Source of the DNA: Candidatus Krumholzibacteriia bacterium
Lineage (GTDB): Bacteria > Krumholzibacteriota > Krumholzibacteriia > Krumholzibacteriales > Krumholzibacteriaceae
Length of the DNA stretch: 64,000 nucleotides
Direction of reading: 5' to 3'
Assembly: GCA_963836185.1 (NCBI GenBank)
Contig: CAWIIQ010000001.1
Span: 2,240,001-2,304,000 of the forward strand
Shown here: positions 1-64,000 of the stretch, piece after piece
Position numbering within the stretch: the first letter of the stretch is position 1
Layout: each line of letters starts with the position of its first letter
Notes under the pieces: generated by a model
Seen by the model: the letters and a program-made list of their open reading frames with translations, nothing else
The model's database searches: none
Told to the model about the DNA's origin: nothing
Position numbers and translations under genes: made by a program

Positions 1-1
1 G

Positions 2-1429
2 ATCCATTATGGAGGTCCCGGAGCACTATTCTGGATGTGGGTGACCGCTATCCTCGGATGCGCCTCAAAATACGCCGAATGTACGCTCAGCAACCACTAC
101 CGCGAGATCCATGAGGACGAGACCGTGTCGGGCGGGCCCATGTACTACATAGAGAAGGGTATGGGAAAGAACTGGAAGTGGCTCGCGATCATCTTCGCCG
201 CCTGCGCTGTCATCTCCTCGTTCGGAAGCGGCAACGCGGTCCAGGCCTTCACCGTCGCCGACTCTTTCAGAAGCGATTTCGGGATTCCGACCTGGATCAC
301 CGGGGCGGTCAGCGCGTCGCTCGTCGCCATGGTGATAATCGGGGGCATCAAGAGGATCGGACGGGTGACGAGCAGGCTCGTGCCTTTCATGTCGATCATA
401 TATTTTCTCGGCGCGATCACTGTCCTTTTCCTCAACGCTCCGAGGATCCCCGCCGCGATCATGACGATTTTCAACGACGCCTTCACCGCCAAGGCGGGGG
501 TCGGAGGATTCTTCGGCTCGACCTTCATGTTCATGATGGTATGGGGAGTAAAGAGGGGTATATTCTCCAATGAGGCGGGGCAGGGAAGCGCTCCTATCGC
601 GCACGCGGCGGCGAAGACCGACGAACCCGTACGCGAGGGTCTCGTCGCGATGATGGGGCCCTACATCGACACACTGCTGATATGTACACTGACAGGACTG
701 GTCATCGTCACAGTCGGCGTATGGCACGGCAAGAAGGTCGAGGCGGTGCCGTTCACCAGGCAGTCAGACATCACGGTGCTGGCCGGCCCGGGGGAGATCG
801 GGGTGAACGGCCATGTCGAAGATACGGACCGGATGACAGGCGCCTTCGCTGTCAGCCGGGGCGAGGCATCAGGCGTCTCGTTCGTAAGAAATGACAGCTT
901 TGTCGATGACGCCCTCATACTGCGCGGAGACGAGGCTTTCAACGGTACCTGTGAGATCGACGAGGATGGTACGGCTATCTTCACCGACGAATTCGGCGGC
1001 GCCGTTCCCGGTACCGACCTCCAGCTCGCCGGAGAGATGGCTCAGAACGGATCGCCGCTGACAGCGTGGGCGTTCAAAACGGGACTGGCGCCGATCACGA
1101 GCGGCGGCAACTATATAGTGACCATAGCTGTCTTCATGTTCGCGATATCTACTGCCATATCATGGTCGTACTATGGAGACAGATCGATCGAATACCTCTT
1201 CGGGCGAAGTTTCATCATGCCTTACCGTGTCGTTTTCTGTATCGTGCATTTTCTGGCCACCGTACTCTCCCTTGAGATAGTCTGGGGCTTCGGCGATACG
1301 GCGCTCGGAATGATGGCGATTCCGAACCTGATAGCCCTGTTCGCACTGTCGGGTGTAGTGAAGAAACTGACAGTCGATTACTTCTCAAGGGATCACAAGA
1401 GGTATAAAAAGAAGCTTTTCGGAGGATAA
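2..1429 (+). CDS. Alanine/glycine:cation symporter (AGCS family), 5'-truncated by the window edge
   Basis: Frame is open from base 2 (IHYGGPGALFWMW); motifs GGPMYY, KRGIFSNEAGQGSAP and WSYYG are present, with many TM segments. Confidence 0.92.
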   Translation: MHYGGPGALFWMWVTAILGCASKYAECTLSNHYREIHEDETVSGGPMYYIEKGMGKNWKWLAIIFAACAVISSFGSGNAVQAFTVADSFRSDFGIPTWITGAVSASLVAMVIIGGIKRIGRVTSRLVPFMSIIYFLGAITVLFLNAPRIPAAIMTIFNDAFTAKAGVGGFFGSTFMFMMVWGVKRGIFSNEAGQGSAPIAHAAAKTDEPVREGLVAMMGPYIDTLLICTLTGLVIVTVGVWHGKKVEAVPFTRQSDITVLAGPGEIGVNGHVEDTDRMTGAFAVSRGEASGVSFVRNDSFVDDALILRGDEAFNGTCEIDEDGTAIFTDEFGGAVPGTDLQLAGEMAQNGSPLTAWAFKTGLAPITSGGNYIVTIAVFMFAISTAISWSYYGDRSIEYLFGRSFIMPYRVVFCIVHFLATVLSLEIVWGFGDTALGMMAIPNLIALFALSGVVKKLTVDYFSRDHKRYKKKLFGG

Positions 1430-1496
1430 GAAGGCGCCGGAGCGCTCCCGGATAAGATATCGCATAGGTAGTATCAACTATAATTAGATGCTATCA

Positions 1497-1525
1497 TTGA
1501 CACCATCGCCCAGACGGGGTATAAT
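1497..1525 (+). promoter_or_regulatory. Consensus sigma70 promoter
   Basis: TTGACA (1497-1502), 17 bp spacer, TATAAT (1520-1525). Confidence 0.85.
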
Positions 1526-1531
1526 TGATAT

Positions 1532-1647
1532 AGAAGTCCCTGCTGAATTGGTGAGGAGAAAGGTTTTGGAGTAAAAAATCCGCGGGCTCAACTCATGAAG
1601 AGTTTGTCCAGAATGCTTCTCCCCCACGGTCTTGGCGGGGGCTTTCT
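1532..1647 (+). ncRNA. Candidate structured small RNA (long irregular hairpin, possibly 6S-like)
   Basis: Lies between the consensus promoter and a terminator; 5' AGAAGUCCCUGCUGA pairs with 3' UUGGCGGGGGCUUUCU and GUGAGGAGAAAGGUUUUGGA pairs with UCCAGAAUGCUUCUCCCCCAC; no substantial ORF. Confidence 0.6.
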
Positions 1648-1676
1648 ACTGTAAAAAAGTGATCCGGAACAGAGAT

Positions 1677-1713
1677 AAAAAAGGCCCCTTCATCCTTGAT
1701 GAAGGGGCCTTTT
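1677..1713. terminator. Bidirectional intrinsic terminator
   Basis: A6-GGCCCCTTCATC-ctt-GATGAAGGGGCC-T4. Confidence 0.9.
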
Positions 1714-1740
1714 CATATCTGCAGTCTCTGAAGCGGCTCT

Positions 1741-2349
1741 CTATTCTTCCCACTTGTCGACGATGCCGTCTCTGAGCCATATATATTTCTTTTTTGTCCG
1801 CTGCCTCGGATCCTTGTAGATCCACTGTTCGGAGACTTCGTTACCGATATCGTTGGAAAGCATCTCGTCCGGCCATCCCCACGACTCGATCGCCGCCTCT
1901 CGAGGCATTCCCTTGAAGAGTTCGCTATCCCTGATCGCCCTCGCCGTGCGCTTACCGTATTCGCGAAGGTTCATCCTGTAGCGCTTTTCCGGATTGTCGT
2001 ACCAGAACATCCTTTCCATGGCCTGCTCGAAGGCTTCGGGGGTCACCGGCCTGTCCAGATTGAGAGCATGCCTGTACTTGCGCTTGTTCGGCCCCCTGAC
2101 GCCAACAGCGGTTCCCCAATGGAGGTCCAGCTCGACGATCTCGACCTCGGTCCCGCGGTCGATGATCCCGGTCTGCTTGATATCGACGACCAGCGCCCTT
2201 GTCCAGGCTGTACGGCCGACGTACTCCTCATTCAGCCTGTCCATTTCCTCGAGGGCTATATCCTTGTCAACAGTCTTCTGGTATGTGCCGCAGCCCGATA
2301 CGATAAGCAACATGCAGACAGCCGGAAGGATAAACTTCTTGCCGTTCAA
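1741..2349 (-). CDS. Hypothetical lipoprotein
   Basis: Lipobox-like LIVSGC after a hydrophobic stretch; AGGAGG upstream of the TTG start; C-terminal GMPREAAIESWGWP...EQWIY resembles BamE/SmpA-like motifs. Confidence 0.75.
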   Translation of the reverse strand: MNGKKFILPAVCMLLIVSGCGTYQKTVDKDIALEEMDRLNEEYVGRTAWTRALVVDIKQTGIIDRGTEVEIVELDLHWGTAVGVRGPNKRKYRHALNLDRPVTPEAFEQAMERMFWYDNPEKRYRMNLREYGKRTARAIRDSELFKGMPREAAIESWGWPDEMLSNDIGNEVSEQWIYKDPRQRTKKKYIWLRDGIVDKWEE

Positions 2350-2426
2350 TCGATTTCCTCCTTATTGACCGTTCATCTGATCACAAAGTCAAAATAGAGA
2401 CATCCCCGCTCATAATCAAGAATTTT

Positions 2427-2792
2427 CTAGGATACTCCCCTCAGAAGGTCGACTGTCATACGGTCTCCGTGCCGGTCGATCTCAACAGAGACCACGTCGA
2501 TCCTTGATTCGGCGAATCCCCCGGGGCCTTCCGGCCGGTTCAGATACCTTCCGGCCGCGCGCCTGATCCCCAGGAGCTTTTCCCTCCCCACCGCTTCGGC
2601 CGCGCCGCCGAACCGGCTGCTCCTTCTAGTCTTGACCTCGACGAAGACGAGACAGTCCCCGTCGGATGCCACGATATCTATCTCATTTCTGCCGATACGC
2701 AGATTTCTCTCGATGATCCCGTATCCGATGAGTCTCAGGTATTCAGCGGCTATCGTCTCTCCGATCCTTCCGCAATCCGCGTTCCCGTTCAC
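2427..2792 (-). CDS. yraN: YraN family (UPF0102) putative endonuclease
   Basis: GE..AAEYL and EIDIVA..LVFVEVKTR motifs; typical position after rnhB. Confidence 0.92.
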   Translation of the reverse strand: MNGNADCGRIGETIAAEYLRLIGYGIIERNLRIGRNEIDIVASDGDCLVFVEVKTRRSSRFGGAAEAVGREKLLGIRRAAGRYLNRPEGPGGFAESRIDVVSVEIDRHGDRMTVDLLRGVS

Positions 2793-2808
2793 ATCATCCT
2801 CCCCTCAC

Positions 2809-3429
2809 TCAGATCTTTACCTGGAAACTCCTCCTGTGCATCGGGCTGCGTCCAAGGCGTCCGATCGCCGCCCTGTGCTCGACCGTCCCATATCCCTTGT
2901 TCCTTTTGAAACCGTAATCGGGATACTCCCCGTCCCTCTCCCGCATGATCCGGTCCCTTGTCACCTTCGCGACGATCGACGCGGCGGCTATTGAGAAACT
3001 CAGCCCGTCTCCGCCCTTGACCGCCTCGCATCGTCCGTAGAGCTTCGGCAGCTGCACGCCGTCGACCAGAACCAGTGAAGGCCGCTTCCCGAGTCCCTCC
3101 ACGGCGATCTTCATCGCCATCAATGTAGCTCTGAGAATATTTATCCGGTCGATCTCATCCTGCCAGACGATACCTGTCGAACAGGCGATACTCTTCTCCA
3201 GGATCAGCTCGTGAAGCGTCTCCCTCTTCTTTTCCGCGACCAGCTTGCTGTCCCTGACCTCGCGAAGCTCCTCACAGGGACCACAGATCACCGCCGCGGC
3301 GACCACCGGCCCTGCCAGGGCGCCCCGGCCTGCTTCATCGACTCCCGCGATGGTCCCGGGCGATTCCCCGGCCCGGCGCCGGTCGAAAAGCACGAGATCC
3401 TCGAATCGGACGCGGGAGGAAGGCGTCAT
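2809..3429 (-). CDS. rnhB: Ribonuclease HII
   Basis: AGVDEAGRGALAGPV, DSK, IAAASIVAKVTRD, KGYGT. Confidence 0.97.
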   Translation of the reverse strand: MTPSSRVRFEDLVLFDRRRAGESPGTIAGVDEAGRGALAGPVVAAAVICGPCEELREVRDSKLVAEKKRETLHELILEKSIACSTGIVWQDEIDRINILRATLMAMKIAVEGLGKRPSLVLVDGVQLPKLYGRCEAVKGGDGLSFSIAAASIVAKVTRDRIMRERDGEYPDYGFKRNKGYGTVEHRAAIGRLGRSPMHRRSFQVKI

Positions 3430-3782
3430 CGCGTAGGCCTGTCGGTCTTCTCCTTGATCCTTGCCGCCTTGCCCTTGAGATTACGAAGGTAGAAGATCCT
3501 CGACCTTCTGACCTTGCCTCTGCGCAGGACCTTGAGTCCGGCGAGGTTGGGCGAATGAAGGGGGAATATCCGCTCTACGGCGATTCCCTGGCTGACTTTC
3601 CTGACCGTGAATGTCGCGCCAACGCCACTGCCCTTCTTCTGGATCACGATTCCCTGGAACGCCTGCACTCTCTCACGTTCTCCCTCAACGACCTTGACGT
3701 CGCACTTGACAGTATCGCCAACAGCGAACTGCGGGAGCTCGTCCCTGATCTGCTTTGCGGAAATCTGATCGAGGATATCCAT
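3426..3782 (-). CDS. rplS: 50S ribosomal protein L19
   Basis: F.VGDTV, ERVQAFQG, TFTVRK, ERIFP, GKVRR; start placed at MDILDQ after GGAGG. Confidence 0.97.
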   Translation of the reverse strand: MDILDQISAKQIRDELPQFAVGDTVKCDVKVVEGERERVQAFQGIVIQKKGSGVGATFTVRKVSQGIAVERIFPLHSPNLAGLKVLRRGKVRRSRIFYLRNLKGKAARIKEKTDRPTR

Positions 3783-3873
3783 CTCTCCTCCTTGAAACAA
3801 TTGATCTCTGTCCGTTCTTCCCGGATCATCGACTCCGCCTTCGGGCGGACGACTCCGGTCATCTTTCAAATGG

Positions 3874-4590
3874 TCACGTCTGCCGCTTATCTTCCCCGCT
3901 GTCATCCAGCAGGTCGGGCCGCAGCCGTCTCGTCCTTTCCAGCGCCGATTCTTTCCTCCACTCGTCGATCTTCGCGTGGTTTCCCGACTGGAGGATCTCC
4001 GGGATCTTCAGGCCCCTGTATTCCGGGGGCCTCGTGAAATACGCGGCGTCGAGCATGAACTCCCTGTCTCGCGAGAAGGAATCGGTATCCCTGCTCCGCT
4101 CGTCGCCTATCACTCCCGGCAGATGCCTTACGACGGCATCGGCCACTGCCAGGGCGGGAAGTTCCCCGCCGCTCAGTATATAATCACCGATAGATATAGT
4201 ATCGGTTATTACCAGTTCTTCGACCCTGGCATCGATCCCCTTGTAGCGCCCGCAGACCAGTACGATCTTTTCGTGCCGGGCCAGTTCGATCGAGATCGAC
4301 TGGTCGAATCTCCTGCCCGCCGGCGACATGAGGATCACGGGGACCTCACCCGCCTCTTCGGCCGTTCTTGCCGATTCGACAGCTTCGACGACCGGGGGCG
4401 CCATCATGATCATGCCCGGCCCCCCGCCGTAGGGATAATCGTCTACCGAACCATGCTTGTCGACCGCGAAATCCCTGAGATCGATGACCGTATAGTCAGC
4501 GATCCCCTTTTTCGCCGCGATATCAAGCATCCCCGAGGCAAGCGGTCCGGTCATCATTCCCGGGAAGATCGTAATGAAACAGATCTCCAT
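3874..4590 (-). CDS. trmD: tRNA (guanine37-N1)-methyltransferase
   Basis: VDDYPYGGGPGM, CGRYKGID, SIGDYILSGGE, SGNHAKI. Confidence 0.97.
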   Translation of the reverse strand: MEICFITIFPGMMTGPLASGMLDIAAKKGIADYTVIDLRDFAVDKHGSVDDYPYGGGPGMIMMAPPVVEAVESARTAEEAGEVPVILMSPAGRRFDQSISIELARHEKIVLVCGRYKGIDARVEELVITDTISIGDYILSGGELPALAVADAVVRHLPGVIGDERSRDTDSFSRDREFMLDAAYFTRPPEYRGLKIPEILQSGNHAKIDEWRKESALERTRRLRPDLLDDSGEDKRQT

Positions 4591-4603
4591 TCCCTGCCTC
4601 TCC

Positions 4604-5128
4604 TCACCACTCTATGTCGAGCAGTCCCTCGGGAGGATCGATTATTATAACGCCGGCCTCAAGATCCGTCTCGATGACGACCTCGGGCACTAAGGGTATG
4701 GCTCTTCTGCCATTTTCCGTCTCTACGATCAGGCACCTCTGCGCGGGCCCGATCAGCATGTCCACGACGGTTCCCGCACGGTCACCGTTTTTCACCCTCA
4801 CCTCGGCGCCCATCACCTGGAAGGGCTTGAGCTCTTCAGGCAGCTGCCCCTCGGCAAGAGAGTCGAGCGGGATATCAAGCCTGCTTCCGATGACCGACTC
4901 GGCATCGTCACGCGACTCGAGGCCGCTCAACTTGATGACATACGTATTGCCTTTCGGCCTGTATTTCTCTACCCGGACAGTACGGTGATCGTCGTCCGCC
5001 GACACAAGGTCAAGACCCTCCAGCGCGAGCGCTTCGGTCCAGAAATCGGGACTGGGGAGAAGCTTGATCTCTCCCTTCAGGCCGACGGCTTTCACGATGC
5101 TCCCGAGTGTTGCTGTCACCGACGTCAT
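4604..5128 (-). CDS. rimM: 16S rRNA processing protein RimM
   Basis: G.IVKAVGLKGE N-terminus and PRC-barrel C-terminus (IP...PPEGLL); conserved operon position. Confidence 0.92.
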   Translation of the reverse strand: MTSVTATLGSIVKAVGLKGEIKLLPSPDFWTEALALEGLDLVSADDDHRTVRVEKYRPKGNTYVIKLSGLESRDDAESVIGSRLDIPLDSLAEGQLPEELKPFQVMGAEVRVKNGDRAGTVVDMLIGPAQRCLIVETENGRRAIPLVPEVVIETDLEAGVIIIDPPEGLLDIEW

Positions 5129-5138
5129 CTTCCGCTCC

Positions 5139-5384
5139 CTATTCGCGGATCTCCAGGAGGACCTTTTCGCCCATTCTTGTGGCCGCGGCGTTCACCAGGG
5201 CCCTGAGAGCCTTGGCAGTCTGCCCGTTCCTTCCGATGACCTTGCCTACATCGGCCTTGTCAACGGAAAGTACCAGTATGGTAGTATTGTCGCGGGTCTC
5301 CTCTGACAACCTGATAGCGTCCGGCTTGTCGACGAGCATCTCGGATATCCGCCGGATCATCGTATTTATCTTCTCAGTCTTCAT
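5139..5384 (-). CDS. khpA: KH-domain RNA-binding protein (KhpA/UPF0109)
   Basis: LVDKPD and DVGKVIGRNGQTAKALR; between rpsP and rimM. Confidence 0.92.
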   Translation of the reverse strand: MKTEKINTMIRRISEMLVDKPDAIRLSEETRDNTTILVLSVDKADVGKVIGRNGQTAKALRALVNAAATRMGEKVLLEIRE

Positions 5385-5427
5385 TGTTCATTTACCTTCG
5401 AAGAAGACAATCGTACTGAAAAGTCCG

Positions 5428-6015
5428 TCAGGACTTCTCCTCTTTGCCCGGCTCCTCCGCAGGAGTCTCAGCCTCTTCCGCCGGCGCCTCGGCGGGAGCC
5501 TCCGCAGGAGCCTCAGCCTCTTCCACAGGCGCCTCGGGCGCCTTGGGAGCCTCAGCGGGAGTCTCAGCCTCTTCAGCAGGCGCCTCGACAGGCTTGGCTT
5601 CTTCCTCGGCAGCCTTGGCCGCCGCTTCCTCGGCCGCCTTGGCGGCAATAATCGCCTTCTTGGAAAGCTTCGTCTTCTCCTTCGTCTCGGCCTTGGGCTG
5701 CTTTTCCCTTCTCTCCTCGATCTTCGCGTTCACCTCGGCGACCGTGAGGCCGGTCTTGAACAGCTCCCACCTCTCGAGGATGCCCTGCGCCTTGAGAAGG
5801 TTCGCCGCGCTTTCTGTCGGAAGCGCGCCGTTGCCGAGCCACTTGTAGACCTTGTCCTCGTCGATCTTGATCTCGGCGGGCTCTACCATCGGATTGTAAT
5901 GTCCAAGGTTCTCGAGGAACCGTCCATCACGCGGCGAGCGAGAATCAGCCGCTATGAGCCGGTAGAAGGGCCGCTTCTTCGAGCCCATCTTCTTCAGTCT
6001 GATCTTGACTGCCAA
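5428..6015 (-). CDS. rpsP: 30S ribosomal protein S16 with long Ala/Glu/Pro-rich C-terminal tail
   Basis: [19 protein letters not shown]...[16 protein letters not shown]. Confidence 0.97.
5450..5645 (-). repeat. Degenerate coding tandem repeats ([10 protein letters not shown] / AEEAAAKA) in the S16 tail
   Basis: Repeated + strand units such as gcaggag(t/c)ctcagcctcttcc. Confidence 0.7.
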
Positions 6016-6045
6016 TTTGACCTCCGTGTCAGGTATCCCTCTCGA

Positions 6046-7392
6046 TTACGAGAAGGGAAAACCGGCGGGCTTCTTGCCCGCAAATCCCGCGGGCATTTTG
6101 CCCGACAGTTTGGAAAAACGCTTCATCATCTTACGCATCTGCTGAAACTGGTTGAGCAGCTTGTTGACGTCCTGGACGCTCGATCCGCTTCCCTTCGCGA
6201 TACGCTTCCTCCTCGACCCGTCGATGAGCTGCGGGGAACGCCGCTCATCAGGGGTCATGGAGCGAATGATCGCCTCCAGTTTCTTCATCTCGGTCTCACC
6301 GACGCCGGATGCCAGAGCTTTGTCGACCTTCATCCCCGGGATCATCCCGATGATCTGGTCCACAGGGCCCATCTTCTTCAGCCGCTGAAGCTGGTCGAGG
6401 AAGTCTTCGAGGGTGAAAGACTCCTTTCGAATCCTGCGCTCGAGCTCCCTGGCTTCCTTCTCGTCGATCGTCTCCTGGGCTCTTTCGACGAGAGACATCA
6501 CGTCTCCCATGCCCAGGATCCTTCCCGCCATCCTGTCGGGATGAAAGGCCTCCAGATCCGAGACCTTCTCGCCGACACAGGCGAATTTTATCGGTACGCC
6601 CGTTACCGCGCGGACCGAAAGTGCGGCGCCGCCCCGTGAGTCACCGTCGAGCTTGGTGAGGACGACACCGGTAAAATCTATCTTTTTCTTGAACTCCGCG
6701 GCGACATTGACTGCCTCCTGGCCCGTCATGCTGTCGAGAACGAGGAGTATCTCTTCAGGGTCGAGTATCTCTCCTATCGCGGAGAGCTCGTCCATCATCT
6801 CATGGTCGATATGCAGCCGTCCCGCCGTATCGATGATGAGGGTGTCCTTCAGGGTCTTTCTCGCCTCCGTCGCGGCGCCGCGGACTATATCCGCGACCGG
6901 CACATGGTCGCCCGGAGCATATACCGGAACTCCGATCTCGCCGGCCAGTACCTTGAGCTGCTCGATTGCAGCCGGCCGGTATATGTCGGCAGCGACAAGA
7001 AGCGGTTTCCGCCCCCTCTTCATGAGGGTGACGGCGAGCTTCGCGCAGAAACTCGTCTTCCCGGCGCCCTGTAGACCGCACACCATCACCGTTGCCGGTG
7101 ATCCCGAAAGATCGAAACCGGCCGGTGTGGAGCCGAGAAGACCAACGAGTTCCTCGTTGACTATCTTTATGACCTGCTGGTCGGGAGAAAGGCTGTCGAG
7201 CACCTTGCGGCCGATCGCCCTTTCGCCGACACGGCCGACGAACTCCTTTACTACCTTGTAGTTAACATCGGCCTCGAGGAGAGCCCTGCGGACCTCCTTC
7301 ATGGCAGCCTGGATGTGACTCTCGCGGACCTTCCCGTGTCCACGCAGATCCTTGAAGACTCGCGCGAACTTATTTCCGAGATCCTGGAACAA
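6046..7392 (-). CDS. ffh: Signal recognition particle protein Ffh
   Basis: RRALLEADVN, GLQGAGKT, DTAGR, TKLDGDSRGG and a Met-rich M domain; start placed at TTG (MFQDL). Confidence 0.97.
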   Translation of the reverse strand: MFQDLGNKFARVFKDLRGHGKVRESHIQAAMKEVRRALLEADVNYKVVKEFVGRVGERAIGRKVLDSLSPDQQVIKIVNEELVGLLGSTPAGFDLSGSPATVMVCGLQGAGKTSFCAKLAVTLMKRGRKPLLVAADIYRPAAIEQLKVLAGEIGVPVYAPGDHVPVADIVRGAATEARKTLKDTLIIDTAGRLHIDHEMMDELSAIGEILDPEEILLVLDSMTGQEAVNVAAEFKKKIDFTGVVLTKLDGDSRGGAALSVRAVTGVPIKFACVGEKVSDLEAFHPDRMAGRILGMGDVMSLVERAQETIDEKEARELERRIRKESFTLEDFLDQLQRLKKMGPVDQIIGMIPGMKVDKALASGVGETEMKKLEAIIRSMTPDERRSPQLIDGSRRKRIAKGSGSSVQDVNKLLNQFQQMRKMMKRFSKLSGKMPAGFAGKKPAGFPFS

Positions 7393-7490
7393 AGGGACAC
7401 ATCCCGCTCGTAAAAGACCTAAAATAACACGATTACCTATGGCTGGCAAGTGAAAACGGGGAGAACCGCATTATAGTGGAAACGGGCCTC

Positions 7491-8145
<655 letters not shown>

Positions 8146-8174
<29 letters not shown>

Positions 8175-8889
8175 TCGTCCCACCTTCCTTTATCGAGTAT
8201 CCGGCAGGAGGATTCTGAGACAGTATCGTCCCCGGGAACCTGTCCTTGTCCCGCCTGCTCACGACCCGCGTCACGTGGAATCCGCCTCTTTCAAGACGCT
8301 CCCTGACAAAAAGGAGGTCCTTGCCGGTAAGGTCGGGCATGAGAAAGACGGCGGGCTCGCCTGTCATATAGAGAAGCAGGTCGACAGAAGATCCTATCGG
8401 CGCCGGCGCCCCTCCCTGCGGGGTCGACGCGGCCACCCTGTTCGGCCCGGTGTCTGCCGTAAAGATGCGCGAGAGGCTTCCGCGGCTCAATCGCGCGCTT
8501 TCAAGTCCCAGCTCGGCCTCCCGCAGAGATCTGCCGGCAAGGTCGGGGACTTCCTCCATCTGAACCCCCGAGCTTGTGATCACCTTGACGGTCCTTCTGC
8601 CCTTGAGCCCCTCACCCGGCGAGGGATCCTGGTCCAGGACATACCCGGCAGGCGAGTTGCCGGAGTATCTCTCGCCGGTCACCATCAGATTCAGGCCGCT
8701 TTCCCTGCATGCCTCTTCGGCGGCTTCAAGCGGGATGCCCTTGAGCTCCGGCACGATCACAATATCACCACGCCCCGTAAGAACCGGCAGTATCACAAAG
8801 TTGAACACGGCCATCCCGAGGATGAAGATTCCCGCGACGGCAGCCGTGTATATCAGAAAGGGATGATATCCCTTCTTACCCTCACTCAT
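8146..8889 (-). CDS. Membrane-anchored PASTA-repeat protein (3 PASTA domains, no kinase)
   Basis: One N-terminal TM segment, then VPELKG, VPDLAG and MPDLTG repeats with Q.P.PG motifs. Confidence 0.88.
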
Positions 8890-9832
8890 TGCTTTCTCCT
8901 CCAAGTACCACGCCTTCCTGAAGGCCCGCTCCTCTAAGAAACTCTTCGGCGGGCAGGATCTTTTTCCCTTCGGCCTGCAGCATAGTCAATCTCACCGATC
9001 CAGAAGCGCAGGCGACTTCGATGATCCCGCCCGACGCCTTCATGACCGTTCCCGGCATTGTCCCGACGGCCGGGCCTTCGCCAGGTTCGGACCTGTGGAC
9101 CTTGATCAGCCTCCTGCCGGCACTCGTATGACTGCCGGGCCAGGGATTCATGCCTCTTATATGATTATGCACCGAAATGGCCTCTTTGTTCCAGTCGATC
9201 AGTCCGTCGCTCTTCTTAAGCAGGGGCGCGAATGTCACCCCTTCATCGGGCTGCTCGACCGGTTCGAGCCCCTCGCCCGTGATCCTGTCCAGCGTCTCGA
9301 CAAGCAGGGGGCCTCCTTCTTCGGCCAGCCTGTCGAAGAGGTCGCCAGCCGTATCCATCGGTCCGACAGGGACCTTCCTGCGCGAGTAGACCGGACCGGC
9401 GTCGAGGGCCCTGACCATCCTCATGATCGAAATACCCGTTTCGGCGTCACCCGCTGCTACAGCCATGTTTACCGGACTGGCCCCCCTCCATCTGGGAAGA
9501 AGCGAGGCATGGACGTTGACGCAGGATATGGCAGGGAGCTCCAGCGCTCTCTTCGGAAATATAAGGCCGAAAGCGGCGACGATAAAAAGATCCGGCTCGA
9601 GGCCGGCAAAGAATTCGAATGCTCCCTCGTCCCTGAAGCTCTTCATCACCATGACGGGAAGTCCCAGCTCTTCGGCTGCTTTCCTGACGGCGGTCGGGGA
9701 ACTTTTCATTCCCCTGCCGGCCCGGCGGTCGGGTTGTGTCACGACGAGCACGGGGCGGTATGCCGATCCGTCCAGGGCCTTCAGCGACGGCACCGCGAAA
9801 TCGGGGGAACCGAAGAATACGACGCGCGGCAT
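8882..9832 (-). CDS. fmt: Methionyl-tRNA formyltransferase
   Basis: VFFGSPDFAVPSL, VVTQPDR, NVHASLLPRWRGASP. Confidence 0.97.
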   Translation of the reverse strand: MPRVVFFGSPDFAVPSLKALDGSAYRPVLVVTQPDRRAGRGMKSSPTAVRKAAEELGLPVMVMKSFRDEGAFEFFAGLEPDLFIVAAFGLIFPKRALELPAISCVNVHASLLPRWRGASPVNMAVAAGDAETGISIMRMVRALDAGPVYSRRKVPVGPMDTAGDLFDRLAEEGGPLLVETLDRITGEGLEPVEQPDEGVTFAPLLKKSDGLIDWNKEAISVHNHIRGMNPWPGSHTSAGRRLIKVHRSEPGEGPAVGTMPGTVMKASGGIIEVACASGSVRLTMLQAEGKKILPAEEFLRGAGLQEGVVLGGESNE

Positions 9833-9839
9833 CGCAGAA

Positions 9840-10355
9840 TCACTCCCGCTTTCCCTGCCGGGAGAGGTCCCTGAGCTTTCCCCTGACCAGCGTCTTCCTC
9901 CCGAAAGAAAGGCGGTCGACAAACAGCACGCCATCGAGATGGTCCAGCTCGTGCTGGATTATCCTCGAAACGAGCCCGTCTACCCGGATGCAGTGCTTTG
10001 TGCCGCGGAGATCCTGGTACTCGACCTCTATATCTACAGGTCTCTCGACTTTTCCCCTGACGCCGGGCACACTGAGGCACCCCTCCTCGATGCAGTCAGT
10101 CTCGTCGCTGCACGTCAGGATCCGCGGATTGACAAGTGTGAGCAGAGTGTCCGGATTATATGGATCCGGGTTCACCACGGCGATACGGCGCGAGACTCCT
10201 ACCTGCGGCGCGGCAAGTCCGACGCCCTCTTCGACGAACATCGTCTCGACCATCTTCGCGACCAGGTCCTCGAGCTCCTCGTTGAAATCATCGACATCGG
10301 CGGTATCGCCGCGAAGTATCTCGTCTCCGTATATCCTTATCCTGAACGTTTCCAT
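9840..10355 (-). CDS. def: Peptide deformylase
   Basis: GVGLAAPQVG, EGCLS, QHELDHLDG. Confidence 0.98.
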   Translation of the reverse strand: METFRIRIYGDEILRGDTADVDDFNEELEDLVAKMVETMFVEEGVGLAAPQVGVSRRIAVVNPDPYNPDTLLTLVNPRILTCSDETDCIEEGCLSVPGVRGKVERPVDIEVEYQDLRGTKHCIRVDGLVSRIIQHELDHLDGVLFVDRLSFGRKTLVRGKLRDLSRQGKRE

Positions 10356-10362
10356 TGCCAGA

Positions 10363-10680
10363 CTATTCCTTCTTTTTCTCGATTACTGTCGCTATCGCGC
10401 TCTTGATGACCTCGACCTTGACGTTCTCCGCTATCTTCAGGACGACGATATGATCCTTGGCATCAGAGATCGTACCGTAGAGGCCGCCGTTCGTTACGAC
10501 TTTGTCGCCCTTGGACAGGTCCGCCAGCAGGGCCGCATGCTCTTTCTGCTTCTTCTGCTGAGGCCTTATGAGAAGAAGGTAGAATACGATGAACACCATG
10601 ATGATGGGGATGAACATCGTGAGCGGATTGCCGCCGCCCTCTGCGCCGCCTCCGGACATCGCGAATAAAAGTGCCGACAT
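10363..10680 (-). CDS. yajC: Preprotein translocase subunit YajC
   Basis: FYLLLIRPQQKKQK, GDKVVTNGGLYG. Confidence 0.95.
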   Translation of the reverse strand: MSALLFAMSGGGAEGGGNPLTMFIPIIMVFIVFYLLLIRPQQKKQKEHAALLADLSKGDKVVTNGGLYGTISDAKDHIVVLKIAENVKVEVIKSAIATVIEKKKE

Positions 10681-10737
10681 GTTTCCTCCCGGGTAAAATG
10701 AAAAACGATACTGTCTCAGCGGAAATCAAGCCGGTCG

Positions 10738-11886
<1,149 letters not shown>

Positions 11887-12945
11887 CTATCCACGGATAA
11901 ACATCACATCGCCGTAACTGTAGAAACGAAACCTTCTCTCCACCGCCCAGCGATACGCGCTGAGTATTCTCTCCCTGCCGGCGAAGGCCGCCACGAGAGT
12001 CAGGAGACTCGATCTTGGCAGGTGCATATTCGTCAACAGAGAGCTGACGACCCTGAACTCGAAGCCCGGATATATGAAGAGATCGGTCCAGCCCGTAAGG
12101 TATTCCGCGCCGTCCACTTCTACCTTCTCCGCACCATCGATGGATCCCGAAACGGCCGCCTCGAGCGCCCGCGTGACAGTCGTGCCGACGGCGACCACCT
12201 TTCTCCCGCCTCTTCTCGCGGAGATTATCTCTTCGAGATAGTCCGTCCTTATCGAGACATGCTCCGCGGAAAGCGTATTCTCCTCGACCACTTCCTTTTC
12301 AAGGGGCCTGAAGGTCCCCGGACCGACATGCAGGGTAACAGGTATCACGGTCACTCCTTTGCGGCGCAGGCCAGCGAGGACCTCCCCGGTGAAATGGAGC
12401 CCGGCGGTCGGCGCAGCGACCGAACCTTCGACCCTGGCGTAGACTGTCTGGTAGCGCCCCCTGTCCACTTCCTCATCCCCGCGCCTTATGTAGGGCGGCA
12501 GGGGGATGTGCCCGAACCTCTCGATAAATCCCGTCTCCGTGATCCCTTCCGGCATCGAGACGATCCATTCGCCGCCGCCCGCCTCTTCTTCGATCTTGAT
12601 CTCATGACCCACTTCGCCGATCAGGACCCTGTCGTTCACCTTGAGCTTCCTCGACTGGCGGCAGAGAGCTCGCCACCTGCCCTCTCCAAGGCGGCGGACC
12701 AGGAAGACTTCGATAGCTGCCCCGCTCTCTTTCCTGCCGAGAAGGCGCGCGGGTATTACCTTCGTGTCGTTGACGACCACGACATCGCCTTCATGAAGAT
12801 ACCTGGGGAAGTTAGTGAACTTCGTCTCGCGCACATCGTCCCGGCTGCGGTCGAGCATGAGCATCCTGCTCTCATCGCGCCGCTCAGCCGGATACTGCGC
12901 AATGAGTTCCTCAGGGAGTTCGTAATCGAAATCGCTTATTCTCAT
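11887..12945 (-). CDS. queA: S-adenosylmethionine:tRNA ribosyltransferase-isomerase
   Basis: DFDYELPEELIAQYP, PLPPYI, AAPTAGLHF, RFYSYGD. Confidence 0.98.
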   Translation of the reverse strand: MRISDFDYELPEELIAQYPAERRDESRMLMLDRSRDDVRETKFTNFPRYLHEGDVVVVNDTKVIPARLLGRKESGAAIEVFLVRRLGEGRWRALCRQSRKLKVNDRVLIGEVGHEIKIEEEAGGGEWIVSMPEGITETGFIERFGHIPLPPYIRRGDEEVDRGRYQTVYARVEGSVAAPTAGLHFTGEVLAGLRRKGVTVIPVTLHVGPGTFRPLEKEVVEENTLSAEHVSIRTDYLEEIISARRGGRKVVAVGTTVTRALEAAVSGSIDGAEKVEVDGAEYLTGWTDLFIYPGFEFRVVSSLLTNMHLPRSSLLTLVAAFAGRERILSAYRWAVERRFRFYSYGDVMFIRG

Positions 12946-12983
12946 CTTGCTTTCCGTTGCGGAAGTAAGGGGCCGCACGGGCC

Positions 12984-14012
12984 CTAGAGGATCCTGCCCT
13001 GCTTTCCATCGCCAGCGGGCGGCTCGGCGCCGATGTGCCTGTAACCGGCATCGGTGACGATCCTCCCCCGCTGGGTCCTCTGGAGCAGGCCTTCCTGGAT
13101 GAGGAACGGCTCGTAAACATCCTCGATCGTGTCGCTCTCCTCGGAAACGGCCACCGCGAGTGAGCCTATCCCCACCGGCCCTCCGGAGAATTTCTCTATC
13201 ACGGCGGAAAGGATCCGCCTGTCCATCTCGTTGAGCCCCCGCTCATCTACCTCGAGCATCTCGAGTGCGTATTTTGCCATCTCGATATCTATTGTGCCGT
13301 CGCCCTTTATCTGCGCGAAGTCGCGCACCCTGCGCAGCAGTCTGTTGGCTATCCTCGGTGTCCCTCTCGAGCGGCCCGCTATCTCCCCGGCTCCATCGTC
13401 ATCGATCGCGACCCCGAGGAGTCCCGCCGAACGCTTTACGATGCTGTACAGGTCATCGGGTGAATAGAAATCGAGCCTCGCCACCACTCCGAACCTGCTT
13501 CGCATCGGAGGCGTGATCATCCCCGCTCTCGTCGTTGCCCCTACGAGTGTAAACGGCTCTATCTGGAGCGAGTAATGTCTCGCGTGCGGTCCCTTGTCCA
13601 CGATCAGCTCGCACTTGAACTCCTCCATCGCCGGATATAGATGCTCCTCGACGATGTGGCTGAGCCTGTGGATCTCGTCGATGAAAACGACATCCCTCGC
13701 CTCGAGCTGTGTGAGGATGCCGAGAAGATCGGCCGGGCTCTGGAAGACCGGGCCCGAAGTGCTCCTTATATGGACCCCGAGCTCGGAGGCGATGATATGC
13801 GCCAGCGTCGTCTTGCCCAGCCCCGGAGGGCCGTAGAGAAGCACATGGTCGAGCTGCTCGCCGCGCCTGCCCGCCGCCTCGATGAATATCGAGAGGTTCT
13901 CTTTTACCTTCTTCTGCCCTACGAACTCGTCGAGCGAGGAGGGCCGCAGAGTAGACTCCGACAGGAGCTCGTCGCGCATGGCATTCGGGTCCGTTATCAG
14001 TTTCTCTTCCAT
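12984..14012 (-). CDS. ruvB: Holliday junction branch migration helicase RuvB
   Basis: [37 protein letters not shown]. Confidence 0.98.
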
Positions 14013-14033
14013 GGGATCCTTCCCCGCCCTGAA

Positions 14034-14633
14034 CTAGAGAGAGGCCTTCCTCAGCGCCATCCTTACGATATCCTCTACCGAGTAGCGGGCGGCATCGCCC
14101 TCGAATTCGACCCTGTCGAGGGCCTTCTCGGCATTGCCCCGTGTCAGGCCGATCGACATCAGCGCCGCGACAGCTTCTTCAAGAGTCTCGGGACGGGCCG
14201 CGGGCCCTGCCTGGCCGGCGGTATCTCCCGAGACCTCGATCTTGTCCTTGAGCTCGAGTATTATCCTCTCCGCTGTCTTCTTCCCGATGCCGGGGATCTT
14301 TACCAGGGCGCGGACATCCTCGTCCCGGATCATCCCTGCCAGGACAGCCGCGCTGCCCTGCGACATGACCGTCAGAGCCGCTTTGGGCCCTACTCCGCTG
14401 ACCCCGAGAAGGGCGGTGAATACGCTGCGGTCATACTCGCTTGCGAAACCGAACAGGGTCAGCGCGTCCTCACGGACATGCAGGTAGGTGCTGAAGCTGA
14501 CCTTCTCACCTATCTTCCCGAGCGCTGCGATGGCCGGCGCCGGCACGTGGAGCTCGAGGCCGAATCCGCCCATCTCCACTACGACGCCCGTCTCGGTCCT
14601 GCCGGCCAGAATACCTTCGATAGATGATATCAT
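14034..14633 (-). CDS. ruvA: Holliday junction DNA-binding protein RuvA
   Basis: HVREDALTLFGF, VSGVGPK, IPGIGKKTAERIILELKDK. Confidence 0.97.
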   Translation of the reverse strand: MISSIEGILAGRTETGVVVEMGGFGLELHVPAPAIAALGKIGEKVSFSTYLHVREDALTLFGFASEYDRSVFTALLGVSGVGPKAALTVMSQGSAAVLAGMIRDEDVRALVKIPGIGKKTAERIILELKDKIEVSGDTAGQAGPAARPETLEEAVAALMSIGLTRGNAEKALDRVEFEGDAARYSVEDIVRMALRKASL

Positions 14634-15124
14634 ACATCTCTCCAGACGGGAGCTCCCGCCCTCAGCGCATGGCAGAAAGCGACTGCCAGGGCATCGGTCT
14701 CATCCTCACAGGCCGGTTCATGGCCGGGCCGCAGCAGCCGCACGACCATCGCGCCCACCTGGCTCTTGTGAGCCGAGCCGGTGCCGGTCACGCTTGCTTT
14801 CACCTCGCGGGGCGAATATTCGAATACCTCGAGCCCCGCTTCGGCGGCGGCCAGGATCGCCACTCCCCGCGCCTGCCCGAGTTTGAGCGCGCTCCTGGGA
14901 TTCTTCGCAACGAATACTTCCTCTATGGCCACGGCCTCCGGCTGAAATTCCCTCAGCACCTCGTCGAGCCCGCGCTTTATCGACGCGAGCCTGACCGGCA
15001 TCGGGTCCGCCGCCCTGACCTTTATCGCGCCCGACCCTATATAGACGATCCCGGAACCCCGCTTCTCGACCAGGCCGTAACCGGTGACGCGGCTTCCGGG
15101 ATCTATACCGATGATGACAGTCAA
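14630..15124 (-). CDS. ruvC: Crossover junction endodeoxyribonuclease RuvC
   Basis: IGIDPG..TGYG, AIEEVF, LGQARG, DALAVA. Confidence 0.97.
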   Translation of the reverse strand: MTVIIGIDPGSRVTGYGLVEKRGSGIVYIGSGAIKVRAADPMPVRLASIKRGLDEVLREFQPEAVAIEEVFVAKNPRSALKLGQARGVAILAAAEAGLEVFEYSPREVKASVTGTGSAHKSQVGAMVVRLLRPGHEPACEDETDALAVAFCHALRAGAPVWRDV

Positions 15125-15142
15125 TGCTCCCTCCGGAGGGCG

Positions 15143-15898
15143 CTATATCTGGTCCTCTATCTGACTGAGTATCTCGTCAGTGATATCGAAGTTCGCGCTG
15201 ACCCGCTGTACATCTTCATTATCCTCGAGCGCTGATACGAGTTTGAGCACCTTGACCGCCTTGTCGCTGTCAAGCCCGACGGTCGTCTTGGGATGCAGGG
15301 ATACTTCCGCTACCTGGTACTCTATACCGGCCGCGAGTATTCCGTCCCTGATCCCGTCGAATGCATCGGGCGGACAGAGGACCTCGAAATGGCCGTCCTC
15401 GGACCGGATATCCTCAGCGCCGTTCTCCAGCGCTATCTCGTATACCTGTTCCTCTTCGGCTACGGCCTGGTCGATGATGACCATACCCTTGCTCTCGAAC
15501 ATGTATGCTACGGAACCCGGCTCGCCGAGATGTCCGCCGTGCTTGGTGAAGATATGGCGGACCTCCGCGGTCGTCCTGTTCCTGTTGTCGGTCAGTGACT
15601 CGACGAGCACCGCGACTCCGCCGAGTGCGTAACCTTCGAATGTCGCGGCCTCGTAGACCACGCCCGGCAGTTCACCGGTGCCGCGAAGGATCGCTTTATC
15701 CATGTTCGCCGCGGGCATATTGGCGTCGCGCGCGGCCTGAACGGCTGTCCTCAGCCTCGGATTCGTGTCCGGGTCGCCGCCGCCCTCGCGGGCCGCCACG
15801 ACGATCTCCTTGATAAGCTTGGTGAAGATCTTGCCTCTCTCGGCGTCGGCCTTCCCTTTCTTACGCTTTATCGTGCTCCACTTGGAATGTCCTGACAA
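15143..15898 (-). CDS. yebC: YebC/PmpR (TACO1) family protein
   Basis: MSGHSKWSTIKRKK, TDNRNRT; upstream of ruvC. Confidence 0.97.
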   Translation of the reverse strand: MSGHSKWSTIKRKKGKADAERGKIFTKLIKEIVVAAREGGGDPDTNPRLRTAVQAARDANMPAANMDKAILRGTGELPGVVYEAATFEGYALGGVAVLVESLTDNRNRTTAEVRHIFTKHGGHLGEPGSVAYMFESKGMVIIDQAVAEEEQVYEIALENGAEDIRSEDGHFEVLCPPDAFDGIRDGILAAGIEYQVAEVSLHPKTTVGLDSDKAVKVLKLVSALEDNEDVQRVSANFDITDEILSQIEDQI

Positions 15899-15920
15899 CG
15901 AATTCCTCCAGATGCTGCTG

Positions 15921-17996
15921 TTACTTCTCTTCTTCCTTCTCAGCCTCCGCCTCGGCGATCAGCCTCTGAGCTATATCGTGAGGTACGACCTCATAATGCG
16001 AGAAGGTCCTCCTGTGAGAGGCCTTACCCTGGGTCATCGACCGCAGCGAGGTAGCGTAGCGGTGCAGGTCCGCCAGAGGGACCTGCGCCTTTATCTTCTG
16101 CAGGCTTCCCTCCTGCTCGGTGCCCTGGATCTTGCCGCGGCGTCCCGAAAGGTCGCCCATGATGTCCCCCATGTACTCCTCGGGGACAAGTACTTCCACA
16201 TCGTAGACAGGCTCGAGGATCACGGGCTTGGCCTGCTGGACGGCGGCCTTGAATCCCTTCGACCCGGCCATCTTGAAGGCGGCGTCTGATGAGTCGACTG
16301 TATGGAACGAGCCGTCATAAAGTGTGACCTTGACGTCCTGAAATTTGTACCCGGCCACAACGCCGTTCTTCATCGAATCCCTTACGCCCTTCTCGACAGC
16401 GGGGATGAACTTGCCGGGGATCACTCCGCCGACGATCGCGTCGACGAATTCGAACCCGCCTCCGCGCGTCAGAGGCTCCAGCTTCAGCCAGACGTCGCCG
16501 TACTGGCCGCGTCCTCCGCTCTGCTTCTTGTGCTTGCCCTGCGCCTCGGATGTAGCCGCGATGGTCTCCCTGTAGGGGATCTTCGGCGCGATCATATCGA
16601 CCTCGACGCCGAACTTTCTTTTCAGCCTCCCGAGAATGACCTCGAGATGAAGCTCTCCCTGTCCCGACAGAATCGTCTGCCTCAGCTCGGCATTGTTCTC
16701 GACGGTGAAGGTCTGATCCTCATCGGACAGCCTCGTCAGCCCCGCGCTGACCTTGTCCATCTCGCCCTTGGCCCTGGCCTCGATCGCCGTATGGAGCGAG
16801 GGCTGAGGGAAATCGATCGGAGCGATGATTATCTGCTTCGATTTGGGGCAGAGAGTATTGCCGACCTTCGCCGATTTCAGCTTGACCGCCGCGCCGATAT
16901 CTCCCGCGGGTATCGAATCGGTGTCCGACCTCTCCTTGCCCTGCACGAAGTAGAGCTGGCCGATCCTCTCTGACGAATCGAGGGAGGAGTTATAGAGATC
17001 CTCGCCTACCTTCATCTCTCCAGAAAATGTCCTGATGAAAGAGAGGTCGCCGAGATGCTTCTCGGAAAGCGCCTTGAATACGAATGCCGCGGTCGCTTCG
17101 CCCGGCCCTATCTTTATCTTCTCGATCTCGTCGCCCTTCGCGATATCTATCTCGCCGCGCCAGGCGGGTGATGGAAGCATCGAGGCTATCAGATCGAGAA
17201 GCTGCCGGACGCCGATATTCTCCGTCGCCGATACGGCTACCAGCGGCACGAATGTTCCCGCCAGGCAGGCGACGGAAAGGCCCTGGATGAGTTCCTCGTT
17301 GCTGAGCTCACCGCTCTCTAAGAATTTCTCGAGAAGCGAGTCGTCTGACTCGGCCGCGAAGTCCATCAGCTTCTGCCGCATCTCGTCGACGTTGCCTTCC
17401 ATGTCGGCCGGAACTGCTTCTTCGGTGACCTTGCCGCCGGAAGTGATGAACGCCCTGTTCTTCAGGACATTGACGACTCCCTTGAACGAGTCGCCCTGGC
17501 CGATCGGAAGCGTAAGGGGCACGACCTTGGCCCCGAGATAGCTCTGCGCGTCAGAGACACACTTGTCGAAATCGGCATGCTCCTTGTCCATCTTGTTGAC
17601 GCACACGATCTTCGGATGCTTCTTAGCCTCGAGGAGTTTCCATGTCTTCTCGGTGCCGACCTCTACTCCTGAATCCGCGGCGATGACGACCACGCCGCCC
17701 TCGGTGACCGCGATCGACGAGATGACCTCACCGATAAAATCCTCGTAGCCGGGAGTGTCGATGATATTGATCTTGGCCTTGTCATGCTCGCACCACGAGA
17801 GACCGGCATTGATCGATATCTGCCGCTCGATCTCGTCAGGAGCGGAGTCGAAAACGGTGTTTCCATCCTCGATCTTCCCGATCCTGCTCGTGACGCCGGT
17901 GTCAAAAAGCATCGCCTCGCCGAGGATCGTCTTCCCCGACGACTGGTGCCCAACCAAGACAATGTTCCTTATCATGTCGATCGAAAACTTCTTCAA
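15921..17996 (-). CDS. fusA: Elongation factor G paralog (EF-G2 type)
   Basis: 691 aa; divergent G1 GHQSSGKT, DTPG, NKMD, GELHLE, HKKQSGGRGQYG; not in a str operon. Confidence 0.92.
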   Translation of the reverse strand: MKKFSIDMIRNIVLVGHQSSGKTILGEAMLFDTGVTSRIGKIEDGNTVFDSAPDEIERQISINAGLSWCEHDKAKINIIDTPGYEDFIGEVISSIAVTEGGVVVIAADSGVEVGTEKTWKLLEAKKHPKIVCVNKMDKEHADFDKCVSDAQSYLGAKVVPLTLPIGQGDSFKGVVNVLKNRAFITSGGKVTEEAVPADMEGNVDEMRQKLMDFAAESDDSLLEKFLESGELSNEELIQGLSVACLAGTFVPLVAVSATENIGVRQLLDLIASMLPSPAWRGEIDIAKGDEIEKIKIGPGEATAAFVFKALSEKHLGDLSFIRTFSGEMKVGEDLYNSSLDSSERIGQLYFVQGKERSDTDSIPAGDIGAAVKLKSAKVGNTLCPKSKQIIIAPIDFPQPSLHTAIEARAKGEMDKVSAGLTRLSDEDQTFTVENNAELRQTILSGQGELHLEVILGRLKRKFGVEVDMIAPKIPYRETIAATSEAQGKHKKQSGGRGQYGDVWLKLEPLTRGGGFEFVDAIVGGVIPGKFIPAVEKGVRDSMKNGVVAGYKFQDVKVTLYDGSFHTVDSSDAAFKMAGSKGFKAAVQQAKPVILEPVYDVEVLVPEEYMGDIMGDLSGRRGKIQGTEQEGSLQKIKAQVPLADLHRYATSLRSMTQGKASHRRTFSHYEVVPHDIAQRLIAEAEAEKEEEK

Positions 17997-18061
17997 GACA
18001 ACCTCCAGTTCGTATACTTATCAATTTATATCGATCCGCCCGTGGCGGAAAATACCCGTGA

Positions 18062-18802
18062 TCAGCCTCCGCCGCCGAGGCCATTGAGCATCAGCAGGAG
18101 GACTCCAAGCACCCACACGACGATCGTGGGGACTATAGCGGTCTTCCGGTCTATCTCGTATACGACCGAGACACCGATAGTAAACAGTATCAGGAACCAT
18201 ATCTGGAATATGCTGAAACTCTCCAGCACGGCGCGGAGAATGCCGTCGCTCTCGATAAATCTCGTCAGAGAGAATGAGACCGAAAAGAGATCATCACGCG
18301 AAGTTATATTCTCAATACCCTTGCTGTGAATGATGAGCATCTTCAGGGCCTGCTCGATGAGACCGACGAGAGAAGCGAAGCTCAGCAGGCTGAGCATCTT
18401 CTTGAAACTCGATTTTCCGCTTACGAGATTGGCTGTAACGTTACAGAGCGCCGCGAGGATAACGTATACGAGAAGTATGACCAGCGGCGCCGCAATCAGG
18501 CCTATCATGCCGAATTTTTCCATTATCTCGCCCTGAGCCTGCAACTGCTCCTCGGAGAGTCCTCTCTCGTTGAGCATGAATATCTGCTTGTTTATCGGCT
18601 GCTGAAAATAGGCGATCACCGATGAGGCTATTGCGATGACCAGATACGGCTGCCACCACGGAAGGCCCGCCTTGATCCTTTTGAAGACCTTGACCGGCTC
18701 GATGAATATGTCGATAAGTGAGGCCCAGAATCCGCCCTTGCCTTCGCCGGAGGGCGATACTTCTTCCATCTCCTCGGGAATACCACCCGGGTTCTCGTTC
18801 AT
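18062..18802 (-). CDS. Yip1-family membrane protein
   Basis: IFIEP..VF..IK followed by about 5 TM helices; start placed at MNENP. Confidence 0.75.
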   Translation of the reverse strand: MNENPGGIPEEMEEVSPSGEGKGGFWASLIDIFIEPVKVFKRIKAGLPWWQPYLVIAIASSVIAYFQQPINKQIFMLNERGLSEEQLQAQGEIMEKFGMIGLIAAPLVILLVYVILAALCNVTANLVSGKSSFKKMLSLLSFASLVGLIEQALKMLIIHSKGIENITSRDDLFSVSFSLTRFIESDGILRAVLESFSIFQIWFLILFTIGVSVVYEIDRKTAIVPTIVVWVLGVLLLMLNGLGGGG

Positions 18803-18925
18803 CTTCCCACTCCTTTTGCCTGTGAATAGACCACGGCGACCACCCGTTCGGGTGCCGCCCCGGGATAGGAACAAGAGTTAAAATAGACTACTTTCCGCCT
18901 CCTGTCAATAACCTGTCTCCAGAAA

Positions 18926-18964
18926 GCGAGGAGCCGGCGACCATTAAGGCTGCCGGCTCCTCGC
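18926..18964 (-). terminator. Intrinsic terminator downstream of the PDZ gene
   Basis: GCGAGGAGCCGGC...GCCGGCTCCTCGC inverted repeat with a short T tail on the minus strand. Confidence 0.7.
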
Positions 18965-18986
18965 TACGCTGGAATTTGCCCTGTCC

Positions 18987-20070
18987 TCAATCGTTTTTAT
19001 CTATCTCTTCAAGCTTCTTCTGAAGCTTCTCCATCTCCTTCTCGAGAGCCTCGAGCTTGGCCTCGACCTTCTCCTGCTCCATGCTCTGGATCTTGTACTT
19101 CTTGATCATGGGCTCTTTCATCATCTTGAGATGCTTCATCTCCTCCATCTGCGGCCCCTTGATGAAGAATTCCTTGTGCATCGCGAAATCGTCATCGAGT
19201 TCGATATCGAACGTCTTGGTCTTGCCGTTCCGCATCACCGTGACTGCCACGTTCATGTCGATCGTGACGTCTACCTCGGCCTCGTCATCATCCTCTTCCA
19301 CCTCGACATGCACCTCGTTGATCGCCTCGAAGACATCGTCGATCTCCTCTATCTCCTCATCGCCGATCTTCACGATCACGTCGCCTGCCTTGATACCGGC
19401 CTCCTCGGCCGGAGAATCCTCGAAGACCTTCAGGACGAGCACTCCTTCACCCTCCTTGACCTTGAAGTAGGGAGCGAGGTCCTCGTCGAGCTCATGAAGC
19501 TGCACGCCCATCCTGCCGCGGCCGCCGTAGACCGAGAAAGCGTTTCCCGTCGAGGTGACCCATACGTTCCCACCCTTGCCGAGGGTGTTGTAATGCATGT
19601 TTTTCGACATATCATCGTAATCATCTATATCTATCGTCACGTATGCTGTCTTCTTCTCCCCGAGTGCGAGATCGAAACTCTTCTTCCTGCCGTCTCGGTA
19701 GACGACGACCTTGACCTCATCGCCCGGCTCCTTCGATCCGATGAGCTTGCCCAGTTCCTTTCGAATCCTTTACCTTTTCGCCGGCTATCGAATAGATGAC
19801 GTCATGCTTCTCCAGCCCTGCCTCCTCAGCGGGACTGTCATCGACGATTCCGGTGACAAGGACCCCCGTCGATTTGGGGTAATCGAATTTTTTGATCATT
19901 TCCTTGTCGAGATCTTCCATGTAGATACCGAGAAATGCTCCCTTTTCCTCGATCTTTTTAATGTTCTTGTCCTCGATCACGATCGTCTTCTGCTCCGCGA
20001 AAGCGAAGGCCGTCAACGAAAGTGAGACCGCCACGAAAATTGCCAGTGAAAGTATCGCTAATTTCCTCAT
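18987..20070 (-). CDS. Secreted tandem-PDZ domain protein (frameshift near 19760)
   Basis: Signal peptide MRKLAILSL; two PDZ units (GAFLGI..DSPAEEAGL and GRMGVQ..DSPAEEAGIKAGDVI); the frames join if one A is removed from tcgaaaggaa. Confidence 0.8.
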
Positions 20071-20174
20071 CTCCGCCGGCCGCTTTTCCTGGCGACCGAT
20101 CACCTCCTCAGGGGCACAATGGAAAGGGCAGTGACTCTCTTCTCCCCCATATATCCCGGAGCCGGTAAAAAGTT

Positions 20175-21357
20175 TCAGGTTTTTATGGATATTTTCAGGA
20201 TGAAGGCTGCCCGTTCCGGTTCGATCAGCTCTTCGTAGACAGAGACGGTCCGGCTTCCCCATATCTCAAGGTCGAAGTACTCCATCGCCCTGACCCTGGC
20301 GCATCTTCCCAGCTCAGCGCGCAGGGCTGGATCAGCGGCAAGCCGTTCCATGACACCGGTGAGCCCCCCGAGGTCTCCGGATTCGAACATGCTCCCGCAA
20401 TCGCCCAGCAGCTCCGGCATCCCGCCGACCCTGCTGGCTGCACAGGCGAGGCCGCAGGACATCGCTTCGAGCATCGCCATAGGGATCCCTTCCGTCAGGG
20501 ACGGGAGCACGAAAAGGTCGAGCAGCGGAAGATACTCCTCGGGTCTGTCGCTGTGCCCCGGAAGCGAGACGGCCGTCCCGATCTGAAGGTTCGAGACAAG
20601 TCCCTCGAGCTCTTCTCTCGACTGTCCCTCACCGACTATGATCAACCTCGCGGTATCGACTCCCGAGGATACGAGGGAAGCAAAGGCCTTCAGCAGCAGG
20701 GGAAAGTTCTTTACAGGTTTGAGTCCGCTGACCGATCCGATAAGACAGGCTATCCTCACCGCCCCCGGCAGGGAAATGCTCATCGAACATCCGGTTCCTC
20801 TCACTCTTCCTCAGCGCGGGATCGAGCGGCCGGAACCTCGATGTATCGACGCCATTCGGTATGACTACGACCGAATCAGGGGAAGCGCCGATCTTCAGCG
20901 CCTCCTCCGCGGCTCCTGAGCTGACAGCGATCACACGCCTGCGTCCATCTGCCCGCGAACGCCGCAGCGATCCTTCTCGGATCCATTGAACTCGAGGCCG
21001 GAACTGTGCCTCGTGACGACAAGCGGCAGGCCTGAAGCCGACGATGCGAAGGCGGCGACGATCTCGGCATGATACATATGGGCATGAATGATATCCGGGG
21101 CAGCGGCAGTCACGATCTCCCGTATCCTTTTCCTTACTGCCGGACGCGCGATATCGCGGAGTGACCCTATCCTCAGCTCATCGATCGAGACACCCAGCTC
21201 TTCAAATCGGCCCCTCAGTCCCACCGTCCATATCGAGGGTACAGACCGACACGCGGATCCCCTGTCCGGTGAGGTACCGGCACAGGTTGAGAAGATGCAG
21301 CTCGGCGCCGCCAGTGTGGAGTGAAGTAACGAAGAACAGGATATTGCGGGGTATCAT
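20175..21357 (-). CDS. GT4 family glycosyltransferase (about 3 frameshifts)
   Basis: Pieces in successive frames: GGAELHL, PDIIHAH, IAVS..VIPNGVD, FVLPSLTEGIPMAMLEAM. Confidence 0.8.
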
Positions 21358-21419
21358 ATCGGAATCGTCACGTGATCCGTTCATACTTCTCGACCGGATC
21401 GGAGGTCTTCTTTCTTCCC

Positions 21420-22610
21420 TCAATTACCTTCAGTACCGGCTCGACAAAGGAATTCTCCTCGACATATCCTCGTCGTCTCGGCCTTTTCCCACGAAGAGAG
21501 CCGCCCGCCCGAAAGATATTTGAATATGGCCGCCATGGCCGCGGCATTTACCATCACGAAATAGAAAGGCACGAAGAAAATCTTCGTCCTGACCCTTCCC
21601 CTTCTCAGGATGGCGCCGATCGCAGCGAAGATGTAGAAGAGATTCTGCAGCGCGAAGAAGACCGCGAAGAAAGGCTCGCGGACAAGAAAGAGGCTGGCAA
21701 TGTAGACTACTGGAAGCGCCGCGCCGACACACCATCTGAGCAGCTTCCTCGAAACGAACTGGAACGATCGAAGCTTCCCTCCGAAATTGTGCCGCAGGTG
21801 GCTGTACCCGGTCAGTCCCCTTACGACGATCCGGCGCTTGCGGCTGAATTCCTCTCTGAAGAAATAGGTAGAGCGCTCGAAGGCGACGGCATCAGGTTCG
21901 TAGACAACGCCGTACCCCTGAGAGGCTACCTCGGCGGGTATCTGGAAATCGTTGGCGACATCCTTCAGGACGGGCCTGAACAGTTCCCTGCGGATCGCAA
22001 ATATCGTCCCGGTCGCGACAAGTACCGAGCCGAGCCTGCTCTCGAGCCTGTTGAGCAGCCCCTCGTAACGCCAGTAGAGGCTCTCGCCCTTGCCGACGTA
22101 AGATTCGTTATCGAGGTATACCAGCCTTCCTACTACGCATCCTGTCTCCTCGACATCGAAATTCCTGACGAGCTTGAGCAGTGCGTCTTCCTTGTAGAAG
22201 GCATTGGCGTCCGAGAATACCAGCACATCTTCCTCGATGCCGAGCACGGTCTTCGTCAGGGTCGCGCTCTTTCCCTCGCGCCGCGCGAAAGCCTTCAGGA
22301 CCACACCGCTGCTCTCGTATTCACCGACGATATCGTTCGTCCCGTCCTCCGAACCATCGCTCGAAACTATGATCTTGAGCCGGTCCCTGGGATAATCGAG
22401 TTTAAGGCAGTTTTCGATCTTCTCCCGGATTATCCTCTCCTCGTTATGAGCGGAGACGATCAGCGCGATCGTAGGCAGCTGATCTCCTCCACTGCCGCGG
22501 CGGCGCGGCGCGAAGATACCCAGGAACGCCAGGATCAGGGGGTATCCGGCGTAGATATACGCTGTGAGCGCAATGATGGTAAAGACTAGAATCTTCAGGA
22601 AAGTATCCAT
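21420..22610 (-). CDS. GT2 family processive-type glycosyltransferase (PgaC/cellulose synthase-like)
   Basis: AHNEE, SDGSEDGT, GK, VFSDAN, ND and RRIVVRG motifs with flanking TMs; the true C-terminus is probably frameshifted. Confidence 0.88.
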   Translation of the reverse strand: MDTFLKILVFTIIALTAYIYAGYPLILAFLGIFAPRRRGSGGDQLPTIALIVSAHNEERIIREKIENCLKLDYPRDRLKIIVSSDGSEDGTNDIVGEYESSGVVLKAFARREGKSATLTKTVLGIEEDVLVFSDANAFYKEDALLKLVRNFDVEETGCVVGRLVYLDNESYVGKGESLYWRYEGLLNRLESRLGSVLVATGTIFAIRRELFRPVLKDVANDFQIPAEVASQGYGVVYEPDAVAFERSTYFFREEFSRKRRIVVRGLTGYSHLRHNFGGKLRSFQFVSRKLLRWCVGAALPVVYIASLFLVREPFFAVFFALQNLFYIFAAIGAILRRGRVRTKIFFVPFYFVMVNAAAMAAIFKYLSGGRLSSWEKAETTRICRGEFLCRAGTEGN

Positions 22611-22692
22611 TTCCCCGTTTCCCCCGTATAAGCGAAGTCATGTATTGATAACACACAACGGAAAATCTTCAAGGATAAAACCTTCCGCATAT

Positions 22693-22766
22693 AAAAAAAC
22701 GCGTTACCCGTTTTTCCGTACTTCGGGCCGCGCTCGACGGATGACAATACGGAAAAACAATAACGC
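22693..22766 (-). terminator. Terminator-like hairpin in the leader of the GT2-GT4 genes
   Basis: GCGTTA..GTTTTTCCGTA / TACGGAAAAAC..TAACGC inverted repeat followed by T7 on the minus strand. Confidence 0.7.
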
Positions 22767-22796
22767 TTGCTCTATATGACTCCTTTTTCATTACTC

Positions 22797-22825
22797 AATA
22801 TACACTTTACGAGTCCCCGTGTCAA
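22797..22825 (-). promoter_or_regulatory. sigma70-type promoter upstream of the GT2-GT4 leader
   Basis: Minus strand TTGACA, 17 bp spacer, TATATT; overlaps the stop codon of the upstream propeller gene. Confidence 0.65.
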
Positions 22826-24818
22826 TGACCAGCGGCTCTGTACCTCGTTACTCCGCCGTATCTTGTTCCTATCCACACAGTGCCCGATGGATCCTCTTCG
22901 ATCGCCAGCACATGGTCATCACCGAGACCGCTCGCGCTGTCGACATGAAGCCATCTGCCGTCTTTCAGGACATATGCCCCTCCGCCTTCGGTCCCGAGCC
23001 AGATACTTCCGTCGGTCGGTCCCTCTCAGCGCCGTCGGACGCGGGCCCTGCCTGCGCAGCGGAAGATCGATGAGCCTCCAGCCCGCCTCGGAAAGGAAGA
23101 ATATTCCTTCCTCAGTGCAGAACATGCACCTTCCCGAGCCGTCGAGCCCGATGACGGGAGCGAAGGCTCCACCCGTCCCTCCCCCCGTGAGGGCAGTATC
23201 CTGACCGAGGGATCCTCCAGAAAGATCGAGTCGGCAGGCATGACGATCGGTCCCTTCCCCGGATCCGTTCCCGCTATATCCAGTCTCTCCCAGTTCACAC
23301 CCGTGAACCCCGCGACCCTGCCTGACTGTGTCGAGACCCATACCTTCCCTGAGCGGTCGGCAGCTATCGAAGATATCCTCTCGTCCGGCAGTCCGTGCTT
23401 TCGCCTGTAATGGACCCAGCCCTCCGAAGTCGAGCCGAAGCACTCCGCTGTCGAAAGTGCCGAACCACAACTCGCCGTCGTTCCCCGCGGCGGCACAGGT
23501 AAAGTGCTCCGTCGGCAGCCCCTGCCGGCGGTCGAATACCTCCCATGAGTTCCCGTTATGATGCAGTATACCGAACCTCGTGGAGAGCCACATCCTGCCC
23601 CCCTGTTCAGGCACCAGGCCGGTCACCGCCCCTTCGAACCACTTTCCGGGCAGACCGACCGGCGTGAATCCGCCGTCGAACCTGTATACAGCCCTGCTTC
23701 CAGACATGAGGACCGTCCTGCCCGACCTTACTATCAGTCCGATCATCATATCGGGACCGCTCCCCGGCAGGACCCGTTCCCTGTACGAATCGCGCGCGAC
23801 AGAGGCTATCATCCCTCTCGAGGTACCGAGGTATGTGTTCCCCTCAAGATCGTGCCCGACGGAGAGATAATCACGCTCTCCAAGGGGGATGCCGGGAAGC
23901 CGGAGCGGCGTCCACCCGGACCCGTCCCACGTGCTGAGCCCGAAACGTCCCGCGGCCCAGACCTTTGCCTCGGCATCAAGTCCGAACTTGTAGATGTCCC
24001 TGTCGGGAAGACCCTGTCCGGGACCGTACCTGTTTACCCTGCCGAGGCTGTATTTCGCGACTCCCTGCCTCGCTACGGAGACGAACAGATCCCCTTCCTC
24101 AGCAAGTATGATATCGCGCACTCTCCCTACGGGGATCCTGCTGCCGTATCTCATCGGGGTCCAGCTGAAACTGTCCGCCCTGCAGACCCCGCTGTCCGTT
24201 CCGATCCATATCGTGTAATCACTCTGCTCGACAACGCATGTCACCCTGTCATCGAGAAGAGAGTCGGCGCGCGAAAGTATGGTCAGAGTGTCGCCGACGA
24301 CATACCCGCAGCCATGCCCCCATGTGGAGATCCAGACCTTCCCCTCGCCATGTCTCAAATCGGTGATCCGGGAGAAGAAAGGATGCTCGCTGCGCGGTAT
24401 ACCTGTCCCAGCCCCAGTCGTGCCTTATGCTGAGCCCGGCATCTCCACCGACCCATATCTCCCCGCCTTCACCTGCGGCAAGGCTCGACACCGAGGAAAG
24501 GCGCGATCCTCTCTCTGCCAGAACGGTGTCCGATCCGGGAACCCATATGAACAGGCCGCCATCTGTACCGACCCATACGGAATCGCCAGCAGCGAGGATC
24601 GCTCTCACGCCGCCGGCCGGCACAAGGACCTCGAAACGGCCGGCCGGTCTTTCGACCTTCCTGTGGACCAGCCCGCCCATGGATATCTTCACACCGGAAT
24701 CGAGCCACCCCTGTTTTTCCTCTATCTCAGACTCAGCCGCCGGCAGGACCGCGGAAAGCAGCACCGGCAGGGCAGCCAGGAAAAGGACCGGCATGACCGT
24801 CTTTGATAACTTTCTCAT
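22822..24818 (-). CDS. Secreted beta-propeller protein with two-component-regulator propeller (Reg_prop) repeats (several frameshifts)
   Basis: Signal peptide; repeated GLP...(I/V)W(I/F)GT.GG units across ORFs 24249-24818, 22919-24358 and 23026-23496, plus a final frame ending VWIGTRYGGVTRYRAAGH*. Confidence 0.78.
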
Positions 24819-24851
24819 GGTGAGAGACTTTATTACAGCGAGAGGCGCAAA

Positions 24852-26246
24852 TCAAGAAGATACGTCACCGGACTGTGCGGGCAGGGGATCGGCGAGAATT
24901 TTCTCGATAAACGCTGTCAGATCGGCGCCTGTCTCGGCTAGAATGGCATCACAAAGCTCCCTGGCCCCTATATCCCTGCCTCCGGAATCCTCCGTGTAGA
25001 GCCTTCTGATAACATCTATCAGACCGATCCGGCCGTCTGTGAGCGAAAGGATCCTCTCGTCGACCGCGCGGGCTGCCAGGTACCCTCCATCGTAGAGAAG
25101 ATTGACCATCTCCCGGTCTGAGAGGTCGTTGTTGCCCGCCATCGAAAGAGGGATCGAACCGCGCAGCGTATTCTCGAGGTACCTGCCGGTTATCGCCGAC
25201 TCAGCCGCTTCGTACTGAAGAGTGTTTATGATGCCGGCATTCAGGACTACCTTGTATGAAAAATAGACAGTCGCTCCCTCGGTGAACCACATGAATGAAT
25301 CATCGGCCGGCCTCAGGATCTCCCCGTTCCAGTTGTGGAAGAATTCGTGGGCGATGATCGACATCGGGGCCCCGTACAGTTCGCTCCTGTCGATTCCGGG
25401 ATCGAGCAGAAGGAGAACGGTCCCACCGAAATGTATCCCGTAATAGTTGAATCCCTTTCCGCCTTTGACGGGATTGTAGTCGCAGATAACGAGGTGCCTG
25501 TCCCTCGGCGATGACCCGAGCATGGCGATCTCTTCTGACACGATGCTGCGAACCGTCTCGAGGAGCTCGCCGTCACCGAAGTCCCACTGTCCGCCTACGG
25601 CGAGGTTGAGCCTGATGCCGGAAACGGACGTCTCCAGGAACCGGTACCCTCCCGCCGCGACGAGCGTCATCGGCAGATCTGACACCGACGGCACTATCAT
25701 CCTGCTGCCGGTCGTTTCCCATGGCGCCCCTATCCTCGAGGAGCCGTGGATACCGATATCGACGAGTATGCCTCCCGCCACCTGATGTTCCGGCTGGACG
25801 AAGAGATCCCTCCCCATCAGCCGCGACCTGTCCTGACCGAGATGGCTCAGCATCCCTCTCACCTCGGGCGTATAACTGTCCTCTATCGTCATGACCAGGT
25901 CGTACCGCAGGGTAAAGTCGCCGTTCCCGCACCTGATTTCCCATCTGTCCGGGCCTGCCTCGATCTCGAGCGGAAGGCCGTCAGCACTGAAGGCCTCGAT
26001 CCCGATAGGCTCGAGCCTTCCTCCCACGTCATTCTCGAGGGCGGAGAAAGCGAATTTTCTGCCGGTCCGGCCGAAAACCTTTCCCTCCACGGTGATGACA
26101 TTCAGTGCCGGGTCTTTCATGCAGACCGACCACTGGATGATCGGATCGGGAGCCGCGGAGTATGGCAGGGTAAGGGACACCATGACGAGACTCGATGCAA
26201 ACAAACCAGTTGCGACGATCCTGGATATACTTTTATACAGTTCCAT
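24852..26246 (-). CDS. Secreted M61/M1-like zinc metallopeptidase
   Basis: IAHEFFHNWNG...WFTEGATVYF and Y..G motifs. Confidence 0.82.
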   Translation of the reverse strand: MELYKSISRIVATGLFASSLVMVSLTLPYSAAPDPIIQWSVCMKDPALNVITVEGKVFGRTGRKFAFSALENDVGGRLEPIGIEAFSADGLPLEIEAGPDRWEIRCGNGDFTLRYDLVMTIEDSYTPEVRGMLSHLGQDRSRLMGRDLFVQPEHQVAGGILVDIGIHGSSRIGAPWETTGSRMIVPSVSDLPMTLVAAGGYRFLETSVSGIRLNLAVGGQWDFGDGELLETVRSIVSEEIAMLGSSPRDRHLVICDYNPVKGGKGFNYYGIHFGGTVLLLLDPGIDRSELYGAPMSIIAHEFFHNWNGEILRPADDSFMWFTEGATVYFSYKVVLNAGIINTLQYEAAESAITGRYLENTLRGSIPLSMAGNNDLSDREMVNLLYDGGYLAARAVDERILSLTDGRIGLIDVIRRLYTEDSGGRDIGARELCDAILAETGADLTAFIEKILADPLPAQSGDVSS

Positions 26247-26389
26247 CTATCAGAGGCCTCCAACGGACAGTCCTGCGGCGGGACCGTTCGGCGGCAGTCG
26301 GCTTGACCAGGTCATTTTATGCCCATGCTGATTGCAAGGTACATTCCAGCTTCTTGACCATCCCGGAGCCTGTAACGTATTCTTCCCGC

Positions 26390-27178
26390 ATGAACGGGTT
26401 TATTGACAAGGCGGCCTCGGTCCTTGCCCGCTCGAAAAGAGCGGCCGCGCTCACCGGCGCGGGCATTTCGAAAGAGAGCGGGATCCCTACATTCAGGGAT
26501 GCCGATGGAGTATGGGGGAAATACAGGCCGGAGGACCTCGCCACACTCGAGGGATTCCTCTCCGACCCCGGCCTCGTCTGGCGGTGGTACATGGAGAGGC
26601 TCTTCTCCGCGCGGACGAATAGACCCAACCCCGGTCACTACGCCCTTGCACGCCTGGAAAAGATCCTGCCCCGCTTCGTCCTGGTGACCCAGAACATAGA
26701 TGACCTGCACAGAAAAGCCGGAAGCTCGGACCTGGTCGAACTCCATGGAAACATTGAAGCATTCAGATGCCTCGATGCCGGTCACCCTGCGGAGTACGAT
26801 CCGGATTGGGGAGATGAACCACCGCTCTGCCACTGCGGATCGCTCATCAGGCCCGGCGTGGTCTGGTTCGGAGAGCCGCTTCCGGAGAAAGATATCGAGA
26901 GGGGTTTCCGTGAATCGGAAAGATGCGACGTGATGCTTGTCGCCGGGACATCCGGCCTCGTGACGCCGGCCTCTCTTCTTCCCCTCGCAGCGAAAGACGC
27001 GGGCGCCGTGGTAATCGAGGTGAACACCGAACGCACAGCGTTCACTCCCCTGGCGGATATTTTCCTGAAAGGCCGCAGCGGCGAAATGCTTCCCAGCCTC
27101 GTCTCGAGAACGGAGGATATGATCGGGGAGACCGGCGGCACGCGGCCATCAGACCCCGAGACGCCTGCGGATCTCTGA
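26390..27178 (+). CDS. cobB: NAD-dependent protein deacylase (sirtuin class III)
   Basis: TGAGISKESGIPTFR, TQNIDDLH, ELHGN, RPGVVWFGE, GTSG. Confidence 0.95.
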   Translation: MNGFIDKAASVLARSKRAAALTGAGISKESGIPTFRDADGVWGKYRPEDLATLEGFLSDPGLVWRWYMERLFSARTNRPNPGHYALARLEKILPRFVLVTQNIDDLHRKAGSSDLVELHGNIEAFRCLDAGHPAEYDPDWGDEPPLCHCGSLIRPGVVWFGEPLPEKDIERGFRESERCDVMLVAGTSGLVTPASLLPLAAKDAGAVVIEVNTERTAFTPLADIFLKGRSGEMLPSLVSRTEDMIGETGGTRPSDPETPADL

Positions 27179-28327
27179 GATGTCGCTGCCGACCTGATCG
27201 ACAACGCTTTTTAACGCTTCGTCCTCTTCCCCCGACCTCTCCTTCATGGTGATCCAGGCCCACCACGCGAGTATCAGGGACATCCAGATTCCACCAACGG
27301 CGAATGATACGAGTATAAAGGCCCAGCGCGGGATGCCGGCCCGCTTTTCAGGCACTCCCGGCGGATCGACGACCTGAACGGACGAAGTGGTCCTGGCAAG
27401 GTCGATCCCGCTTTCTTCGTGCTTCTGCAGCAGGAAGGAATAGACCCTCTCGTTGACTTCTATTTCCCTTTTAAGCGCGGCATATTCCTGGTGGAGGGCG
27501 GGAATCTTTTCGAAGGGAAGAAATACCGTTATAACGGTATCGCCCTTGACGATCATTCCCAGCTGCTTGTTTATATTCTGTAGTTCGAGTCTTTTCTTGC
27601 CCAGCTCTATCGCGTCATCCCTGGAGAACTCTCGCATTATGTCGATCTGGATAGATATGATCGCTGCCTGGACCTTGAGGGCGCTGGCCACATCTATCGC
27701 GCCGCGGATCTGCTCATCGAAACTTACTATCCCATGCTCTTCCTGGAACGCAGCGATCCGGGCCCTCGATTTCGCGAGACGGAGCCTGTACTCCTCTATC
27801 TGCTTCCTGGTGAATACCAGCGTACCCTCCGCCCTCTCCCTGAGAAGGCTGTGGTTGATCGAATCGAGGCTGGAAATATGGTGAAGGGCGATCTTCATCG
27901 CCATCTCGGGATTCCTGTCACGGGCCTTGAGAGTGATTATCCCCACGTTGGATGTTCCGGTCGAGATCGATCCCCGGAGCCTCCTGACGGCATCATCCAT
28001 CGAGCCGACACCGTACCACTCTATCAATCCGAGGTCGGTGACCACCTTCTCCGCGATCCCCCTGCCGCTGAGGATATCGACCATCACCGCGGCCGACATC
28101 GAGCCGCCGCTCAACGGAGAGATCATCGAAGGAAGGTTCATCGAAGCCATCCAGGCGGTGAGGAGCCCCTCCCCTCCTTCCTCGACGGGCGGCATGAGCA
28201 GTGCCCGGGATTCATACGCCGGGTCAGCGACAAGGATGTACAGCGATCCCGCGACAGCAAAGACAACGGCGGCGGCAAGTATCATCCGCCTTCTCTTTAT
28301 CAGATAGTCCAACAGCCTGAATCCCAT
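27149..28327 (-). CDS. Polysaccharide co-polymerase (Wzz/GumC-like)
   Basis: N- and C-terminal TMs, a periplasmic coiled coil, and VQVVDPP before TM2. Confidence 0.8.
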   Translation of the reverse strand: MGFRLLDYLIKRRRMILAAAVVFAVAGSLYILVADPAYESRALLMPPVEEGGEGLLTAWMASMNLPSMISPLSGGSMSAAVMVDILSGRGIAEKVVTDLGLIEWYGVGSMDDAVRRLRGSISTGTSNVGIITLKARDRNPEMAMKIALHHISSLDSINHSLLRERAEGTLVFTRKQIEEYRLRLAKSRARIAAFQEEHGIVSFDEQIRGAIDVASALKVQAAIISIQIDIMREFSRDDAIELGKKRLELQNINKQLGMIVKGDTVITVFLPFEKIPALHQEYAALKREIEVNERVYSFLLQKHEESGIDLARTTSSVQVVDPPGVPEKRAGIPRWAFILVSFAVGGIWMSLILAWWAWITMKERSGEEDEALKSVVDQVGSDISEIRRRLGV

Positions 28328-28355
28328 CGGGACACCTTTCGCATGGCGGGACCGG

Positions 28356-28703
28356 TCACCCGCTGAAAAGTTCCTCCATCCTGGCGGCGGCACGCCTCAG
28401 ATGCGGGATAACGATCGAGCCGCCGACGATCAGGGCCACGTTAAAAGCCTCGTAGAACTGCTCCTTCGTGACACCCTCTTCGAAACATCTGGCAATATGA
28501 TAGTTTACGCAGTCATCGCACCTCAGCACCATCGAAGACGCCAGCCCCATCAGTTCCTTGGTCATCGCGTCGAGGGCACCGTCGGCGTACGCCTGAGTGT
28601 CGAGAGCGAAGAATCTCTTTATCCCCATATGGTCTGATGAAAGGACGGTCTCGTTGAGCCGGTCCCTTTCCACGTCGAACTCTTTTCTCCAGTCTCCTGA
28701 CAT
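28356..28703 (-). CDS. Carboxymuconolactone decarboxylase/AhpD-like protein
   Basis: GALD..TKELMGL.AS.VLRCDDCVNYH. Confidence 0.9.
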   Translation of the reverse strand: MSGDWRKEFDVERDRLNETVLSSDHMGIKRFFALDTQAYADGALDAMTKELMGLASSMVLRCDDCVNYHIARCFEEGVTKEQFYEAFNVALIVGGSIVIPHLRRAAARMEELFSG

Positions 28704-28731
28704 CTTCGACGACCTCCATCCGACCCGGCGA

Positions 28732-29958
28732 TCAGACCGGGAGGAGCCTCATGTATTTCTTCTTCCCTGCCCTGAGAAGCACGAATCCCTCTTCGATATC
28801 TCCTGCTGTGATCTTCTCGTCGAACTCCTCGATCCGCCGGCCGTTGACGTACGCGCCTCCCTGCTGGATGAGGCGCCTCGCTTCCCCGCGTGATCTTACC
28901 AGTCCGGCATCGGAAAAGAGAACGAAAACAGGCACTCCCTCCTCCAGCTTTGCCTTTTCGAATTCGACCGTCGGAACCGCGTCTCCAGCGGGCGCTCCCC
29001 CTTCGGAGAAAAGGGCCTTCGATGCCTCTCGGGCCTCGGCGGCCGCTTCATCCCCGTGCAGGATGGCGGTGCACTCCCGGGCGAGGACCTCCTTGGCCTC
29101 CCGTATTTCCGCTCCCTCGAGAGATGAGAGCCGCCGCACCTCGTCCATCGGAAGAAAGGTGAACAGCGCGAGGAACTTTCCTACATCCCTGTCATCAGTA
29201 TTGATCCAGTACTGATAGTAATCGTACGGGGAGGTGCGCTGAGGATCGAGCCACACTGCGCCCTTCTCCGTCTTGCCCATCTTGCTTCCCGACGCGGTGG
29301 TCAGGAGAGGGAAGGTAAGCGCCTCCGCGTCCCCTCCTTCTACCCTTCGTATAAGGTCGGTGCCGGCGAGGATGTTTCCCCACTGGTCGTTCCCGCCCAT
29401 CTGCAGCGTGCAGTCTTTATCCCTGAAGAGGTGCAGGAAATCGTACGCCTGCAGGAGCATGTAGTTGAATTCTATGAAATTCAGGCCGGTTTCGAGTCTC
29501 ATCCGGTAACTCTCGGCGGCAAGCATCTTGTTCACGCTGAAGTGCCGCCCGATATCACGCAGGAATTCGATGAAGTTCAGCGGCATGAGCCATTCGGCGT
29601 TGTTGAGCATAAGCGCCCTGCCGCCGGAAAAATCGAGGAAGTGAGATAGCTGCTTCTTCAGCCCCTCGGCGTTCGCTTCGATCCTTTCAGGCGTCATCAG
29701 CTGCCTCAGCTCGGTCTTTCCGCTCGGATCGCCTATCATCGCGGTACCGCCGCCGACGAGCGCGATGACGCGGTGCCCCGCCCGCTGCATGTGGGCAAGC
29801 GCCATTATCGGCACCAGGCTGCCGCAGTGGAAACTGTCCGATGTCGGATCGAAACCGATGTAACAGGTGAGCGGGCTTTCCAGCATCTCCTTCACCCTGC
29901 CGGTGTCAGAGCACTGCTCGATCAGTCCCCTCTCCTCGAAAATATCGTATACGTTCAT
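28732..29958 (-). CDS. tyrS: Tyrosyl-tRNA synthetase
   Basis: YIGFDPT..HCGS (HIGH variant), GDPSGK, QMGGNDQWGNI, KMGKT and a C-terminal S4 domain; start placed at MNVYD. Confidence 0.97.
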   Translation of the reverse strand: MNVYDIFEERGLIEQCSDTGRVKEMLESPLTCYIGFDPTSDSFHCGSLVPIMALAHMQRAGHRVIALVGGGTAMIGDPSGKTELRQLMTPERIEANAEGLKKQLSHFLDFSGGRALMLNNAEWLMPLNFIEFLRDIGRHFSVNKMLAAESYRMRLETGLNFIEFNYMLLQAYDFLHLFRDKDCTLQMGGNDQWGNILAGTDLIRRVEGGDAEALTFPLLTTASGSKMGKTEKGAVWLDPQRTSPYDYYQYWINTDDRDVGKFLALFTFLPMDEVRRLSSLEGAEIREAKEVLARECTAILHGDEAAAEAREASKALFSEGGAPAGDAVPTVEFEKAKLEEGVPVFVLFSDAGLVRSRGEARRLIQQGGAYVNGRRIEEFDEKITAGDIEEGFVLLRAGKKKYMRLLPV

Positions 29959-30129
29959 CCTCTGTTCTCCGTTAAAGTCTTTCATCGGACCGCGTCGCAG
30001 AATGATAACACGGCAAAGAGAGGTCCGACACTGGTTTTTTGCCGAATAGGTCTTGAACTGACCGACCTCTTCAATATACTGGCGGGAAACAGTCGTATTG
30101 AAAAGATGATTCAATGAAAGGAACGACCG

Positions 30130-31224
30130 ATGATGAGACAGGCAGCCGCGATCATCCTGGCGGCGCTGCTGTGCGCGGCGCCCTGCGGGGCGCAGAAAGC
30201 GGCGGAATCAGCCGCGGACCCAGCGGTGGAGGAACTTCGGGATTTCGATGAGAGCCTGCGTCACAGGCTCGATATCCTGGAGAAGAAGATCGACGACCTT
30301 CTCTGGTTCGAGAGGGTCGATGACGCCGCCTTTATCGACAAGGTCTATATAACGGGGCCTCCACTTCGCGAGGAGAAGAACCCTACCGCCCAGGGCGCCG
30401 GCAACCCGGTCAAGTTCTGGGCATATATCTTCGTTCCGCGCGATACCGATATGTCGAAGAAATATCCCCTTATCGTATTCCCTCACGGAGGCGTGCACGC
30501 CAGCTTCGTCACATATTACACGCATATCATAAGGGAACTGATGGCTCAGGGATATATAGTCGTGGCTCCCGAGTACAGGGGAAGCACCGGATATGGAAGA
30601 TCGCACTACGAGAAGATAGATTACGGCGGCCTCGAGACGGAGGATGTATGGTCGAGCAGAAACTTCATGATCGAAAATTATCATTTCGTCGACAGCAAGA
30701 GAGTCGGGATAATCGGCTGGAGTCATGGCGGCCTTATCGCGCTGCATAACATATTCGACCATCCCGGCGATTATAATGTCGCCTTCGCCGGCGTCCCGGT
30801 AAGCGATCTTATTGCCCGCATGGGATACAAGACGCAGGAGTACAGGGACCTCTACTCGGTCGACTACCATATCGGCAAGACAGCGTACGAGGACGTCAAC
30901 GAGTACAGGCGCCGTTCTCCGGCATGGAACGCTCACAAGCTCAGCACCCCGCTGCTGATACATACGAATACAACCGACGCAGACGTGAACGTCTTCGAGG
31001 TCGAACACCTCATAAAAGCACTCAAGGCCGAGGGGAAAAAGTTCGAATACGAGATATACAAAGCGGTCCCCGGCGGGCATTCATTCGACAGGATGGACAC
31101 AAAAGAAGCGAGAGAGATCAGGCTCAAGATATGGCAGTTCCTCGCAAAGCACCTTGATCCACCGGTACAATTCGAAACTGTCGATGACATCAACAAGGCT
31201 TCATACGAGAAGCAGGGGGACTGA
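30130..31224 (+). CDS. Secreted S9-family (prolyl oligopeptidase-like) serine peptidase
   Basis: Signal peptide; HGG, YRGSTGYG, GWSHGG nucleophile elbow and GGHSF. Confidence 0.88.
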   Translation: MMRQAAAIILAALLCAAPCGAQKAAESAADPAVEELRDFDESLRHRLDILEKKIDDLLWFERVDDAAFIDKVYITGPPLREEKNPTAQGAGNPVKFWAYIFVPRDTDMSKKYPLIVFPHGGVHASFVTYYTHIIRELMAQGYIVVAPEYRGSTGYGRSHYEKIDYGGLETEDVWSSRNFMIENYHFVDSKRVGIIGWSHGGLIALHNIFDHPGDYNVAFAGVPVSDLIARMGYKTQEYRDLYSVDYHIGKTAYEDVNEYRRRSPAWNAHKLSTPLLIHTNTTDADVNVFEVEHLIKALKAEGKKFEYEIYKAVPGGHSFDRMDTKEAREIRLKIWQFLAKHLDPPVQFETVDDINKASYEKQGD

Positions 31225-31227
31225 GCG

Positions 31228-32085
31228 ATGGACTCAGCCGGCCAGATCGTCTACCTGGACGGGGACTTCGTTCCCGTCGATAAAGCAGCCGTCTCACCCC
31301 TTGACCGCGGCTTCCTTTTCGCCGACGGCGTCTATGAGGTATTACGGTCGTACAGAGGCTCTCTCTTCGAGCAGAAGGCCCATATCGAGAGGCTGCGCCG
31401 CAGTCTGCGTGAGATCAGGATCTCTCAGGGCGCCGCGGAAGGGATAGAGGAGATCTTTCCCATGCTGCTCGAAAGCAACGGGCTCTCGGATTCGGAAGCA
31501 CTTGTCTACCTGCAGATCACAAGGGGCGCCGCGCCCCGTTCGCACCAGTTCCCCGGCAGGGAAACAGCTCCGACCGTCTACGCCCATGCAGTCCCCTTCG
31601 AGCCGCTGACAAGTCAGCGTGACACCGGCATTCCCGTGATCCTTGTCCCCGACACGAGATGGAGCAGATGCGACATCAAGTCGATCGCCCTCTTGCCGAA
31701 CATCCTCGCCAGACAGATGGCCGAGGATGCGGGGGCCGGCGAAGCTGTATTCATTCGCAACGGCATGGTGACCGAAGGATCGTCATCGACATTCTGCGCC
31801 GTTTTCAGCGGAACTGTCGTGACACATCCCGAATCGAACGTCGTCCTCTCGGGGATAACGAAGAGGGTCGTCTTCGAACTCTGCGCGCGTACCGGGATTC
31901 CCGTCGCTGAGAGACCGTTCAGGGAGGATGAACTTTCCCGCGCGGCGGAGATGATGCTGCTCAGCACTACGCGGGAAGTCATGCCTGTCGTTTCGGTGGA
32001 TGGCATGAAGGTCGGAGACGGGACCCCGGGTCAGCTCACGAGAAAGCTCCAGGCGGCATTCTCCGAGGTCATCCGTTCTCTCTGA
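31228..32085 (+). CDS. dat: D-amino acid aminotransferase (PLP fold IV)
   Basis: DRGFLFADGVYEV, YLQITRG.APRSH, RW.RCDIKSIALL, LSGIT. Confidence 0.88.
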   Translation: MDSAGQIVYLDGDFVPVDKAAVSPLDRGFLFADGVYEVLRSYRGSLFEQKAHIERLRRSLREIRISQGAAEGIEEIFPMLLESNGLSDSEALVYLQITRGAAPRSHQFPGRETAPTVYAHAVPFEPLTSQRDTGIPVILVPDTRWSRCDIKSIALLPNILARQMAEDAGAGEAVFIRNGMVTEGSSSTFCAVFSGTVVTHPESNVVLSGITKRVVFELCARTGIPVAERPFREDELSRAAEMMLLSTTREVMPVVSVDGMKVGDGTPGQLTRKLQAAFSEVIRSL

Positions 32086-32561
32086 CGGCGGCGGATCTCG
32101 TCACTTCGCCGCCGGCAAGCCGGACGAAGACATCGAATATGCCGGCACTGTCAGTGCGAAATAGATGGGATGAGCAGCCGCAGTCTGAGGACCCGAATCC
32201 CGGCACCACTTCCTCGACCCCCTCGATACCGGCCAGGATACCGGCCCAATCGTGTTCGAACCTCTCCTCCGATTCTATATACCACACTTCCGAGAGGTAT
32301 CCGGCAAACCCAAGATAATCAATGTGCCATTTCGGAAGCTTCAGCGAATCGGGAATGGTGGGCGATCCTGGCGGCCAGCCCGCCCGGGCCGAGAGCGCTT
32401 CCGCAGTAGAGATATATGCCCGCGGGGAAGGTCAGCTCACCGAGTGCTCCGACATCGATAACGGTTTCCCAGTGGACCTTGAGATGAAGCACATAGGTAC
32501 CGTGGGAGTCGGGTATATCGAAACGGTCCTGGTGGCCGCTCCCGCAGTGGCGCGCGCTCAT
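32069..32561 (-). CDS. DUF123 / Uri-superfamily (GIY-YIG) nuclease-like protein (frameshifted)
   Basis: [24 protein letters not shown], then WHIDYL and [14 protein letters not shown] in other frames. Confidence 0.8.
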
Positions 32562-35500
32562 CTGTCCTCCAGGGTATCCCTTATCTTGTCGGCAAGTTCC
32601 CTGACCGTAAACGGCTTCTGGAGAAACTTGACGCCTTCATCCACGAAGCCCTTGTGTATGATCACATTATCCGTATAGCCTGACATGAAGAGGACCTTCG
32701 CCTGCGGACAGTGTTCTATTACCCGGCGGTGAAGTTCCCTTCCGTTCATACCAGGCATAACCACATCGGTGACAAGAATATCGAGCCCGCTGCCCGCCTT
32801 TTTCGCGATCTCGAGCGCCTCCACCCCTTCAGAAGCACAGTGCACGTCGTATCCGCGTTCTTTCAGTATCCTCTCCACGAGGTTGAGGACGATCCTGTCG
32901 TCTTCTACTACAAGTACGGTCTCACTGCCTCCGGCGGCGATACCGGTCTGTTTCGCTGACTCCTCCCTTACGATCTCCTCGACGGTCGGCGGGAAGAGAA
33001 GCTTGAAGCTCGATCCCTCGCCCGGCTCGCTGTAGACGTAGATGTATCCCCCGTGCTGCTTGACTATCCCGTAGACGACGGCGAGCCCGAGCCCGGTCCC
33101 TTTTCCTCTCTCCTTGGTCGTGAAGAACGGATCGAAGATCTTGTCGACAATACCATCGTCCATACCGGTGCCTGTGTCGGATACCGAAATCTGCACGTAG
33201 TCGCCGGGCTCGAGTATGAAGTGAGGCTTGATCATCCTCTCCTCGATCTCGACGAACTGTGTCTCGATGAACAGCTTGCCGCCTTCAGGCATCGCGTCCA
33301 CCGCGTTTATCGAAAGATTGATCAGCATCATCTCGATCTGCGTCGGATCGGCCTTGATCTTCTTCTCCCCGGGATCGAGGTGAATGGACAGTTCGATGTC
33401 TTCTCTCAGAAGCCTCGCGAGCAGAGGCTGCAGCTCTTCTATGACATCATTCACGTCTACTACGTTAGCCTCGAAGACCTGTTTCCTGCTGAAGGCGAGG
33501 AGCTGCTTCGTCAGCCTCGAGGCCTTGATCCCCGTCCTGTGTATATCATGGACCGTCGTATAGGCCGGATCGTCCTCGCTGATCATACCCAGCACAAGAT
33601 CTGTGCCTCCTATGATCGCGGTGAGGATATTGTTGAAATCGTGGGCGATTCCCCCGGCAAGGGTACCGACCGCTTCCATCTTCTGAGCCTGTTGAAGCTG
33701 TTCCTGCAGTCTTCTGGCCTCTGTGACATCCCGCATCGAACCAACGATCCTCGGCGCTTCCTCGCCCTCGACCGAAATGAGCGTCGCCGTTATCGATACG
33801 GGGTGTACCGTCCCCTCGCTGTCGGCCATATCGACGAAGTAGTTCGTCACGGAACCTTCGTTGCGAAGCGTCTCGGTAAATCTCTTCCTCGCCTCCGGAT
33901 CGACATACATGAAGACAGCGTTCCTGTCGAGGACATCCTTCCTCTTCACCTTGAGGATATCCTCGACGGAAGGGCTTATTTCGATGACTTCCCCGTCGAG
34001 TGTCGATTCGAAGTATATCTCCCTGACATTCTCGAATATCCTCCTGTACCTGCTCTCGCTCTCCCGCAGCGCCTCCTCGGTCCTCTTTCTCTCGGTCACG
34101 TCGAGGAACATCGCAGCCATCTTTCCCGGAGCGGTCTGGAAGGCGTAGACCTCGTATGCGCCTCGGATCCCCTCGAAATCATAGTCGATCTGCTCCATCT
34201 TCCATGGGATTCCATCTCTGGCTACATCCCTGTACCTGTCCGGTACCTCGGTGCCGGCCAGGGGAGGAAAGGCCTCTTCGATGCTTTTGCCCGCGAAGAG
34301 ACTGTTATCTATGCCGAGGATAGTATCAGCGGCTGGATTGGCCCCGATGAATACGAGGTTCCCGTCATCTTCGAGCTGATAGAGATGCATCCCCATCGGC
34401 GAGGCTTCGACGATATTCCTGAACTTCTCTTCCGACTCCATCAGGGCCCGTTCGACGATCTTTCTCTCCGTGATATCGGTGAATACGACGACACCCGCGG
34501 CGATCTTGCCCCGTGCGTCCCTTACAGGCGCCGCGTTCGTCAGGATCCACCTGTCTTCGCCGTCCTGGCGCCTGATGATCGCCTCGATGTTCCGCGAGAT
34601 CTCCCCTTTCATCACAGCTCTTGAAAGGGGAAGGTCCTCTGGTTCAAAGATCGAGCCATCCGGGTGAAACACCTGCCAGTTCGCCGGATGCAGTTCCGCC
34701 GGTATTCCGGTAAGCGCAGCCTTGCTGTCCCCGCGAATACCGAGTGCGGCTGGATTCGCTACCCTGATATTGACGTCCGGAGCGTCGGCGATCAGGATAC
34801 CCGCCGCGCTCTGCTCGATGGCAGCGGTAAGAAGGGACCGCATCCTCTCCAGCGCCTCCTCCGTCTCCTTGCGCTTGGTTATGTCCCTCACGATCGCCTG
34901 AATGAACATCTCGCCCGAAAGCTCGAGGCTGTTGAGGCTTACCTCAGCATCGAACGTGGTCCCGTCGCTTCGTAGATGCTGCCACTCGAATATCTGGAAC
35001 TCTCCCGCGATCGCTGATTCTATCTTCTCGAGCGCCTTCTCCCTGGAATCACGTCCGTCAGGCTGCTGCGGAGGAGAAAATTCGTACGGCGGATGGCCGA
35101 CTATCTCGTCGCGTAAACATCCGAACATCTCGAGCGTCCTGGGATTGCAGTCGATGAACTTGTCTTCCTTCATCAGGAAGATCGCGTCGTTCGCCAGTTC
35201 GAAGAGGAGCCTGTATCTCGTCTCACTCTCGCGCAGCTCGCGCTCCGTCTTCTTTGCCCGGGTGATATCACGCGCGACGGCGAAAACGAGCTCCCCTTCG
35301 GGGATCGGAAACGAGTTCCATTCGATCCATTTATACGAACCGTCGCTGCACCTGTACCTGTTCTCGAATCCCTGGATCTCCTCGCCAGCCGCAAGCCTCT
35401 CACGGGCAGCGATCGTCCGGGTATGATCATCGGGGTGAACAAATTCAAGGGGAGCCTTATCGAGCAGTTCCTCCTCATCCCATCCGAGGGTCCTCTTCCA

Positions 35501-35671
35501 GGCCGGATTGAGGTGAATGAAACGGCCGTCCATACCGGTAACGCAGAGCATGTCTATCGATAGGCCGAAGAAGAGGTCGCGCCAGGCGGAAGTCGATTCA
35601 GTATCACCGGGGCGGCCTTTCAGATCAGCTATCCTCGCCAGAAGGTCTTTTCTCGGTGGTGTTCCCGGCAT
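32558..35671 (-). CDS. Cytoplasmic hybrid histidine kinase (about 5 PAS domains, HisKA, HATPase, REC)
   Basis: Repeated DITxRK PAC ends, [28 protein letters not shown], and receiver VLVVEDD..TDVVMP..FLQKPF. Confidence 0.95.
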
Positions 35672-35683
35672 CCATCGCTCCCA

Positions 35684-36605
35684 TCAGAAGTAGAAGAAAA
35701 GTTCCAGCATCGATTCGGATCCGCGAAGCCTGTTCCTGGCCGCGAACTGGGAATATGCGCGCCATCTGATCTCGACAGGCTGGTCAGGAACATGAAGGGC
35801 GAGCTCGATACCGGCTGCCATCACGCTGCTCCTTATCCCCTGGTCTTCCGGGGGTACCGCGCTGCCCGAGTTATCCGTCACCTGCCAGACACCGTAACCG
35901 GCAGCTCCGATATCGAAAACATCCCAGAGGCGTTTCCCGAACGCAGCTTCCAGAATAGTGTCATTCCCCGGCCTGATATCCCTTTCCTCGAGCTCCATAT
36001 TGATTTCGTACCGCGCTATCAGCGTACCGGACCATGTGCTGTCCGCGCCTGCATACCCGGTCCCACCCAGTGAGAACAGATGGCTCCAGTGTCCGTTCCC
36101 GACATTATCGACGGCGTCAACGTCGTACCTCCCGACAGGGATGTAGAAGCAATACTCAAACATCCAGTGGAGACGTCCCGATTCCCAGCCGAGTATCAGA
36201 GGGGTCACTCCCGGATCCCCCACTCCGACCGGACCGTCCTGTATGTCGGGGTTCGGGGTATTAAAGTCGGCCTCCGCGAATATAAAATCGAAGGCGAACC
36301 CGTAGTTTCCACCGAGCAGTTTCCTGCCTGTCATGAACCTGTACCTGATACTCCCGAAAAGGACCTCGATATCGGCATTTATACTGCCCGTGCTGCCGTC
36401 ATCCTGCGCATATTCTGAAGTGAAATACATGCCGGTCAGGGTCTTGAAACCGTGGTCCCTGTCCTGCGGCAAAACGGCAGAGTTCATCCCGTTGCTTCCC
36501 GGCTGGTAATGCCCGGACTGGGCCGACACCGCGCCGGCCAGGAAGACCGTAAGGACAGTCGGCCAGGAAAGAAGACTTCAAGTTGTACCTGCAACTGACG
36601 TTCAT
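35684..36605 (-). CDS. SphA / Phenol_MetA_deg-like outer-membrane beta-barrel (frameshift in the signal peptide)
   Basis: GHYQPG N-terminus, G.GD....P.ILGW, PVGRYD..NVG.GHW, WQVTD and an aromatic C-terminus. Confidence 0.72.
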
Positions 36606-36653
36606 CTTTACGATTATATCCAGGGATATCCCGCGGTAAAGGAAAATCAGGGG

Positions 36654-36686
36654 AAAAAAAGGTCGCACCTTCGAAAAGGGCGACCT
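36654..36686 (-). terminator. Intrinsic terminator downstream of the DUF4136 gene
   Basis: AGGTCGC...GCGACCT stem with an A7 run on + (T7 on the minus strand). Confidence 0.7.
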
Positions 36687-36714
36687 AAATATCTCAGCCT
36701 ATGTCACTTCCCGC

Positions 36715-37257
36715 TTACTGAGGCGGGAACTTGGCGAGAAGCTGGTCGACAGCCTTCTGCATGTTCTTATCGGCATCCTCAGGGCTTGACGTTTCCAGAG
36801 AGGGCCTTCTGGGCTGTTCCTCTCCAGACGATGTTCTTCGTCTCGTAGTCGATGAAATCGAGGATCAGCGTTCCCTCTGTATACTGGATGACGTCTACCG
36901 ACTCGCCCCACGGTCCCCAGTACGGCCCGTAGGTGTAGCCCCAGTTCGTCACGTTGACCTTGTCCTGGACACCGGTGTGATACATGATGACGAAGTCGGG
37001 ATCAGTCGTATTGATGGAGTAGCCCTTGGCCTCGAGGTTGCTGTTCACAGCATTCTTGAGCCTGCTGTCAAAAAGGCTGTTATTCGCCTGGCCGCCTGGG
37101 CGCTGCCGCCGGTATTGACCTCGCGCGGCATCCAGGCGAATGTCTGAAGCTTTGAGAAATCTGCAGTGTTGTCATAATCGAATGATGTATTGACCGTTGA
37201 ACACCCTGATATCACCAGGGCCGCGATACCGAGCAGAATAACCGTCGTCCTTTTCAC
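36715..37257 (-). CDS. DUF4136 family lipoprotein (frameshifted)
   Basis: Lipobox ISGC, DYD..ADFS...TFAW, YTEGTLILDFID...IVWRG, ending KFPPQ*. Confidence 0.85.
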
Positions 37258-37427
37258 TTCTGCACCTCCTGCAGATCTTCTACAGTCCATCCTCTGACCT
37301 TTTTGCCGCGGTATATCCCCGGAAAACAGGGTCCGTTGATGTCCTGTCTAATTATCATTGTTTTTAGTAACTTATTATTATAGTAATACTGAAGTCAAGG
37401 AATCCTTTTCTCCTTAACGCAGCCTGA

Positions 37428-38298
37428 ATGGATGAGATGAAGAGATCTTCAGCGTATCTGCTCATACTTGCGCTTGCCGCCATTTCGTGCGGTTCGATCA
37501 ACAACTACCTCGACCCCGAGGGGCCGAGGGTCGACGGGGATTGCGCCGACGGCGCACCCTGCGAGACAGCCCCCGATACGGTCAAGGTGATCTCATACAA
37601 CGTCAAGTTCGGTAAAAAGGTCGACACGGCGATCGAAGAGCTCAGGACCGTCCCGTACCTGAGACTGCGCCGACATCATCCTGCTCCAGGAGATGGACGG
37701 CGAAGGGGTCAAGCTCATCGCCGACAGTCTCGACCTCGAGTACGTCTACTATCCCGCTTCGGTCCACAAGGCTCACGGCAAGGATTTCGGAAACGCGGTC
37801 CTCTCGAGATGGCCGATCGAGGATTTCAGAAAGGTCATCCTTCCGCACTCGAAACCGACCGATGACCAGAGAAGGATCGCGGTGGGCGCCACCGTCATGG
37901 CCGGCGGCCTGAAGATAAGGGTGTTCAGCGTCCACACCGAGACCTTCTGGATGAACTACGACAAGAGGCTCGAGCAGGCCGATTCACTCGTAAGAGCCAT
38001 CTCGAAGGATTACTCGCAAGCCATCATCGCCGGGGATTTCAATACTCCCTTCGGGAGAAATGTGAAGGATATCGAGAATACTTTTGCCGCTTCGGGGTTC
38101 GTCAGGGCGAATTCGGGTGTGGGATGGACCGCAAGGGTCCTGCCCTTCGGGCTGTGGAAGATGGAACTCGATCATATCTTCGTGAAAGGATTCGAGGTAG
38201 TAAGATCGGGCAAGTTCGAGGAAGGAGAGGCGAGCGATCATGTGCCGCTGTGGACGATACTCAGGCCTCTGCCGGCCGATGTCCCCGATGTTCCTTAA
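37428..38298 (+). CDS. Endonuclease/exonuclease/phosphatase (EEP) family lipoprotein (frameshift near 37665)
   Basis: SYNV, ADIILLQEMD, GNAVLSRWPI, IIAGDFN, LDHIF, SDH. Confidence 0.87.
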
Positions 38299-38310
38299 GC
38301 GATCCGCCGG

Positions 38311-39619
38311 CTACCTGACCCGCTCCCTCTGCCGTTCGGCCTTCTCTCCCGTCGCGAAATGGAACCTGTACCAGGGATCACCATCCTGGAATCCGAAATC
38401 CATCCTCACGAGCCCGACGTACGGGACTATCAGCCTCAGCCCCGTTCCGCCGCTCCACAGGAAGTTCGGCTCGAACTCAGCTTCCGTGTTCCATGCGGAT
38501 CCGAAATCGGTGAAAAAGGCGAGCTGCATCCCGAGGGACGCCGTGATCCCGAAATAGCTGAACGGCCTCGGCTGCATGAAGTTCCAGCGGTACTCGACCG
38601 TATTGATGAACTGGTTCTTGCCTACCTTCGTGCCGACGCCATAACCCCTGATCGAGTTGCTCCCCCCGACACCGAATGTCTGCCAGTAAGCTACCTCTTT
38701 GTTTACCGCTCCGCTTGTATTGGTGTAGAGGGAGAAGAAACACAGGGTATGGTCGAGCGCGAGGGGTTGAAAACGCCTCAGGTCGAAGTTGCTCTGCCAG
38801 AAATCGCTGTCGGTGCCGAATAGTCCAGACTTTGCGAGCTCGACGCTCGACCACCAGCCCTCGTGCGGATTCGAATAGAGATCCCTGCTGTCGTACCCGA
38901 CGAAGAGGCTCCCGTATATGACATGATCAGTATTGTCGGATGAGAGGGTCTTGCCGTCCGTATCGCTCTGGATCCCCTGGTAGTACAGACCGGCCGCCGG
39001 CCCTGCCGTACTCGCCGATATATTTTCTCAGCATAGTGTAGACCTCGTCGGCCGTCTCCGTGAAGCCGTGGATCACGTTGTCCCTGTCACGATGATAATA
39101 TTCCGCCTGGTATCCGATGCGGTTACCCGCTACCCACGGATCGCGAAGGTCGATCTCGACGGTGGTCTCCCCGCCGAACCTCGCCACACCGGAGAGGTAT
39201 ATGGCCCTTCCGAGCAGGTTTACCGACTTGAGCCCGCCTCCTATCGAAAGGCCGTTCTCGTCGCTGACAGAGATACTTACAACGGGGAGATAGGCGAATG
39301 TCTCCTTCACCTCGATGAAGACGACCAGCCCGCCGTCATTGTCAAGCGAAGTATATATCTTGACCTCGCTGAAGATCTGAAGCCGGTCGAGGCGCTCGTA
39401 GTCCTTCTGCTCGTTTTCCTTCGTGAACGGCTCGCCGACCTTCGTAGCGAGCTCGCGATCTACGACGTAGGATTTCGTCGTCTCGAGCCCGATGACTCTA
39501 ATGTCGGTAACGATCTGCCCGTAGACGTGCGAGTCATCGGCTTCCTGCGCACGCGTCGATGAAGCTGTGTAAAGGAGCAGAAGGACCACGGGAAGGAAAG
39601 TATGGACCGATCTCCTCAA
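38311..39619 (-). CDS. Omp85 (BamA/TamA-like) outer-membrane protein with one POTRA domain (several frameshifts)
   Basis: Signal peptide; POTRA (I.V.GL.TTK..V.REL..K.GEPF), NLLGR, IRGY, EYR, FTDFG.AW, GTGLR...RMDFG. Confidence 0.8.
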
Positions 39620-39635
39620 GGAATACCTTCCCGCG

Positions 39636-42600
39636 CTACAGCGCCAGTTTGATGTATCTGCTCAGCTTGGCTTTGAATCCGGAAAACGCCGGCATCATCT
39701 CATCGAGGGTCTGGAGATCTTCGACCCATGTCGATATGAGCAGCAGCTCTATCAGGTCGAGGAAAGCGACCGCCGCCCTCAATCCGGAAGTTACGAAAAG
39801 GACCTCTCCGTCCATGATCTTTCCGCGGTAATCCTGGTTCTGGGAACCGATGGTGAGGTACATCGACAGCTTCTCCAGTTCCCCCGGTTCTATAGCCCCG
39901 GCCCATTCCCGTATGAGCTTCCCGCTCCTGCGCGCGAGATGTTCCCTCAGTTCCTTCACGTCGACATAACTGTCCTCGTGAGCAGACTGCTCCGCCCTGG
40001 CGATCAGGTAGTCCCTGAAGAGGGGCCCCCATGCTTCGAGAGGAAGCAGTGTCTCCCCGACCTGCGGAGTATAGAAGAACTGCGCCTTGAGGTGGATCTT
40101 CGGCTTCCTCGCTACAGCATCCGCGGTAAGATGGGTGGTCCTGTATTCCTCTTCCTTCAGCATATCGATCGCTTCCTCGATATACCCCCTGACCGACTCG
40201 TGGGAAGGAAATACCTCGTGTATCCAGTCATACTCGTCCATATGCTTCAGCATCGCTTCTGCCCGTCCGACCTGGTCCTGGACATCTCCGTCGTAATTAT
40301 AGACTCCGAGCCTGAATCGTCCTCCCACCTGCTCGAGTTCTTCGTCGAACACGTCCCTAAGAAGGACAAATCTGGTGAAGAGCTCGTTCGCTCTGGCCAT
40401 CTGCGGGACACCGTCGCTCGGGGCATTGAGTAGCGAAGGAGCGATGACATGTATCCTGCATCCCCTCATCGCCGCGCCGTAAAGCATCGATCCCCAGAAG
40501 GTGCTGTTCCACAGAGAATCGGGGATAAGCATGAATGAACCGGACGGCATCAGGTTGTAGAGGACTCCCTTGACCACGTTATCCCATTTCTGGTTGAACC
40601 CGGTATGATTGTGAAGCTGCATCGATGATGCGTTCCAACCATTCTCCACCAGGGCCTGGACCTTGTCGTCATAGTCGTCAGGCTTCGGCAGGGGCCTCAG
40701 CGGCTCGGGGATCTGATCGACCTTGAATCCCTGCTCGAGAAGGAGGTTCCTCGCCTCGGTCTTCAGATCGAGGACGGCTGGTCCCCTCGCGAGAATCGCC
40801 CTGTCGTCCCAGGTCGCCCCGGCGTAGTGCTCGCCGACACCCATCCCCGTGAACATCCCCTCGCCCCTGCCCGGATCGAGTTCGGTGAGATCGTAGAAGC
40901 TGATCTTCCTGTGGTCCCTGAAGAGGATGTCTGGCACGAAAAAGAGGTACTTGAACATGTTCGCGCTTCTGAACGAGAAGTCGGCGGGATTCGTGATATT
41001 GATATGTACCTTTACGAGGTTTTTGAGCCACTTATCGCCGTATGCCTCACGCCCGGCGCTGAGAGTCTCGGATGAATCGACAGCTGCGCGAAGCTCGTCC
41101 TGGAGACTCAGGATGTTCTCTTCCCATTCCTCGAATCCGTCGGGAAGATCTACCTTCCTGTCTAGAGGATCCTCGAGGAACTCGAGCCAGAGCTTGCCGT
41201 TTCCAGCCTCGAAATAGAACTGGTCGAGGATGACAGTCAGAACAGGCATCTTTCCCGTTCTGTCGAACTCTCTGACATTCTGGATGATCGCCTTGAGGTA
41301 TCCGCCTGTCGACATCCTGTACCCGATCAGGTCCGGGTCACCGAGATTGTTCGTCCCCCTGTAATCGTGGATCCAGAGGACATGATAGTCCTCAGCCGCA
41401 TGGATCATCCTCGCCAGCTCCCACTGGAACTGCTCGTTTATGACATAGTGCAGGTCGTTGCCGGTAGTAAATCCCTTGCCTACCGCCCTCTCGATGATCG
41501 CGTCAAGTTCGGCCCTGGTGTCGTGCTGATCGGTGTCGAACGAATAGTTAAGTGGAAGCCAGACGAGCCTCGAATCCTGCCAGTTCTTTTTCAGAGCCTT
41601 GCGATTAGTTTCGACAATGTCGATAAGCCCGGCGAAGAGATAGTTCAGCGCTTTGTACTCATCTGCGTTGACATCGAAGCGGGGCTGGATCGAATCGGCA
41701 AATTTCTTCTTCGCCTCGATGGCCAGGCCGAGGATCGTCTCGTCTTTCTTCCGTTGTCCCAGCAGCCTGTTATACGGGAGCAGTATCTCGTCGAGGAGCA
41801 CCTCCCTCGCCAGGTCCGCCGTCTCCGATCCAAGTTCTTTGTCACCTCCGCAGGCGATCAAGAAAAGCTTTCTTCAGTTTTCTGTGATATGCGTTGATGA
41901 CAGCGTTGAATGTATGTCCCTCAGGATGATCCTCGTCGGTCGTGTGGAAATATTCTCTTGAATTCAGCGACACCTTCTTCGATCTTCTCTATGTGTTCTT
42001 CTTCTTCGAGATTGAACTCTTCGTCTGAGAAGAAGGTCGTATAGTCCTGGATATCGAAAGCCGGTCCTTCGATCTGTTTGATGGCCGCCGTGAGATCGGC
42101 TGAAGGTGCGAACTCAGGATCCTTCTTCCTGCTTTTTCCAGGAAGAGATACGTGAGCTCGTTTAGGTCTGGTCTTGCCCATCCAGGGCTGGCCGATAGGT
42201 ATGTTGACCCCGAAATTGAATGTATTCTCCCGGCCGGGGAGCCAGTCGACCCGGAAATCCCCACCCTGGCCGAAGAGCCCGCCACGCCTGAGAGGGAACT
42301 GGATCGACCATATCGAGCTCCAGTCCTCTTCTGTTATCGAATAGTCGGCACCGCCAGCGAACATGAAGAATTTCATCTGGCCCATCAGCCTCAGGCCGGC
42401 TGTTCCCTCACCGTTTGACTGGCCGCCATATGCCTCGAAGAGCGCGCCGATTATACCCATGTTGGGATTGAGCAGATCCCTGTAGACGGAGAGATTGAAC
42501 TCCACTCCGCTCTGTGTACCCTCTCCCTCGCCGTCGAGGACATAAGATACGCCGACCCTGGGCATCCATTTCGGCGGGAAGCTCATCGATTTGACCATCT

Positions 42601-42700
42601 CTCCCCTGGCGGGAAGCTCGACAGTCTCAGCGGCCGAGAGACATGGTATCATGAATGTCGCTACTATTATTGTTGCTGTCAGAGAGAGTCGGGTTCGCAT
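39636..42700 (-). CDS. Large exported phospholipase D-superfamily protein (two frameshifts near 41865-41960)
   Basis: HRKISFYD (HxKxxxxD), second-site HLKAQFF and GSQNQDYRG; the N-terminal ORF carries a signal peptide; a bridging frame EYFHTTDEDHPEGHTFNAV joins the two ORFs. Confidence 0.7.
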
Positions 42701-43164
42701 TCCTCTCCTTTGCCGATCGTGTCGGGTGGTGCTGCGGATGCCGTATCAGATAGCGCTGCTGATGCAGTATCGGCTGCTGCTTCCACGGGCGGGTTCCTGT
42801 ACCGTTTCAGTTCGGCCAGAAGCCAGTCCTGCGATGTCATGACGGTACCGTCCTTGAGCCTTATCTGGTACTTCTTGCCGCTCATCATGCTCTTCGTGGC
42901 GCTCTTCTCGATGAAATCCTCGGGCGTCTTTATCTTCTTCTTGTAGTGGTTGTATTTCTTCTCTATATGCTTTTCGGCGTCCTCAGCCGAGTGCTCCTTG
43001 CCGTTCCTGATAAAGACCACATCGGCTGTCCGGACATACTCGAGCAGATGGGCGATCGTCGCGTCGAGGTCCTCCTTGCTTACGTCATCAGCCTTCTTTT
43101 CGGCTGCGGCGTGAACGGATACCAGCATCACCGCAATAGCGGCGACAGTCATAAATACCTTCAT
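42679..43164 (-). CDS. DUF5329 family secreted protein
   Basis: I.HLL.YV....FIRNG..H....A..H...KY, EDFI...ATKS..SG..Y, WL..EL. Confidence 0.85.
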   Translation of the reverse strand: MKVFMTVAAIAVMLVSVHAAAEKKADDVSKEDLDATIAHLLEYVRTADVVFIRNGKEHSAEDAEKHIEKKYNHYKKKIKTPEDFIEKSATKSMMSGKKYQIRLKDGTVMTSQDWLLAELKRYRNPPVEAAADTASAALSDTASAAPPDTIGKGEECEPDSL

Positions 43165-43247
43165 AGTCTTACCACCTTTGATTATCCGTGAGTCTCTACA
43201 CACAGGAATATACCGAATATACTGCAACAGGGGATAATAATTGTCAA

Positions 43248-43688
43248 TTATACTTGGTCGGGGTCGAATTCGGGGTCATCTGTGAGCCTCTTGCCGAAGC
43301 CGATGACATGATCGCTGCTGTATCCTATCTTCTCGTAGAATCTTATGACGTCGAGGTTGCTCTCCCGAATCTGGAGATTGATCTTCGGGCACCCCATCCC
43401 GGTCAGGCCTTCCTCGATCCGTTCCATCATCAGCCGGCCGAGCCCTCTTCGCCTCATACCGGGATCCACGGCGAGATAGTTGATCCATCCCCTGTGGCCC
43501 TCGTACCCACCCATGGCAGTCGCGACGACATTGCCGTCGATGACACCGACAAGGAAGAGCTCGCCCTGCACCTTGAGTTTCCTGTCTATGTCGCAATCGG
43601 GATGGTTCCAGTCCACAAGGAGGCCGCACCTGTGCCACAGCGAGACTACGGCCCTCCTGTCCTGTTCCCTGAATGATCTTATTTCCAT
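43248..43688 (-). CDS. GNAT acetyltransferase (YpeA-like)
   Basis: WN.P..DI.RK, MGGYEGHRGWINYLAV.P, GCPKINLQIR..N...FYEKIGY. Confidence 0.9.
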   Translation of the reverse strand: MEIRSFREQDRRAVVSLWHRCGLLVDWNHPDCDIDRKLKVQGELFLVGVIDGNVVATAMGGYEGHRGWINYLAVDPGMRRRGLGRLMMERIEEGLTGMGCPKINLQIRESNLDVIRFYEKIGYSSDHVIGFGKRLTDDPEFDPDQV

Positions 43689-43704
43689 GACAGCCTGCCG
43701 TTGT

Positions 43705-45582
43705 TCAATGTGGGATGCTGTATGATACCACCGAGCCGCTGGAGAAGGTAGGGATAATCACCCTCTTCCTCTTCCTGTCGTACCCGAAGTTGGCGATATT
43801 GGCTCCGGGTGATGTAGTATCGAGTATCCTCAAGACCTCTCCGCCTGGAGAGATCCGGTACATCCTGCCTTCCCAGTGCGAGACAAGCAGCCCGCCGGAA
43901 CCGTCAGATTCGATTCCATCGATGATGCCGGGGCCCAGCAGCGGCAAAGGTCTTCATAGAGCCGTCAGCTATATCGACAGCCCTGACGGTCCCGTCTCCA
44001 TTACTGCCGATAAAGAGGGTGCCGCCTTCAGCGTGGAGACCGTTCGGCTGGGCGATCTGCCCCGCGGGGATGAATGCCTCGAAAGACTCCTTCCGAGAAA
44101 CTGTAGACTATCCCCAGGCGCGAATCAGATACGAATACCGCTTCCCCGGCTACGGCGATATCGTTGAGAAAACCTGCCGTGAGAAGGGGATGCCGCGCTG
44201 TCACCTCGCCTGTCGCCGTGTCTATCTCTACGAGGGCCTTGCGCTCGACAGCGAGTAGTGTGTTTCCCTTCAAGGCCATTCCAGTCGGGTTCGACAGGCC
44301 CTTCGCCCAGTCCGATATCGACTATCTTTCCTTCAGGAGTAAGTTTCGAGATCGACTGTCTCCCCGCACCGGGAGCGAAATCGAATCGGTCGAAGTTAGA
44401 TACGTATATCATGTCCAGTCCTGGATCGTAGAGCGCTGTCTCCGGTATCCTGAAGTCCCCGTCGGCCTCCCATTCCTTTCTATGCCCTCGCCTGTGTATA
44501 TCGCCTTCCCGTCCTGACCCATGAATCCCCAGCCGCCGAATCCCTCTGCGACCATCATGAGGAGCTCGTTCTCACCCTTCTCGAGAGGGAGATAGAGCGC
44601 ATCGAAGAAACCGGCGATACCGAGAAAAGAGGGATCACGGTACCTGTAGGAAGAGTTGGCGGCAAAAAGCAGCTGCCCGTTGAGAAAGACAGCAGCAGCG
44701 TCACTGTACCCGAACTTCAGTTCCATCGTCTCATCGCCTTCTGACTCGATGACGGTTTTCGCTATCGCTACATCAGGTTCCCTTCCCGAACGCCCGAAGT
44801 ATTTCGCTATATCTACAAGTCCGCTTGCCGCGCACTCGGCGTCGAGCCAGACGACCTCTCCGATATCCTGCTCCCCGGGATGTTTCTCCAGGTCGACATC
44901 ACTCAATCTGTATGGTCCCGCCAGCTTCCACTTCTCTATCACGCCGGGGGGCGGAAAGCTCGCCGGGGGCGATTCGAAGACGAGGCTGTCGTCAGCCCTC
45001 CAGCTGAAATTTGAGAAGTAGGCCGATCCGTCCCGGGGACCGTTCAACCCGATCGTCCCCCTGCTGATACCATGGACGAGCTCATCGACCTCGAGCACCG
45101 GGGTTTCCATGTCGCCGAGAAATACCCTCGCCTGTGTGCCGCTGCACCTCTATGCGCAGGTGGACCCACTCGCCCGAAGGAATCTCACCGGTAGTGGTGA
45201 ATCCGGCACCGTTGTATAGCTGCCAGCCGGCGATCCCGTTTATCACAGGCGTATACTGGTGCACATCGGGGTACTGTCCGCATGTCCTGTGGGGCCTCAT
45301 GTAATAACGCTCGTAATCCCGGGGCGACTGGATCCTGAAATTTATTCCAGGGTAGGACCGCCTCCCGTCGACGGCTACATCGACATCGATCACGCCGTTC
45401 TCGAATTCCACTCCCTTCAGGAATGCGGTACCGACTAGGCATTCCCTTCCGAGGTGCTCTACCACTGTCGCACCCTGCAGTTCCCAGATCTCCGGATCGA
45501 ATCCGGCCGCACTGGCGGAAACGGCCGCGAAAAGAGATAATACGAGGGTAAGGCCGAATGACGATACCAGGATCCTTCTCAT
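43705..45582 (-). CDS. Secreted multidomain protein: DUF1080-like beta-sandwich plus SMP-30-like beta-propeller (several frameshifts)
   Basis: Signal peptide; FENGVIDVD..GINFR..YERYYMRPH; GYSD..VFLNG; IYVSN, PTGMA, FLNDIA, DGIE.DG.G..LVSHWEG. Confidence 0.65.
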
Positions 45583-45715
45583 CCTGTCCTCCTGTCGGAA
45601 TAAACTGTCATATAATTAGTTACCATGTTATTAAATACGCCTCCACCTCACGATTGTTCCAGAATAATCGCCTTCTTGACGGGTATATCGATTTACGCTA
45701 TATTCCACTCCTGTC

Positions 45716-46708
45716 ATGGAAAAAGTAGGACGCATAAATGCCATAAGGCTTTATCTGCGGGGGAATCTCAATTTCCTCCTGGGCAGGCCTCTTGTCGTCT
45801 CGTTCGAGGTGACCTCGTCGTGCAACGCCGACTGCAGGCACTGCGACAAGGGCGGGATCATCAAGGATGAGAAGCACCTCTCTCCCGATGAGATCGGCGC
45901 CATATACCGGAAGCTCAAGCCGGTCGCAGTGCAGCTCTCCGGGGGCGAGCCCCTCCTCAGAAAAGACATCATCGAGATAGTGCGGGCGATCAAGGAGAAG
46001 GGCGGAGCCCCCTACCTGATCCTCGTCTCCAACGGCCGGCTCCTGACAAAGGAGAAGTACCTCGCCCTCAAGGAGGCGGGCGTCGACCAGATCTCGATCT
46101 CCCTCGACTATCCGGACGAGAGGCACGACGAGTTCAGGAAGATACCGGGGCTCTTCAACTATCTCGAGCAGATAGTCCCTCAGCTTACAGCCGAGGGGAA
46201 CAACGACATCGCGATCAATACGGCGATATCGAGAGAAAACATGACCTCCCTGAGGATGATCTGCGACAGGGCGGAGGAATGGGGAGCGCAGATATCGTAC
46301 AGCGCCTACTCCTCGCTCAGAACCGGGGACACATCTCTCTCGATCAGCAGCGAAGAGGACCTGCGGACACTCAGGGCGGCCATCGATGAGCTGCAGGAGA
46401 TGAAGAGGGCGGGGCGCAGGATCAGAAATACACCCGCGATCCTCGAGAACACGTACGGGTTCTTCCGCGACGGCGGGGTCCCGGGGTGCAAGGCGGGATA
46501 CAGGTTCCTCCTCGTGACGCCGGAAGGTTATCACAGGCCCTGCGCGCACAAGCGCCTGAAGTACGGGTCCCAGAAGGAGCTGATCGAGAACTTCTCGAGG
46601 AACAATAATTGCGGCGGATGCTACGTGGCGATAAGGAGCTACTGCGACAAGTCGTACTTCGACCTCACCAAAGAGCAGATCATCGCGCGCCTGATGCACC
46701 AGACGTAG
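45716..46708 (+). CDS. Radical SAM protein with Twitch/SPASM-type C-terminal cysteines
   Basis: CNADCRHC (CxxxCxxC), SGGEPLLR, SNG, ISLD, CKAG....VTPEG..RPC and CGGCY; upstream TTGACG-17-TATATT promoter. Confidence 0.9.
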   Translation: MEKVGRINAIRLYLRGNLNFLLGRPLVVSFEVTSSCNADCRHCDKGGIIKDEKHLSPDEIGAIYRKLKPVAVQLSGGEPLLRKDIIEIVRAIKEKGGAPYLILVSNGRLLTKEKYLALKEAGVDQISISLDYPDERHDEFRKIPGLFNYLEQIVPQLTAEGNNDIAINTAISRENMTSLRMICDRAEEWGAQISYSAYSSLRTGDTSLSISSEEDLRTLRAAIDELQEMKRAGRRIRNTPAILENTYGFFRDGGVPGCKAGYRFLLVTPEGYHRPCAHKRLKYGSQKELIENFSRNNNCGGCYVAIRSYCDKSYFDLTKEQIIARLMHQT

Positions 46709-46734
46709 GGCGCGTTCTTATGAAAGAGATCAAC

Positions 46735-46764
46735 AAAAAAAGGGCGGCCTCCTGGCCGCCCTTT
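46735..46764. terminator. Bidirectional terminator between the two radical SAM genes
   Basis: A7-GGGCGGCC-tcct-GGCCGCCC-TTT. Confidence 0.85.
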
Positions 46765-46789
46765 CCATTATCGGTCTCTGTCACCTCTG

Positions 46790-48545
46790 TCAGGCATCCG
46801 CCCCTCTTTTACGGGCCTTCCATTCATCCATCGAGATCGAGTACTTCTTCTCGATCCTCTCACGGTGGACCGGCCCGGAGTTGTAGGCGCAGAACGGGTA
46901 GAGGCCCTCTGGCGTCGAGTAATGGATCACGCAGCGCTTGACCCTCTCCACGTCGTAGTTGTACCTGTCCTGGAAGTGCATCGCCGCCGCCATAAGGGTG
47001 CGGTATGTCGTCTCCCCGGTCTTCCCCCTGCCCGTGCCCTTGTCGGTAAGCCCTTTGAGGGTATGCATGAACATCTTGACGTCCATCCCCGCGGGAGCTT
47101 TTTTCGGGTCGAAGTATTTGCGGAAAAGACCCGGGACCCTGAGCTTGTAGAAGAAGGAGAAGCGTGAACTCTCTATCTTTTCGGCCAGTTCCTCCATCTC
47201 GGTGAAGAGCCCCTCGACATCGAAGAACCTCGTTATCGGCACGGCGTTGTGATCCTTGTCGACGACAAAATATGTCCCTGCCGAGCAGCAGGGATGAGAG
47301 GTAGCTGTGATCTTGGGATCGCCTGTCACCGCTGCCAGCAGCCTCGAAATAGGCGAGACCATCGAAAGGGGATAGAAATCCCTGCCGACCTCCGTCAGGC
47401 CCGTCCTGGAGATCTCCTCGGCCAGGTCGCCCATCGTGTAGCGCTGGCTCTCCCTCTCCTCTGTCGATATCCTGCCGGTAAAGGCGACCGGCTGGTAGGC
47501 GATCGCCGAGACGACATGGATATTGTCGATGGCGAACTGCAGGATCTTCGGCACCTGGTCGTCGTTGATCCCTTTGACGATCGTCGGGACGAGACAGGCC
47601 TTCATACCGGCCTTGTGGATGTTCTCGAGCGCCTTGCGCTTGATGTCCATCAGCTTCCTGCCCCTGGTGAACTCGTAGACCTCGTCATCTACCCCGTCGA
47701 ACTGCAGGTAGACGGTATGCAGTCCCGCTTCAGCGCATTTCTCGGCGAATCCGGGCTCCGCGAGGGTTATCCCGTTGCTCGCTATCTGGATATGGCTGAA
47801 TCCCATATCCCTCGCTGTGCTTATGATCCGCAGAAATTCGGGATGGATCGTCGGTTCGCCGCCGGAGAACTGTACAGCCGAAGCCGGTGTCGGCTTGTAG
47901 TCGCGCAGCGTCCTGAGCAATTGTACGATCTCATCGAAGCCGGGCTCATATATATAACCGGCGACGCTTGAGTTGGCGAAGCATATCGGGCAGGCGAGGT
48001 TGCACCTGTTCGTAAGGTCGACCTGGCCGAGAAGGGTATGGCTCTGGTGCATGTTGCAGATCCCGCAGTCAGCCGGGCAGTCTACCGCATCGGTGACGAC
48101 CGGGTTCTCGAGCCCTCTTCCCTCCTTGAAGGACCACTCCTGCATCTTGAGGTAAAGAGCGGTGTTTGTCATGACCCTGTCCCTGCAGTATCCGTGATCG
48201 GGGCATGTCTTTTCCATGTAGACATTACCGCGCCAGTCGTAGACCCGGCCGATCACCTTCCGGCCGCATTCGGGGCAGAGAGTCTCCACCGACTTGGGAA
48301 GAAGGCGTACAACCGGATTTATCCGGGACCCGGTATATGTCTGGATAGCATCTTCTGCCTCTACGAAGAGCCTGTCGTTCAGCTTCTCTTCCATGCGGCC
48401 GTGCTCGGGACAGTTCTTCTCGATGAAAGACCTCCCCGCTCTTCCAGACCATCATGCCTGGAACGACACGCTCACACTCGAGACACTGGGTCTCGACATT
48501 AAGAGGCAGTCCGGCCTTGACCGGATCGAACTTCACTCCGGCCAT
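46790..48545 (-). CDS. tes: Tetraether lipid synthase (Tes/GDGT-MAS, MJ0619 family) homolog; radical SAM enzyme (frameshift near 48425)
   Basis: CPEC..EKTCPDHG, CPADCGICNMH, DLTNRCNLACPICFA, QFSGGEPT, YLQFDG, QPVAFTGR, HPCC, MHFQD.YN.DVERV.RCVIHY.TP....PFC.YN. Confidence 0.85.
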
Positions 48546-48720
48546 GAAGACCTTTCTTTCTACTTCTGCAGCTGACGGAGTAGCTCCGGTCTTCTGCGCG
48601 ATTGTCGGGCGCAAATGTAGTCTCCGGAGGATTCATCATCAATTCCTTCCGATACCGGCCTCGAGGCGATGTCACATACTAGTCTTGTTTCTGAAGCAAG
48701 AATTTCCGTTTAACCAGAGA

Positions 48721-48749
48721 ATGGTATTGAACGGCCGGGTGAAAGTCAA
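48721..48749 (-). promoter_or_regulatory. Putative sigma70 promoter for the tes homolog
   Basis: Minus strand TTGACT, 17 bp spacer, TACCAT. Confidence 0.55.
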
Positions 48750-48776
48750 TATCAAAGAGAGATTTTTCCGGCGGGC

Positions 48777-49428
48777 TCAATACTCGATCAGCTCGTACCC
48801 GTCAGGCACGTAAAGCTCGAATTCGTCAGGGCCGACAGGCACTCCGGACTCCATTGAGCTCGAACTCGAAGATGAGCAGATCCCCTGAATGCTCGCGAAA
48901 GACCACGAGCCTGGGAAGGAAATCGCCGGGGTCAAGCCCCAGCTCTATCATGGAGAAATACGGGGATATCTCATCGGATGTCGGTACCATCTCGAGAATG
49001 ATCAGGCCGTTCTCCTCCCCTTTCAGCGATATATCGAAATCCTCTTTCATGCCTGTCCCGCACGAGCCGAATCCGACTATCGACATGACCCTGTCAGTGC
49101 TCGAGCCTCCCAGCCTTACCTTCTGGATCTGCCTGATATGGGGCAGCACGGTCCAGGCGACATCCCCGTTTACCACCGTACTCGTACTGTCGGGCGAGGT
49201 GAAGCGCCAGCTCAGCATGCCTGGCCGGAGAAATGTGAAATCACCGGATGATTCTTCCTTCTCGTCGAAGAGGGTAAAGACCTTGGTCTGCGTAAACCCT
49301 GCCCTCAGGGAAACGAGCGATTCCCTCGCCGCGCAGTGCGCGTCGAGCACATCGTCGAGCTGGAGTCCCTGCCCACGGGCTGGAGAAAAGAGAAGAAGAA
49401 AAACTGCCAGGAATATCGATACCTTCAT
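48777..49428 (-). CDS. LolA-family periplasmic carrier protein (frameshift near the C-terminus)
   Basis: Signal peptide; SLRAGFTQ, SGDF.F.RPG.L.W.F..P, V.NG; the shifted frame ends FELYVPDGYELIEY*. Confidence 0.82.
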
Positions 49429-49429
49429 A

Positions 49430-50095
49430 TCATTCCCCTCCCGAACGGCGCTTCTCTATGAGTTTCGAGATCCCTTTGATCGCGCCTATCAGGACTGTCG
49501 CTAGAAAGACGTAGAATATCGCCTTGTTAGAGAGCTTCAGCTCGTATCCGAGCCAGGCGAGCAGAAGGTAGCGGGGGAACCGGCCGGCAAAGGTGGCCAG
49601 CGTGTACTTCACCCTCGAGTACCCGGTGGATACGGCCAGTATCCGCACTATATCTATCGGGATCGGCACGAACGAAGCAATCGTCAGTGTCAGGAAAGGA
49701 GCCCTCTCGAACCACTTCACCGCGCTGAGATAGAACCCCCTCTTCTTAACCTTCCCGATGCGGTCAAGGCCGAAGAGATAGTTGAGTATATAGTAGTCGT
49801 GAAGGTTGGCCATGCAGGTCCCCGCGGCGGCAATCAGCGCGACGCTCAGAGGATCGGTCTCCCGCGCCGCCCAGAGAATGATCCACGCGGTAGGCAGGGG
49901 CAGAAAGGTGCACGCCACACTGGTGTAGAGCAGAAGCAGCAGCATTATCTCGAACGGGGCAAACGAGTCGACTTCGCGGCTCAGCAGGTAGAGTGCCCCC
50001 GCCGCGACGAGGAATACGGCGAAAGAAGCGATCCATCTCTTCGCCGAGATATCACGCGTTTCCCGGATCACGGCCGCGTCGGGACATTCGCTCAT
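49430..50095 (-). CDS. DedA/VTT (SNARE-associated) family membrane protein
   Basis: TFLPLP, A..AAAG...A....Y, F.PIP.D, F.GRFPRY; multiple TMs. Confidence 0.8.
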   Translation of the reverse strand: MSECPDAAVIRETRDISAKRWIASFAVFLVAAGALYLLSREVDSFAPFEIMLLLLLYTSVACTFLPLPTAWIILWAARETDPLSVALIAAAGTCMANLHDYYILNYLFGLDRIGKVKKRGFYLSAVKWFERAPFLTLTIASFVPIPIDIVRILAVSTGYSRVKYTLATFAGRFPRYLLLAWLGYELKLSNKAIFYVFLATVLIGAIKGISKLIEKRRSGGE

Positions 50096-50772
50096 GCCCC
50101 CGCTCCTTCTCCGTCTACAGTCATTCCATCCTTCATCTCGATTATCCTGTCGGTCATCGAGGCGAGCGTCCGGTCATGTGTGATCATGAGTATCGTGTGC
50201 CCGTGATCGGAGCTCATCGCCCTGAACAGGTCCATGATGTTGAGCGAGTTCTCGGAGTCGAGATTTCCGGTAGGCTCATCGGCGAGCAGTATCTTCGGCT
50301 CCTTGATAAGGGCGCGTGCGACGGCCACTCTCTGCTGCTCTCCCTGGGAGAGATCGAGCGGCCTCATGTCCATCTTGTGCTCCAGCCCGACACGCTCGAG
50401 CATCGCACTGATACGGCTTTCGGCGCCGCCGAGCCTCCCCTGGATCCTGCACGCGATCCTGAGGTTATCGTATACGCTGAGCGCGCCGATCAGGTTGAAC
50501 TTCTGGAAGACGAACCCGATATTTTCGCGCCTGAACGCCGTGAGCTGTGAATCGCTCGCTCCCGTGATATCAAAACCATCGATCTCGGCACTTCCCGATG
50601 TGGCCTTCAGAAGGCCGCCGAGAAGGTAGAGCAGGGTCGACTTTCCGCACCCCGACGGACCGGCCACCGCGGTGAATCCGCCCTCATCGATCTCGAAGTC
50701 GACGCCCCTGAGGGCATGCACGACTACCCTTCCCGTCCTGTAATCCTTATTGAGATCTTTTACCCTTATCAT
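50092..50772 (-). CDS. ABC transporter ATP-binding protein (LolD/MacB type)
   Basis: GPSGCGKST, IGFVFQ.FNL, LSQGEQQRVAVARAL, ADEPTGNLD, ITHD. Confidence 0.95.
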   Translation of the reverse strand: MIRVKDLNKDYRTGRVVVHALRGVDFEIDEGGFTAVAGPSGCGKSTLLYLLGGLLKATSGSAEIDGFDITGASDSQLTAFRRENIGFVFQKFNLIGALSVYDNLRIACRIQGRLGGAESRISAMLERVGLEHKMDMRPLDLSQGEQQRVAVARALIKEPKILLADEPTGNLDSENSLNIMDLFRAMSSDHGHTILMITHDRTLASMTDRIIEMKDGMTVDGEGAGA

Positions 50773-50777
50773 ATTCC

Positions 50778-51872
50778 TTACTCGTAACTCAGTGCCTCGA
50801 CCGCGTCGTGCCTGACTGCTATATACGCCGGATATAGAGCGCCGATGACTCCCCCGGCTATCCCGAGAAGGCTCCCGGTGACCATCCAGTATGCAGTGAC
50901 CTCGATCGTCAGAAGCGGGTATACCATACCAAGGTACTTCACTGCCGCGAATGTCAGGATAAAACCGACTACGACGCCGCAGACGGTCAGGATGACCGAT
51001 TCGAGGAGGATGTTTCCCATTATGAAGGCCCTCGACGCGCCGAGTGACTTGAGGATGCCTATCTCCTTCGTACGCTCCATTATAGTCGTATACATCGCCA
51101 GCAGGATGACCAGCAGGCTCACTATCAGGGTCGTCGCGGTGATCGCTCCGATGAATTCCTTCAGCCCGCTCATCGAGTCAGCCATCTCGTCGGCGAAATT
51201 CTCGAGAAGCTGGCACTTCACACCCTTGATCTCCGATTCGATCCTTTGAGCAGTCGGCTTCACCGCTTCGGGCGAGTCGCACCTGACGAAGAACAGGGAG
51301 ACCCTGTCCTCCTGATGAAGCATTGACTGGAGCTCGCTCTTGAGCATGAATATCCTCGCTCCGATCCCTTCCTTCGATATACCGACGATACCGAAGGAGG
51401 TTCCGAGCATCTCGATGTTGTCTCCGATGACCAGCCCTGTCGCGGCGGCCATCCTCGAGTCGATCACGATCTCTCCGTCGGCGGAAAGCTGCCTCCCCTC
51501 GACGATCTTCAGCTCGCCGCCTATCGTCGAGAACTGGGCAGGATCGATCCCGTAGACGACATAGAACTGGTTCCTGAATGTCGTCGTCCATGTGACGACC
51601 GGAGATACGGCGCTCACTCCTTCGACTTCCGATATCAGTTTTCCGTATTTCTCGGGGATTATGCCGCTCTTGAGGGCAAAGAAGTTAGTGGCGCCTGCCT
51701 GCTGGACGATCATGTCGCCCCCGACGTTCTGTATCCGTGACGCGACCTCGTTGATAGAGCCCCGAGTCATCCCCACGAGGACGAGCAGCAGGGTCACGCC
51801 GATGGCAACGGCCAGGATGCTGATCATGCTCCTGACCTTTCTCTGAAGTATATTGGCTAACGCGAGTGTCAC
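50778..51872 (-). CDS. ABC transporter permease (type VII, LolE/MacB/FtsX-like)
   Basis: TM1, periplasmic domain, then three TMs; ERTKEIGILKSLGA and YPA..A....VEAL.YE. Confidence 0.92.
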   Translation of the reverse strand: MTLALANILQRKVRSMISILAVAIGVTLLLVLVGMTRGSINEVASRIQNVGGDMIVQQAGATNFFALKSGIIPEKYGKLISEVEGVSAVSPVVTWTTTFRNQFYVVYGIDPAQFSTIGGELKIVEGRQLSADGEIVIDSRMAAATGLVIGDNIEMLGTSFGIVGISKEGIGARIFMLKSELQSMLHQEDRVSLFFVRCDSPEAVKPTAQRIESEIKGVKCQLLENFADEMADSMSGLKEFIGAITATTLIVSLLVILLAMYTTIMERTKEIGILKSLGASRAFIMGNILLESVILTVCGVVVGFILTFAAVKYLGMVYPLLTIEVTAYWMVTGSLLGIAGGVIGALYPAYIAVRHDAVEALSYE

Positions 51873-52756
51873 TCTTCATCGTCCTGGTCGAGCCTGATGA
51901 CCTTCGTGCCGAGGGGCGCCTCGAACCTGAACGCCTCCGGCGGTATACCGGTCGGGTTCAGTGTCAGATCCCGTATCCTTATCGAGATCTCCCTGCCCGA
52001 ATCGGGTTTGAATATCGTGATCTCCAGGGGATAATGCAAGCCGTCTGAAAGCGTATGCTTCGACCTGCGCAACTCGAGGTCCTCCCCGCCAGCCGGATTG
52101 TAGTATTTTTCCATGACGACCGCGAACATCTTTTTTTCTATCCACAGCCTCCGCAGCAGGCTGCCGTCACGCGTCAGTGTAAGGATATAGACTCCCGACT
52201 CCTCGCTCAACCCTGCGACATCTGCCGGATCGAAGGGCTCGACGAAGAGCGCCCTCGACAGGTCCGCCGCCTCGAGATCGACCTCGGCCGTATCGGCAGT
52301 TTCCACCCGGTCGTACGGCCCGGAATAGACGACCTTCTCGCTCGGGATGTGCAGCCAGAACCCGGTACCGTCACTCTTCAATGTGAAGAATGAAGGAATC
52401 AAATTCTTGTATCCCTTGAGGTATATCTTCGAGCCGATGCCTTCCCATTCGGATCTGAGCGCGACAAGTTTTCCCTGGCACCCCTTTACCTTTTCACCAG
52501 GTGCGCGAAGGAAGAACATGTCGAGGTCGGCCTTTATCCCACGCACGCTGCCAGACCGTGCGTTGATTCCATCGACCAGCTCTGCCGCAGTAGCCTCGAG
52601 CTCCGGCATCATCGTCGTGTCGACGGGTTCTACGTTCGGATCTCCAGCACAGCCGCAGGTGACAATGACAGTCAGCACGAAAAGGTTCCGGGCACGCGCC
52701 AGGACACGACCTGGAACAATATTACAATTTCTGGTGATCAATATCTCCTGCTTCAT
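51869..52756 (-). CDS. Lipoprotein with probable LolA/LolB-like fold (DUF4292-like)
   Basis: Lipobox VTCGC; SDG..FWL.IP, RRLWI, YP..I.I..P and C-terminal F.FEAP.G; start uncertain. Confidence 0.6.
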   Translation of the reverse strand: MKQEILITRNCNIVPGRVLARARNLFVLTVIVTCGCAGDPNVEPVDTTMMPELEATAAELVDGINARSGSVRGIKADLDMFFLRAPGEKVKGCQGKLVALRSEWEGIGSKIYLKGYKNLIPSFFTLKSDGTGFWLHIPSEKVVYSGPYDRVETADTAEVDLEAADLSRALFVEPFDPADVAGLSEESGVYILTLTRDGSLLRRLWIEKKMFAVVMEKYYNPAGGEDLELRRSKHTLSDGLHYPLEITIFKPDSGREISIRIRDLTLNPTGIPPEAFRFEAPLGTKVIRLDQDDEE

Positions 52757-52825
52757 AAAGGCAGAGCCTTCTTAATCTTCCTGCCTTCTCAGGCGTATAG
52801 TAGGGGCAACTGTCGACATGAAGCG

Positions 52826-54238
52826 TCAATCGGAGCTTTCCTCTTCACCTTCCGGTCCCCAACCCCCTCCGAGGGATTTGTAAAGCAAGATATAGGAGTT
52901 AAGGTATGTCTGCCTGAGTTCGGAGAGCTCGAGCTCAACACCAAACAGGGTCCTCTCGGTCTCGAGCACCTCGAGGTAGCTGGTCACTCCCTTGTCATAC
53001 CGCTCAGCCGACAGCCGGGCCGCGTTCCTCGCCGCTGCCAGCTTACGCTCCGCCGCTTCCATCTGGTCCCTGTAGGTCCTGACGCCTGTGAGGGCGTCCT
53101 CGACCTCCCTGAACGCCTCAAGGACGGTGTTCTCGTACTGCAGGACTGACTGCCAGGCCCGCTCCCTCTCAATATCTACCCGCCTGCTGTTCTTCCCGAA
53201 ATTGAAGATCGGCCCAGCCAGAGTGCCGGCGACCGACCAGGCGGCGTCTCCTGTCGTGAAGGTCGACAGGTCGTCACTCGCGAAGCCCAGTATCCCGGTC
53301 AGGCCGATCGCGGGTAGCCTCATCGCCTGGGCCACCCCGATCCTGGCGTTCTGTGCCTTGGCCAGATACTTTGCCTGCAGGATGTCCGGCCGCCTGTCGA
53401 GAAGGCCTGAAGGGATCCCCGGGGGGATGTCGGGAGGGATGGTCCTGTCGAAGATATCTCCATACAATCCGAGATCAGCAGGCGTTCTTCCCAGGAGCAC
53501 GCTTAAAGCGTTCTCCGTCACAGCTATGAGGCGCTCGTAGACAGGGACGGCGCCGACGGCTATCTCCAGCTGGATCTCCGCCTGGTTAACGTCGAGCTCG
53601 GGGATAATACCCTTGTCGAACCGCTGCTGGATTATGTGGAGGCTCCCTTTCCTCGATTCAACTGTATGCCTCGATATATCTAGCCTGTGCATGTAGTCAA
53701 GGAGCAGGAAGTATGTCCTGGCGACTTCCGAGATGAGACTGAGCTGCACGCTCCGGAGCGAGTACTCGGAGGCCATCAGCTCGGAGGCTGCGGCCTCGTT
53801 CGAGCGGCGGAACTTTCCCCAGAAATCGATCTCCCAGCTCAGGGCCGGAGCGAGGTAGTAGTTCTCGTTAATCGTCTCGGACTTGTTCGTACCGAGGAGA
53901 TTGCCCCTCGAGGCGCCCCCGACTATATCGAGCTTGGGATAGATATCTGCCTTGGTGAATCCCAGCGCAGCCCTGGCCTCCTCGATCCTGCTTGCCGCGA
54001 TCAGCGCGGTTTTGTTCTCACGTAGGGCCGTGGCAATCAGAGAATCGAGGACCGCGTCCTCGAACAGGTCCCACCAGGCAAGCTCGAGACGGGGATCGAT
54101 CCGGAGCGAATCAAATGTGTCGGCCCTGTACGATTCGGGTGTCTCGACGACAGGTTCCTCGAAATCGGGACCCATCGCGCAACCGGCCAACACCGCCGTA
54201 AATATGACTATGAATATCCTGACAGATCGATCCATCAT
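52826..54238 (-). CDS. RND efflux outer-membrane lipoprotein (NodT/OprM family)
   Basis: LAGCAMGPDF, WW..F.D..L, WEIDFWG, LL.RRPDI, LYKSLGGGW. Confidence 0.95.
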   Translation of the reverse strand: MMDRSVRIFIVIFTAVLAGCAMGPDFEEPVVETPESYRADTFDSLRIDPRLELAWWDLFEDAVLDSLIATALRENKTALIAASRIEEARAALGFTKADIYPKLDIVGGASRGNLLGTNKSETINENYYLAPALSWEIDFWGKFRRSNEAAASELMASEYSLRSVQLSLISEVARTYFLLLDYMHRLDISRHTVESRKGSLHIIQQRFDKGIIPELDVNQAEIQLEIAVGAVPVYERLIAVTENALSVLLGRTPADLGLYGDIFDRTIPPDIPPGIPSGLLDRRPDILQAKYLAKAQNARIGVAQAMRLPAIGLTGILGFASDDLSTFTTGDAAWSVAGTLAGPIFNFGKNSRRVDIERERAWQSVLQYENTVLEAFREVEDALTGVRTYRDQMEAAERKLAAARNAARLSAERYDKGVTSYLEVLETERTLFGVELELSELRQTYLNSYILLYKSLGGGWGPEGEEESSD

Positions 54239-57200
54239 TTCTCCGTTAACCCGGCCTTTACAGGAACCCTGTTTTTCTCATACCCCGCCAGGCGCCCGAT
54301 CAGAACGAAAAGCATCGGGTAGAAGAAGACCCCGAGCACGGTCGCCAACAACATGCCTCCGAACAAGGACATGCCCATGACCTTCCTCGCTTCCGCTCCT
54401 GCACCTGAGGCAAATATCAGCGGCATTATGCCCAGGATGAACGAGAATGCTGTCATAAGTATCGGCCTGAACCGCAGCTTCGCCGACTTGATGGCAGCGT
54501 CGAAGAGGGAAAGCCCCCCGTCGAATTCGATTTTCGCGAATTCCACGATGAGGATCGCGTTCTTCGCGGCCATGCCGATAAGCATCACCAGCGAGATCTG
54601 GGCGAAAACGTTGGACAGATAGCTCTCGCTGAAAAGCCTCGCAACGAAGAGCGCTAGGAAGGCACCCAGGATTGCGAACGGAGTCCCCAGCAGGATGCTC
54701 AGAGGCAGAGACCAGCTCTCGTACTGCGCGGCCAGGATAAGGAAGACAAAGATCAGTGAAAAGACAAAGACGACAGCCCCTGTCCCGGAAGCCTTCTTCT
54801 CCTGGAACGACATGTCGGTCCACGCCAGAGCCATATCCGAGGGGAGTACCTTCGCAGCGACCTCTTCTATGGCTGCCATAGCCTGTGCCGATGAGTATCC
54901 TGGCGCGTTGCTCCCCTTTACCTCGATCGACCTGAAAAGGTTGAACCTGTTCACATAATCCGGCCCGGTCGATTCGCGGGTATTTACGAACGCTGACAGA
55001 GGAGCGCTGATCGCCCGCGTCGTTCCTGACAAAGAAGAGGTCCATCTTGTCCGCGTCCTGCCTGAATTCCGGCTCAGCCTGGATATAAGTCTTGTACAGG
55101 CGCCCGAACCTGTTGAAATCGTTGACATAGGCTCCTCCAAGAAAGGCTCCTATCGTGGTATAGACATTGTTGAGGGAAACTCCGGATTGTAGCACCTTGT
55201 CGCGGTCGATCTCGAGGAACCTCTGGGGAACGGCTGCCCTGAAGGTCGTGAATGCAGAGCCGATCTCCGGCCGCTGCGTCAGTTCCCGGATCAGCCCGGC
55301 AGTCTGTAGTGAGAGGTACTCGGGGGTGTTCCCGCCCCTGTCCTGGACCATCATCGAGAAGCCCGATCCGTTGCCCAGGCCCGGGATAGGCGGTGGGCCG
55401 AAGGCGAAGACCTGCCCCTCCTTGAACCCGGCACTGAACTCTCTGTTGAGGCTCCTGATGATCTCATTGGCCGTCCTGTCCCTGTCGCTCCACTCCCTGA
55501 GGCTGACGGCGACGAAACCGCCGTTCGTAGACATGGTGCCCGAGAGCATGCTGTATCCCGTCGCAGTGGTATAGTACGAGACCTCCTCGTATTTCTTGAG
55601 GGTCTCCTCCACTTTTTTCATCACTGCGTCGCTCCTCTGAAGAGACGCGGCGTCGGGCAGCTGCATGTTGATAAAGAGATAGCCCAGGTCCTCGTCAGGC
55701 ATGAACCCGGTCGGAAGAACGATCCCGAGAATCACCATAGCGATGATGGCGATGCCGATAAAGGCCACGCCGCGCTTTATCCTTCGCGTCAGGATATTTG
55801 TCAGCCCCATGTAGGAGCCGGATGATTTCTCGTAGACCTTCTCGAACCATGTGAAGAACTTGCCAAGCGGTCCGCCGTAAGGCTTCGATTTCCTCAGCAG
55901 GATAGAGCAGAGGGCCGGGCTGAGCGTCAGGGCATTGAGAGACGAGAAGAGCACTGAAATAGTGACTGTTATCGCGAACTGCTGGTAAAGCCTTCCGGTG
56001 ATCCCGGCGATTCCGACGGTTGGGAGGAAGACGGCGACGAGCACGAGCGTCGTCGCGATCACGGGCGCCATCACCTCTCGTATCGCCTTGTTAGTGGCTT
56101 CCTTCGCGTCCATCCCCTTTTCGATGTTCACCTGGACCGCCTCGGTCACGACGATCGCGTCATCCACAACGATACCGATCGCGAGGACAAGTCCAAGAAG
56201 AGAGAGCACGTTGATCGTGAACCCGAGCATAGGGAAGACGATGAATGCGCCGATCAGTGAGACGGGGATAGCTACCGTCGGAATCAGGGTGGCCCGCCAG
56301 TCCTGTATGAATACGAATACGACCAGTATTACGAGTACCAGGGCGATAAGCAGGGTCACGATGATCTCATCGATGCCGGCCGTGATCGCTTGTGTGGAAT
56401 CAAAGGATATATCGTACCTGATCCCTTCCGGGAAGGACCTGGTCATCGTCTCCATCGCCGCGCGTACCTGCTCCGCGAGCTGTACCGCATTCGAACCGGG
56501 GGCCTGGTAAAGGGCGATCATTGCGCATTCCTGGCCGTTCATCCTCGTGAAGGCAAGATAACTCTCGACTCCCAGCTCGACCCGCGCCAGGTCCCTGATC
56601 TTAACCTGGGCGCCGCTGTCGCTTGTGCGTACGACTATATCCCCGAATTCCTCCTCGGTCTGAAGCCTGTCGGGGAGCTTGACCGTGTAGGTGAACTCGG
56701 TACCGGGAGGAGCAGGCTCGGCTCCGAACCTTCCACCCGGGACGATGACACTCTGGGCCTTTATCGCATCGACGATCTCGGGTACCGTGATCCCGAGCTG
56801 CGCCAGCCGATCGGGCCTTATCCATATCCGCATCGAGTAGTCGGACGCTCCCATAACATCGACACGCCCGATACCAGTGATGCGGGCGAGCATATCCTTG
56901 ATGTTGATCAGTGCGTAATTTCCGAGGAAATCCTGGTCGTATCGGTCGCCCTCCGACGTCAACGCTATCAGCATCATCATGTTGGGCATCGATTTCTCGG
57001 TCGTGACACCGGTCCTCTTTACTTCCTCGGGCAGTTTAGCCGTCGCGGAGGCGACCCTGTTCTGCGTGAACACGGTGTTCATGTCGGGATCGGTTCCGAC
57101 GTCGAACGAGACATTGATCGTCATCTGGCCGTCGTTCGAGTTCGTCGACTTCATGTAGATCATTTTTTCAACGCCGTTGATCTGCTGCTCGAGAGGAGTG

Positions 57201-57385
57201 GCGACGGACTGCTCCACGCTCATGGCGTTGGCGCCCGTATAGTTTGCCTTGACCGAGACCACCGGCGGGGTGATATCAGGGTACTGCTCAGTCGGAAGCG
57301 TCCTGAGAGATATGAGGCCGACGATGATGATCACAACGGCGATCACCATAGCGACTATGGGCCTGCGTACGAAGAAATAGTCCAT
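54235..57385 (-). CDS. RND efflux permease (HAE1 family; frameshift near 55010)
   Basis: FFVRRPIVA, EQYPDITPP, GIVVDDAIVV; the second frame carries KNAILIVEFA and RFRPILMT. Confidence 0.93.
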
Positions 57386-57400
57386 TAGTGCCTGCTGCCG

Positions 57401-58549
57401 TCAGTCGGATGTTACGGGTCTGATATCTTTTACCAGGGGGATAACCTTCATGCCGGGCCTTATCCATTGAAGCCCTTCATAGACGACCAGTTCTCCCGCT
57501 TCCAGTCCGCTCGTGATCACCCGGAAATCGTCGGTCGTGGGACCGGTGACCACATCCCTGTTTTCCACGGTGCCGTCTTCGCCCACGACGAAGATACTGA
57601 AGCGGCCCTGGATCTCGCTGATGCACCTCTGTGGGATCTTGATGCCGTTCTCGATCAGTCTTACCTGCGACCTGATCCTTACAAAGAGTCCTGTCCTCAG
57701 CAGCTCGTTCGGATTGGGAAAGGAGCCCTGGATCAGGATCGCCCCGGTCGCCGGGTCTATGCCCCTGTCTATGAAATCGATCTTTCCCCTGTGTTCATAT
57801 TTCGATCCATCCGTCAGGATCATCTCGAGCTGATCGACACTTCCCGACATGCTTAGCTCGCTGAGCTTTGCACCCGAGAAACGGGCTACCTGAAGATACT
57901 GACGCTCCGTGATGAAAAACTCGACCAGCATCGTGTCGATTCTGGAGACGACGTTGAGGATGACAGGATTCGGGCTCCGGCCGACGAAATCGCCGACCTT
58001 CGCCTGCGTCTTTCCTATAACGCCTTCGATAGGGGAATATACGGTAGTGTATCCGAGCTGGATCTTCGATGCCCTCAGGTTCGCGTTCGCCGCATCGACA
58101 GAGGCCAGGGCCGCTTCATACATCGCGACAGCGGAATCGAGATCACTCTGGCTAACGGCCTTCTGCTCGGCGAGCGGGCGTATCCTCGCCAGGTCGCTCT
58201 CGGCCTTGGCGAGCATCGTCTTCGCCTCGGCCACCATGCTCATCTTCGCTGCCACATCCGCCTCGAAGGGCTGGCTCTCCAGTGTGTAGAGGAGATCCCC
58301 CTCGCTGACACGCGACCCCTCCCGGAAATGTATCCCCTCGAGGAACCCTTCCACCCGGGCCCTTATGGCGATATCCTTGTACCCGTAGAGCTGTCCTATG
58401 AATTCATGGAAGACCGGTATATCGCTCTCGGTGACCTGATACACCTCGATCTCCTGAGGCTGATCCTGCGCCATATTATCGCCACCGCAGGACAGGACCG
58501 GCAGCAGGAGCAGGAAAGCCAAGTATCGCAACCTGGTATTAGGTCTCAT
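57401..58549 (-). CDS. RND efflux membrane-fusion lipoprotein
   Basis: Lipobox VLSC, IRARVEGFL, LGYT.V.SPI.G, SGL..GE.VV.EG. Confidence 0.93.
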   Translation of the reverse strand: MRPNTRLRYLAFLLLLPVLSCGGDNMAQDQPQEIEVYQVTESDIPVFHEFIGQLYGYKDIAIRARVEGFLEGIHFREGSRVSEGDLLYTLESQPFEADVAAKMSMVAEAKTMLAKAESDLARIRPLAEQKAVSQSDLDSAVAMYEAALASVDAANANLRASKIQLGYTTVYSPIEGVIGKTQAKVGDFVGRSPNPVILNVVSRIDTMLVEFFITERQYLQVARFSGAKLSELSMSGSVDQLEMILTDGSKYEHRGKIDFIDRGIDPATGAILIQGSFPNPNELLRTGLFVRIRSQVRLIENGIKIPQRCISEIQGRFSIFVVGEDGTVENRDVVTGPTTDDFRVITSGLEAGELVVYEGLQWIRPGMKVIPLVKDIRPVTSD

Positions 58550-58726
58550 CGTTCCCCGACAATTATTCAAAGGACCGGACCATCAATTACGGGATTTACC
58601 TGAATCTACGTGAAAATAATTTTAACTTAAAATGATCACGGTGAACAAGAAATTAATTGAATTGTATTTACTAAAGTTCAGAATAGTTACTCGTTCGATT
58701 ACTGATTTAGTGTCAGTGTCTATTCC

Positions 58727-60346
58727 ATGCATGATATAGTCATCTCTGATGATTCTCGGGCATCAGATGAACTGGCTGGTATGAAACGAGTTGTAAAAGA
58801 TAAGCGACTGGACCTCGTCACTGCGGCGGTCCTGATGATCTCTGCGATGCTGGCAGGGTCGGCCTTTATATATCGCGGGGGGATGAGCGAACCCGATTCG
58901 GTCGTGATGGCGGCCGGCATGGCGAGGATAGCAGCTGGAGGATCTCTTTCCAGCTGCATGCTCTATGGAAAGTACCTCAACCCGGGCATATATATCGTGT
59001 TCAAGATGATCCATCCGTTATTCGTCCGTTCTCCCGGAGATACGATACCCTTTCTAAACATGCTCGGCGTGCTGAGCTTCTCGCTTTGCATCAGCCTCTT
59101 CTACCTCCTCCTGCGCAGGAGGTTCGACAGGACCGTCGCTGTCTGCGGCGCGCTGACCACAATGATGACGCCTGTATTCTGGGAAACGGGGACATATTTC
59201 CATCCGATCGTACCGGCGCTGGCGCTCCTTACCGGATCGATCCTCCTCTTCGACCGGATCTCGTCCTCGCCTTCCGGGATCATCTCTTTTCTGGCGGTGA
59301 CAACTCTCGCCAGCGCCTCAGCGGTGATGAGAAACGAGGTGCTCTTCGCCGTCCCGGCCCTTCTTGCCGCAGCGGCTCTCAGCGAGCGGCCGGCACGGAA
59401 CATCGGCCTTGTCGCAGTGATCTCATTGATGTCCGGCCTGGCTTTTCTGTCGGTGGCCCGGGCAGTCTCGGTTGAGGGACAGGAAGGCCTGACCGGTTTC
59501 TCTGGAGGATTCTCCTCCACGCTGGCCGGAGAAGCTTCGCTGAAGGGGCTGCTCAGAACGGTTCCATGGGCCGTGATGGTCGTGGGTACAGCTTCGATAC
59601 TTCTCGCGGCATGGGGAACTCTCAGCCGCCTTGTCGGTCGAAATACCGGCAGGGCCGGAGAACGCTCCATCACGATCCTGGTCCCGGCCCTTCTCTGGGC
59701 AGTTCCCGTGATCCTCATTTGGCTGCTGTGGCCCGTACCGGTCGTGAGACACTACTTCTTCGCCGTCCCGGCGATCGTCTACCTGCTTGCCGCGACCCTG
59801 CTGTCGGGGCGCGGGAAACGTACAGTCATACTGATAACCGCCGCGGTCATCGCGATTAATCTCGGCCTTCCCGAGCTCCTCTACAGGACCTACAACTCGA
59901 CCAGGCAAGGCCACGCAAAAGAACCTCACGGCACCTTCTTCTACAGGCATTCACTGGTACAGAATCGGATAGATAGATATCAGACCCTGATCGATGCGAT
60001 CACCTCCTTCTCGGAGACCGGGCAGAAAGATGAACCGCTGCTTGTCATCGTACCGGGGAACTGGGAGATATACGGCTACACGGCCTACTCCCTCGCCGGC
60101 CGCTCCACTCCTTCCGGATTCGATAGCGGCACCACGGCCGGAATCGATACGCACGATTTCGAAACGGCCGGATCGCCGATAAGGCTCATCGTCTCGGGCC
60201 GGTTCGACTTTGACAGGATCGAAGAAGAGACACTCCTCGCGATAGAGAGATCAGCCACCCCGGGATGCGTCTTGCTGCTGCCCGCCGGGATAAGGGATAT
60301 TGTAGCGGCCAGGCTTCCGGCCGACATCGAGATCGCTGTATACTGA
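58727..60346 (+). CDS. Polytopic membrane protein, probable GT-C fold glycosyltransferase
   Basis: TM1 followed by an acidic EPD loop, about 11 TMs, RHYFFAVP motif and a C-terminal soluble domain; start may be 58781. Confidence 0.55.
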   Translation: MHDIVISDDSRASDELAGMKRVVKDKRLDLVTAAVLMISAMLAGSAFIYRGGMSEPDSVVMAAGMARIAAGGSLSSCMLYGKYLNPGIYIVFKMIHPLFVRSPGDTIPFLNMLGVLSFSLCISLFYLLLRRRFDRTVAVCGALTTMMTPVFWETGTYFHPIVPALALLTGSILLFDRISSSPSGIISFLAVTTLASASAVMRNEVLFAVPALLAAAALSERPARNIGLVAVISLMSGLAFLSVARAVSVEGQEGLTGFSGGFSSTLAGEASLKGLLRTVPWAVMVVGTASILLAAWGTLSRLVGRNTGRAGERSITILVPALLWAVPVILIWLLWPVPVVRHYFFAVPAIVYLLAATLLSGRGKRTVILITAAVIAINLGLPELLYRTYNSTRQGHAKEPHGTFFYRHSLVQNRIDRYQTLIDAITSFSETGQKDEPLLVIVPGNWEIYGYTAYSLAGRSTPSGFDSGTTAGIDTHDFETAGSPIRLIVSGRFDFDRIEEETLLAIERSATPGCVLLLPAGIRDIVAARLPADIEIAVY

Positions 60347-60377
60347 AGTACGGTATGCCCCCTCGGGTCTACCCGCA

Positions 60378-60406
60378 TTGACAGAGAGGCTCCGTTCCAA
60401 TAGAAT
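60378..60406 (+). promoter_or_regulatory. sigma70 promoter
   Basis: TTGACA, 17 bp spacer, TAGAAT. Confidence 0.7.
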
Positions 60407-60420
60407 CGGCCCTGAAGCAT

Positions 60421-62304
60421 ATGAAACAGGACACGCATAAGAACAGGATCGACAAGCACCTGATACTCTTCGCGGCGATAATCATCGCCGCGACAGTGAT
60501 CCGTGCGATCTGGCTCGTGCAGCTTTCCGCCTCACAGCTCGCAGCTGAATTATCGATAGATTCTGAGTTCTACTGGAATCTGGCCGTCGACATCCTCAGC
60601 GGCAAGGGAATACCGGCTGGAGCCCTCACCTTCAATCCTCTCTACCCGATCTTTCTCGTATCCGTCATTGGTATCTTCGGCAAGACGCTGGTAGCCGTGA
60701 GGATAGTCCAGTCGGTCCTCGGCCTGCTCACTCTCGTGCTCATATATATAGCCGGAAGGATGCTCGGTGATGATATCGAGAGGAAGGATATATCTGGCAG
60801 GACGCTCGGCCTGACCGCGATGGCCATGGCGGCGCTCTACCCGCAGTTCTTTCTCTATGAGGGCATGCTGCTAAGTTCGACCCTCGAGATATTTCTGCTC
60901 ATCGCTTCGTTCGCCCTCGCCCTGGCGGTGGACAGGGAGCTTCATGGCACAGGGACCCTGCGCATCGCTTCAAGAAAGATCCCGGTGTGGGCCGCCTCGC
61001 TTCTCCTCGGCCTGATATGCGGAGCGGGTGCGCTCGGCAGGCCGAATCTCTTCCTGCTTCTAGCGGCCGGGATCCCTGTATGGATCATCATGAGAAACAG
61101 GCGCGGATCGCGGTGGGCAGCGCCGGTCATCGGTTTTACCGCCGGAGCCGCACTGCTTCTGCTTCCCCCGGCGATCCACAATTTCAGGCACACGGGTAAA
61201 TTCGTCCCTGTGACGACTCACGGCGGGATCAATTTCTACATCGGAAACAGGCCGGGCACCGAAGGCGTATACAACCCTCCCGCCGGTATGCGCGGCGCGA
61301 TGCGAGGACTTATCGAGGATTCACGCGCGCTTGCCGAGAAAGAGACCGGACACAGCATGACCGATGGAGAGGCGTCGGACTACTACATGGATAAGACCAT
61401 GAGGAGCATATCGGGGGACCCTGTGGGCTGGATCGTTCTGGTCGGGAAAAAGGGCATGCTCTTCTGGAACAGGATCGAAGTGCACGACATGCCGGAGGTC
61501 CTCTATTTTGAGGAGACTCTTCCCGTTTTCCGATTTCCCTTCTTGCCCTACTCGATCATCGCTTCACTGAGTCTCGTCGGTCTGATCGTTTTCCTTAAAG
61601 GCAGAACGAACAGGAGTGTCGTATGCCTCTTTATCGGCGCGTCCCTCCTGTCCGTCCTGCTTTTCTACGTAAATACAAGGTATCGTCTGCCGATCGTACC
61701 GGTCCTGATCATTCTCGCTGCCCTGCTTCTGAACCGGGCCGCCGGCGAGATATCCCGAAAGCGATATAGGACCGTCGGCTATATGGCCGCAGCGGTAATC
61801 GCCGTCTTCCTGCTGATCTCGAACAGGAGCTTCGTCGAAGCCAACCGCGGATCGGTCTACACATATCTGGGAACGTACTATATCAACGCCGGAGAGCAGG
61901 AGAAGGCGGCCGAGGCATTCGCCCGGGCCTACCGGATCGATCCCGATCGCGATACCTCGATGGTCAACCACGCTAGGATGCTTATGATGCAGGGACAATA
62001 CGAGCAGGCCGCGAGGATCTTCTCTAGAGCTTACGCTCTGAATCCCCGTTATCCCGGGCTGGCGATCGAATACGCATTTACACTTCAGAGACTCGGGCAA
62101 CTCGACGATGCTTCGAGGCTGGCCCTCGCTGTCTTTTCTTCAGGGAGCCCGGAGGAAAAGGTGACCGCCTGCAAGATCCTCTCGACTGCTGCTTTCTTCA
62201 AGAACGATATGGCATCCGCGAAGAAGTGGGCAAGGGAAGGCTTGAGACTCTCTCCCGAGGACAGGGAACTCGGGCAGATGCTCGAGTCGCTGCCTGACGA
62301 ATAA
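60421..62304 (+). CDS. GT39/ArnT-like (GT-C) glycosyltransferase with C-terminal TPR repeats
   Basis: DSEFY..LA, PLYP.FL, RPN, GGINFYIGN, RYRLP; TPR-like helices at the C-terminus. Confidence 0.82.
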   Translation: MKQDTHKNRIDKHLILFAAIIIAATVIRAIWLVQLSASQLAAELSIDSEFYWNLAVDILSGKGIPAGALTFNPLYPIFLVSVIGIFGKTLVAVRIVQSVLGLLTLVLIYIAGRMLGDDIERKDISGRTLGLTAMAMAALYPQFFLYEGMLLSSTLEIFLLIASFALALAVDRELHGTGTLRIASRKIPVWAASLLLGLICGAGALGRPNLFLLLAAGIPVWIIMRNRRGSRWAAPVIGFTAGAALLLLPPAIHNFRHTGKFVPVTTHGGINFYIGNRPGTEGVYNPPAGMRGAMRGLIEDSRALAEKETGHSMTDGEASDYYMDKTMRSISGDPVGWIVLVGKKGMLFWNRIEVHDMPEVLYFEETLPVFRFPFLPYSIIASLSLVGLIVFLKGRTNRSVVCLFIGASLLSVLLFYVNTRYRLPIVPVLIILAALLLNRAAGEISRKRYRTVGYMAAAVIAVFLLISNRSFVEANRGSVYTYLGTYYINAGEQEKAAEAFARAYRIDPDRDTSMVNHARMLMMQGQYEQAARIFSRAYALNPRYPGLAIEYAFTLQRLGQLDDASRLALAVFSSGSPEEKVTACKILSTAAFFKNDMASAKKWAREGLRLSPEDRELGQMLESLPDE

Positions 62305-62326
62305 TGATCTGTTCGCTGTTCTCCGA

Positions 62327-63316
62327 TCAGTGCCGACTGGTCACCACCGGTCGGAATCCGAGGAGCCAGATCGTGTTGTCAGGCGGGTTCCAGCTCCGCA
62401 CGGACGAAGAGCAGAAACTGGCAGAGTAACTCCAGGATCCGCCGCGCACGATCCGTTCTGTGCCGGTTCCGGGGCCCACCGGGTCGGTCTCGGCCCCGCC
62501 GCCGTAATCCGCGTACCAGTCGTTGCACCATTCCCAGAGATTGCCGTGCATGTCGGAGAGGCCGAATCCGTTCGGAAGGTAGCTTCCTACCGCGACGATA
62601 CTTCCAAGATACGGTCCCGTGCGGCATCCCGGGGCGGGCTGCGTGCCGTCATAGTTTGCCTCGGTGGCAGAATCCAGGCAGATGCCTGTGCTGAACATCG
62701 TCTGGGTCCCCGCCCGGCAGGCGTGTTCCCACTCCGCCTCTGCAGGAAGGCGGAATCCGCGGGCGCTGTATGGGTCGCCGTCATTGCAGAGCCAGGACGA
62801 GTGATCGTATGCTCGACGCAGCCCCTCGCGGAGGCTCAGCCAGTCACAGTATGCCGCGGCCCCATACCAGCTCACATACCTGACCGGAAGCTCATCCCTT
62901 CCGGGAACAACGGCGAAGGTGTCCGCGGCGAATGTGACTCCGTCCTGCACTCGAATATACGCCAGCTGCGAGGTCGACCCGTCAAGTGCATCGTAGATGC
63001 CATTCGCATCGGCTGTACAGTATCCTCTGTCGTGCGCCCACTGGGCCAGCTCCGCATACTGAGCGTTTGTGACCTCGGTCCGGGACATATGGAATGACCG
63101 TGTCAGGATAACTTCGTGAACGGTGTCTCCGCCCATTTGGAATGTGTCGGCCGCAATCAGCACGAAATAGTCGGGCGGGGCGTAAGGTTCAGGATCTGGC
63201 GTCACGCCATCGTCATCACCGCACCCCGAAAGAAGGACCGCAACGGAAATCGCGATGACCGTTAATACCAATGACCCTGAAGATCTCGAGTCTGCATCCG
63301 TTCCGAAAAGCTTCAT
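62327..63316 (-). CDS. FGE-sulfatase (SUMF1 / C-type lectin fold) domain lipoprotein
   Basis: Lipobox LLSGC; TEVTNAQY, PV..VSW, RLP.EAEWE.ACRAG, DMHGNLWEW, RGGSW, GFR. Confidence 0.9.
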   Translation of the reverse strand: MKLFGTDADSRSSGSLVLTVIAISVAVLLSGCGDDDGVTPDPEPYAPPDYFVLIAADTFQMGGDTVHEVILTRSFHMSRTEVTNAQYAELAQWAHDRGYCTADANGIYDALDGSTSQLAYIRVQDGVTFAADTFAVVPGRDELPVRYVSWYGAAAYCDWLSLREGLRRAYDHSSWLCNDGDPYSARGFRLPAEAEWEHACRAGTQTMFSTGICLDSATEANYDGTQPAPGCRTGPYLGSIVAVGSYLPNGFGLSDMHGNLWEWCNDWYADYGGGAETDPVGPGTGTERIVRGGSWSYSASFCSSSVRSWNPPDNTIWLLGFRPVVTSRH

Positions 63317-63443
63317 GGCCTCTCCTTTGATCAGAGAACCAACTGCGTCGAGAACTTAAACGCCAATCAGAATGCTCCCTGCCGGAGGCAACGTCAATAA
63401 ATATATATCAGATAAAGACCTACTGTAAAAGTAGTTATATAAC

Positions 63444-63475
63444 AAAAGAGAGCCGCTCGAATGAGCGGCTCTCTT
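63444..63475 (-). terminator. rRNA operon terminator
   Basis: AAGAGAGCCGCTC-gaat-GAGCGGCTCTCTT directly after 5S, with a T tail on the minus strand. Confidence 0.88.
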
Positions 63476-63480
63476 CAATA

Positions 63481-63596
<116 letters not shown>

Positions 63597-63662
63597 AAAA
63601 CTTTACATGACAAACAGAATCGGGTAATGGAAGGACATTTTTACGAGATCAGGTAAAAAAAC

Positions 63663-64000
<338 letters not shown>

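What the first reader, a model, noticed from the sequence alone, without database searches (positions are those of the whole stretch)
46790..48545. Bacterial homolog of the archaeal tetraether lipid synthase (Tes/GDGT-MAS) with all metal-site motifs intact
Seen: a rubredoxin-like CPEC...CPDH module, an N-terminal auxiliary cluster motif CPADCGICNMH, the radical SAM motif CNLACPIC, and C-terminal HPCC, RCVIHY and PFC, with the Met of MHF exactly 20 residues before the Tyr of IHY. Established, recalled from memory: this is the architecture of the MJ0619/Tes family that forms C-C bonds between lipid tails, and the Met ligand and Tyr of that enzyme have the same spacing. Bacterial homologs are known but their products are largely unresolved. 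Inference: this diderm bacterium may make membrane-spanning or macrocyclic lipids (branched-GDGT or diabolic-acid-like). No GGGP or DGGGP synthase is in this window, so the substrate is unknown.
Basis: partly seen in the sequence, partly recalled or inferred. Interest (0 to 1): 0.85.

Follow-up and report, generated by a model that had tools for sequence, protein, structure and literature searches.

The report
Double-rubredoxin Tes with lipid export cassette
This bacterial gene encodes a member of the enzyme family that archaea use to weld lipid tails into membrane-spanning lipids; it carries an extra metal-binding module and travels between unrelated bacteria with a second radical enzyme and a small transport system, so the seven genes likely make a tail-joined lipid and likely ship it to the outer membrane.

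Summary
The protein passes the NCBIfam Tes cut-off (533 vs 450 bits) and groups with Tes, not TrsS. Bacterial Tes homologues are catalogued since 2022; no activity test was found. The scan saw this duplication before in Phycisphaerae. (2) Tes belongs to a seven-gene cassette: second radical SAM, LolA-like carrier, DedA/VTT protein, LolD-like ATPase, LolE-like permease, DUF4292-like lipoprotein. It recurs in four gene orders in three phyla. The permease occurs in 4 of 208 phylum genomes, all among the 5 with this Tes; housekeeping LolC/E lies elsewhere. The genome has PlsX, FabH and Ger/PlsA, but no GGGP synthase or hopanoid cyclase was found. Best reading: tail-to-tail coupling of bacterial ether/ester lipids plus dedicated export; product untested. 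The cultured Anaeromyxobacter sp. Fw109-5 has Tes and the second enzyme at consecutive accessions.

The parts
46790..48636 (-). Tes-family radical SAM gene, 614 codons in intact orthologues; two +1 insertions near 48602 and 48426 in this assembly
48401..48485 (-). extra (first) rubredoxin-like module CLEC...CPEH, interrupted by the insertion at 48426
   Evidence: (two PF23545 stretches in P0004 and P0142)
48194..48277 (-). canonical rubredoxin-like module CPEC...CPDH (= C9/C12/C33/H36 of MJ0619)
47981..48079 (-). N-terminal auxiliary cluster motif and radical SAM CxxxCxxC
46889..47296 (-). C-terminal auxiliary cluster region: three invariant Cys, Met (M439) and Tyr (Y459)
45716..46708 (+). second radical SAM enzyme (330 aa, four invariant C-terminal Cys, SPASM/twitch type), convergent with Tes; uncharacterised family
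46738..46764 (.). G+C hairpin flanked by A and T runs between the two convergent stop codons; likely two-way terminator
   Evidence: read from the sequence
48777..49428 (-). LolA-like periplasmic carrier with signal-like N-terminus; +1 insertion at 48859 in this assembly
   Evidence: (PF03548 42 bits, cut-off 23.6)
49430..50095 (-). VTT-domain (DedA-superfamily) membrane protein
   Evidence: PF09335 36.4 bits, cut-off 33.9
50092..50772 (-). LolD/MacB-type ABC ATPase
   Evidence: below the LolD equivalog cut-off
50778..51872 (-). LolC/E-like (MacB_PCD + FtsX) permease, not the housekeeping LolC/E
51869..52756 (-). predicted lipoprotein (invariant Cys36) with weak DUF4292 / LolA-superfamily likeness; candidate acceptor
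   Evidence: all weak

Best explanation
The gene encodes a Tes-family radical SAM enzyme with a duplicated rubredoxin-like module, and it is the core of a seven-gene cassette that likely joins the tails of the host's own fatty-acid-derived ether or ester phospholipids into membrane-spanning (or macrocyclic) lipids and likely exports the product across the periplasm. Shown here: family membership, all metal ligands, the extra module, the cassette and its co-distribution. Inferred from GDGT-MAS: SAM-derived 5'-deoxyadenosyl radicals abstract H from a tail end, the first radical is parked on a sulfur of the C-terminal cluster, the second forms the C-C bond. Inferred from the genome: substrates come from PlsX/FabH and Ger/PlsA, not from archaeal isoprenoid ethers. 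Inferred from domain types only: the extra module is a further electron-relay site; the second radical SAM modifies the lipid or its precursor; the DedA protein moves lipid across the inner membrane; the ABC pump loads it on the LolA-like carrier, which hands it to the lipoprotein.
For: Tes equivalog 533 bits over cut-off 450, TrsS 316 under 490. Model of the intact orthologue P0004 (pLDDT 89.6) aligns to 7TOL at Z 44.8, rmsd 2.2 A over 477 residues; next unrelated entry Z 22. Tree: Tes apart from TrsS 100/100, cassette-type subclade 100/100, double-module clade 100/97. At least one partner gene lies beside Tes in 9 of 9 other loci of the subclade, all six in 4 of 9; none in 37 other loci and 0 of 80 metagenome loci of other Tes groups, apart from generic ABC ATPase or efflux hits. 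Permease in 4 of 208 phylum genomes, all with this Tes; housekeeping LolC/E elsewhere in 5 of 5 genus genomes; Pfam LolA only in the 2 of 5 that have the cassette. Independent link: of 8 regions picked only by a 41-44% relative of the permease in an Acidobacteriota class, 7 hold a distant Tes-like gene just downstream. A VTT-radical SAM fusion of the two partner families exists in G137. PlsX, FabH, Ger/PlsA domains present; PcrB not found in 0 of 6 cassette genomes. GDGT-MAS binds E. coli ester phospholipids (PMC9433317). Second-hand: Tes-only Koribacter makes iso-diabolic tetraesters, Tes+Ger Solibacter makes brGDGTs (PMC13023045 citing Chen 2025).
Against: No bacterial Tes has a confirmed activity in the papers read. 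Tes was absent from all non-acidobacterial diabolic-acid producers and in only 3 of 14 acidobacterial iso-diabolic-acid producers (PMC13159169); halobacteria with Tes homologues make no GDGT and MA_1114 gave only traces of macrocycle. This genome also has an Mss-like gene, so tail coupling may have another source here. Ger/PlsA is in 37 of 42 genomes of the family, so its presence in 5 of 5 cassette genomes is not specific. Linkage is imperfect: G013 has the second radical SAM without Tes; in G201 (80% complete, N-run beside the locus) neither it nor the permease was found. Lol-type systems are known as lipoprotein carriers; cargo and direction are not shown. The lipoprotein's family hits are all below cut-off.
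Confidence: 0.52

Rival explanations
1. Tes couples lipid tails as in the main reading, but the Lol-like genes carry lipoproteins (including the cassette's own lipoprotein, perhaps with Tes-modified acyl anchors), not a free lipid.
For: The transport genes resemble LolA, LolD and LolC/E; the only Pfam LolA hit in G000 is the cassette's; the cassette encodes a predicted lipoprotein. An earlier scan note links other Tes-like genes to Lgt (not tested here).
Against: A separate housekeeping LolC/E is present in 5 of 5 genus genomes; 3 of 5 of them have no Pfam LolA hit at all; no Lgt-like gene or acyltransferase lies in the cassette.
Confidence: 0.2
2. The two radical SAM enzymes make a different, non-spanning lipid (ring closure, cross-link or tail modification of a glycolipid or isoprenoid), and the Tes fold is used for related C-C or C-S chemistry.
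For: The second enzyme's chemistry is unknown: nearest solved structures are generic SPASM/twitch enzymes, HpnH-like clusters appear among feature look-alikes; the acidobacterial sister cassette includes a polyprenyl synthase-like gene; the cassette is accessory (5 of 208 genomes) and an Mss-like gene is already present in G000.
Against: All Tes ligands and the whole fold are kept; no squalene-hopene cyclase found in G000, G004 or G208 (2 of 5 cassette genomes have it); the Mss-like gene was not found in 5 of 5 other cassette genomes.
Confidence: 0.2
3. In this organism the gene is a decaying pseudogene, broken by two frameshifts.
For: Two +1 insertions in Tes and one in the LolA-like gene; no reads of the same strain were available.
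Against: EF-G and other conserved genes of this assembly are also split over frames; 12 of 46 matched segments show a frame change (the 46 include opposite-strand shadows). Contigs of relatives in 4 of 4 runs lack the base at 48426 and at 48600-48602. The protein is 95% identical to intact P0004 with no stop.
Confidence: 0.05
4. It is a pterin dimethyltransferase, as some database names of homologues say.
For: JGI names on some hits, e.g. P0010, P0052, P0054.
Against: Lloyd 2022 could not corroborate this activity for MJ0619 and found a lipid tunnel.
Confidence: 0.02

Closest known systems
GDGT-MAS / Tes of Methanocaldococcus jannaschii (MJ0619; PDB 7TOL, 7TOM; NCBIfam NF045702)
   Same: Domain order, rubredoxin, both auxiliary clusters, radical SAM core, M439, Y459, Q268, R275; 39% identity over 477 structurally aligned residues.
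   Different: Extra ~90-residue folded N-terminal part with a second CxxC...CxxH module; bacterial host with no GGGP synthase found; C438 and C456 replaced, S271 variable; linked to a transport cassette.
Bacterial Tes homologues (Zeng 2022; Solibacter and Koribacter hypotheses)
   Same: Same family and same open question; Anaeromyxobacter sp. Fw109-5 Anae109_0183 is in Zeng's supplementary tree, probably the orthologue ABS24401.1 (mapping not verified).
   Different: This subclade, its double module and its cassette are not described in the papers searched.
Mss and Ger (Sahonero-Canavesi 2022)
   Same: Same kind of proposed product (tail-coupled fatty chains, ether bonds); the genome has a Ger/PlsA and an Mss-like gene elsewhere.
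   Different: Mss is a different radical SAM family (CNxxCxGC, VEPC); no rubredoxin or N-terminal cluster motif.
Gms clustered with Tes in Planctomycetes and Acidobacteria (Garcia 2024)
   Same: A second SPASM/twitch radical SAM beside tes.
   Different: The partner here is 330 aa, has four C-terminal Cys and lacks the ~100-aa N-terminal extension; 28% identity to the Gms-like neighbour of L083 over 238 columns.
LolCDE-LolA-LolB lipoprotein sorting
   Same: Type VII-like ABC pump, LolA-fold carrier, lipoprotein of possibly related fold.
   Different: One permease gene, all scores below the Lol equivalog cut-offs, accessory distribution, plus a DedA/VTT protein and two radical SAM enzymes.

Membership tests
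Tes / GDGT-MAS (NF045702) | Score above the curated equivalog cut-off and below that of the sister family TrsS | tested here: met
   533 vs 450; TrsS 316 vs 490; intact P0004 551
Tes / GDGT-MAS (NF045702) | Rubredoxin-like C-x2-C-x20-C-x2-H and N-terminal cluster C73/C77/C80 + His | tested here: met
   invariant in 86 of 86 aligned homologues
Tes / GDGT-MAS (NF045702) | C-terminal cluster with 3 Cys + Met439, and Tyr459 | tested here: met
   Met, Tyr and exactly three C-terminal Cys invariant; the Cys ligand numbers of MJ0619 were not in the text read, so their match is inferred from the alignment
Tes / GDGT-MAS (NF045702) | Groups with archaeal Tes against TrsS; same overall fold | tested here: met
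   (archaeal rows identified by adjacent CarS or TFIIB in 3 loci; MJ0619 itself not in the tree); Z 44.8 to 7TOL
Tes / GDGT-MAS (NF045702) | Conserved lining of the two lipid pockets | not tested
   pocket residues not listed in the text read; model coordinates not inspectable
Tes / GDGT-MAS (NF045702) | Forms Csp3-Csp3 bonds between lipid tails | not testable with these tools
   needs assay or lipidomics
Archaeal GDGT pathway | GGGP synthase to supply isoprenoid diethers | tested here: not met
   PF01884 not found in G000 (92.5% complete) nor 5 other cassette genomes; controls ring
Gms (for the 330-aa partner) | AhbD-like core with ~100-aa N-terminal extension and two auxiliary clusters | tested here: not met
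   about 25 residues precede the core, four invariant C-terminal Cys
LolCDE/LolA/LolB (for the transport genes) | Scores above Lol equivalog cut-offs; housekeeping distribution | tested here: not met
   LolD 210 vs 308, LolCE 60 vs 362, LolA 54 vs 112; 4 of 208 genomes
Mss (for G000 C1:136248-137666) | Six motif blocks and similarity to the tested Mss proteins | tested here: inconclusive
   CNxxCxGC, GGEP, W-x-x-Q..P..R and V-x-PC seen by eye against the text description; no reference sequence was available for alignment

The most novel reading that the evidence does not exclude
A mobile seven-gene cassette makes a membrane-spanning lipid with a five-metal-site Tes, tailors it with an uncharacterised radical SAM enzyme, and delivers it to the outer membrane through a dedicated DedA-ABC-LolA-lipoprotein route: a first transport pathway for bipolar lipids in diderm bacteria, and a source of branched-GDGT-type lipids in anoxic sediments.
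Probability: 0.3. Interest if true: 0.85.

Novelty: new variant of a known kind. Interest (0 to 1): 0.58.

Why it matters
What bacterial Tes homologues make is an open question tied to the source of brGDGTs used as palaeoclimate proxies. A compact cassette that moves as a unit, with a cultured carrier of at least the two enzymes, makes it testable. It also suggests where the product goes: how a diderm cell would place a lipid with two head groups in, or move it between, membranes was not addressed in the papers read. The doubled module offers a handle on the rubredoxin site, whose role in GDGT-MAS is unknown.

Tried and rejected
I first took the TIGR03960 protein (C2:283756-286368) for Mss from memory; the Sci Adv supplement lists TIGR03960 and Mss as different proteins, so dropped. 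Hopanoid substrate: no cyclase found in G000, G004, G208. Ger co-occurrence as support: not specific. Gms identity of the partner: rejected. Profile comparison of the lipoprotein with the LolA-like protein gave probability 10%. Fold and sequence searches of the partner gave only generic SPASM/twitch enzymes. Plasmid search gave 7 distant (28-32%) records only. The metagenome scan covered 3 of 64 parts and returned no member of the subclade. No RNA holder listed. The extra N-terminal part was not folded or searched alone, so no fold claim beyond its Pfam match. Frameshift survey is rough: 46 segments include shadows. Literature searches with 0 hits: Tes+tetraether+LolA+bacteria, Anaeromyxobacter+tetraether+membrane-spanning, Tes homolog+gene cluster+transporter+brGDGT from 2023; no search was run on the duplicated rubredoxin module other. 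The library lacks most subscription journals. No complex prediction was run. ElbD, AGPS, DGGGP synthase and branched-chain starter enzymes were not searched.

Full report
Observation. The minus-strand ORF 48394-46790 (534 aa) holds every motif listed, with Met and Tyr 20 residues apart. It scores 533 bits on NCBIfam Tes (cut-off 450) and 316 on TrsS (cut-off 490) and matches 7TOL at E 7e-126. In that alignment the motifs fall on the ligands given by Lloyd et al. (PMC9433317; parts 1-4 of 9 and passages read): C9/C12/C33/H36, C73/C77/C80, the radical SAM cysteines, M439 and Y459. It is the only Tes over cut-off in the genome.

The gene is longer than the ORF. The three best homologues are 614-615 aa. 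tblastn places their N-terminus at 48636 and shows three frames; the span is 1847 bases against 1845 expected. Contigs of relatives in 4 of 4 runs laid lack one base at 48426 and one at 48600-48602, and 2 of 4 lack one at 48859 in the next gene. EF-G and other conserved genes of this assembly are also split. These are relatives, not the same strain, so assembly error is likely, not proven.

The added part carries a second rubredoxin-like module. Pfam finds two PF23545 stretches in P0004 and P0142. Of the 67 best hits, 57 have two CxxC...CxxH modules; the other 10 are 391-576 aa, and the 6 of them inspected begin inside or after the first module. Among all 120 listed hits 22 have a four-Cys first module; an earlier scan note (e1-3773874) reported that form in Phycisphaerae. 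C51, C54 and C75 of P0004 are invariant in 86 of 86 aligned sequences, which I chose for being full length. The AlphaFold model of P0004 has pLDDT 76-98 over residues 21-110; residues 111-610 align to 7TOL at Z 44.8, rmsd 2.2 A.

Tree. With the extra module cut away, 48 proteins give Tes apart from TrsS at 100/100, a clade of 18 double-module or long-N-terminus proteins at 100/97, and inside it a 12-row subclade at 100/100 holding the window protein, Syntrophobacter, Acidobacteriota and Anaeromyxobacter sequences (a 105-row FastTree agrees). Archaeal rows came from metagenome loci; 3 were confirmed by adjacent CarS or TFIIB and 2 outgroup rows by the TrsS cut-off. MJ0619 itself was not available. 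The label 'cassette' was checked by DNA for only some of the 12 rows.

Host. Same class as G201, whose Tes NCBI labels 'Candidatus Latescibacterota'; the GTDB name is probably Krumholzibacteriota (recalled, not from a call). Relatives at about 90-95% come from marine sediment and salt marsh runs.

The cassette. Six neighbours recur with this Tes: the convergent 330-aa radical SAM, a LolA-like protein, a VTT/DedA protein, a LolD-like ATPase, a LolC/E-like permease and a predicted lipoprotein. All six are in L001 (same order as the window), L002 (Acidobacteriota), L013 and L014 (Desulfobacteraceae and Syntrophobacter labels); five in L004, two in L003 and L200, one in L021, all ending at contig ends; LolA and part of the ATPase in L167 beside an N-run. 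That is 9 of 9 loci with a partner, 4 of 9 with all, in four gene orders. The other 37 loci and 80 of 80 metagenome loci, with Tes or TrsS at 25-56% identity, show none, though many are short. 16 of the 67 best Tes hits share a longest-contig length with one of the 79 best hits of the partner enzyme, 0 with its next 41 hits. In Anaeromyxobacter sp. Fw109-5 the two enzymes are ABS24401.1 and ABS24400.1; its transport genes were not examined. In the phylum, subclade Tes is in 5 of 208 genomes (E below 1e-200; 12 have any Tes at 1e-100), the permease in 4 of 208, all among those 5, the close partner enzyme in 5, 4 of them shared. In the class of G210, 3 of 122 have this Tes. Housekeeping LolC/E lies elsewhere. 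Exceptions: G013 has the partner alone, G201 lacks hits for partner and permease. Patchiness and a tree that mixes phyla suggest transfer as a unit; no donor was tested.

A second, independent link. In the class of G208, 12 of 26 genomes have the permease or a 42-44% relative. Of 8 such regions fetched, 7 have a distant Tes-like gene downstream of permease, ATPase and mostly a LolA-like gene. That protein scores 314 on Tes, under the cut-off, lacks the N-terminal cluster motif, keeps the C-terminal ones and sits on a long branch. Earlier scan notes e1-1111875 and e1-971817 describe similar Tes/LolA or radical SAM/Lol contexts; I did not test them.

Substrate. G000 has PlsX and FabH and a Ger/PlsA-type gene with BcrAD and DUF2229 domains at C3:321892-324462, its 5' part in another frame, matching the B-B-D core described in PMC13159169 (sections 9 part 1 and 10 and supplement passages read). 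DUF2229 is in 88 of 208 phylum genomes and 37 of 42 of the family, so it is background. No PcrB-family GGGP synthase in 6 of 6 cassette genomes searched; hopanoid cyclase in 2 of 5. An Mss-like gene (C1:136248-137666) is in G000 and 29 of 208 phylum genomes but was not found in 5 other cassette genomes. Whether tails are straight or iso-branched was not determined.

Mechanism. By homology, tail-end H abstraction, sulfur-parked intermediate on the C-terminal cluster and C-C coupling; GDGT-MAS binds E. coli phospholipids. The partner enzyme is not Gms and has only generic structural relatives; its fusion to a VTT domain in G137 suggests work at the membrane. Export of the product by the ABC-LolA-lipoprotein set is inferred from domain types and linkage only.

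Known versus new. Zeng 2022 (PMC8941075, passages and supplement search; one supplement file was unreadable) listed 456 bacterial homologues and proposed the brGDGT role; Halamka (PMC10087280, passages), Boukhchtaber (PMC11868695, passages), Garcia (PMC11214058, passages), the 2026 review (PMC13459092, sections 2.1-2.3), PMC13274423 (passages) and PMC13023045 (passages) report no direct test; Chen et al. 2025 (GCA) was seen only as cited there. Against the role: Tes is missing from most known diabolic-acid producers. The cassette was not found in print. Verdict: a true Tes-family member, ordinary as such; the double module and the seven-gene cassette make it a new variant, interest 0.58.

Noticed in passing
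L215-L221 (e.g. L217:6667-14304, genomes of the class of G208): Operon of LolA-like, polyprenyl-synthase-like, lipoprotein, permease, ATPase, second LolA-like and a divergent Tes-like enzyme that lacks the N-terminal cluster motif; G208 has both this and the window-type cassette.
   Followed up: partly
L185:2302-4080 (G137): Fusion of a VTT/DedA domain to a radical SAM 41% identical to the window's second enzyme.
   Followed up: partly
G000 C1:136248-137666 (L070:2249-3667): Mss-like radical SAM; 20 of 42 genomes of the family have it, some in 2-3 copies.
   Followed up: partly
G000 C3:321290-325589 (L064:4291-8590): Ger/PlsA-type reductase in pieces with a downstream PlsR-like gene; near-universal in the family.
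   Followed up: partly
L055-L057, L163-L166: A second, single-module Tes group (40-46% identity, over cut-off in the one scored) in 7 of 208 phylum genomes, without the cassette.
   Followed up: partly
L083:10237-11940; also L080, L082: Gms-like radical SAM directly downstream of double-module Tes in the sister clade, in place of the cassette.
   Followed up: partly
window 44409-45582, 54235-57385, 37428-38298, 38311-39619: Several other genes appear split over two frames (an unknown protein, an RND pump, a phosphatase-like and a BamA-like protein), in line with a noisy assembly.
   Followed up: no
G000 C1:161844-164714: Anaerobic ribonucleotide reductase NrdD and its activase NrdG read as one 956-aa frame; fusion or artefact not checked.
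   Followed up: no
genomes G001, G003, G006: LolC/E present but no Pfam LolA hit in three same-genus genomes of 93-97% completeness.
   Followed up: no
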